Source of the DNA: Crocinitomicaceae bacterium
GTDB taxonomy: Bacteria > Bacteroidota > Bacteroidia > Flavobacteriales_D > Crocinitomicaceae
Direction of reading: 5' to 3'
DNA length: 24,229 bases
NCBI GenBank assembly: GCA_041596415.1
Contig: JBFHIN010000001.1
Span: forward strand, 1-24,229
Program-made: the position numbers and the translations under genes
Notes under the pieces: generated by a model
Seen by the model: only the letters and a program-made list of their open reading frames with translations
What the model was told of the DNA's origin: nothing
Databases searched by the model: none
In this document: positions 1-24,229 of the stretch, in pieces
Position numbering within the stretch: position 1 is the stretch's first letter
How the letters are laid out: the number at the start of each line of letters is the position of its first letter

Positions 1-474
1 AAATCCCTCTTCACCGTTGGCTAAGAGTCCTGTTTTTAGATTTTTTAATTCGTAACCATGACAATAAGGGCAGTGCACAACACTTATTCCCCAACATTCC
101 TGAAAACCTGGGATAGGCATCATAAGATCTTTTATACCTGTCGCAAAGATTAGTTTTTTAGCAGCGTAGATACTTTTGTCCTCGAGCATAATCTCAAAGC
201 CCGACATAGTTTCTTTCGCTGCAATCACTTCGGCTTCCACAAAGTCAACTGTCTTGTATTTGTACAGGTCTTTACGACCCAATAGATTAAGTTCTTTGGG
301 TGTTTTCCCCTCATGGGTCAGAAAGTTATGAGAAAAGGGTGTTTGCCGATTACAGGGATTTCCACCGTCAACGATCAAAACATGGCGAAGAGCCCTACCT
401 AGCGCAACACCAGCTGAAAGCCCACTGAAACTTCCTCCGATTATTATTACTTCATACTGTTTTGCTTGAGTCAT
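1..474 (-). CDS. NAD(P)/FAD-dependent oxidoreductase, thioredoxin-reductase-like; partial, runs off the window start; not in the ORF track
   Basis: Manual translation from the ATG at 474 gives MTQAKQYEVIIIGGSFSGLSAGVALGRALRHVLIVDGGNPCNR...LIFATGIKD...WGISVVHCPYCHGYE. This shows an FAD-binding GGxxxG motif, the ATG motif and a redox CxxC (CPYC). Confidence 0.9.
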   Translation of the reverse strand, partial: MTQAKQYEVIIIGGSFSGLSAGVALGRALRHVLIVDGGNPCNRQTPFSHNFLTHEGKTPKELNLLGRKDLYKYKTVDFVEAEVIAAKETMSGFEIMLEDKSIYAAKKLIFATGIKDLMMPIPGFQECWGISVVHCPYCHGYELKNLKTGLLANGEEGF

Positions 475-702
475 ATACCTCTCATTGTTCCTGTTAAATT
501 CAGAATAATTAAACTACTAAACCCAACCTTTCTGGTAAGTTATTGAGAAAAAAGTGGAAGAGCAAAATGGCTCAGTGGGTGAGCGGATTTGTTCAGTGGA
601 ATTTTACTTGATTTGGAAGTAAATCTTCATGTAAAATAAACTCCATTTATTTATTAATTTCCAAATGAAACACCTACTTTAGGTAGATACAAAAGGTTTG
701 TT

Positions 703-1545
703 ATGACAAATAAAACTATATTACCGATACAGAAGTTCATTCTTTATGTCTTCGTATTGATAGCAAATTTAGGCGTGACCAATTTTGGCTGGGCACAAAC
801 AGTAGGGGAATTAGTTATTCCGGATGAATTGCGTGTTGTTGAAGGATTATATCCCCTTAAGAATTCAAAAGGAAACGGTTATGATATCCTAATACAGGAA
901 GTGGGTAAGTCACCATTAAAAGAATTTAGAAAAGAATTGAAAGATTCTTACGGGATCAATGCTAAAAAGAAAGGATCCAGTTTGGTTGCCTTGGATCAAA
1001 TGGTGAATACTTTGAGTGACAAGAAATTCGATTTGTATGTTTACATGGTTAAAGACCAGGATGGAAAGCATCTCAGACTCTGGATGAACATTGATGGAGA
1101 CAATTATATTTCCTCTTCTAGTCATAATGCTGAATCGTATAAGTTGAGCACCTTATTAAAGGACTTTGTGCGCGAATATTATAGCAACTACCTTCAAGAT
1201 CAGATCGATGATCAAACCAAGGCAGTAAACAAAATGAGCCGAACCGTAGATAAAGATCAGAAATCTTTGGCGCGATTAAAAAGTGATAAAGAGAAATTGG
1301 AATCTAAACTGCTTAAAACAGAGTCAAAGCAAAAAAAATTAGAAGCTAAATTGACTAGTATACAATCAGAAATAGCAACAAATGCTAAGGATATGAAAAA
1401 CATGAAGGACGAAATCGACAATTACGAAGTGAAAATAAAATCTGAAAATATAAACGTTGAGGATAAATCTTCGGATTTAAACAGGACCAATGAGGAGTTG
1501 GAGATCATGAAAAAAGGCATGGAAAAATTGGTTAATTTAAAGTAG
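703..1545 (+). CDS. Exported hypothetical protein with a long C-terminal coiled coil
   Basis: 280-aa ORF with an N-terminal hydrophobic signal ending GWA|Q. The C-terminal ~110 aa is K/E/Q/D-rich with heptad periodicity. Confidence 0.8.
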   Translation: MTNKTILPIQKFILYVFVLIANLGVTNFGWAQTVGELVIPDELRVVEGLYPLKNSKGNGYDILIQEVGKSPLKEFRKELKDSYGINAKKKGSSLVALDQMVNTLSDKKFDLYVYMVKDQDGKHLRLWMNIDGDNYISSSSHNAESYKLSTLLKDFVREYYSNYLQDQIDDQTKAVNKMSRTVDKDQKSLARLKSDKEKLESKLLKTESKQKKLEAKLTSIQSEIATNAKDMKNMKDEIDNYEVKIKSENINVEDKSSDLNRTNEELEIMKKGMEKLVNLK

Positions 1546-1546
1546 G

Positions 1547-1563
1547 GCACCTTGCGGTGTTTT
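1547..1563 (+). terminator. Weak intrinsic terminator candidate after 703..1545
   Basis: GCACC-TTGC-GGTGT hairpin (one G-U pair) followed by a short T run, directly after the stop codon. Confidence 0.35.
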
Positions 1564-1588
1564 CATTATCAACGATCGTTCCCTCGAT

Positions 1589-2224
1589 TTACTTCACCTT
1601 ATTTTTAAACTTTGTCAACCCCTGAAACACCATATCCATCACTTGTTCAATAGGGAGTGCATTATTGGCTGATACTGTTGTTCCTCCTACATTTGTTTGG
1701 AAGCTGCCAATGCTCCTAAATCCTCTGGCTCTGGTTACTTTTCGATATTTGCAACGCTTATCAATACCGTACGCTTTCATTTTAACCTTCACGAATGGGT
1801 GAAGTCTTGAGTAGTTCGCGTTTGGTCCGCCAACACCAACTCCTTTGGTGAGTCCGACAGTGATCTTGAACTTTACGTAATACTCCATGTATTCTGTTTT
1901 CATGGCCTGACGTTTTGTGCCCGTTGGAAAACCTCCAACCTGTTCAGAAGTAGCAGCTGTTTTGCGTTCCACACCTTTAGAATTCATAGAATATACGTAC
2001 TGAGAAGGAACCATTAATTCTTGCTGAACAATGTTCTTTATTTCGTTTACTGTCGAATCGTACAAGCGGGTAGGAATGGACAAACGTCCTGAATTATTGT
2101 TAAATACGAATTGATTGGTCAGACGATTATCAATGAACCAACGAACTTTGTAAATACCGGCATTTTCTTGTGCAAAGGAGCACAGTTTCATAAAAAGAAA
2201 ACCAATAAATAAAAATCGCTTCAT
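1589..2224 (-). CDS. Exported basic hypothetical protein; likely start is the ATG at 2224 (MKRFLFIGF), not 2272
   Basis: Signal-peptide-like MKRFLFIGFLFMKLCSFA|QE. No family motif recognised. Confidence 0.7.
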   Translation of the reverse strand: MKRFLFIGFLFMKLCSFAQENAGIYKVRWFIDNRLTNQFVFNNNSGRLSIPTRLYDSTVNEIKNIVQQELMVPSQYVYSMNSKGVERKTAATSEQVGGFPTGTKRQAMKTEYMEYYVKFKITVGLTKGVGVGGPNANYSRLHPFVKVKMKAYGIDKRCKYRKVTRARGFRSIGSFQTNVGGTTVSANNALPIEQVMDMVFQGLTKFKNKVK

Positions 2225-2365
2225 ACGCTTATAAATTTGGGCGCAAGTTACAGAATTAAAAGGATACAACAATCCAAAGTAATTGTGTAATTCATCATGT
2301 AATAATGTGAAAAATTAAATGTGTGAAACTTACACAATAACTGATCATATAACTCGTTTGCAATG

Positions 2366-2470
2366 AAGTCATCAAGAAATTCCTTTAATGAAAGGGAATG
2401 CCAACCGACCCGGCAGGGCACGGTGGAAAAACGATGTGAGGCTCGCGCCTAAACAAATATGCGAACTCCG
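2366..2470 (+). ncRNA. SAM riboswitch aptamer, SAM-I/IV-variant-like (no P4; P5 hairpin 3' of P1)
   Basis: P1 CAUC(2370-73)/GAUG(2433-36). J1/2 AAGA. P2 AUUCCUUU/AAGGGAAU (2379-2399). P3 CCAACC(2401-06)/GGUGG(2422-26) with the AA/U internal loop. P5 AGGC-UCGC-GCCU (2439-2450). The element is a GC-rich island in an AT-rich leader. Confidence 0.85.
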
Positions 2471-2521
2471 TGATTTTATTCTTGATGGTGTATATGTTTA
2501 ACACTAAAAACTTCATACATC

Positions 2522-3202
2522 ATGAAAAAAAAGAAATTGAATTTTGTTTCATTAAAAGCTGTAAAGCGGTTTTTTGAAAAATTGTATCAGAGGCGAAATA
2601 CAACTGTTTCATTACCTCACTCAGAGAAGAATTTAGCTCCAGATGGTTCTTCAAAAGGCTCTCTTTTTAGTTCAGATTTCCCTCGGGAGGATGAAGTGGA
2701 TTTTTTGTATGACAACTGTGGTGGTTTATGTGGTTGTGGACCAAATAAATGCCGCTATGACGATTATTTTTTTGGTTTACACATGGCTCTAGATATCCAT
2801 GTTCAAAACATGAAAAATGCTAAAAAAGAGAAAGTAATTGATTACTTAACGTGCAATCAGATACAACTTTTGTATAAGAACGGAGAAGTTAACCAATTTT
2901 TAATAAAAACTGACCTAATCGAAAATAACTACGTGTCTTTAAATTCAACTCCATGTTTGGATCCTCTATTGCTTGTAGTCCGTCATGATAAATTACAAAC
3001 GCATATAGACGTTTCTAGTTTGGATCGATACTTAATGATTGGTTTTGACGAAAAAAGAGAGATCATCGGAGTTACTGTGTTGAATTCGAATGCTAATGGG
3101 TCGTTTTTTTTATTGACGCTGGCAAAATTTATCTTGATCATTTCGCAACGTGAATTGACTGAGTGGAATGGAATACTGAGCTTTAATGCGTTAACAAATT
3201 GA
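2522..3202 (+). CDS. Hypothetical protein with a Cys cluster (CGGLCGCGPNKC) and a possible divergent DUF192-like C-terminal domain
   Basis: 226-aa ORF placed between the riboswitch and a strong terminator. The C-terminal half follows the DUF192 pattern by eye (LLLVV..THIDV...YLMIGFDEKREIIGV...AKFILII). The function call is weak. Confidence 0.65.
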   Translation: MKKKKLNFVSLKAVKRFFEKLYQRRNTTVSLPHSEKNLAPDGSSKGSLFSSDFPREDEVDFLYDNCGGLCGCGPNKCRYDDYFFGLHMALDIHVQNMKNAKKEKVIDYLTCNQIQLLYKNGEVNQFLIKTDLIENNYVSLNSTPCLDPLLLVVRHDKLQTHIDVSSLDRYLMIGFDEKREIIGVTVLNSNANGSFFLLTLAKFILIISQRELTEWNGILSFNALTN

Positions 3203-3204
3203 TG

Positions 3205-3244
3205 AAAAAGGCTCCGAATTTACATTTGTAGGAGCCTTTTTTTA
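3205..3244. terminator. Bidirectional intrinsic terminator
   Basis: AAAAAGGCTCC(3205-15)...GGAGCCTTTTTTTT(3231-44) between convergent genes. Confidence 0.85.
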
Positions 3245-3424
3245 TGCTGATATGCACAGGTTACTTTCCTTGAACACAAAAAAAAAAATTGATGAGATAC
3301 CATTAGGTGTGAATTTAGTAGAAGAGAATCTTAGAATAAACGATTTCTAAATTACACATTCCATGAGCGACCCTTTAAAGTACTTCAAAAAGCATCAAAA
3401 GTATTGAAGAAATAGTTTTTCTTT

Positions 3425-5011
3425 TTATTTCAATTTTATTTCGGCTACAATTCTCAACTGTTCTTCTAAAATGTCTTTTAAATCTTCAATCGTCGTAAAT
3501 GGATTCATTAGTACAGTTCGGAACCAAGTGCGATAAAACTCGTTTTTACTACATTTAAGTTTAGTGTATGAAACAAAAGAATTACCCCTTGCAAATTGTT
3601 CCTTTTGAAGCGTTTCGTTGATCGAATTGATTTCCTCTTCTTCATGTAAAGTCAGGTTTTGCGCCAGAACTTTTCCTCGATATTTCTCTGGAATATACCT
3701 ATATAATAATATATTCAAGGTTGGAAATTTATAGATCTGAAATTCTTCATGGCTAGCTATGATATTATGGAAGGAAACACAACGTGCGATGTTGTCGTCC
3801 AAGACTTCTTCAAATCCTTTTTTACCCATTATGGCTAAGGTACCATGCAATGTCAATGCTGAAAAGTTACGTGTACCTTCAATGGTGTATCGCCCAATAT
3901 CAAAACTTCCTTTTCTTGCTTGATAGTGCGTGTTATTTTCTGAAGCTTTTGCTAAACACAGATCCTTGAAAATCACAAAACTCGATCCAATGGGCATATA
4001 GAGTTGTTTATGGCCACAAATAGTAACACTATCAGCTCGTTCAATACCTTTGAATTTTTGTTTAGACTGCTCACTAAGTAAAAAAGCACCTCCAAACGCA
4101 GCATCCGCATGAAAATGGATATTGTTTTGTTCAGCAATATCGGCTATGAGCTCTAGATTATTGATTTCTCCACTTTCTGTAGTACCAGCAACACCAACGA
4201 GTGCTACGATCAGAACATTTTTAGCCTTATAGTCATTGATCTTATCATTTATTCGTTTTTGAATTTCTGAATCAGTTAGATTTTCCCATTCAAAGAAATC
4301 AACGTTGTGTTTTCCAATTCCTATAATTTTAGCAGCTTTATTAAAACTGTAATGACAAAGTTTTGGCGCTATGATAACGGCTTTTTCATAACCCTTTGCA
4401 GTCAAAGCGTAATGTATACCTTGATTATTTACACCGTTTTTGTCATTTGCATCGAGTAAATTAGAAAGGGCATAACTCATTGCCGTGATATTCGACATAG
4501 TTCCACCATTTGTAACGACACCGAAAACCTTTTCAGGATCATTTATACCGTCGGTGTACACCTTTTCTTGATAATGAAATATTTCTTTGTGAAAAAACGC
4601 CAGTACTTCTCTTTCAATTTTACTACCAATTCCGGATGTTTCGATCTTAACCAGATTTTGATTGTAATTTATGGATAGATCATTCAAATGACTCACTAGG
4701 GGTGGGATAGGTCCGGTCATGTGACCTATGAATTTTTTGGAATATACATTTACAATATTGGGCTCTACGGTAGATGCAATGAAATTATTGTACGTATCAA
4801 AGGATAGGGTATACTTATCAAAAAGTAAATTTGATTCATGATAATTAGAATTGGTTGAAATACAATTTGTATTTACTCTTTCAAGAAGTTGATCATAATA
4901 GAAATCGTTTTCTTTTTGTTTTGAAAACAGGGAAGGAATTGGATTTCTTTCGACTTTAGGTTCTTCTTTTGTTTCCAATTCACATGAGTTTAGTGCTGCA
5001 ACATCAATCAT
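3425..5011 (-). CDS. panP: Group II PLP-dependent decarboxylase, PanP-like (pyridoxal-dependent aspartate 1-decarboxylase family)
   Basis: Motifs FIGHMT, NQNLVKIETS, NGGT, HADAAFGG, VTICGHKQLYMP (PLP lysine), RKGSFDIGRYTIEGTR and FRTVLMNPFTT match Vibrio-type PanP. The substrate is not proven. Confidence 0.75.
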   Translation of the reverse strand: MIDVAALNSCELETKEEPKVERNPIPSLFSKQKENDFYYDQLLERVNTNCISTNSNYHESNLLFDKYTLSFDTYNNFIASTVEPNIVNVYSKKFIGHMTGPIPPLVSHLNDLSINYNQNLVKIETSGIGSKIEREVLAFFHKEIFHYQEKVYTDGINDPEKVFGVVTNGGTMSNITAMSYALSNLLDANDKNGVNNQGIHYALTAKGYEKAVIIAPKLCHYSFNKAAKIIGIGKHNVDFFEWENLTDSEIQKRINDKINDYKAKNVLIVALVGVAGTTESGEINNLELIADIAEQNNIHFHADAAFGGAFLLSEQSKQKFKGIERADSVTICGHKQLYMPIGSSFVIFKDLCLAKASENNTHYQARKGSFDIGRYTIEGTRNFSALTLHGTLAIMGKKGFEEVLDDNIARCVSFHNIIASHEEFQIYKFPTLNILLYRYIPEKYRGKVLAQNLTLHEEEEINSINETLQKEQFARGNSFVSYTKLKCSKNEFYRTWFRTVLMNPFTTIEDLKDILEEQLRIVAEIKLK

Positions 5012-5410
5012 TAGCTATAGGTTTGCTTTAATCTTTTTAATTAAAAATGAATCAAAAAAAAAAATGGAACAATCGATCTATGCGTTGAGATCCATTTGGC
5101 TTATCAGGATTCTTATTTCCTACAATGAGTCAAAATTCAACGGATCTATCGTTGTTCATTTTTATTCACTTTTAATAGATCTTTATTTCGAGTTAAAATT
5201 GTTAGTATTAAATAAAAGAAAACTGTTCTGTTTTATTTTTTCGGCCGCAAAACTAACTGCAATTTTTTGATTAAGGTTAAAAAAAACGTGCGTATTTTTA
5301 AATATTGTTAAAAAAAACGAACGTTAAGTTTTTAAGCCCGTTTACTAAACAGCTTTTTGCTTGTTTAATTTGAATAGCGATTGATATTTAATACTTAGCA
5401 TTGTATTTTA

Positions 5411-5418
5411 TACGTTTG
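5411..5418 (+). promoter_or_regulatory. Bacteroidota housekeeping promoter -7 element
   Basis: TACGTTTG matches TAnnTTTG, about 30 nt upstream of the ATG at 5449. No clear -33 box. Confidence 0.45.
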
Positions 5419-5448
5419 AGCGCAAGAAATAATATTAACTATTTAAGG

Positions 5449-5961
5449 ATGAAAAATTGGAATTGGGCACTGACCATTCTTGCCGTCATTAACACTATCG
5501 CCATTTGGGGCATTGTAACGTATTTTTCCAACTTGGGACAGGGAATGGCAATAATGGCTGCAATTGTACTTCCGATATATGTGGTTGTTTTCTCCATTTT
5601 CATTGCCATAATTGTTTATTTGAAACGTAAAAGTTATTTCCAAAAGGAAATCATTTTTAGCACTTTGTTCCTGTTGTTATTCTGTACACCTATACCGCAT
5701 ATGATTTTCTGGAGCGTGTCTCAACCTTCAGTTAGGACAATGGAAGAAGGAAGCTTATTGCCTGACGATTCATTTTTAAAAACTGAAACCGATGTTCGCA
5801 AAGGTAAAGTAATAGCTGTACGGTATTGGATAAGTAAACCAGGTAGAACGCAATTACTGAAAGACTCGACATGGGTTACATACAACGGAGAAGGTGATAC
5901 CGTAAAAGTTGAAAAATACCATCATGGTAAATTGTTATCTAGAGAAAATCGTGGAAAGTGA
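5449..5961 (+). CDS. Hypothetical membrane protein (about 3 TM segments plus a soluble C-terminus); likely start 5449
   Basis: Three hydrophobic segments. The TTG-extended ORF from 5401 would overlap the -7 element. Confidence 0.75.
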   Translation: MKNWNWALTILAVINTIAIWGIVTYFSNLGQGMAIMAAIVLPIYVVVFSIFIAIIVYLKRKSYFQKEIIFSTLFLLLFCTPIPHMIFWSVSQPSVRTMEEGSLLPDDSFLKTETDVRKGKVIAVRYWISKPGRTQLLKDSTWVTYNGEGDTVKVEKYHHGKLLSRENRGK

Positions 5962-6024
5962 TTTCAATATTTTCATTGGGATGATGCTGTTTGCGGCACC
6001 GGGTAGCATTGATTGTTAAGTAGA

Positions 6025-6049
6025 AAGAAAAAGCCCCCTCTCGGGGGCT
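6025..6049 (-). terminator. Intrinsic terminator of 6126..6779
   Basis: On the minus strand, AGCCCCC-GAGA-GGGGGCT is followed by TTTTCTTT. Confidence 0.85.
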
Positions 6050-6125
6050 AAATCATGGTGAAGATTTAGTTTTGTTGTTGTTTTAAAAGGTTGGGTAGGG
6101 AATTAAAAGGTGGTTAGGTTAAGTT

Positions 6126-6779
6126 TTATTTCAATTCTGATCGTGCAAACAATTCTAGAAAAGAATCATCACTGTATAATTGAGACGATGAAATAACGAT
6201 CGAATTATTATCTACAGTGATTTTACCGTCTACATTCAATTCACCATATTCAAGTTCCACTTTAGAGTTCTGAATTAAACTTAAAACTCCGTGCTGCGCT
6301 ACGTGAATAGGTCCAGAAGTTAACGTAAGGATACTGTGCGTGAGCTGAACTTTTCCAGATGTTATGGTAACTCTATGATTTGCAATGAGTTCTGAGCCAT
6401 TTCTAGCGTCTACTTGTCCATTCTCAAAGACAGATAAATCCGTCAATTCAATTCTTCCATCGTTCTCAAGTTTTCCTCCGGCAACCATAATGCTATAGTT
6501 GGAAAACAATGCTCCGTTTTTTGCAATGGAAAGATTACTAGCATTTCCCAAAAACAAGGTGTGGTTAAGATCTATGGAATTTTGAATTTGAATAACATCA
6601 CTTGTGTTGTTTAAATCCGGTGAGCATCCACACAGAGATTTACCATCTGTTGACCAAACTTCTTTACTGTCCCATTTTCCATCTTTTAAGGTGATGTACG
6701 TTTCAGCGTAAGCACCGTTGGTCATTATTAAGCTCATAACAGCTCCTACCAGTAACTTCAAAAGATCAAATTTTCTCAT
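6126..6779 (-). CDS. Exported hypothetical beta-rich protein
   Basis: Signal peptide ending AYA|E, a GKWDSKEVWS motif like the N-termini of Bacteroidota surface proteins, and repetitive beta-strand/Gly pattern. Confidence 0.75.
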   Translation of the reverse strand: MRKFDLLKLLVGAVMSLIMTNGAYAETYITLKDGKWDSKEVWSTDGKSLCGCSPDLNNTSDVIQIQNSIDLNHTLFLGNASNLSIAKNGALFSNYSIMVAGGKLENDGRIELTDLSVFENGQVDARNGSELIANHRVTITSGKVQLTHSILTLTSGPIHVAQHGVLSLIQNSKVELEYGELNVDGKITVDNNSIVISSSQLYSDDSFLELFARSELK

Positions 6780-6916
6780 AGCTTCAATTTTTAAGTATTA
6801 ATCATCTTAAATACTTAGCAATGATACTTTCTTGAAATAGATTAGATGAGAAATTATCGTTAAATGGAAAAGTTTAGCCGATAAAGTGATTTATTGTACT
6901 TTTTGAGATGAAATTT

Positions 6917-8077
6917 TTAGAAATTCACGGATTTAAAAAACGCTTTATTGGGTACTTGACCCTCGCTGTCTTGCGAATATTCAGGTTTGAAACTAGTTAC
7001 CTCATAAACTTCCACTTCGCCGTAATTTTTAAGATCCTTGATTCCTCTGTTTTCAGTGATGAAATATTCTTTCACTGCCTCATTCACTTCTTTGCTCACG
7101 ATTATACTGTTTTTAGTAGAAACACCTTCGAGCCTACTTGCAAGATTTACAGTGTCTCCCCAAATATCGAAAATGATGGATTCTTGACCAATTACACCGC
7201 CAACTACGTCACCGACAGCGATACCGAACTTTATATACCAAGGGTTTAAACCATGGTATTTTTCTTTTTTGGCTATTTCGTTCACCAAATGTTTCATTTC
7301 TATAGCACAGCAAACAGCCAAAATTGTCGAGTTTTCATTTTCGCTAAGAATTCCTGAGGCCGCCATGTAGGAGTCTCCGATGGTTTTTATTTTTTGTATA
7401 CCATATTTTTGTATGACATAATCAAATTCAGTAAAATACGTATTGAGTTTAGCTACCAATAACGATAGATCTATTTCTTTGGAAAGTTTGGTGTAACTGG
7501 CAAAATCAGAAAACATAACCGCCACATTAGAATAAATAACATGCTTTTCATTACCGGACACGCTTAATTGATCCAATGCTTTCTTTGGAATCATTTTCGA
7601 AAGAAGTCTTTTATCTTCTTGGTTTTGTTTTTTCAGTTGCTGAAATGCTTTTTCAATGTTGTAATTGGTTTCCGCTTGTTTTATAAGCGCTTTTAATCGA
7701 TTCTTAAGTTTAATTGGTGACAGTTCTTTTGATAAAAAGTCTGATGCACCTAGTCCAAAAGCTTCTTCAGACAATTCATCAGTTTCTTGACTTGTGGAAT
7801 AGAAAACAAAAGGGATGGAGTTGAATCGTTTGTGTTCTTTGATAATTTTCAAAAAGTCAAAACCATTGAGTTCAGGCATCGATATGTCGCAAATTACCAA
7901 ACCTATTTCTTCTTTTTTCAGGAAATACAGCGCTTCATTTGCAGAATTGGCTAAATGAATTTTAATATTTTCCTTTTCCATTGCTTTTTGCAGAATCAAT
8001 TGATCAAAAGGATTGTCGTCAACAATTAATACGGGTATTATCTGATCTTGAAGTTGAATTTCTTCCTGGATATGCAT
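6917..8077 (-). CDS. Receiver domain + class III adenylate cyclase
   Basis: REC: LIVDD, ICDISMPELNG, FLSK. Cyclase: MFSDFASYT, KIKTIGDSYMA, FDIWGDTVNLASRLE. Confidence 0.92.
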   Translation of the reverse strand: MHIQEEIQLQDQIIPVLIVDDNPFDQLILQKAMEKENIKIHLANSANEALYFLKKEEIGLVICDISMPELNGFDFLKIIKEHKRFNSIPFVFYSTSQETDELSEEAFGLGASDFLSKELSPIKLKNRLKALIKQAETNYNIEKAFQQLKKQNQEDKRLLSKMIPKKALDQLSVSGNEKHVIYSNVAVMFSDFASYTKLSKEIDLSLLVAKLNTYFTEFDYVIQKYGIQKIKTIGDSYMAASGILSENENSTILAVCCAIEMKHLVNEIAKKEKYHGLNPWYIKFGIAVGDVVGGVIGQESIIFDIWGDTVNLASRLEGVSTKNSIIVSKEVNEAVKEYFITENRGIKDLKNYGEVEVYEVTSFKPEYSQDSEGQVPNKAFFKSVNF

Positions 8078-8200
8078 TACGAAAGTGTTGAAATTAGTGT
8101 AGTGTTTAAATTAGTCAAATATGTGTTCGCTAAATATAGCACTTTTTAAAATTCAATTAACTATATTTAAGCGTTTAGAATTCAGTAAATAAAATAAGAT

Positions 8201-8899
8201 ATGATGAAGGTTATATCCATCGAAGACAATGAATTGGATAGATTAGTGCTTCAAAAATTAATCCAGCAAAATGATCAGTTAGAGTTAATAGGAGAATATG
8301 AAAGCGCTTTGGCAGCTATTTCAATTATCCGTTCTGCAAAACCTGATTTAATTTTTTTGGACATAGAATTACCAGGGATGACGGGTATAGAATTTATCAA
8401 TTCATTGAAAGAAGTTCCTCAAATAATTTTTGTAACAAGTCATGAAAATTATGCGTTGGATGCTTTTGAAAATGATGTAACCGATTTTCTATTGAAACCC
8501 TTGGAGAAAAAACGATTTAATATCGCAGTTAATCGTGCACTTAAAATTCAGGAGTGGCTTTCCTTGGAATCAACCGATGATCGCTCCGTTTTTATTAGGG
8601 TAGATAGAGATGATGTGAAGATTTTTTTAAAGGATATAATTTACGTTGAAGCTATGGCTGATTATGTGAAAGTTCACACCACTGAAGATAAATATTTGGT
8701 ATTGTCTACCATGAAGTCAATTGCTACTAAATTGCCTGAGGAAGAATTTGTTAGGATCCATAGATCCTTCATTGTAAATATTAACCATATAGACAGTTTT
8801 AACGGAAGTGAAGTGGTTATAAATGGATTAACAATTCCAGTAAGTAGATCTTGTAAAAAAGAATTGAAAGGTGCAATGTCAAATGCGGCTAAACGGTAA
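8201..8899 (+). CDS. LytTR-family response regulator (REC + LytTR)
   Basis: IEDNELD, FLDIELPGMTG, FLLKP, then IIYVEAMADYVKVH and FVRIHRSFIVN. Confidence 0.95.
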   Translation: MMKVISIEDNELDRLVLQKLIQQNDQLELIGEYESALAAISIIRSAKPDLIFLDIELPGMTGIEFINSLKEVPQIIFVTSHENYALDAFENDVTDFLLKPLEKKRFNIAVNRALKIQEWLSLESTDDRSVFIRVDRDDVKIFLKDIIYVEAMADYVKVHTTEDKYLVLSTMKSIATKLPEEEFVRIHRSFIVNINHIDSFNGSEVVINGLTIPVSRSCKKELKGAMSNAAKR

Positions 8900-8971
8900 A
8901 AACTGACCTTTTATCGATTTTGACCGAATAAAAGACTTGTAACTCCTTATAATTATTAAAAAACAGCAGAA

Positions 8972-10591
8972 ATGACTAAGAATGTTCCTGTACCTATTAA
9001 CGAGGAAAGAAGATTAAACGCTTTACTTTCGTATGATATCTTAGATACAGCAAGTGAGGAATCTTTTGATAACTTAACCAAACTTGCAGCCGAAATATGT
9101 GGAACGCCCATTTCACTGGTAAGTTTACTGGATGATAAAAGGCAGTGGTTTAAAAGTAAAGTAGGATTGAATGCGGACGAAACACCTAGGGAAATTTCCT
9201 TTTGCCAACATGCCATAATGGACGTGGATGTTTTTGAAGTTGAAAATGCTCTTGAAGACGAAAGATTTAAAGATAATGTTCTTGTACAAGGGAGTCCAAA
9301 TATCCGATTCTATGCAGGACATCCTTTAATCGATGATAATGGATACGCACTTGGTACTTTGTGTGTGATCGATGAGGAGCCAAGGATATTAACCGAACAA
9401 CAAAAAAATGCATTAAAAATTCTGGCTCGACAAGTTATTAGTCAAATCCAAGTTAGAAAACACAGAGAACAGAATAAAGAAATATTAAGTGAACTATTCA
9501 AGTTGACGAATCTTCAAAATGCAATTTTGAACGGTACTACCCATTCCATAATTTCTACTGATGAGCACGGAATAATAAAATCTTTTAACAAAGGTGCAGA
9601 GAGATTATTGGGATATAATGCTGAAGAATTGATTAACAAAGAATCACCGGCAATAATACATGTTCCTGAGGAAGTAGTAGCTAGAGCCAAAGTGTTGAGC
9701 GAGGAGTTGGGAATTGAAATTGAACCCGGTTTTGACGCATTTGTTGCAAAAGCCAAAACAATGGACGTGGCAGATGAAAATGAATGGACTTATGTGCGAA
9801 AGGATGGTAGTAAGGTTCCAGTATGGTTATCAGTTACAGCGCTAAAAGACAATGACGGTAACGTAACTGGCTATTTGGGTATTGCAAGTGACATTTCGGA
9901 ACGTAAGAAATACATCGATCAAATTGAAAAAGTAAATAAGGAATTGGATCAATTCTCCTACATTGTGTCACATGACCTTAAGGCCCCCTTGAGAGCGATA
10001 TCTACACTGGTGGGATTCGTTGAAGAGGATTTGGAAGGTAAACTAGAAGGCGATGTTTTAGACAATTTTGAATTGATAAAATCGCGTGTTAAGCGCATGG
10101 AAGGTTTGATAAAAGGCGTGTTGGAATATTCTCGGGTAGGTAGGGCAAATGAAGAGAAAGTAGAATTCAGTTCATACGACGCCATTAAAGAAGTTACCTT
10201 AGGCTTTAACTCTGACAAATTTACAATTGTCATTCACAATAATCTTCCCAAGATTGAATACAATAGAACCCAATTTGAGCAAGTCGTTCAAAACTTAATT
10301 AGTAACGGTATAAAATATCACGACAAGGAAACAGGTTCGATTGAAGTTGGTTATAACTCGTTAGATGGGTTTCATGAGTTTTATGTTAAAGATGATGGTC
10401 CGGGTATAGAACCTCAATATCACGACAGAATTTTTGGTATTTTCCAAACTTTACAAGCACGTGATGAAATTGAAAGTACCGGGGTTGGTTTATCGATAGT
10501 AAAAAAGATCATTGAAGAACATGGAGGTAGCATTTCTCTAGAATCTGAATTAGGAAAAGGAAGTACATTCAGCTTTACTATTCCGAAATAA
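8972..10591 (+). CDS. Cytoplasmic GAF-PAS sensor histidine kinase
   Basis: GAF: [24 protein letters not shown]: [21 protein letters not shown]-box [10 protein letters not shown]-box [10 protein letters not shown]1 DDGPGI, G2 GVGLSIVK. Confidence 0.95.
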
Positions 10592-10596
10592 AATTT

Positions 10597-11559
10597 ATGG
10601 TAGCAGAAAAAAGAAGTTCGAGTTTTTATATCGTAATTGGTTTCTTCATTGGTTTATTATTTCCGGTGTTTGCAACAATTGTCGCTATATATAATCTTGA
10701 CACGGATGAGACAATAAATTTACCGTTCATTTTTTCGTTGCATCTTAAAAAGCCTCTTTTATTGATCATCGATCTAGCAATTCCTGTATTAACAATAGCA
10801 GTGTATATTATAGGAAGTAGACAAGAGAAACTAAAGGATTATGCAAAGCAACTTCAGGACTTGAATGAACACAAGGACGATACGTTAAAAGCACTAAATT
10901 TAGAGTTAGAAGAAAAAAATGAAGACTTAAATAAAATAATGTACGTTACTTCTCATGAGCTAAAATCAACAATTAGGGGTATATCAACACTGACTAATTT
11001 CTTAAAGGAAGAAAACGCTGAGGAGGAAAAACTACATCTTGAATTATTACTTCAGAAAAGAATAGATAGAATGGAGAAATTGCTAAACGCTATGCTCGTC
11101 TACCTAAGATTTAGTAATAAAACGAATAATAGGACCAATATAGATCTGAACAAATTATTTAAAAAGGTAGTATTAGATTATCCAAATGTTAAGTTTCATA
11201 TAGCAGACAATTTACCTACTGTATACTTTGATGTTAAAAAGTTGTCTTTTGTTTTCAGAGAATTGATTGAAAACAGTATTAAGTTTAGTGTTGATGACCC
11301 TGAAATAGAGGTGGTTAGTGAAATTTTAGACGATGCATTCCAAATCACTTTCAGAGATAATGGCATTGGTATACTACCGGAATATAGGGAGAAAGTTTTT
11401 GACCTTTATGCTACGATTGAAAATAAAGACTCTCATGAAAATATAGGTGCTGGTTTGGCAATTGTAAAAAGAGTGATGGTTGAAGGTGATGGTACAATTG
11501 AAATACTAGATAATCCTGAAAATAATGGAACTGTTTTTAGATTAACGTTAAAAAAATAA
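10597..11559 (+). CDS. Membrane-anchored sensor histidine kinase
   Basis: Two TM helices, H-box SHELKSTIR, ELIENSIKF, DNGIGI, GAGLAIVK. Confidence 0.9.
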   Translation: MVAEKRSSSFYIVIGFFIGLLFPVFATIVAIYNLDTDETINLPFIFSLHLKKPLLLIIDLAIPVLTIAVYIIGSRQEKLKDYAKQLQDLNEHKDDTLKALNLELEEKNEDLNKIMYVTSHELKSTIRGISTLTNFLKEENAEEEKLHLELLLQKRIDRMEKLLNAMLVYLRFSNKTNNRTNIDLNKLFKKVVLDYPNVKFHIADNLPTVYFDVKKLSFVFRELIENSIKFSVDDPEIEVVSEILDDAFQITFRDNGIGILPEYREKVFDLYATIENKDSHENIGAGLAIVKRVMVEGDGTIEILDNPENNGTVFRLTLKK

Positions 11560-11569
11560 AAAACAATTT

Positions 11570-11995
11570 ATGAATAAATTAGTAAGAATACTTGTAGTTG
11601 AAGACGATGAAGTTGACGTAATCAATATAAAACGAGCATTTAAGAAAAATAATGTAAAGAATGAGGTCGTTTATGCTAATAATGGGCTTCACGCATGGAA
11701 TTTGTTAAAAGGAGAAGAAGGTGAGTCTCAATTAGATCCGATGCCAAAAGTCATTTTATTGGATGTCAATATGCCAAAGATGAACGGCTTAGAGTTGTTG
11801 GAGAAGATTAGAGAGGATGAAGAACTGAAATCACTTAGCGTTTTCATGTTAACCACCTCAGATGATGATACGGATAAGTTACGTGCACATAATTTGAATG
11901 TGGCAGGTTATATTATTAAACCTGTAGATTTCCAAAAATTCGTAGAAGCAATGGCTACGTTGAATAGTTACTGGTCCTTAATGGAATTTGATTAA
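11570..11995 (+). CDS. Single-domain response regulator, Rcp1-like
   Basis: ILVVEDDEVD, ILLDVNMPKMNG, MLTTS, YIIKPVDF. Confidence 0.93.
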   Translation: MNKLVRILVVEDDEVDVINIKRAFKKNNVKNEVVYANNGLHAWNLLKGEEGESQLDPMPKVILLDVNMPKMNGLELLEKIREDEELKSLSVFMLTTSDDDTDKLRAHNLNVAGYIIKPVDFQKFVEAMATLNSYWSLMEFD

Positions 11996-12045
11996 ACAAT
12001 CATCAACGAAAATTATGTTGCCGAAAACTGAGAACTGAAAAATAA

Positions 12046-14346
12046 ATGACAAAAATACTACTAATAGAGGATGACAAGGCAGATCAATTGATATTTGAAA
12101 GGAATATTAAGAAGTCTGAGATTAACTGCACCATTGAAATTGTTGATTCGATTCAAAGTGCGTTAGCTTATTTGCAGGAAAAAGCGATTGATGTAGTTTT
12201 TTGTGATTTCAATTTACCGGATGGTGACGCGATTGGGTTTTTAAAGTCGTCTCAAGAGTTTCCGATTCCTGTTGTGGTAATTACTTCACATGGGGATATA
12301 GAAAAAGCAACGGAAAGCTTGAAACTAGGGGCTTTTGATTTTGTTACAAAAGATAACATTAATACTCCTTCGCTTGAAAGAATTATTAATAATGTCTTAA
12401 GAATAAAAAAAGAAAATGAGAAAAGGCAGGAGTTAGAATTACAACTTCGTAGAAACTATGCGAATACAGCCGCCATTCTTGCGAATACAAATGATGGTAT
12501 TTGGTCAATTGATAAGAACGGTAAAATTCTCATTGTCAACAAGGCAATAAAAAAATTCACTTCAACCCATTACAACTATGAACCTCAGGTCGGAGATTTC
12601 TTTTTCTCTTTACTAAAAAATGAGGAATATGATACTTTGCTGAATGCATACAGAAGTGCATTAAAAGGTGAGTCTGTGGTAATCACTGTGAAGACGGATA
12701 TAGAAGGAGAAAACTATTTTTTTGAAATCTCTTGTAGCCCGATTTATGAAGATAATGTTATCACTGGAGTAACATTTTTCTCCAGAAATGTTTCAGAAAG
12801 GATTAAAGCTGAAAAAGAAATTCTTAAGGCTAAGAAGATAGCCGAAGAAGCATCCGAATTTAAGACTCGATTTTTAGCCAATATGAGTCATGAGATTCGT
12901 ACACCAATGAACGCCATGATTGGGTTTACAGAATTGTTGCAGGAAACAAAATTGAATAATGAACAAATGAACTATGTTGAGATTATTCAAAAATCTGGTC
13001 AAAATTTGCTTGTGATCATTAATGACATTCTTGATTTGAGTAAATTACAATCGGGCAAAATGGAACTCAGGTTGGATAAGACTGATTTAAGAAATTTAAT
13101 TAATGATGTAGTTAGTTTGTATGTTATGAGATCAAAGGAACAAGGAATTGTTCTTTCTTCCAACATTGATGAAAACATACCGAGTTTAGTGATGGTTGAT
13201 AATACAAGATTATCACAAATTCTCAACAATGTCGTTAGTAATGCCATAAAATTCACGAAAGAGGGTGGGGTTAGTATTGGCGTTCGTTTGTTAGAACAAT
13301 TCAATAATAAAGCGAAAATTGAATTTTCTATTCAAGATCAAGGAATAGGTATTCCACAAGATAAAATTGATTCAATATTTGAGGACTTCTCTCAAATTGA
13401 TTCTAGTTTACAACGCAAAACCCATGGCACCGGTTTAGGACTCTCGATTGTTTCGAACCTAGTTAAATTAATGGGGGGCGAGATTAAGGTAGATAGCAAG
13501 CTAAACGTAGGGACCACAATCAGAATTACGATACCTTTTGAAATTCCTGAGACGTCTAAACTAAATGGTGTTCAACAACAGAAAGAATATCAAAAGAGTA
13601 TACGTTCAGGAACACGGATTCTTTTATGTGATGATGTGGAACTGAACCGCTTGTTGGTGCAAAAAATATTATCTAAGTTCGATATACAATTGGTTTCAGT
13701 TTCCAACGGTGCAGAGGCTATTAAGGCGCTTGAGAATGAGGAGTTTGATGTGGTTTTAATGGATCTGCAAATGCCTGAAATGGACGGTTATCAAGTGACT
13801 AAAATTGTACGTCAATTTTCTCAAGTACCTATTATTGCCTTGACTTCACATTTATTAGATGATGTTCGCAATACTTGCCTAGAAATCGGAATGAATGGAT
13901 TTATTTCAAAGCCATTCAAATCTGTTGAATTGATCAATGAAATTGAGAAACTTACGGCCAAGGATAGAGACGTTAAATTACATCCTAATCAATTTTGGGA
14001 TGAGCTTGATATGCCCACCTTACATCAGCTTGCGGATGGAGATTTAGTTTTTGTTGATAGTTTGTTTACGTCATTTCTAAGTAGTTTGCCAGGAAGGGTA
14101 GAGGAGTATAAAAAAGCTATGCATACGAGGGATAGTAAAATTCTATCAGACATCGCACATCTATTGCAATCATCCTTTAAACTTTTTAATCTAAATGAAC
14201 TTTCATCGATGTCCCAAGAAATTCAAAATGACAATGTGAATGATTCATTGGCAGAAAAATTCTTATCCAATTTACTAGAAGCAGAGAAATTGATCATTGA
14301 AAAGAAGAAATTAGTTGCGAAACATTTAGAACAAGTTAAAAATTAA
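12046..14346 (+). CDS. Hybrid histidine kinase REC-PAS-HisKA-HATPase-REC-HPt-like
   Basis: N-terminal REC (LIEDD, FCDFNLPDG), PAS-like segment, FLANMSHEIRTPMN, NVVSNAIKFT, GTGLGLSI, second REC (LMDLQMPEMDG, FISKP) and C-terminal DIAHLLQSS. Confidence 0.93.
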   Translation: MTKILLIEDDKADQLIFERNIKKSEINCTIEIVDSIQSALAYLQEKAIDVVFCDFNLPDGDAIGFLKSSQEFPIPVVVITSHGDIEKATESLKLGAFDFVTKDNINTPSLERIINNVLRIKKENEKRQELELQLRRNYANTAAILANTNDGIWSIDKNGKILIVNKAIKKFTSTHYNYEPQVGDFFFSLLKNEEYDTLLNAYRSALKGESVVITVKTDIEGENYFFEISCSPIYEDNVITGVTFFSRNVSERIKAEKEILKAKKIAEEASEFKTRFLANMSHEIRTPMNAMIGFTELLQETKLNNEQMNYVEIIQKSGQNLLVIINDILDLSKLQSGKMELRLDKTDLRNLINDVVSLYVMRSKEQGIVLSSNIDENIPSLVMVDNTRLSQILNNVVSNAIKFTKEGGVSIGVRLLEQFNNKAKIEFSIQDQGIGIPQDKIDSIFEDFSQIDSSLQRKTHGTGLGLSIVSNLVKLMGGEIKVDSKLNVGTTIRITIPFEIPETSKLNGVQQQKEYQKSIRSGTRILLCDDVELNRLLVQKILSKFDIQLVSVSNGAEAIKALENEEFDVVLMDLQMPEMDGYQVTKIVRQFSQVPIIALTSHLLDDVRNTCLEIGMNGFISKPFKSVELINEIEKLTAKDRDVKLHPNQFWDELDMPTLHQLADGDLVFVDSLFTSFLSSLPGRVEEYKKAMHTRDSKILSDIAHLLQSSFKLFNLNELSSMSQEIQNDNVNDSLAEKFLSNLLEAEKLIIEKKKLVAKHLEQVKN

Positions 14347-14356
14347 AGTCGTTCTT

Positions 14357-14791
14357 TCAAGTACCTTGAGCAGCCGCTTCCAAATCTGCAATGATCAGTT
14401 TATTCATGGACATAAATGCTTGTGCTACACGTTGAGCTGAATCAGGATCACTCATGTATTCACCCATTTTTTCAGGAACAATTTGCCAGGATAATCCGAA
14501 TTTATCCTTCAGCCATCCACAACGCCCTTCTTCACCTTCCATAGACAGTACATTCCAGTAATGGTCAATTTCAGCTTGATCACTACATTGCACCACTAAT
14601 GATGCGGCCTCTGTAAGCTTAAATAAGGGGCCACCGTTCAGTAACATTAATTTGTTGCCCATCAATTCAAGCGTAACTACAATCCCATTATTTTTTAGAA
14701 TTTTAGCATCGTTGAATATGGAAAGATAGTATTCTGCAATTGGCATCAAATCTCCATTAAACCAAAAACAAGGATAAATTTTATTCTTCAT
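14357..14791 (-). CDS. VOC/glyoxalase superfamily protein (PhnB / 3-demethylubiquinone-9 3-methyltransferase-like)
   Basis: IYPCFWF, LNGGP, CSDQAEIDHYW, CGWLKDKFGLSWQIVP, AFMSMNKL. Confidence 0.92.
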   Translation of the reverse strand: MKNKIYPCFWFNGDLMPIAEYYLSIFNDAKILKNNGIVVTLELMGNKLMLLNGGPLFKLTEAASLVVQCSDQAEIDHYWNVLSMEGEEGRCGWLKDKFGLSWQIVPEKMGEYMSDPDSAQRVAQAFMSMNKLIIADLEAAAQGT

Positions 14792-14843
14792 GCACGAGTG
14801 TCCTTAAATTCTAATTGTGTAAAGGTAAAGAATTTTAAAAGCA

Positions 14844-15131
14844 TCATTTTATTAATAAAAAATGACTTGTTTCTAGTGCTATTACCTCATGTTTACATTC
14901 CGGTGGAATGCTTAAATAATCGCCTGGTAGCAAAGCTTCATTTTTACCTTGCTCATCTTTGTAAAGTATTTGACCACTTATACAAATCAAAAAGGCAGGA
15001 ATAGTTGTAATGTGTTCTTTAAGTTTTTCACCATGTTTGACTTTTAGCGCAATAACTTTTCCTTTGCCTTCATCAAAAAGAATTTTGCTAAATACAGGTT
15101 TATCTTCCTCAGCAAGATTGATAATGTTCAT
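14844..15131 (-). CDS. Small cupin-domain protein
   Basis: LKEHITTIPAFLICISG and GDYLSIPPECKHEVIA cupin motifs. Confidence 0.85.
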   Translation of the reverse strand: MNIINLAEEDKPVFSKILFDEGKGKVIALKVKHGEKLKEHITTIPAFLICISGQILYKDEQGKNEALLPGDYLSIPPECKHEVIALETSHFLLIK

Positions 15132-15158
15132 GTGTTTTTTTTTAGTTGATAAATTCTA

Positions 15159-17393
15159 TTAATATCGGACTTGAATACCAAGTCCCCATCCCATGTCACT
15201 GTCATAATGTGTTCGTATTCCAAAGTTCTTTGTCAAAATGTACGATAAACCAAACATATATTCCATATCCGTATTCCACATAAATTCGCCTCTAATCCTT
15301 TTTGATAGTGGAATATCTTCCCTTGATAATTGTAGTCGAACATAACCCTGGCTATATAATTCTGTGCGGAAATTTATGAGCATTGGTAGGGTATAATTGA
15401 ATCCTATGCTAACATAAGTACGGTTATCTTTTGTATTGTATTGCCCAAATAGATTCGTTTCCTTATAATTTTTACCATCTTCACGACTGCGCCAATCAAA
15501 TCCAATGAAAGGCTTAAACCATTGCATTTTACCGATGTAACGTCCCAAATGGGTTTCACTTTCATAGCCTGAAGATATATCTTGTCCAATACGCCAATCT
15601 GTTCCAAGAGCCCAGCGTGTGTTTTGAAATGCCATTTCACCATCCATACCGTTGGTAGCCAAGTCGTTTTTAAACATAAAACGTACAGGATCACTTTCAT
15701 TTTGTAACTTTTTGTAGAATTTCTTTGGATTGGTAATATTAACATTGGAAGGTGAATCTGCATAGGAAAATACCCTGTTCATTCCGGCCATCATGTGATA
15801 AAGTATGTGACAATGAAAAAACCAATCTCCCTCAGCATTGGCAAGGAATTCAATTGTGTCACTTTCCATAGGCATAATATCCAGCACATTTTTTAGTGGC
15901 GAATGACTTTTCTGGCTATTCAGTATTCTGAAATCGTGACCATGTAAGTGCATGGGGTGGCGCATCATTGAATTGTTGAAGATAACGATGCTAACAATTT
16001 CGTCTTTCTGGATAAGGATTTTATCAGTTTCCTTGAGAATTTTGTTGTCCATGCTCCAAACGTATCTATCCATGTTTCCCGTCAATTCGAATTTGAGGTA
16101 CTTAATCTTAGCGTTTGAAGGAAGTTCAGTGTTTTTTGGAGCTCTGAGACTATCATAACTAAGCGTTTTTATGCGAGAAGTCATTTCGTGCACTTTATGA
16201 TTGTGTTCGTGTGAAGTTTGCTTCTCTTTCGCTGATGTTTTAAGTTCTGGATACATTACACGATTCATATCCATTTTCTGATTTTGCATCGGCATACCTT
16301 TATTGACAAGATTCCCATCCATGCGCATCATGTTATTCATCATTTTCATTCCCTCGAAATATTGCAAAGGAGGAAGAGGCATGGCCAATTGTTTGGGACC
16401 TGCTCCAAAATACGCAGCTGCACTTCCCTGCCTGTCTTCAGATGTAAATAACAATTCGTAAGCAGCCGTTGAAGATGGAATGGTGACAATGATGTCGTAG
16501 GTTTCAGAAACGCCAATGATCAGTCGATCAACCTCTATCGGTTCTATGTCATTACCATCACTAGCTACAACCATGATCTTGCCTCCTGCATAAGTGATCC
16601 AGAAATAAGAAGAAGCTCCAGCGTTGGCAATTCTCAATCTGACTTTGTCGCCGGCCTTAAATTGAGAAAAATCTACTGATGGTTTACCGTTAACCAAAAA
16701 CTGATCGTAGAAAACATCACTGACATCCATGGCGTTCATCCTCTTCCACTCATTGATAATTTTCGTAAACAAGTGACCTGAAGTAATAGCTTCGGCATAA
16801 CTTTGAGTAGAATTCTTCTTTATGGCAAAGTAGTCGTTAGCATTATGCAGCAATCGATCGATCCTTTCCGGTTTAATGTTCGACCAGTCGCTTAATATGA
16901 GCGGTAGTTGAGGGATGTCGTCGATACCTCTTCGAAAAGTTGGATCATCGGATTTCTTTTTAAGAACCAAAGAACCATACATACCTATTTGCTCTTGAAA
17001 TCCAAAATGACTGTGGTACCAATGCGTTCCGTTTTGTTTAATAGGAAAACGATAAATATATTTCGATTGAATCGGAATAGGTTGTTGCGTTAAAAAAGGG
17101 ACACCATCTTCAGTGTTGGGGACAAATAAACCATGCCAATGTAAGGAGGTTGGTTCTTTCAAATTATTGTGTATTACGATCTCTGCTGTATCACCCTCTT
17201 CAAAGTATAGATCAGGTAGAGGAAATTGATTATTACCACTTATGGCGTGAACATTTTTACCGGCTACCTGGATTATGGTGTCTCTGAGGTCAATTTCATA
17301 ATGAACAATTTTTTGAGCAAAAAGAGTCAGACAAGGGCAAATGACCATATTAAACAGCCATAAAAGAAAAAATATTTTGTATTGACTTTTCAT
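15159..17393 (-). CDS. Multicopper oxidase (CopA/CueO-like) with a C-terminal beta-barrel-like domain
   Basis: All four copper motifs present: HWHG, WYHSH, HPMHLHGH, HCHILYHMMAGM. Also a signal peptide, a Met/His-rich insert and an amphipathic C-terminus ending in Tyr. Confidence 0.93.
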   Translation of the reverse strand: MKSQYKIFFLLWLFNMVICPCLTLFAQKIVHYEIDLRDTIIQVAGKNVHAISGNNQFPLPDLYFEEGDTAEIVIHNNLKEPTSLHWHGLFVPNTEDGVPFLTQQPIPIQSKYIYRFPIKQNGTHWYHSHFGFQEQIGMYGSLVLKKKSDDPTFRRGIDDIPQLPLILSDWSNIKPERIDRLLHNANDYFAIKKNSTQSYAEAITSGHLFTKIINEWKRMNAMDVSDVFYDQFLVNGKPSVDFSQFKAGDKVRLRIANAGASSYFWITYAGGKIMVVASDGNDIEPIEVDRLIIGVSETYDIIVTIPSSTAAYELLFTSEDRQGSAAAYFGAGPKQLAMPLPPLQYFEGMKMMNNMMRMDGNLVNKGMPMQNQKMDMNRVMYPELKTSAKEKQTSHEHNHKVHEMTSRIKTLSYDSLRAPKNTELPSNAKIKYLKFELTGNMDRYVWSMDNKILKETDKILIQKDEIVSIVIFNNSMMRHPMHLHGHDFRILNSQKSHSPLKNVLDIMPMESDTIEFLANAEGDWFFHCHILYHMMAGMNRVFSYADSPSNVNITNPKKFYKKLQNESDPVRFMFKNDLATNGMDGEMAFQNTRWALGTDWRIGQDISSGYESETHLGRYIGKMQWFKPFIGFDWRSREDGKNYKETNLFGQYNTKDNRTYVSIGFNYTLPMLINFRTELYSQGYVRLQLSREDIPLSKRIRGEFMWNTDMEYMFGLSYILTKNFGIRTHYDSDMGWGLGIQVRY

Positions 17394-17439
17394 AAAGTAC
17401 TCAATTGCTATTGAAGAATCGAGAAAGGTTTAATAGGAA

Positions 17440-17856
17440 TCACCTTTCGTGATTGTGCTCCATTTTCCTATCATGTTCCAAATGCATTTTATTTTTTCTG
17501 AGGTATTTGCAGCAATCAGGCAAGTTTTCATATGCTTCAGTTGGTGCCAAGAATAACTCATTATCAAATCCAGAAAGGGCAATTCGCTTTAAAATGTTTG
17601 TGCAAGAAGTTTTTAATGAATCGTATTCAATAGTTGCAACTTTAGTGTCTGTATCCCATGAAAGTGATACTTCTCTTTTTTTTGACCCAGCAGACTCTAT
17701 GAGAAATTTACAGTCGGTACAATTACCTTCAATTCGTATGTTTTCAAGTTTACTATTCTTAATTTTTTGACATATTGCTTCCTGTTGTAGAGAAACAACA
17801 GTAAAAAACAATAGAAATAAATTAATACGAGAGCCTGACATAAATAGTGGTTTCAT
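17440..17856 (-). CDS. Exported heavy-metal-associated (HMA) domain protein
   Basis: Signal peptide, GNCTDCK (CxxC), WDTDTKVATIEYD, AYENLPDCCKY and a His-rich tail. Confidence 0.88.
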   Translation of the reverse strand: MKPLFMSGSRINLFLLFFTVVSLQQEAICQKIKNSKLENIRIEGNCTDCKFLIESAGSKKREVSLSWDTDTKVATIEYDSLKTSCTNILKRIALSGFDNELFLAPTEAYENLPDCCKYLRKNKMHLEHDRKMEHNHER

Positions 17857-17942
17857 TTATCGCTAATTCCAGCAATGATTGTTCTTTTAAGTTACATACT
17901 TATTTACTGAAATCAAAAAATGTAGTTAAGATTTGTTCAAAG

Positions 17943-17974
17943 AAAAAAGGTGAATATTTATTATTCACCTTTTT
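17943..17974 (-). terminator. Intrinsic terminator of 17997..18653
   Basis: 13-bp inverted repeat AAAAAGGTGAATA/TATTCACCTTTTT with a 5-nt loop, 22 nt past the stop codon. Confidence 0.8.
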
Positions 17975-17996
17975 CAATTTAATTAGGACGTTAATT

Positions 17997-18653
17997 TTAC
18001 ATTGCCATTACTTTCTTTGTTGAATTAAATTCTCTTCTAGCCGTGAAATATTGGATATAAAAATGCGGATGGTAATTCTTGAATAAGCTAACCATTTGGT
18101 CCATTTTTACATTTAGATTGTCTTCCATATTTTGAATTATTTTTTCAATAAATTCAGGGTTCACATCGATATTTACATTTTCAGTTTGATGCGTGAAATC
18201 GGATCTGATTTGGTCAATACCGATAATAGTATATTCAATTGCTTTTTCATCTAAACCATAAAAGCTAAGTTCTTCGTTATATTTTAATAAATCTGCTTTT
18301 AAGGTGGTAAGGTGAACGAAAAGTTGTTTTTCGTCAAGAGCAAGAAACTCGTTGAAATCGACCTTATTCCTGAAACTAAGTTCAAGTAATCCATTATCTA
18401 AGCCGAACTTCTCTAGTCCAGCATGTATTAGCAATAACTGATGAACAAAATCTTTCCTTTTAATTATGGTTTTAGGAGAATATTGGGAAACATCTGCAGT
18501 TTTCCCAACTTTTTCTAATTCAAACAATTCCGATTCAAACTCTTGAAATGCACCTTTAAAACCTGGCATATATCTCCAGCTGTTTTTATGCTTTCTACAA
18601 ATGTTTTGAACCGTATTGAACATGTGGATCTTTTTGGCAACCTTCTTTTTCAT
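17997..18653 (-). CDS. Hypothetical all-helical Bacteroidota protein
   Basis: 218-aa ORF. MFNTV...W...PGF N-terminus and FKNYHPHFYIQYFTAR C-terminus resemble an uncharacterised Bacteroidota family. Confidence 0.8.
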   Translation of the reverse strand: MKKKVAKKIHMFNTVQNICRKHKNSWRYMPGFKGAFQEFESELFELEKVGKTADVSQYSPKTIIKRKDFVHQLLLIHAGLEKFGLDNGLLELSFRNKVDFNEFLALDEKQLFVHLTTLKADLLKYNEELSFYGLDEKAIEYTIIGIDQIRSDFTHQTENVNIDVNPEFIEKIIQNMEDNLNVKMDQMVSLFKNYHPHFYIQYFTARREFNSTKKVMAM

Positions 18654-18737
18654 GACGTGTGTTTTCTGTTTGAAATATTTTAAATAGTGTGTATTACTTA
18701 CAACTCATTGTTTGTTAATAGGTTACATTGTTTTACA

Positions 18738-18753
18738 AGTAAAAGTCGTGCCA
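18738..18753 (-). promoter_or_regulatory. Candidate sigma-54 (-24/-12) promoter for 17997..18653
   Basis: Minus strand TGGCACG-ACTT-TTACT against the consensus TGGCACG-N4-TTGCW. Spacing is exact, with one mismatch in the -12 element. Confidence 0.55.
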
Positions 18754-18825
18754 AACCAATTTATTAAATGTTAAGTTTCGTTAAGGCAAGAAGTACGTTC
18801 TGATGTTCCATGTAAAATGTTTTAA

Positions 18826-19563
18826 TTAAAATTCATGGAAATAACCCATCTGCAATCCGAAATTATATAAATAGCCTCGAATAGGATTGTCATAGACCGG
18901 GCGCAACATCTGTGAGTATCTTGGTTCAAAACGGATATAATTGTTTGTATTCATTTTAAGATCAATGGGTAAGCTAATCAACAGGGAAGGACTAAAAATA
19001 AATGCAGCGCTTTCGTTTGCATAAACAGGAACAAAATCTTTCGAGTTTTCCGTTTCATCAGGACCAATAACTGTATTGTAGAAAGAGGTAAAAGTTAACA
19101 TATCCAGGGACAGGCCTGCACTTATTCCGAATTGTAAACTTGATTTCTTGATGAATTTATAACTCAATTGAAGAGGAATTCCAAAATAGTGATAACGATC
19201 TCTAAAAATGAAAGAAATACGCTGACCTTCCGGAGTTGAACTAGTAGGTGGGTAGGTCACTTCACTTTTCGAACGATAACCTCTTTGAAGATAATGGAAC
19301 CCTGTTCTTAAAGATAATTTTTCATCTAAGATATATTCAAAAATGAGTCCTGTGGAAAAAAGTGCTGATGCTGTTTCAATACTGTCGCGTTGCCTGAGAA
19401 TTTCTTTTGTCAAAAGTGAATTATCATCCGAGCGCAATTGACGATATGAAATTTCAGGAGAAATATATGCTCCGATATTCCACGTGGCGCCCATTTCATC
19501 CTGTGCATTTACTCCGAATGATAGGGAAACAATCAGAAAGTACTTTAAGTAGTTTATTATCAT
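18826..19563 (-). CDS. Outer-membrane beta-barrel (porin-like) protein
   Basis: Signal peptide (VNA|Q), amphipathic strands, YHYFGIPLQLSYKF and a terminal Phe. Confidence 0.85.
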   Translation of the reverse strand: MIINYLKYFLIVSLSFGVNAQDEMGATWNIGAYISPEISYRQLRSDDNSLLTKEILRQRDSIETASALFSTGLIFEYILDEKLSLRTGFHYLQRGYRSKSEVTYPPTSSTPEGQRISFIFRDRYHYFGIPLQLSYKFIKKSSLQFGISAGLSLDMLTFTSFYNTVIGPDETENSKDFVPVYANESAAFIFSPSLLISLPIDLKMNTNNYIRFEPRYSQMLRPVYDNPIRGYLYNFGLQMGYFHEF

Positions 19564-19642
19564 AAATGATTAAATAGTTTCAATTAGTCAGCGATCTTAA
19601 CAGTTCTTGAATTTACAAAGAAAAGCATATGCATATGGAAGT

Positions 19643-20221
19643 TTAGAAGCTTAGCCCAAAGGAAAACCCGATTGGGATATAATAGATAAGATTATTTTTT
19701 ATTGGAACGGTGTTTCGAGCATAAAGCTGTGTCTCATTTGCTGCTTTACTACCTATAGAAGTTGGATAATATCCATACAGATTAAAATGCATCATTGGTT
19801 TTACAGATGGATGATATCGTAGTCCAAAAACAGGATAGATAGTATAACCTTGTTGATCAATATTATTTGCAAAAAAAGCAGTTCCGCCTAATCCAATTTC
19901 TACAAAAATGGACTTATGCTGACTCAAATAAGAAATTCCGTGCGTAAAAGTTGTGTATGTAACATTTGAGTTACATAATCCGTCGTTGCAATAATCCAGT
20001 GCTTCAGCATACCCTGCTCCAATACGTGCCGTTACCAAATTGTCTCCTGAAATTGGATGCAGACGTTCGTAACGCACGGAGAACATACAAAGATCTCCTA
20101 ACAGATTAACGCTTAAATTATTTAAAGGGACAACCGATTTAGAGGGTTTTTCGGAGTTTACAGCTTGACTATAAACACCAACTGTGATGAATAGGAGAGC
20201 TATCGATAGGTAATTTTTCAT
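19643..20221 (-). CDS. Putative small outer-membrane beta-barrel protein
   Basis: Signal peptide (VYS|Q), amphipathic strands and C-terminal GFSFGLSF. Confidence 0.75.
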   Translation of the reverse strand: MKNYLSIALLFITVGVYSQAVNSEKPSKSVVPLNNLSVNLLGDLCMFSVRYERLHPISGDNLVTARIGAGYAEALDYCNDGLCNSNVTYTTFTHGISYLSQHKSIFVEIGLGGTAFFANNIDQQGYTIYPVFGLRYHPSVKPMMHFNLYGYYPTSIGSKAANETQLYARNTVPIKNNLIYYIPIGFSFGLSF

Positions 20222-20281
20222 AAGTGTTTTTTAATTGTCAGTTTTTTTCGAATAGTTTATAAGCGGCTCTATCAGATTTAT

Positions 20282-20746
20282 TTACTCCAGATTACTAAGT
20301 ATTTCTTTCGCCTTATCAATCTCTTCTTGCGCGCCTTTGACTATAAGTAAATATCGACCTGAACTCAAATGGGATTCATAGTTCACAGCCTTATCTTCTT
20401 TGATACCAATTGTTTTCAATAGAGAAACTAATCCTCCTCCAACTAATCCAAAATCGAATCCCGCGATTGCTCCTACCACAGCACCAGCTCCATACATGAA
20501 ACCTAAGCCTGGAATGGCAAACAAGCCTATCCCAGATAAAAGTCCGACTGTCGTGCCAATGCCCACACCAATTAAGGCAGGATCATTTTTTATTTTGTCT
20601 AGCGGTTGGGTTTCTATTTGGTCTTCAATTATTTCTATTTTTCCAACAATGGAAACATTCTTTAGTGGAAACGAAAAACGCTCCAAAACCTTGACAGCTT
20701 CAAGTGCCTCGTCATGTGTGTTATAAATTGCGACAGTGGATTCCAT
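20282..20746 (-). CDS. General stress protein 17M/YflT-like protein with a Gly-zipper; likely start 20746
   Basis: VAIYNTHDEALEAV...NVSIVGK, a Gly-rich hydrophobic segment (AIPGLG) and YESHLSSGRYLLIV. Confidence 0.8.
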   Translation of the reverse strand: MESTVAIYNTHDEALEAVKVLERFSFPLKNVSIVGKIEIIEDQIETQPLDKIKNDPALIGVGIGTTVGLLSGIGLFAIPGLGFMYGAGAVVGAIAGFDFGLVGGGLVSLLKTIGIKEDKAVNYESHLSSGRYLLIVKGAQEEIDKAKEILSNLE

Positions 20747-21103
20747 TTTATTTAATTTTATTAGAAAGACATACCCTCTCACTTAAAAAGTAAAGCTTAC
20801 TTTAATAAAGTACTAAATCCTCAACTACTGAATTGTTCTTTTTCTACAAAGGATATATTTTTTTCAGCCAAATGAGGAATAAAGGCGAATACAATGCAAT
20901 TGTATCTGTATATTTTAGATAATATCTGTATAGATGAGGATTGAAAAAAAGGTATGCCCTATTTTCTAACGTTTTTATTTCTAAACAAAAAGTTGTCACT
21001 ATGAATACGGCTTTTTAAATAAAAAGTATCTAATTAGTGCTGAATCATTTTAGACGAGAAATAAAAAGAATTTGTATTTTGAAGCCTTTAAAAACAACAA
21101 AAT

Positions 21104-21457
21104 ATGAGGTCTTTACTATACATTACATTCATTTTCTCAGTTATTATCTTTACACTCAGTGCTTTTAAAGCAAATCAAAATTGTGTAAACATAGAAATCG
21201 AGTATCCAAAGGTATTGGAGGATTCTCTTAAAGTCGATAAACGATACGACTTGAAATTAGTGAGCTATGAAAATAAGCTAAAAGTTATCAAGGAAGTTAG
21301 ACTTATAACAGGGTGGGGATTAACAGAATGTAAAACTAAAGTAGATCAAGCTCCGGTAATAATACTGAAGAATCTTGAAGGTGAGCGAGCTGCGGCATTA
21401 AAGTTACAATTTGAATCAGCCAGCGCAACAGTTGAGGCTATTGAGATAACCGAATAA
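21104..21457 (+). CDS. Ribosomal protein L7/L12 C-terminal-domain protein with an N-terminal signal/anchor; not rplL
   Basis: KLKVIKEVRLITGWGLTECKTKVDQAP...LKLQFESASATVE aligns with the L7/L12 CTD. The N-terminus is a hydrophobic signal. Confidence 0.85.
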   Translation: MRSLLYITFIFSVIIFTLSAFKANQNCVNIEIEYPKVLEDSLKVDKRYDLKLVSYENKLKVIKEVRLITGWGLTECKTKVDQAPVIILKNLEGERAAALKLQFESASATVEAIEITE

Positions 21458-21501
21458 AAAATTTCTAGCAAGGATATAAAAGAAGTAAGTTTTTAATAAT
21501 A

Positions 21502-22170
21502 TCAATTTACCTCTAAATTGTCCTTAATGCAAATTTTCGTGAACACACATTTTTCTGGAATTTGGCAATGTTGACCCATTTGTGTTTTTGGTGCTGAGCC
21601 ATTCTCATGAATGTCTTTTATTACTGATTTCATATTTTTAACTTCCCATAAAAATGGTTCAATTGCCTCTTTTACTGAAATATGACTGAACTTGTTTTGT
21701 TCATCATGCATTACAAGAAAAAAGTTTACCTGATCTGAAAAAAGGTGATTAATCACATAATACTTAATGGACAATTTCCAAAGAAGCGCCTCCATATCAC
21801 TATCATAGCCATGTAAATCGTAAATACTAATCTCTCCTTTTTTATTTTTTTCGAATACATCAACACTTATTATGATTTCATCGAAGGAAAAACATGCATC
21901 GAAGAGAATGGACTCTTTACCTTCCTCGAAGGGAAAATTCAAATCGAAATTATCGGATTTAAAATGGCCTTCTCTTTGAGCTTTACCGATACCTCCCGGA
22001 AACCTTAAATTGAATAGTAGTTTTTGCGCCTTTCTTTGACGGGCATAAGTCGAGCATCTATCTTCGATGGGTAAACTAATCTTTTGTTCACTGTTCATTA
22101 AATACAACAGTTTAGCACATCGCCTCGCCGCAATAAAGTCATCGACAGTATAAAAAATATCCTGCACCAT
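21502..22170 (-). CDS. Degenerate PD-(D/E)XK / Cas4-like domain resembling the N-terminal half of DUF2779-containing proteins
   Basis: N-terminal RCAKLLYL, FPGG, ILFDACF...SVDVF...IYDLH and C-terminal GQHCQIPEKCVFTKIC. Confidence 0.65.
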   Translation of the reverse strand: MVQDIFYTVDDFIAARRCAKLLYLMNSEQKISLPIEDRCSTYARQRKAQKLLFNLRFPGGIGKAQREGHFKSDNFDLNFPFEEGKESILFDACFSFDEIIISVDVFEKNKKGEISIYDLHGYDSDMEALLWKLSIKYYVINHLFSDQVNFFLVMHDEQNKFSHISVKEAIEPFLWEVKNMKSVIKDIHENGSAPKTQMGQHCQIPEKCVFTKICIKDNLEVN

Positions 22171-22365
22171 AGGTTAAATTTTGTAAAAGGTAGGTTAGGC
22201 AATTAATTAACTTCAATCTTGTTCATGAAATAACTCCATGCCTAAACATATATCAATCGAAAAACAATAAGGTAAGTGAGAAAATAAAAAAAAAATATTC
22301 CGATAACCAACTTTAGATAAACGGTAAAATTATTAGTGATAAAAAAAAATGGCAAATTATTTGTT

Positions 22366-22373
22366 TACATTCG
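22366..22373 (+). promoter_or_regulatory. Near-consensus -7 element for the tail-collar gene
   Basis: TACATTCG (one mismatch to TAnnTTTG), about 22 nt before the ATG at 22396. Confidence 0.35.
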
Positions 22374-22395
22374 AATTCAAATAAAAATTAAACTT

Positions 22396-22974
22396 ATGAG
22401 ATCAAAAATTTTAATCGCTATTACAACTGTAATGATGTCCTTAGGACTAAACTCAATTTTCGCCCAATCACCAATGATGGGAGAAATAAGAATGTTTGCT
22501 GGTGACTATGCACCTAGGGGGTGGGCGTTCTGTGACGGGCAAATTTTATCCATTGCTGAACATCAAACTTTGTTTTCAATTATAGGATCAACCTATGGTG
22601 GAGATGGAGTTAAGACATTTGCTTTGCCAGATTTGAGAGGGCGTGCTCCAATTCATGAAGGTAAAGGTACGTCTGCAACAGCAACAAATCACACTTTGGG
22701 TGAAAAAGGAGGAGAGGAGTCTTTGGTGTTAACTACGCCTAATTTACCTGCCCACAATCATTCAGTTTCAGTTGTAGAAGACAAAGATAAAGCCGCTAAT
22801 CAGATGGCACGACCAACAGGTGAAAAGTCATTTGTCGTTGTAAACAAGAATACAAGTTCTACAACAACAACCACAGGTAATACAGGTAATGCTCAACCCG
22901 TTAAAATTATGCAACCTTATTTGACTATAAATTATATTATTGCGATAGAAGGTATCGAGACAGCGCGTAATTGA
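22396..22974 (+). CDS. Phage tail collar domain (microcystin-dependent MdpB-like) protein with a signal peptide; likely start 22396
   Basis: GEIRMFAGDYAPRGWAFCDGQIL, LFSIIGSTYGGDG, FALPDLRGR, QPYLTINYIIA. Signal peptide MRSKILIAITTVMMSLGLNSIFA|Q. Confidence 0.9.
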   Translation: MRSKILIAITTVMMSLGLNSIFAQSPMMGEIRMFAGDYAPRGWAFCDGQILSIAEHQTLFSIIGSTYGGDGVKTFALPDLRGRAPIHEGKGTSATATNHTLGEKGGEESLVLTTPNLPAHNHSVSVVEDKDKAANQMARPTGEKSFVVVNKNTSSTTTTTGNTGNAQPVKIMQPYLTINYIIAIEGIETARN

Positions 22975-22989
22975 TTTAATACTTCATTA

Positions 22990-23020
22990 AAAAAAGGCCC
23001 TTCATCGAAGGGCCTTTTTT
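22990..23020. terminator. Bidirectional intrinsic terminator
   Basis: AAAAAAGGCCCTTC-ATC-GAAGGGCCTTTTTT, a perfect 14-bp stem between convergent genes. Confidence 0.9.
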
Positions 23021-23192
23021 ATTTGTGTTAACAATTATTTATTACTATTGACATTGACTCAACTTTAAATGGCTTGAAGGCACAATAAGATGGGTTTGTC
23101 CAAATCAATTGGATCTGAATCAAAAGAACAGGCTAAAATGATTTAATCATTTTCATTCATCCATTTATCTTTTGTTAATTAGAACAACCTGT

Positions 23193-24038
23193 TTAGGGAT
23201 TACAAAAATCACAGTAAGTCGGTTCTTCAGAAGTTTTATTATTTGGAAACATCTTTTCTTCCAAGTGATTACATGATTGACAGCGATAGATATGGGCTAG
23301 TGTAGAGCGCGTTGGTAAACTGCACGCTTCGCATTTCAACCCGCTTTTAATTTCTGTTACCTGAAACCCAGGGAATTGACACGATGGACAAGTAGAATGA
23401 ATGGCAGTAACAAGTTTCTCGGTAGCTCGTCTGATAACTTGCATTCGAGTAGGGTTGAACATAGCACGCATGTCTGTTTCTACGAGCACCTGTGAATGTG
23501 AATCGAGCAATTGATTGAAGGTATGGATAAGCGTTCTTTCGTCACATATTCCTTTAAAAAGTAGTGAATGATCAGTTCTAGAAGTTCTTAGAATCAAGGC
23601 ATGTGATGGAAATCCCACTTTAGAGGCAAAAACATTAAGTTCTTCAAGAGATGTTACCTCTTCTGAATTGAAATTTGTTTCTGTTGAAAGTTCGCGGACA
23701 ATAATTTCCACTTTGTTTTTAAGGTCGATAAGAATCATAAACTCATCATTCGCAGGAGAAAAAAACAAGGAAGGATGTGCTCCAAAGGATCCTTCAGTTG
23801 CGACCCCAAGATCACACCCAGCTGCTTCCATAGATCTTATACACTTCTCTTTTACCGCACTTATTGGATCGAGTGTGCGCTCAACTTCGCCCGTAAAGGT
23901 ACCAAGAGTGTCCGTGTCGAATGCCTCATTTGTAAAGCAATCAACGCCGAGTGCCTTCTCGAGAATTTCGGAAATTACCGATTCTTTTTTGTGTTTACCG
24001 GCTATGAGTAATTTTCTATTCTTAAAGAATTCTTCCAT
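23193..24038 (-). CDS. DUF6671-family protein with a C-terminal multi-CxxC region
   Basis: KHKKE, DTDTLGTFTGEVER, ATEGSFGAHP, ETDMRAMFNPTRM, then CPSC, CEAC, CQSC, CDFCNP. Confidence 0.8.
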   Translation of the reverse strand: MEEFFKNRKLLIAGKHKKESVISEILEKALGVDCFTNEAFDTDTLGTFTGEVERTLDPISAVKEKCIRSMEAAGCDLGVATEGSFGAHPSLFFSPANDEFMILIDLKNKVEIIVRELSTETNFNSEEVTSLEELNVFASKVGFPSHALILRTSRTDHSLLFKGICDERTLIHTFNQLLDSHSQVLVETDMRAMFNPTRMQVIRRATEKLVTAIHSTCPSCQFPGFQVTEIKSGLKCEACSLPTRSTLAHIYRCQSCNHLEEKMFPNNKTSEEPTYCDFCNP

Positions 24039-24046
24039 CTACATTG

Positions 24047-24078
24047 CAAATGTACATCTAAAGCATATTTTACCGCAA
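24047..24078 (-). promoter_or_regulatory. Bacteroidota promoter for DUF6671 (-7 TACATTTG, -33-like TTG)
   Basis: Exact TAnnTTTG at 24054-24047 on the minus strand, with CTTG 21 nt upstream. Confidence 0.6.
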
Positions 24079-24127
24079 GAACATTAGGATAAATTAAGAG
24101 ATTCTTAAAGTGGTTATTACATGATGA

Positions 24128-24229
24128 TCACACAAACAACACACCCCTAAACCCACGTGCTGCATAATAAGATTCTGCACTATTGTGGTAAATGAACACT
24201 TTTCCATATCTAAAGTCGGCAAATTCGGC
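24128..24229 (-). CDS. 3' end of a DUF4256-family gene; partial, not in the ORF track
   Basis: Manual translation AEFADFRYGKVFIYHNSAESYYAARGFRGVLFV* matches the characteristic DUF4256 C-terminus (YHNGAESYYAARGFRG). Confidence 0.8.
   Translation of the reverse strand, partial: AEFADFRYGKVFIYHNSAESYYAARGFRGVLFV

What the first reader, a model, noticed from the sequence alone, without database searches (positions are those of the whole stretch)
2366..2470. Unannotated compact SAM-I/IV-like aptamer with a covarying ligand pocket
Seen: 5' AUCAAGA and 3' GAUG (P1 and J1/2), an 8-bp P2, P3 CC-AA-CC/GG-U-GG, no P4, and a P5 hairpin after P1. Established: in SAM-I-clan RNAs the P1 A-U/U-A pairs, the J1/2 G, the adjacent C-G pair and the AA/U internal loop contact SAM, and all are present here. 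The canonical G-C pair of GCAACC/GGUGC is swapped to C-G, a compensatory change that supports a real structure. P1 is only 4 bp and I cannot find a convincing PK-2 partner (at best GCA 2413-15 with UGC 2460-62), so this may be a minimal variant.
Basis: partly seen in the sequence, partly recalled or inferred. Interest (0 to 1): 0.72.

Follow-up and report, generated by a model that had tools for sequence, protein, structure and literature searches.

The report
Genuine SAM-I/IV riboswitch, orphan cargo
This stretch is a real but ordinary member of a known class of RNA switches that sense S-adenosylmethionine (SAM); it most likely hides the start codon of the next gene when SAM is plentiful, and the unusual part is that this gene is an orphan of unknown function rather than a methionine gene.

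Summary
Window 2364-2466 (+) matches Rfam RF01725 (SAM-I/IV riboswitch) over the whole model at 55 bits, against a gathering score of 41.1.

In 27 distinct relatives from the same genus, the aptamer pairs are kept with compensatory changes. The RNA is therefore a new member of a known kind, not a new or minimal class.

Downstream, a conserved strand (2479-2487) can pair with the 5' half of P1 plus J1/2. It can instead pair with the start-codon region. This is the design of a translational OFF switch that hides the AUG in a Bacteroidota genome. Such genomes do not use Shine-Dalgarno sites.

The cargo is a 226-aa orphan. Methionine genes in this genome sit behind SAM-I switches instead.

This scan has reported SAM-I/IV switches with orphan cargo before, in many other genomes, and has already followed up this gene. 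SAM binding and regulation remain untested. Interest is low to moderate.

The parts
2364..2466 (+). SAM-I/IV riboswitch aptamer (whole Rfam match)
   Evidence: RF01725, 55 bits against a gathering score of 41.1, model positions 1-99 of 99. It is the only copy in the genome.
2370..2373 (+). P1 5' strand, CAUC. It pairs with 2433-2436 when SAM is bound and with 2484-2487 in the alternative fold.
   Evidence: The innermost pair covaries: CG 17, UA 5, UG 3.
2374..2378 (+). J1/2, AAGAA, with the conserved G2376 of the SAM pocket
   Evidence: A8, A9, G10 and A11 are invariant in 27 relatives. They align to the upper-case AAGAG of the model.
2379..2399 (+). P2: an uninterrupted 8-bp hairpin with a 5-nt loop, no kink-turn or internal loop
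   Evidence: MFE fold. Five of six counted pairs change on both sides in relatives.
2401..2426 (+). P3, with the AA (2403-2404) / U2424 internal loop and a GGCA apical loop (2412-2415)
   Evidence: 100% of cells are paired in relatives, and two apical pairs covary.
2433..2436 (+). P1 3' strand, GAUG
2439..2450 (+).
   Evidence: 89.8% of cells are paired and two pairs covary.
2460..2462 (+). PK-2 3' strand, UGC, pairing with GCA 2413-2415 of the P3 loop
   Evidence: 79.7% of cells are paired, against 5-42% when slid. The terminal pair is GC 14 / AU 12 across relatives. This is the same position as the L3-tail pairing readable in the env87 crystal sequence (PMC5393176).
2479..2487 (+). Anti-P1 (anti-aptamer) strand, UUCUUGAUG. 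It is complementary to 2370-2378.
   Evidence: All 9 pairs form in the window. 94.2% of cells are paired in relatives, against 41-64% when slid; column 7-177 reads CG 18, UA 5, UG 4. The helix is in the unconstrained MFE.
2485..2523 (+). Start-codon sequestering hairpin. Its core helix is 2485-2493 with 2515-2523 and covers A-3 and the A and U of the AUG.
   Evidence: The platform folded alone gives -11.5 kcal/mol. The anti-P1 strand pairs with the start region more than in shuffled controls in 27 of 27 relatives.
2472..2477 (+). U-rich tract that can extend the sequestering hairpin by pairing with the A-rich codons at 2533-2538
   Evidence: MFE of the platform alone. Prediction only.
2522..3202 (+). 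Controlled gene: a 226-aa orphan protein (P0001). The AUG is 55 nt after the aptamer.
   Evidence: ORF. No Pfam or NCBIfam family. Only its own cluster was found among 5.8 billion proteins. Residues 9-102 resemble stand-alone 4-Cys proteins and residues 114-218 resemble a second module, both found behind the same switch in relatives.
2363..2369 (+). Possible 5' extension of the ON-state helix (AUGAAGU with ACUUCAU 2510-2516). It is relevant only if transcription starts upstream of it.
   Evidence: MFE of 2355-2545. I did not see it conserved in relatives, and the transcription start is unknown.

Best explanation
Window 2364-2466 is the ligand-binding domain of a SAM-I/IV-class riboswitch in the 5' leader of the orphan gene 2522-3202. 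It works with a downstream expression platform (2472-2538) as a translational OFF switch.

At high SAM, the ligand locks P1 (2370-2373 with 2433-2436), J1/2 and the short PK-2. The strand 2479-2487 is then free to close a hairpin with 2515-2523. This hairpin buries A-3 and the AUG, which in a Shine-Dalgarno-independent Bacteroidota ribosome system should block initiation.

At low SAM, the same strand instead forms a 9-bp helix with 2370-2378. That breaks P1 and the pocket and leaves the AUG open.

Shown here: family membership, conservation and covariation of the aptamer, PK-2 and the anti-P1 helix, and the two mutually exclusive pairings.

Inferred: SAM binding, the direction of regulation, and that the output is translation.
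For: - Family match: RF01725 at 55 bits against a gathering score of 41.1, full length.
- Pocket nucleotides: all conserved pocket nucleotides of the model are present and invariant in 27 relatives.
- Aptamer pairs: 92.1% of cells paired, against 44% or less when slid, with 12 pairs changed on both sides.
- PK-2: it covaries, GC 14 / AU 12.
- Anti-P1 helix: 9 of 9 pairs in the window; 94.2% paired in relatives, against 41-64% when slid, with CG/UA/UG exchange. It also tracks a different J1/2 sequence in a second subtype, where GUAUUUCGA faces UCGAAAUAC and GUAUUCCGAA faces UUCGGAAUAC (read directly).
- Unconstrained MFE: it uses the anti-P1 helix.
- Platform folded alone: the anti-P1 strand pairs with the start region in 27 of 27 leaders, mean 5.4 expected pairs against 3.3 shuffled.
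- Accessibility: mean unpaired probability of -8..+6 is 0.49 with anti-P1 forced and 0.29 with the aptamer forced.
- Energy balance: ensemble energies for the window are -49.5 (anti-P1 forced) and -43.9 kcal/mol (aptamer forced). Ligand energy is thus needed to favour the OFF fold.
- Spacing: the aptamer-to-AUG distance is held at 39-57 nt.
- No alternative output: no intrinsic terminator was predicted on the + strand.
- Host: the genome is Bacteroidota, with 73 T9SS sorting domains and window-type aptamers found only in Crocinitomicaceae/Flavobacteriales-labelled genomes. There, initiation depends on mRNA structure and A-3, not Shine-Dalgarno sites (PMC6847099). A-3 is invariant in the alignment.
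Against: - No binding, probing, reporter or RNA-seq evidence exists.
- For the window itself, the predicted accessibility change is small: 0.31 against 0.24 for -8..+6, and none for the AUG triplet. An inner 6-bp part of the hairpin can persist in both states.
- The relatives are close kin, so the covariation counts and the 27 of 27 overstate independent support.
- The transcription start is unknown. The window lacks the bipartite upstream motif seen in 21 of 28 relatives.
- The cargo has no known link to SAM or methionine.
Confidence: 0.72

Rival explanations
1. It is the same SAM-I/IV aptamer, but the physiological output is transcript level rather than a direct block of initiation. The mechanism would be Rho-dependent termination or faster decay of the untranslated mRNA.
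For: The predicted change in start-site accessibility in the window is small. Translational riboswitches often also act through Rho or RNases (general knowledge, not tested here).
Against: No intrinsic terminator was predicted on the + strand. The conserved alternative partner of the anti-P1 strand is the start-codon region itself, in 27 of 27 leaders. This fits occlusion of initiation as the primary event.
Confidence: 0.15
2. The aptamer has drifted to another ligand, such as SAH or another adenosyl-sulfur compound. This would explain why it controls non-methionine genes.
For: The cargo genes here and in relatives have no recognisable SAM or methionine function. A sister subtype in the genus does vary J1/2.
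Against: In the window, every conserved pocket position of the SAM-I/IV model is canonical and invariant across the 27 relatives. The score is well above the family threshold.
Confidence: 0.05
3. It is a decaying or chance look-alike with no regulatory role.
For: It is the single copy in this genome, and the gene behind it is an orphan.
Against: E = 1.1e-6. All helices are intact, relatives show compensatory changes, and a complete, conserved platform lies at a fixed distance from the AUG.
Confidence: 0.02

Closest known systems
SAM-I/IV riboswitch (Rfam RF01725, 'SAM-I-IV-variant', Weinberg et al. 2010, PMC2864571; crystallised env87 aptamer, PDB 4L81, sequence in PMC5393176)
   Same: It gives a full-length match above threshold. 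It has the SAM-clan core: P1 A-U/U-A pairs, the J1/2 G, and the CAACC/GGUG loop. P2 is uninterrupted and has no PK-1. A hairpin follows P1, and the P3 loop pairs with the 3' tail (PK-2).
   Different: - PK-2 is only 3 bp, from a 4-nt loop. In the env87 sequence I read 6 complementary bases (ACGGAC/GUCCGU).
- There is no extra hairpin between P3 and P1. env87 and two relatives (L024, L022) have one.
- The output hairpin hides the AUG rather than a Shine-Dalgarno site.
- The cargo is an orphan gene, not a methionine or SAM gene.
SAM-I riboswitch (RF00162)
   Same: It has the same ligand-pocket nucleotides. The same genome uses two SAM-I switches, one in front of a homocysteine S-methyltransferase gene.
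   Different: It has no four-way junction, no P4 between P3 and P1, no kink-turn in P2 and no PK-1. The SAM-I model does not hit this locus at E <= 0.001.
SAM-IV riboswitch (RF00634; cryo-EM structure, PMC6890682)
   Same: It has a 4-bp P1, a hairpin after P1, and PK-2 between the P3 loop and the 3' end.
   Different: SAM-IV has a split P2a/P2b and PK-1, and the window has neither. The SAM-IV model finds nothing in this genome at E <= 1.

Membership tests
SAM-I/IV riboswitch (RF01725) | Covariance-model score at or above the curated gathering score | tested here: met
   55 bits against 41.1, E = 1.1e-6, model positions 1-99 of 99.
SAM-I/IV riboswitch (RF01725) | SAM-clan binding core: P1 A-U/U-A pairs, the J1/2 AAGA with its G, and the C-G pair plus AA/U internal loop of P3 | tested here: met
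   A2371-U2435, U2372-A2434, G2376, C2402-G2425, A2403/A2404 and U2424 are all present. These positions are invariant in 27 relatives.
SAM-I/IV riboswitch (RF01725) | P2 without an internal loop or kink-turn, and no PK-1 (Weinberg 2010 supplement) | tested here: met
   P2 is a continuous 8-bp helix, 2379-2386 with 2392-2399, with a 5-nt loop.
SAM-I/IV riboswitch (RF01725) | PK-2 subdomain: a hairpin 3' of P1 plus a pseudoknot between the P3 loop and the 3' tail | tested here: met
   The hairpin is at 2439-2450. GCA 2413-15 pairs with UGC 2460-62. In relatives, 79.7% of cells are paired, against 5-42% when slid, with GC 14 / AU 12 at the terminal pair. It is short, at 2-4 bp in this lineage.
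SAM-I/IV riboswitch (RF01725) | Selective binding of SAM | not testable with these tools
   This needs in-line probing or ITC.
SAM-I/IV riboswitch (RF01725) | Cis-regulatory position in a 5' leader, with an alternative pairing that competes with P1 | tested here: met
   It lies 55 nt upstream of the AUG on the same strand. The anti-P1 helix is conserved and covaries.
SAM-I/IV riboswitch (RF01725) | Usual cargo of SAM riboswitches, methionine or SAM metabolism genes (typical, not defining) | tested here: not met
   The cargo has no Pfam or NCBIfam family. Nineteen cargo proteins of relatives gave only a transglutaminase-like core and TPR repeats.
SAM-I riboswitch (RF00162) | Four-way junction with P4, kink-turn in P2, PK-1; model match | tested here: not met
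   The locus is not among the RF00162 matches at E <= 0.001 in this genome. No P4 and no P2 internal loop are present.
SAM-IV riboswitch (RF00634) | Split P2a/P2b with PK-1, plus PK-2; model match | tested here: not met
   RF00634 gives no match at E <= 1 in the genome. P2 is not split.

The most novel reading that the evidence does not exclude
In this Crocinitomicaceae-like lineage, the SAM-I/IV aptamer, its AUG-hiding platform and, in most copies, a shared non-canonical bipartite upstream motif would form one portable regulatory cassette. This cassette would have been placed in front of a changing set of small orphan genes: 4-Cys proteins, a beta-domain module, secreted ~120-aa proteins and a transglutaminase-like protein. 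The window's gene is a fusion of two of these. Together they would make up an undescribed 'low-SAM' regulon, separate from methionine biosynthesis, which stays under SAM-I.
Probability: 0.4. Interest if true: 0.6.

Novelty: new member of a known kind. Interest (0 to 1): 0.3.

Why it matters
The RNA itself adds little. It is one more SAM-I/IV riboswitch that an Rfam scan would label. Two points have some value.

- It gives comparative support for a very short (2-4 bp) PK-2. It also supports a platform that hides the AUG and A-3 rather than a Shine-Dalgarno site, which is how a translational riboswitch has to work in Bacteroidota.
- It ties an orphan protein to intracellular SAM level, along with a family of unrelated small orphan genes in relatives. 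That gives a concrete condition, methionine/SAM starvation, under which to look for their function.

Tried and rejected
- RNA evidence: no RNA holder is listed for window 2200-3300. Only DNA runs from marine and sediment metagenomes hold it, so the transcription start and expression could not be examined.
- Taxon naming: a search with the neighbouring decarboxylase in genome contigs found no relative.
- 6S-Flavo RNA (RF01685): no match, but the control genomes did not respond either, so this is uninformative.
- Cargo proteins: PADLOC and PHROGs scans of the cargo protein and eight relatives' cargo proteins gave no family. I have no support for a defence or phage origin.
- Viral contigs: an exact window-type aptamer pattern gave 0 hits.
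- Terminator: the one terminator-like site the scan reports (2415-2399) is on the minus strand. It is simply the reverse complement of P3, and I reject it as a feature.
- Minus-strand ORF 2248-2421 (57 aa) overlaps the aptamer. I treat it as spurious.
- Literature: searches for SAM-I/IV with Bacteroidetes or hypothetical genes returned nothing, partly because the slash cannot be searched. The Trausch 2014 structure paper is not held, so what I say about it beyond the env87 sequence is from memory.

Full report
**What is there**

The window was scanned on both strands against all 4227 Rfam families. [quoted passage not shown] The match is at 2364-2466 on the + strand, 55 bits against a threshold of 41.1, E = 1.1e-6, covering model positions 1-99 of 99.

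Read against the sequence and the minimum-free-energy fold of 2364-2470, the parts are these.

- P1: C2370-G2436, A2371-U2435, U2372-A2434, C2373-G2433. The model's fifth pair is a U-U mismatch.
- J1/2: AAGAA 2374-2378, with G2376.
- P2: an uninterrupted 8-bp hairpin, 2379-2399.
- P3: 2401-2426, with A2403/A2404 opposite the bulged U2424 and an apical GGCA loop at 2412-2415.
- A six-base A-rich joiner leads back to P1.
- A 4-bp hairpin follows at 2439-2450.
- An A-rich tail ends in UGCG at 2460-2463.

**Is it more than chance**

The same model finds one copy in this 2.43-Mb, 90%-complete metagenome-assembled genome. It finds copies in 20 of the 53 other species genomes of the genus, up to six per genome.

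I aligned 27 distinct leaders of the window's subtype, from just before P1 to the second codon (alignment A1).

- For the aptamer structure including the pseudoknot, 92.1% of cells form standard pairs, against 26-44% when the 3' partners are slid by 1-3 columns.
- Twelve of 25 pairs show changes on both sides.
- All pocket positions are invariant.

These genomes are close kin, so the counts overstate the number of independent events. The slid controls keep relatedness, however, and still collapse.

**The pseudoknot**

The weak candidate it named is the right one.

- Counted alone, the three pairs (window G2413-C2462, C2414-G2461, A2415-U2460) are paired in 79.7% of cells, against 5-42% when slid.
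- The loop-terminal pair is G-C in 14 sequences and A-U in 12.
- The middle pair is C-G in 25 and U-G in one.
- The third pair forms in only 11 of 26.

PK-2 in this lineage is therefore 2-4 bp, and the window has all three.

Its place matches what can be read in the crystallised env87 SAM-I/IV RNA, whose sequence is printed in PMC5393176. There the P3 loop ACGGAC is complementary to the 3' end GUCCGU, after a hairpin that follows P1.

Weinberg et al. define the class by the SAM-I/SAM-IV core combined with a P2 that lacks the internal loop, and by no P2-tip pseudoknot (PMC2864571 and its supplement). The window fits this.

The SAM-I model hits two other loci in the genome but not this one at E <= 0.001. 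The SAM-IV model hits nothing at E <= 1. A 4-bp P1 is also described for SAM-IV (PMC6890682).

The element is thus a regular member of RF01725, not a new or minimal class. The 'swapped' C-G pair is the RF01725 consensus and is invariant in the genus. It differs only from SAM-I and env87.

**How it most likely works**

Forty-three bases after the aptamer lies UUCUUGAUG (2479-2487). It is perfectly complementary to CAUCAAGAA (2370-2378), that is, to the 5' strand of P1 plus J1/2.

- Across the 27 leaders, this 9-bp helix is paired in 94.2% of cells, against 41-64% when slid. It follows the P1 C-to-U change with G-to-A or a wobble: CG 18, UA 5, UG 4.
- In a second subtype in the genus, J1/2 reads UUYCGA instead of CAAGA. 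The downstream strand changes to match: GUAUUUCGA with UCGAAAUAC, and GUAUUCCGAA with UUCGGAAUAC.
- The unconstrained fold of the whole leader uses this anti-P1 helix.

When the platform is folded without the aptamer's 5' strand, the same strand closes a hairpin with the start region in all 27 leaders. The mean is 5.4 expected pairs, against 3.3 after shuffling the start region.

In the window, the core helix is AUGGUGUAU 2485-2493 with AUACAUCAU 2515-2523. This covers A-3 and the A and U of the AUG at 2522-2524. It can be extended by the U-tract 2472-2477 pairing with the A-rich codons.

Other supporting facts:

- The distance from aptamer to AUG is held at 39-57 nt.
- A at -3 is invariant.
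- No intrinsic terminator is predicted on this strand.
- The genome is Bacteroidota. It has 73 matches to the type IX secretion sorting domain. An exact pattern of the window-type aptamer occurs in 32 stretches among 185,579 species genomes. All 32 are Bacteroidota records, nearly all labelled Crocinitomicaceae, Crocinitomix, Cryomorphaceae, Flavobacteriales/Flavobacteriia or simply Bacteroidota/Bacteroidetes; five contigs come from MAGs labelled Chitinophaga pinensis.
- In this phylum mRNAs lack Shine-Dalgarno sites. Initiation is tuned by local structure and by A-3 (PMC6847099).

The design is therefore that of a translational OFF switch. SAM holds P1 and the pocket closed, and the freed strand hides the AUG. 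Without SAM, the strand invades P1 and the AUG is open.

**Limits of that inference**

Nothing here shows ligand binding or regulation.

- With the two states forced in silico, the mean unpaired probability of -8..+6 is 0.49 (ON) against 0.29 (OFF) across the 27 leaders.
- In the window itself it is only 0.31 against 0.24, with no gain at the AUG triplet. The reason is that a 6-bp inner part of the hairpin can persist in both states.
- The ensemble energies for the window are -49.5 kcal/mol with anti-P1 forced and -43.9 with the aptamer forced. This fits a switch that needs ligand energy to go OFF, but tertiary contacts are not modelled.
- The transcription start is unknown, and no RNA run holds the stretch.
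- Twenty-one of 28 relatives carry a bipartite motif, TGTWMY, 16-18 nt, GTWNWN, starting 36-42 nt before P1. The rate in shuffles is 0.9%. The window does not match it and shares only a CGTTTG at 2355-2360 at the equivalent place.

**Context**

The controlled gene (2522-3202, 226 aa) has no Pfam or NCBIfam family. It has no relative beyond its own cluster among 5.8 billion proteins.

- Residues 114-218 align with the C-terminal part of a 208-aa protein behind the same switch in another species (E = 2e-22).
- Residues 9-102 align with a complete 101-aa four-cysteine protein behind the same switch (E = 3e-5).

This agrees with the earlier follow-up of this gene in the scan (e1-5331216).

None of 19 cargo proteins of relatives that I scanned has a methionine or SAM family. 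The only hits were a transglutaminase-like core and TPR repeats. PADLOC and PHROGs gave nothing.

In the same genome, one SAM-I riboswitch precedes a homocysteine S-methyltransferase gene. Methionine control and this switch are therefore separate.

The scan has already reported SAM-I/IV switches with orphan cargo in many other genomes: 51 notes in at least 48 genomes.

**Verdict**

The element is a new member of a known riboswitch class, with a lineage-typical short PK-2 and an AUG-hiding platform. I put the aptamer identity at about 0.95 and the full mechanism as stated at about 0.7. Interest is low to moderate. It rests on the cargo and on the possible cassette or regulon, not on the RNA.

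Noticed in passing
L005, L020, L028, L026, L018, L022, L009, L025 and others: 36-42 nt upstream of P1. The window has only CGTTTG at 2355-2360.: A conserved bipartite motif, TGTWMY, 16-18 nt, GTWNWN, precedes 21 of 28 SAM-I/IV cassettes of the genus. The rate in shuffles is 0.9%. It does not resemble the usual Bacteroidota TTG / TAnnTTTG promoter. By my reading it looks more like an alternative (ECF-type) sigma promoter. The window does not fit it.
   Followed up: partly
L002, L004, L021, L034 (same genus) and L014 (another family of the order): A second SAM-I/IV subtype has J1/2 UUYCGA in place of CAAGA, while keeping the G, and P1 GUAU. Its downstream anti-P1 strand changes to match. Its cargo is a 117-123-aa protein that by eye resembles the C-terminal module of the window's protein. 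Whether the altered J1/2 changes ligand binding is open.
   Followed up: partly
G006 contig 41 (L012 and L023); G012 contig 40 (L024 and L010): In G006, two aptamers lie 183 nt apart, and I found no platform or ORF behind the first. This may be a tandem switch or a remnant. In G012, two complete cassettes with different cargo genes lie next to each other. One genome, G024, has six copies.
   Followed up: no
L024 and L022, between P3 and the 3' strand of P1: An optional extra hairpin is inserted in the joiner between P3 and P1. It sits in the same place as the extra helix I read in the env87 crystal sequence. The window lacks it.
   Followed up: no
window 2522-3202: The orphan protein looks like a fusion of two modules that stand alone behind the same switch in relatives. 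One is a C-x5-C-x-C-x3-C type four-cysteine segment, and the other is a beta-rich module with an RHDxLQTHID...NSNAxG signature.
   Followed up: partly
G000 contigs C428 and C303 (L029, L030): The genome's two SAM-I riboswitches precede a homocysteine S-methyltransferase gene (Pfam E = 4.5e-99) and a truncated ORF. By eye the truncated ORF looks like the start of a homoserine O-acetyltransferase, but Pfam gave no hit for it.
   Followed up: partly
window 6917-10591: This region holds a response-regulator-adenylate/guanylate cyclase fusion, a LytTR response regulator and a GAF-PAS histidine kinase.
   Followed up: no

What the first reader, a model, noticed from the sequence alone, without database searches (positions are those of the whole stretch)
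2368..2524. Complete translational switch: anti-aptamer helix versus start-codon-sequestering helix
Seen: UUCUUGAUG (2479-87) is the perfect complement of CAUCAAGAA (2370-78), the SAM-binding P1/J1/2 strand, and the helix extends by two G-U pairs. The overlapping segment AUGGUGUAU (2485-93) can instead pair 9 of 9 (one G-U) with AUACAUCAU (2515-23), which contains the AU of the start codon at 2522. The two helices share 2485-2489 and are mutually exclusive. Inference: without SAM the anti-aptamer forms and the AUG is free (ON); with SAM the aptamer forms and the AUG is masked (OFF). There is no terminator in the leader and no Shine-Dalgarno, which fits direct start-codon occlusion in a Bacteroidota SD-independent leader.
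Basis: partly seen in the sequence, partly recalled or inferred. Interest (0 to 1): 0.7.

Follow-up and report, generated by a model that had tools for sequence, protein, structure and literature searches.

The report
SAM riboswitch that hides start codon
A known type of SAM-sensing RNA (SAM-I/IV) sits before an unknown gene of a marine Bacteroidota bacterium. It most likely shuts off translation by moving one short strand from the sensor onto the start codon, a layout conserved in many relatives that lack Shine-Dalgarno sites.

Summary
Rfam places a SAM-I/IV aptamer at 2364-2466 (55 bits against a cut-off of 41.1). Strand 2479-2493 can pair with the P1 5' strand plus J1/2 (2368-2378). It can instead pair with 2515-2523, which holds the A and U of the AUG at 2522.

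On a sequence-only MAFFT alignment of 24 Bacteroidota leaders, both helices covary about as well as the accepted P1 helix:
- Anti-P1: 85% of cells paired, 7 of 11 pairs with changes on both sides.
- Start-codon helix: 71% of cells paired, 7 of 9 pairs with changes on both sides.
- For both, 0 of 500 shuffles reached the covariation score, and controls with the partner slid by 1-3 columns scored far lower.

Two further leaders, found only through homology of the downstream protein, show the same layout. The leader has no terminator and no Shine-Dalgarno sequence. The start at 2522 is backed by N-terminal conservation.

Caveats:
- Only 5 nt are shared, so exclusivity is partial. In folding models the ligand-free ensemble splits those 5 nt about evenly between the two helices.
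- SAM response is inferred, not tested, and so is the level of control (translation versus transcript).

The strand-swap logic is that of known translational riboswitches such as thiB and thiM. This is a phylum-adapted variant, not a new principle. The regulated 226-aa protein, and most other genes behind these switches, match no curated family.

The parts
2357..2360 (+). TTTG, the possible 3' end of a Bacteroidota -7 promoter box (TAnnTTTG type). It implies a transcript start near 2365-2368.
   Evidence: Inferred. Full or near TAnnTTTG boxes lie at the same place just 5' of related aptamers. The window itself keeps only TTTG.
2364..2466 (+). SAM-I/IV riboswitch aptamer.
   Evidence: Rfam RF01725: 55.0 bits, gathering score 41.1, full-length match to model positions 1-99. 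It is the only copy found in the genome.
2368..2378 (+). P1 5' strand (2369/2370-2373) plus J1/2 (2374-2377). This is the 5' partner of the anti-P1 helix.
   Evidence: Rfam structure line. P1 covaries in relatives. The anti-P1 helix covaries too, including the J1/2 columns that are unpaired in the aptamer.
2433..2437 (+). P1 3' strand of the aptamer.
   Evidence: Rfam alignment. There are 4 canonical pairs plus a U-U, so P1 is weak.
2479..2493 (+). Switch strand. Bases 2479-2489 pair with 2368-2378 (anti-P1). Bases 2485-2493 pair with 2515-2523 (start-codon helix). Bases 2485-2489 are shared.
   Evidence: Sequence, covariation of both helices, cognate versus non-cognate pairing test.
2496..2511 (+). 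Inner A/U-rich stem (2496-2499 with 2508-2511) and loop of the sequestering hairpin. It holds the TTTAA(C) motif recurrent in relatives.
   Evidence: Minimum-energy folds and the alignment consensus.
2515..2523 (+). 3' arm of the sequestering helix, covering -7 to +2 of the start codon.
   Evidence: Sequence. In the alignment the A and U of the ATG pair with the switch strand in 23 and 21 of 24 rows.
2522..3202 (+). Regulated ORF of 226 aa (P0001). It has an N-terminal Cys-cluster module followed by an all-beta C-terminal module.
   Evidence: ORF list and translation. No Pfam, NCBIfam or PADLOC family. N-terminal conservation. The C module is modelled at pLDDT above 90.
3207..3245 (.). Hairpin flanked by an A-run and a T-run: a likely two-way intrinsic terminator that closes a one-gene unit.
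   Evidence: Read by eye. The simple scan missed it because its loop exceeds 8 nt.

Best explanation
This is a SAM-I/IV riboswitch with a translational OFF platform adapted to Shine-Dalgarno-less initiation.

The mRNA probably starts a few bases before P1. When SAM is scarce, the weak P1 (4 canonical pairs) loses to an 11-bp helix between the P1 5' strand plus J1/2 (2368-2378) and the switch strand (2479-2489). This breaks the binding pocket. It also takes 2485-2489 away from the start region, so C-A-U-G (2521-2524) is single-stranded and the 30S subunit can load.

When SAM binds, P1 and J1/2 are locked in the aptamer and the switch strand is released. Bases 2485-2493 then zip onto 2515-2523. 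The result is a two-tier hairpin that encloses -37 to +2, including the A-rich upstream tract and the A and U of the AUG, and initiation is blocked.

The design works because the start region copies the P1 5' strand (..CAUC.. against ..CAUG). One strand can therefore migrate between the two partners.

Shown here: the aptamer match, both helices and their covariation, the absence of a terminator and of an SD, and the start codon. Inferred: SAM binding, the direction of the switch, and translation as the regulated step.
For: - Aptamer: RF01725 at 55 bits.
- Geometry read from the sequence.
- Covariation on alignment A3, which was made without structure information (24 leaders):
  - Anti-P1: 85.1% of cells paired (slid controls 36-54%), covariation score 0.471 against a shuffled mean of 0.211 (0 of 500 shuffles as high), 7 of 11 pairs changed on both sides. 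These include J1/2 columns 16/157 and 17/156, which the aptamer's own P1 cannot explain.
  - Start-codon helix: 71.4% paired (slid 24-52%), score 0.361 against 0.191 (0 of 500), 7 of 9 pairs changed on both sides.
  - For scale, the accepted P1 helix scores 0.482.
- RNAalifold predicts the anti-P1 helix de novo.
- Cognate strands pair better than non-cognate ones: -11.9 against -8.1 kcal/mol and -9.1 against -5.3 kcal/mol, with none of 20,000 permutations as low for either helix.
- Per leader, both helices beat shuffles in most cases. This includes L161 and L162, which were retrieved by protein homology alone and turned out to carry the aptamer 54-59 nt before the ATG.
- Folding of the window from a plausible 5' end: the start-codon helix has P about 0.95 with P1 enforced and about 0.47 for the shared part without constraint. 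The free-energy gap of about 5.5 kcal/mol is plausible for ligand plus tertiary contacts.
- No terminator in the leader, 1 of 20 ORFs with an SD-like motif, and A-rich -12/-11 positions.
- In Flavobacterium johnsoniae, structure around the start codon tunes initiation in the absence of SD (PMC6847099).
Against: - Only 5 nt are shared. The minimum-energy fold of one fragment keeps a 6-bp anti-P1 together with the full 9-bp start-codon helix.
- Across 27 related leaders, the model opens the AUG on freeing the 5' strand in only 14.
- Even in the modelled ON state, a 6+4-bp hairpin remains at -34 to -2.
- The aptamer-to-ATG distance (55 nt) falls in the range that a Bacteroides TPP study associated with transcript-level control (10.1101/867226).
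- The PK-2 pseudoknot of the class is weak in the window (about 3 bp by eye).
- The transcript 5' end is inferred, not measured.
Confidence: 0.74

Rival explanations
1. The same two helices exist, but the regulated step is transcript abundance. When SAM is bound, the untranslated or structured leader is subject to Rho-dependent termination or faster decay, and blocked initiation is secondary or absent.
For: In Bacteroides, TPP riboswitches lying about 50 nt from the start codon changed mRNA levels. Those directly at the start codon changed translation only (10.1101/867226). Here the spacing is 55 nt, and 51-60 nt in most relatives.
Against: There is no intrinsic terminator in the leader. The 3' arm is locked in register to the A and U of the ATG in 21-23 of 24 leaders. 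Control of transcript elongation or decay alone would not require that. The two explanations can also coexist.
Confidence: 0.15
2. The hairpin over the start codon is a constitutive feature that dampens translation. The anti-P1 helix only tunes aptamer folding or ligand sensitivity, and does not expose the AUG (a hybrid state in which both helices coexist).
For: The minimum-energy fold contains both helices. In 13 of 27 leaders the model shows no opening of the AUG.
Against: The overlap of the two footprints on one strand, and its register, are conserved. For the window, the modelled accessible fraction rises about tenfold without P1. A dampener that never opens would make the aptamer pointless for this single-gene unit.
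Confidence: 0.08
3. The complementarities are chance matches in an A/T-rich leader.
For: The window has 35% G+C. Short A/U-rich helices are common.
Against: About 7e-4 of the 9-mer is expected in the linker. Covariation in 24 leaders has 0 of 500 shuffles as high. The layout was recovered in leaders found through protein homology.
Confidence: 0.02

Closest known systems
SAM-I/IV riboswitch (Rfam RF01725; 'SAM-I-IV-variant' of Weinberg et al. 2010, PMC2864571)
   Same: The aptamer matches over its full length and above the cut-off. The conserved core and helices P1, P2, P3 and the 3' hairpin are present and covary in relatives.
   Different: The Rfam model stops at 2466 and does not describe the expression platform. 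In the papers I could read, I found no description of this platform or of its tie to the start codon in Bacteroidota.
E. coli thiB/thiM TPP translational riboswitches (sequestering stem versus antisequestering stem; PMC10578472)
   Same: The logic is the same. A strand downstream of the aptamer pairs either with part of P1 (ON) or with the initiation region (OFF), and the competition runs by strand displacement.
   Different: Those switches mask a Shine-Dalgarno sequence together with the start codon and sense TPP. Here there is no SD, and the masked element is the AUG with its A-rich upstream tract. The start region also copies the sequence of the P1 5' strand.
SAM-II long-loop riboswitch before metK in a flavobacterium
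   Same: Same phylum, same ligand, and a proposed strand swap that buries the start codon in the absence of an SD.
   Different: The aptamer class is different (H-type pseudoknot) and the gene is different (metK). I did not re-examine that locus.
SAM-I/IV leaders of Bacteroides, Prevotella and Muribaculaceae (loci L066, L025, L049, L070)
   Same: Same aptamer class and same phylum.
   Different: In those leaders the ATG lies at or within about 10 nt of the aptamer's 3' tail. The folded aptamer can occlude it directly, and no separate switch strand or hairpin is needed.

Membership tests
SAM-I/IV riboswitch (RF01725) | Covariance-model score at or above the curated gathering score | tested here: met
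   55.0 bits against 41.1, model positions 1-99 of 99.
SAM-I/IV riboswitch (RF01725) | Conserved core nucleotides and helices P1, P2, P3 and the 3' hairpin, with covariation | tested here: met
   The core blocks are invariant in all 24 leaders. P1 is 93% paired with score 0.482. P2, P3 and the 3' hairpin are predicted with compensatory changes.
SAM-I/IV riboswitch (RF01725) | PK-2 pseudoknot between the P3 loop and the 3' tail | tested here: inconclusive
   By eye, only about 3 complementary bases in the window (loop GCA with tail UGC near 2460-2462). Some relatives have longer matches. I made no formal count.
SAM-I/IV riboswitch (RF01725) | Binds S-adenosylmethionine | not testable with these tools
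   This needs in-line probing, ITC or similar.
Translational OFF riboswitch with sequestering and antisequestering stems | One strand shared by two alternative helices, one of which competes with P1 | tested here: met
   Bases 2485-2489 are shared. The anti-P1 helix covers the P1 5' strand and J1/2.
Translational OFF riboswitch with sequestering and antisequestering stems | The sequestering helix covers the initiation signal | tested here: met
   The A and U of the ATG are paired in 23 and 21 of 24 leaders. There is no SD to cover.
Translational OFF riboswitch with sequestering and antisequestering stems | Both helices maintained by compensatory changes | tested here: met
Translational OFF riboswitch with sequestering and antisequestering stems | Ligand-dependent change in translation | not testable with these tools
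   Folding models only.
Transcription-attenuating riboswitch | Intrinsic terminator (G+C-rich hairpin plus U-run) between the aptamer and the gene | tested here: not met
   None on the + strand at 2150-3400. The leader hairpin is followed by an A-run.

The most novel reading that the evidence does not exclude
The platform is a phylum-wide module with a locked register, in which the start codon region has evolved to copy the P1 5' strand. It would be the general way that SAM-I/IV riboswitches control translation without a Shine-Dalgarno sequence.

In Bacteroidota it also gates a largely unknown regulon. The regulon includes three small orphan protein modules: a Cys cluster, a helical module with a Gly-Trp ... 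Arg-Gly-Ile-Asp (GW...RGID) motif, and an all-beta module. These are fused in varying orders. Other members are FGase-family enzymes and an AAA_5 ATPase. Together they would be switched on when SAM runs low, pointing to an undescribed SAM- or methionine-linked pathway or a response to SAM depletion.
Probability: 0.35. Interest if true: 0.7.

Novelty: new variant of a known kind. Interest (0 to 1): 0.5.

Why it matters
Bacteroidota initiate translation without Shine-Dalgarno pairing, so the textbook riboswitch mechanism of hiding the SD cannot apply to them. This leader and its roughly 25 relatives give a concrete, mutation-ready model of the alternative. One strand migrates between the ligand pocket and the start codon itself, and the covariation for both helices is as strong as for the aptamer's own P1.

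It is a good test case for how RNA structure around the AUG sets initiation in this phylum. It also flags a set of orphan genes whose only functional clue is that they are repressed by SAM.

Tried and rejected
- RNA evidence: no RNA holder is listed for the stretch, only marine and sediment metagenome DNA runs. No reads were laid.
- Pattern scan of genome contigs with the aptamer core: most of the 120 stretches were chance matches in unrelated phyla. An nhmmer profile picked out about 25 real aptamers.
- Word-index protein search: found only the protein itself.
- ESM Atlas: no usable hit.
- Pfam, NCBIfam and PADLOC: no hit for P0001 or for most other riboswitch-linked ORFs.
- A 6674-aa hit (P0004) to the C module is weak, comes from a repetitive D/G/S/T-rich protein and has no Pfam match. 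I treat it as compositional.
- A 7-bp pairing of 2363-2369 with 2510-2516 dominates the fold of fragment 2360-2560. It is not seen in relatives and probably lies upstream of the transcript start, so I dropped it from the model.
- Thermodynamic 'opening' as a general proof: the result was mixed, 14 of 27 leaders, so I do not use it as main evidence.
- The structural paper on the SAM-I/IV aptamer (Trausch et al. 2014) could not be fetched. What I say about it is from memory.
- Full-text searches found no description of this platform.

Full report
**What is there**

Rfam finds one family in the window: a SAM-I/IV aptamer at 2364-2466 on the + strand. It scores 55.0 bits against a gathering score of 41.1 and matches the model over its full length. 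It is the only copy found in this 2.4-Mb, 501-contig genome. The ORF 2522-3202 (226 aa) begins 55 nt after the aptamer. The next gene is on the other strand. A hairpin flanked by an A-run and a T-run at 3207-3245 closes the unit. The riboswitch therefore controls a single gene.

**The observation**

- Bases 2479-2487 are the exact reverse complement of 2370-2378, and two G-U pairs extend this to 11 bp (2368-2378 with 2479-2489).
- According to the Rfam structure line, 2369/2370-2373 is the P1 5' strand and 2374-2377 is J1/2. This helix would destroy the ligand pocket.
- Bases 2485-2493 pair 9 of 9 with 2515-2523, which includes A2522 and U2523 of the start codon.
- The 9-mer is expected about 7e-4 times in a linker of this size.
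- Both duplexes beat shuffles of the switch region (p=0.04 and p=0.003).
- The start site is the most structured of the 20 long ORFs of the window.

**Comparative test**

Family-level and class-level searches with RF01725 gave 15 and 16 further aptamers, in 10 of 151 and 13 of 151 genomes. A pattern scan plus an nhmmer profile added about 25 more in named Bacteroidota contigs. These come from Flavobacteriaceae, Vicingaceae, Sphingobacterium, Cyclobacteriaceae, Bacteroidales and others. In most, the ATG lies 51-60 nt after the aptamer.

I aligned 24 leaders with MAFFT, using no structure information (A3). I left out L012, L055 and L072, whose platforms looked different, and L006, which has no ATG. 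On this alignment:

| Helix | Cells paired | Slid controls | Covariation score | Shuffled mean | Shuffles as high | Pairs changed on both sides |
|---|---|---|---|---|---|---|
| Anti-P1 | 85.1% | 36-54% | 0.471 | 0.211 | 0 of 500 | 7 of 11 |
| Start-codon helix | 71.4% | 24-52% | 0.361 | 0.191 | 0 of 500 | 7 of 9 |
| Aptamer P1 | 93.3% | 16-51% | 0.482 | 0.237 | 0 of 500 | 3 of 5 |

- The J1/2 columns, which are unpaired in the aptamer, also covary with the switch strand. The switch strand is therefore not merely a copy of the P1 3' strand.
- The A and U of the ATG are paired in 23 and 21 of 24 rows.
- RNAalifold, given only the alignment, returns the anti-P1 helix enclosing P2, P3 and the 3' hairpin.
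- In a cross-pairing test, cognate strands pair better than non-cognate ones for both helices, and no permutation out of 20,000 was as low.
- Two metagenomic contigs fetched only because they encode homologues of the protein carry a SAM-I/IV aptamer 54 and 59 nt before the ATG. They have both helices in the same arrangement.

Relatedness among the rows inflates shuffle statistics. The slid-partner controls and the diversity of the helix sequences argue against a purely phylogenetic artefact.

**Energetics**

Full or near TAnnTTTG boxes just 5' of related aptamers suggest that the transcript starts near 2365-2368 (inferred). I therefore folded from 2366 or 2368.
- Without constraint, the anti-P1 core has P=0.86. 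The 5 shared nucleotides split about 0.45/0.47 between the two helices. The minimum-energy structure leaves 2521-2524 unpaired.
- With P1 enforced, the start-codon helix has P about 0.95.
- The ensemble gap of about 5.5 kcal/mol would have to be paid by SAM binding and tertiary contacts.

The modelled accessible fraction of the AUG falls roughly tenfold. The switch is a branch migration over 5 nt, not a strict either/or. One fragment even folds with both helices present. In the wider set, the model opens the AUG in only 14 of 27 leaders. I treat the energetics as compatible with the model, not as proof.

**No terminator, no SD, and the start codon**

- No terminator-like site lies on the + strand of the leader. 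An A-run follows the hairpin.
- Only 1 of 20 long ORFs of the window has an SD-like motif, and positions -12/-11 are A-rich. This is the pattern reported for Flavobacterium johnsoniae, where structure from -20 to +20 tunes initiation (PMC6847099).
- The start at 2522 is supported by conservation of M1, K3, N7, F8 and K12, and of the Cys pattern, in two homologues that also follow SAM-I/IV aptamers. The internal Met at about 2810 lies at the junction of two protein modules.

**Mechanism and rivals**

The most likely mechanism is a SAM-OFF translational switch, as set out under Best explanation. The logic matches the sequestering and antisequestering stems of the E. coli thiB and thiM TPP riboswitches (PMC10578472). 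Three things differ here:
- the AUG is masked rather than an SD;
- the start region copies the P1 5' strand;
- the register is conserved across a phylum.

The main rival is control at the transcript level. In Bacteroides, TPP riboswitches about 50 nt from the start changed mRNA levels (10.1101/867226). This cannot be excluded and may coexist with translational control.

Other Bacteroidota variants exist:
- a helix over -15 to -7 instead of the AUG (L118, L152);
- nested designs before metK (L146, L150);
- direct occlusion of the ATG by the aptamer tail in Bacteroides, Prevotella and Muribaculaceae.

**The regulated gene**

P0001 matches no Pfam, NCBIfam or PADLOC family. An exhaustive HMMER search found only 20 clusters. 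The alignment shows the protein to be modular:
- a Cys-cluster module and an all-beta module of about 110 aa make up P0001;
- relatives also carry a third, helical module;
- the modules are fused in different orders or encoded separately.

AlphaFold models the beta module at pLDDT above 90. The best structural matches are two structural-genomics proteins of unknown function, 3pjy and 3m7a (E 7e-5, TM 0.57 by target). Of 30 ORFs checked behind related aptamers or in their operons, 4 match a Pfam family above its cut-off: FGase twice, AAA_5 once, and an IS200-like transposase once. metK and metH also occur.

**Verdict**

This is a real and well-supported expression platform of a known riboswitch class. 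The principle is known. The Shine-Dalgarno-free, AUG-mimicking and phylum-conserved form is a variant that I did not find described in the papers I could search.

Noticed in passing
window 2522-3202; A4; loci L014, L015, L002, L050, L034, L007, L161, L162: The regulated protein is a fusion of two orphan modules: a Cys cluster of about 100 aa and an all-beta domain of about 110 aa. In relatives these modules, and a third helical module with a GW...RGID motif, occur alone or fused in other orders. Nearly always they sit behind SAM-I/IV aptamers.
   Followed up: partly
loci L002-L015, L034, L050, L059, L076, L088, L100, L118, L137, L138, L147, L152, L159: Most first genes behind Bacteroidota SAM-I/IV aptamers have no Pfam family (19 of the 20). 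Recurrent exceptions are FGase-family enzymes (L005; second gene in L003), an AAA_5 ATPase (L149), metK and metH. The regulon looks largely uncharacterised.
   Followed up: partly
L078 390-1260; L157 with L144 (G269:C87:4111-4355); L034; G145:C2:337424-339770; G094:C4:231930-234007: SAM-I/IV aptamers come in clusters. Tandem aptamers about 150-180 nt apart lie before a small ORF or metK. Elsewhere, two to four riboswitch-led genes lie within a few kb, sometimes divergently.
   Followed up: no
L006 (G059:C51:5061-5163 and downstream): This is a degenerate copy. The aptamer and switch strand are intact, but the start region carries a short insertion and ATC in place of ATG. An unrelated ORF follows about 100 nt later.
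   Followed up: no
window 2363-2369 and 2510-2516: There is a perfect 7-bp complementarity between the bases just 5' of P1 and the bases just 5' of the start-codon arm. It dominates folds that begin at 2360. It is not seen in relatives and may lie outside the transcript.
   Followed up: partly
window 3207-3245: This is a G+C-rich hairpin with a 15-nt loop, an A-run before it and a T-run after it. It looks like a two-way terminator between the convergent ORF 2522-3202 and the PLP-dependent decarboxylase gene (3425-5011, minus strand).
   Followed up: no
L160 1-166: A homologue (P0003) is preceded not by SAM-I/IV but by a G+C-rich leader of unknown kind. Even so, its start region still reads like a P1 5' strand (ACAUCAAGAACAUG). 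The contig ends 163 nt upstream of the gene.
   Followed up: no
alignment A3 columns about 168-199: The loop of the sequestering hairpin keeps a TTTAA(C) ... TTAAA motif in most leaders. This forms an inner A/U stem. Whether it has a role beyond pairing, for example in ribosome or S1 contact, is open.
   Followed up: no

What the first reader, a model, noticed from the sequence alone, without database searches (positions are those of the whole stretch)
2522..3244. Orphan Cys-cluster/DUF192-like gene under SAM control: candidate new sulfur/SAM-linked function
Established: SAM riboswitches normally control Met/Cys/SAM biosynthesis, salvage or transport genes. Seen: this monocistronic target (riboswitch, ORF, strong terminator) has none of those motifs. 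It has a basic, low-complexity N-terminus, a tight C-x3-C-x-C-x4-C cluster (CGGLCGCGPNKC) and no signal peptide. Inference: the C-terminal ~120 aa follows DUF192 spacing (IQLLYKNGE..FLIK / LLLVV / THIDV / YLMIGFDEKREIIGV / AKFILII) but lacks the usual GLM, FWMKNT and LEV residues. It may be a metal- or Fe-S-binding protein induced by SAM shortage, which would be a new regulon member. This is the best candidate for an undescribed system in the window.
Basis: partly seen in the sequence, partly recalled or inferred. Interest (0 to 1): 0.78.

Follow-up and report, generated by a model that had tools for sequence, protein, structure and literature searches.

The report
SAM-riboswitch-gated fusion of two unknown modules
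A real 226-residue gene behind a SAM-sensing RNA switch fuses a four-cysteine knuckle to a DUF192-shaped beta domain, and both pieces belong to uncharacterised small-gene cassettes that in this group of Flavobacteriales almost always sit behind the same switch instead of methionine genes.

Summary
A SAM-I/IV aptamer (2364-2466, 55 bits) precedes a single intact ORF (2522-3202), which ends at a strong terminator (3204-3242). The ORF matches no Pfam, NCBIfam, PADLOC or PHROGs family.

The ORF is not an orphan but a fusion of two modules.
- Residues 1-104 belong to a roughly 100-residue "CYS" family with invariant C66, C70, C72, C77 and D80.

Elsewhere the two modules are separate neighbouring genes, or are fused in the opposite order.

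In the genus (Crocinitomicaceae MAGs), 10 of 12 CYS genes and 11 of 16 X genes lie in operons headed by a SAM-I/IV riboswitch. I inspected the genes downstream of 30 of the 35 genus riboswitch copies and of 36 metagenomic copies. Only one precedes a canonical gene (metK). The rest precede mosaics of uncharacterised small cytoplasmic and secreted proteins.

The leader carries a covarying anti-P1 helix and a helix that sequesters the start codon, which together make a translational OFF switch.

The biochemical function remains unknown. My best guess is a metal-knuckle/ligand-binding protein made when SAM is scarce.

The parts
2364..2466 (+). SAM-I/IV riboswitch aptamer (RF01725)
   Evidence: cmscan gives 55.0 bits against a gathering score of 41.1, E 1.1e-6, with the full model 1-99 matched. 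It is the only such hit in the genome. This leader is the only part of 1589-5011 that is conserved at DNA level across the genus, at 73-88% identity.
2368..2378 (+). Segment A: the 5' strand of P1 plus J1/2 (GUCAUCAAGAA). It pairs either with the P1 3' strand in the SAM-bound state or with segment B.
   Evidence: An 11-bp complementarity to 2479-2489 was reached by 0 of 300 shuffles. On a 22-leader alignment, 82% of cells are paired against 38-53% for slid controls, and 5 pairs change on both sides.
2479..2493 (+). Segment B/B2, the switching strand. UUCUUGAUGGU (2479-2489) is the anti-P1 strand. The overlapping AUGGUGUAU (2485-2493) is the sequestor strand.
   Evidence: B2 pairs 9 of 9 (one G-U) with 2515-2523, as read directly from the sequence.
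2515..2523 (+). Segment C: AUACAUCAU, which includes the AU of the start codon and is sequestered by B2 when the aptamer is closed.
   Evidence: With the aptamer locked, the MFE forms a hairpin across 2479-2524. On the alignment, 76% of cells are paired against 24-61% for slid controls.
2522..3202 (+). CDS of 226 aa (P0001): a fusion of the CYS module and the X domain.
   Evidence: Intact ORF. The same ORF, with two conservative substitutions (E180D, I206V), is in an independent assembly, GCA_041592875.1.
2522..2833 (+). CYS module (aa 1-104): a basic N-terminal helix (aa 11-26), a disordered linker, a four-Cys knuckle and a long C-terminal helix (aa 78-110).
   Evidence: It aligns with stand-alone 68-136 aa proteins. 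A profile search found 23 clusters, all hypothetical. The AlphaFold model is weak, pLDDT 58.
2717..2752 (+). Cys cluster C66-x3-C70-x-C72-x4-C77, followed by D80-D81.
   Evidence: C66, C70, C72, C77 and D80 are invariant in 26 sequences.
2834..3199 (+). X domain (aa 105-226): an 11-strand all-beta domain with a DUF192-like fold. Conserved residues are H155, T160 and F195.
3204..3249 (+). Intrinsic terminator: a 12-bp stem, a 15-nt loop and a U7 tract. It possibly serves both convergent genes.
   Evidence: -17 kcal/mol, z -4.0, matched by 1 of 200 shuffles.

Best explanation
Window 2364-3249 is a self-contained, SAM-repressed expression unit.

The switch (shown).
- When SAM is plentiful, the SAM-I/IV aptamer closes P1. 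That frees strand B2 (2485-2493) to pair with 2515-2523 and bury the start codon, so translation is off.
- When SAM is scarce, the P1/J1-2 strand (2368-2378) instead pairs with 2479-2489 in an 11-bp helix. The start codon is released and the protein is made.

The product (shown: anatomy, fold, conservation and linkage to the riboswitch).
- It is a cytoplasmic two-module protein.
- The N-terminal 'CYS' module has a basic helix, then an invariant four-cysteine knuckle (most likely a Zn or other metal site), then a long helix.
- It is fused to an 'X' domain, a beta-domain with the DUF192 fold and a conserved H..LQT.D / F...QAK surface.
- Both modules come from a pool of uncharacterised small genes. 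The pool also holds a helical 'HQLV-YN' module, secreted ~120-aa proteins, a ~220-aa 'D' protein, DUF3293 and others.
- In Crocinitomicaceae-like Flavobacteriales these genes are shuffled into different operons, nearly all headed by this same riboswitch leader.
- The canonical Met genes of this genome (metH, metX) use ordinary SAM-I riboswitches instead.

Function (inferred).
- The protein acts during SAM or methionine shortage.
- The metal knuckle and helix serve as an interaction or nucleic-acid-binding part, and the DUF192-like barrel serves as a ligand- or partner-binding part.
- It works together with the other cassette modules.
- My odds: the regulatory mechanism and module assignment are about 0.85. 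A role specific to low-SAM physiology rather than conflict is about 0.5. No specific biochemical activity exceeds 0.2.
For: Riboswitch and platform:
- aptamer; alternative folds; 11 bp, 0 of 300 shuffles.
- 82% paired against 38-53% for slid controls, with 5 compensatory pairs. The helix varies among CAUCAAGAG/CUCUUGAUG and CAUUAAGAG/CUCUUAGUG; the UAUUUCGA/UCGAAAUA variant was seen in the separate helix scan.
- for the sequestor helix.
- SAM as ligand: one genus copy precedes metK. The G-A of J1/2 and the CCAACCGA/CGGUGG core are invariant in 22 leaders.

Real gene:
- Intact ORF, a second assembly carrying the same ORF, and a terminator.
- High-confidence fold of the X domain and invariant Cys residues.

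Fusion of two modules:
- Separate adjacent genes in G006, G034 and G012.
- Opposite-order fusion in P0008.

Linkage to SAM-I/IV:
- 11 of 16 X genes and 10 of 12 CYS genes in the genus lie in riboswitch-headed operons; most of the remainder sit on truncated contigs.
- Distant metagenomic homologues P0023 and P0039 are also directly behind the aptamer.
- None of the 36 metagenomic aptamer copies precedes a Met/SAM gene.
- Canonical SAM-I riboswitches sit before metH and metX in the same genome.

DUF192 fold.
Against: - There is no expression data. No RNA run holds the locus.
- No ligand-binding test of this aptamer was possible.
- The window's CYS module is the most divergent member. It lacks the family's DPP..NKFGV.E stretch and has N65, L69 and H93 where more than 90% of members have Q, T and Y.
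- The X domain has L200 where most members have Q.
- The CYS fold is poorly predicted (pLDDT 58).
- DUF192 itself has no known function, so the fold gives no activity.
- Thermodynamic modelling of start-site accessibility shows only a small difference for this particular leader: 0.30 free against 0.25 locked.
- A few family members lack a detectable riboswitch: G026, G017 and G064:C73.
Confidence: 0.7

Rival explanations
1. The protein is a metal- or Fe-S-dependent enzyme or carrier that takes part directly in sulfur, methionine or SAM metabolism or salvage. This would make it a missing step of the classical SAM regulon.
For: - SAM riboswitches overwhelmingly control Met/Cys/SAM genes (established knowledge).
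- Four invariant cysteines.
- Conserved polar residues H155, T160, D163 and K202 in the X domain could form an active site.
- Operon neighbours elsewhere include hydrolase-type proteins: an FGase, a transglutaminase-like protein and a C39/C70-like peptidase.
Against: - The genes are patchy, found in 16 and 12 of 54 genus genomes.
- Riboswitch copy number varies from none detected to 6 per genome.
- The modules are shuffled into many architectures and often pair with secreted proteins. That is unlike a core metabolic step.
- The Cys spacing is neither radical-SAM (CX3CX2C) nor ferredoxin-like.
- No met, cys or radical-SAM genes are adjacent.
- Canonical met genes use a different riboswitch class in the same genome.
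Confidence: 0.13
2. The cassettes are a conflict system (toxin/immunity or anti-phage). They use a fall in SAM as their trigger, for example depletion by a phage SAM lyase, and the riboswitch acts as the infection sensor.
For: - Patchy distribution within one genus, multiple copies per genome, modular shuffling of small cytoplasmic and secreted proteins, and insertion at unrelated genomic sites.
- The leader is conserved at DNA level while the downstream genes differ, like a portable regulatory cassette.
- Papain-like and transglutaminase-like secreted proteins occur in some operons.
Against: - No PADLOC or PHROGs hit for any of ten module proteins.
- No copies in IMG/VR viral contigs.
- No recognisable toxin domain.
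- No integrase or transposase, and no GC anomaly around the window gene.
- No published precedent was found.
Confidence: 0.1
3. The ORF is a decaying chimeric remnant. A deletion fused two neighbouring genes, and the product is non-functional or not made.
For: - The fused architecture is confined to one species-level cluster.
- The CYS half is the most divergent family member and lacks several near-invariant residues.
- There is no expression evidence.
Against: - A 226-codon frame without stops.
- All invariant residues of both modules are retained.
- The X domain folds at pLDDT 92.6.
- The aptamer, switching helices and terminator are intact.
- An independent fusion in the reverse order exists (P0008), which argues that fusion is tolerated and meaningful.
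- The only two differences in the second assembly are conservative.
Confidence: 0.05
4. This riboswitch sub-lineage no longer senses SAM but a related compound (SAH, a SAM analogue or another metabolite). The cassette genes would then deal with that compound.
For: - Nearly all of its targets are non-canonical.
- J1/2 and P1 vary between sub-types.
- Variant riboswitches with changed specificity are known in other classes (established knowledge).
Against: - Scores are above the Rfam gathering threshold, with the conserved core intact.
- One genus member controls metK.
- The SAM-I/IV class has been shown to bind SAM (Rfam RF01725; Weinberg 2010, PMC2864571).
Confidence: 0.05

Closest known systems
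SAM-I/IV variant riboswitch (Rfam RF01725; Weinberg et al. 2010, PMC2864571)
   Same: Full-length match above the gathering score. It has P1, P2 without the internal loop, the P3 CCAACC/GGUGG element and the post-P1 hairpin. One genus copy controls metK.
   Different: In this lineage the class is almost never upstream of Met/SAM genes: 1 of about 66 copies inspected. It is instead attached to uncharacterised small-gene cassettes through a conserved translational platform (anti-P1 helix plus start-codon sequestor).
DUF192 / UPF0127 / COG1430 (Pfam PF02643; PDB 3pjy, 3m7a)
   Different: There is no sequence-profile relationship (HMM and hhalign are negative), and 5-7% identity in the structural alignments. 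The DUF192 signature residues are absent, and a different conserved set (H155, T160, F195, QAK) is present. The protein is cytoplasmic and fused to other modules, whereas 3pjy and several of the AFDB matches are annotated as signal-peptide or exported proteins. DUF192 function is itself unknown.
Classical S-box/SAM regulon genes (metK, metH, metX, metE, metNPQ, cys genes)
   Same: Same regulatory logic: expression is repressed by SAM through a 5' leader aptamer.
   Different: The product belongs to none of these families. The same genome uses SAM-I, not SAM-I/IV, for metH and metX.
Short Cys4 zinc knuckles and ribbons
   Same: Four invariant cysteines within 12 residues in a small, otherwise helical module. 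A basic flanking helix is compatible with nucleic-acid or protein binding.
   Different: The C-x3-C-x-C-x3/4-C spacing followed by an invariant D-D..F is not the usual paired CxxC arrangement. No Pfam zinc-finger model matches, and metal binding is untested.

Membership tests
SAM-I/IV riboswitch (RF01725) | Covariance-model score at or above the curated gathering score over the full model | tested here: met
   55.0 bits against 41.1, model positions 1-99.
SAM-I/IV riboswitch (RF01725) | An expression platform that couples P1 formation to gene expression | tested here: met
   11-bp anti-P1 helix, reached by 0 of 300 shuffles. Covariation across 22 leaders. Start-codon sequestor helix.
SAM-I/IV riboswitch (RF01725) | Selective binding of S-adenosylmethionine | not testable with these tools
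   Only indirect evidence: a conserved core and one genus copy before metK.
DUF192 (PF02643) | Match to the Pfam HMM at or above its cut-off | tested here: not met
   No hit for P0001 even at E 10. No hit in G000 or in 24 genomes of the genus, while controls matched. hhalign of family profile A1 against a canonical DUF192 gives probability 0.1.
DUF192 (PF02643) | The DUF192 three-dimensional fold | tested here: met
DUF2283 (PF10049) | Match to the Pfam HMM at or above its cut-off | tested here: not met
   12.2 bits against a cut-off of 23, E 0.21, only residues 168-188.
Canonical SAM-regulon protein families (Met/Cys/SAM biosynthesis, salvage, transport) | Match to any curated family of these pathways | tested here: not met
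   No significant Pfam or NCBIfam hit, and none for partner modules.
Radical SAM / Fe-S cluster proteins | CX3CX2C or another known cluster-binding motif, and a PF04055-type domain | tested here: not met
   The sequence shows C-x3-C-x-C-x4-C. No Pfam hit. Actual metal content is not testable here.
CYS module family (unnamed, defined here) | Invariant C-x3-C-x-C-x3/4-C-x2-D followed by a helix with a conserved Y...M | tested here: met
   C66, C70, C72, C77 and D80 are invariant and M97 is retained, but Y93 is H in the window. The profile search returns only hypothetical proteins.
Known anti-phage defence systems (PADLOC-DB) | Match to any defence-protein model | tested here: not met
   No hit for P0001 or nine partner-module proteins.

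The most novel reading that the evidence does not exclude
The SAM-I/IV leader plus its interchangeable small-gene cassettes form a previously unrecognised, horizontally shuffled 'low-SAM alarm' system. The CYS-X fusion in this window is one such cassette. A riboswitch would serve as the sensor that launches an accessory stress or conflict response, for instance against phage SAM lyases or competitors that starve the cell of methionine, rather than a biosynthetic pathway.
Probability: 0.12. Interest if true: 0.9.

Novelty: new variant of a known kind. Interest (0 to 1): 0.68.

Why it matters
SAM riboswitches are the textbook case of feedback control of a biosynthetic pathway. In this lineage one SAM-riboswitch sub-class has been recruited almost wholly to protein families with no annotation. 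There are at least ten module families, some secreted, and none is in Pfam apart from DUF3293, a transglutaminase-like protein and a hydroxy-acid dehydrogenase-like gene seen downstream in three loci.

That gives these uncharacterised proteins a concrete and testable physiological cue, low SAM. It also gives a first functional foothold for a DUF192-like fold, whose family has had solved structures since 2010 but no known function.

If the cassettes prove to be a starvation or conflict response, this would extend what riboswitches are known to control.

Tried and rejected
- Sequence searches of the whole protein found only its own cluster. Pfam, NCBIfam and PDB sequence searches found nothing significant. 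The weak DUF2283 and RimP hits were rejected as sub-threshold.
- The search for related loci with alignment A1 failed because no stretch was conserved enough. With P0001 it found nothing in genome contigs.
- A mixed full-length alignment (A2) misaligned the CYS sequences onto the X domain and was discarded. The two halves were folded separately instead.
- The CYS fold is of low confidence and was not used for fold searches.
- Complex prediction of the X domain against the CYS knuckle/helix gave no verdict: score 0.00, partner pLDDT under 50. This is not evidence either way.
- ESM Atlas feature searches on both halves gave nothing usable. The arthropod ESM4 hits at 0.82-0.86 are within chance range.
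- PADLOC and PHROGs were negative. A viral-contig scan for the aptamer core was negative.
- No RNA-seq run holds the locus.
- The P0004 hit (a 6674-aa protein, 8 stretches) aligns to only ~50 residues of beta-strand. I treated it as uninformative.
- A DNA search of 1589-5011 across the genus found no synteny apart from the riboswitch leader, so insertion boundaries could not be mapped.
- GC content shows no island signature.
- Literature searches for DUF192, DUF3293, SAM-I-IV-variant, and SAM lyase plus riboswitch gave no functional lead.

Full report
**1. What is in the window**

Rfam finds one structured RNA in the 24-kb window. It is a SAM-I/IV riboswitch aptamer at 2364-2466 on the + strand (55 bits, gathering score 41.1, full model matched).

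An ATG at 2522, 55 nt downstream, opens a 226-codon frame that ends at 3202. A 12-bp hairpin with a U7 tail follows at 3204-3249 (-17 kcal/mol, z -4.0). The next gene (3425-5011, a PLP-dependent decarboxylase) is convergent, so the unit is monocistronic.

The surrounding genes are two-component and adenylate-cyclase signalling genes, a multicopper oxidase, and several secreted or unknown proteins. None belongs to methionine, cysteine or SAM metabolism.

The genome (a 2.4-Mb MAG, 90% complete) has no other SAM-I/IV copy. It does have two ordinary SAM-I riboswitches, in front of metH and metX. A near relative carrying a homologous cassette is labelled Crocinitomicaceae, order Flavobacteriales.

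**2. The switch**

The strand GUCAUCAAGAA (2368-2378) is the 5' half of P1 plus J1/2. It is complementary over 11 bp to UUCUUGAUGGU (2479-2489). None of 300 shuffles of the downstream region gave a helix that long, and the unconstrained MFE uses it.

The overlapping AUGGUGUAU (2485-2493) pairs 9 of 9 with AUACAUCAU (2515-2523), which contains the AU of the start codon. When the aptamer nucleotides are locked, the MFE forms this hairpin.

On an alignment of 22 such leaders from the genus (A5):
- The anti-P1 helix has 82% of cells paired, against 38-53% when the partner strand is slid by 1-3 columns.
- Five of its pairs change on both sides (for example CAUCAAGAG/CUCUUGAUG against CAUUAAGAG/CUCUUAGUG). 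The covariation score exceeds 499 of 500 shuffles.
- A third leader type, UAUUUCGA/UCGAAAUA, keeps the complementarity with quite different letters. MAFFT misaligns it in A5, so it counts against the helix there.
- The sequestor helix is supported more modestly: 76% paired against 24-61%.

This is the classic three-strand logic of a translational OFF switch. With SAM bound, P1 forms and the start codon is buried. With SAM low, the anti-P1 helix forms and the start codon is free. For the window's own leader the computed change in start-site accessibility is small (0.25 to 0.30), so this step is inferred from comparative evidence rather than shown.

**3. The protein is a fusion of two conserved modules**

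The whole protein finds only its own 99%-identical cluster among 5.8 billion sequences. A six-frame search of relatives, however, finds the C-terminal ~110 residues in open frames of 204-226 aa and in shorter ones. An exhaustive HMMER search finds 20 representatives.

*C-terminal 'X' domain.* These homologues define a domain of about 110 residues (alignment A1) with near-invariant H155 and T160 and invariant F195 in window numbering. It occurs in four architectures:
- alone (93-142 aa);
- behind a helical 'HQLV..YN..GN.GWTSSR' module;
- in front of that module;
- in P0008, in front of a Cys cluster.

*N-terminal 'CYS' module.* The window's residues 1-104 align with stand-alone proteins of 68-136 aa (A3 and A4). 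These share a basic N-terminal segment and a motif D-Q-C-x-N-x-T-C-x-C-x3/4-C-x2-D-D, followed by a helix ending Y...M. C66, C70, C72, C77 and D80 are invariant in 26 sequences. A profile search returns 23 clusters, all 'hypothetical'.

*Fusion evidence.* In G006, G034 and G012 a CYS gene and an X-domain gene are adjacent in one operon. In this window they are joined at about K104/V105. In P0008 they are joined in the reverse order. Two independent fusions plus conserved adjacency argue that the modules work together.

An independent assembly (GCA_041592875.1) carries the same fused ORF with two conservative substitutions and an identical leader. The fusion is therefore not an assembly artefact.

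**4. Folds**

*X domain.* With A1 as input, AlphaFold2 gives an 11-strand all-beta domain at pLDDT 92.6 and pTM 0.87.
- Foldseek agrees (E 4e-4).
- I confirmed that both entries are DUF192 proteins. A canonical PF02643 protein from a related genome (100 bits) matches them at E 1e-17 to 1e-18.
- Most AFDB-cluster hits, and three of the five Atlas rows shown, carry PF02643 (TM 0.5-0.71).
- At the sequence level there is nothing. There is no Pfam hit, and the DUF192 HMM finds no match in this genome or in 24 genomes of the genus. hhalign of A1 against a canonical DUF192 gives probability 0.1.

DUF192 has no known function, so the fold adds no activity.

*CYS module.* It folds poorly (pLDDT 58): helix 11-26, a disordered stretch 28-55, an unstructured knuckle and a long helix 78-110.

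**5. The riboswitch link is the rule for these families**

Across 54 genomes of the genus there are 35 SAM-I/IV hits in 21 genomes, up to six in one genome. Reading the genes downstream of 30 of them:
- One is metK.
- All the others precede combinations of X, HQLV-X, CYS, a secreted ~120-aa protein (SP), a ~220-aa protein (D), and other small proteins.
- The start codon lies a nearly constant 40-58 nt after the aptamer.

Profile searches list 16 X-domain genes and 12 CYS genes in the genus.

| Family | Genes in genus | In a SAM-I/IV-headed operon | Others |
|---|---|---|---|
| X domain | 16 | 11 | 1 with a weak or degenerate copy; 2 cut by contig ends; 2 with no riboswitch detected (G017, G026) or none on that contig (G073:C235) |
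| CYS | 12 | 10 | 1 cut by a contig end; 1 none (G064:C73) |

Distant metagenomic relatives also sit directly behind the aptamer: the X-HQLV fusion P0023 on three contigs, and CYS P0039 on two.

A pattern scan of 241 million metagenome records for this aptamer core gave 36 loci. None precedes a Met/SAM gene. They add further modules: a 128-aa 'IWKTTYL' protein, DUF3293, and a 555-aa secreted transglutaminase-like protein.

At DNA level, the leader from the aptamer to just past the ATG is the only part of window 1589-5011 conserved across the genus (73-88% identity). It behaves as a portable regulatory head attached to interchangeable genes. Two loci carry tandem or repeated riboswitches within one operon (G006:C41 and G012:C40).

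**6. What it most likely does**

Shown:
- SAM-class aptamer;
- covarying translational platform;
- real two-module protein;
- DUF192-like fold;
- invariant Cys4;
- systematic riboswitch linkage.

Inferred: the protein is made when SAM is scarce and acts in the cytoplasm, since it has no signal peptide. The Cys4 knuckle probably holds a metal. The basic helix and long helix probably mediate binding to a partner or nucleic acid. The beta domain probably serves as a binding module.

I cannot name a reaction. The patchy distribution (16 and 12 of 54 genomes), the variable copy number, the shuffling, and the frequent pairing with secreted proteins argue against a core metabolic step. They favour an accessory response to methionine/SAM limitation.

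A conflict or defence role triggered by SAM depletion fits the same population features. It has no positive support, however: PADLOC, PHROGs and viral contigs are all negative, there are no mobile-element genes nearby, and there is no GC anomaly.

A decayed remnant is unlikely given the intact frame, the retained invariant residues, the confident fold, and the intact leader and terminator.

**7. Comparison and novelty**

The RNA is a member of a known class. The X domain works like, and is shaped like, DUF192 but is not a member by sequence. The CYS module matches nothing described.

I found no paper describing non-canonical targets of SAM-I/IV. The founding paper says only that the variants occur mainly in metagenomes (PMC2864571).

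I therefore class the finding as a new variant of a known kind: a known riboswitch class with a new, uncharacterised regulon. The window gene is a unique fused representative of it.

**8. Limits**
- There is no expression evidence. Only DNA runs hold the locus.
- The predicted complex of the two halves gave no verdict.
- Genus genomes are related MAGs, so the counts are not independent events.
- The metagenome pattern was derived from this sub-family, so the absence of canonical targets among its 36 hits applies only to this sub-family.

Noticed in passing
G006:C41:15692-15794 and 15977-16102 (loci L024, L037, L041); G012:C40:555-689 and 1824-1926 (L038, L022): Two SAM-I/IV aptamers lie in tandem, about 180 nt apart, ahead of a five-gene cassette operon in G006. 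In G012 two aptamers sit within one operon, one before SP-D and a second before HQLV-X-CYS. This could give a steeper or staged SAM response.
   Followed up: partly
window 2364-2535 versus genus genomes: The riboswitch leader, up to just past the ATG, is 73-88% identical at DNA level in front of unrelated coding sequences. The coding sequences and flanks are not conserved at DNA level. The leader looks like a portable regulatory head, perhaps spread by recombination.
   Followed up: partly
L013 (G024:C326:920-1015, minus strand): This is the only SAM-I/IV copy in the genus found before a canonical gene (metK). Its start codon is 144 nt downstream and it lacks the anti-P1/sequestor platform of the cassette leaders (best helix 6 bp).
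   Followed up: partly
L065:3199-3597, L097; L045-L047: DUF3293 proteins occur either directly behind the SAM-I/IV aptamer or convergent to an X-HQLV gene, together with an HTH_3 regulator. DUF3293 has no literature in the searched library.
   Followed up: partly
L077:3348-5012, L091, L087, L085: A 555-aa secreted transglutaminase-like (PF01841) protein recurs in SAM-I/IV-headed operons, sometimes after a CYS gene.
   Followed up: no
L004:1713-2519 and L025:29-631: An N-formylglutamate amidohydrolase-family gene (PF05013, E 3e-43) and a secreted papain-like Peptidase_C70/C39_2 gene follow X-domain cassettes in two genomes.
   Followed up: no
window 1589-2272 (-) and 703-1545 (+): Both flanking genes upstream of the riboswitch encode proteins with N-terminal signal-like segments and no Pfam family (one is coiled-coil rich). 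The 227-aa one has DNA-level relatives in several genus genomes.
   Followed up: no
P0004 (6674 aa, metagenomic): A giant protein has eight stretches resembling residues 115-169 of the window protein (44% identity over 50 aa). This is probably a repeated beta-strand unit rather than a true X domain.
   Followed up: partly
L039/L035/L048/L090, downstream of CYS genes: A conserved trio follows stand-alone CYS genes: a 66-aa two-helix membrane protein, a 58-aa basic protein, and a 207-aa protein with two CxxC pairs (zinc-ribbon-like). None has a Pfam family.
   Followed up: no
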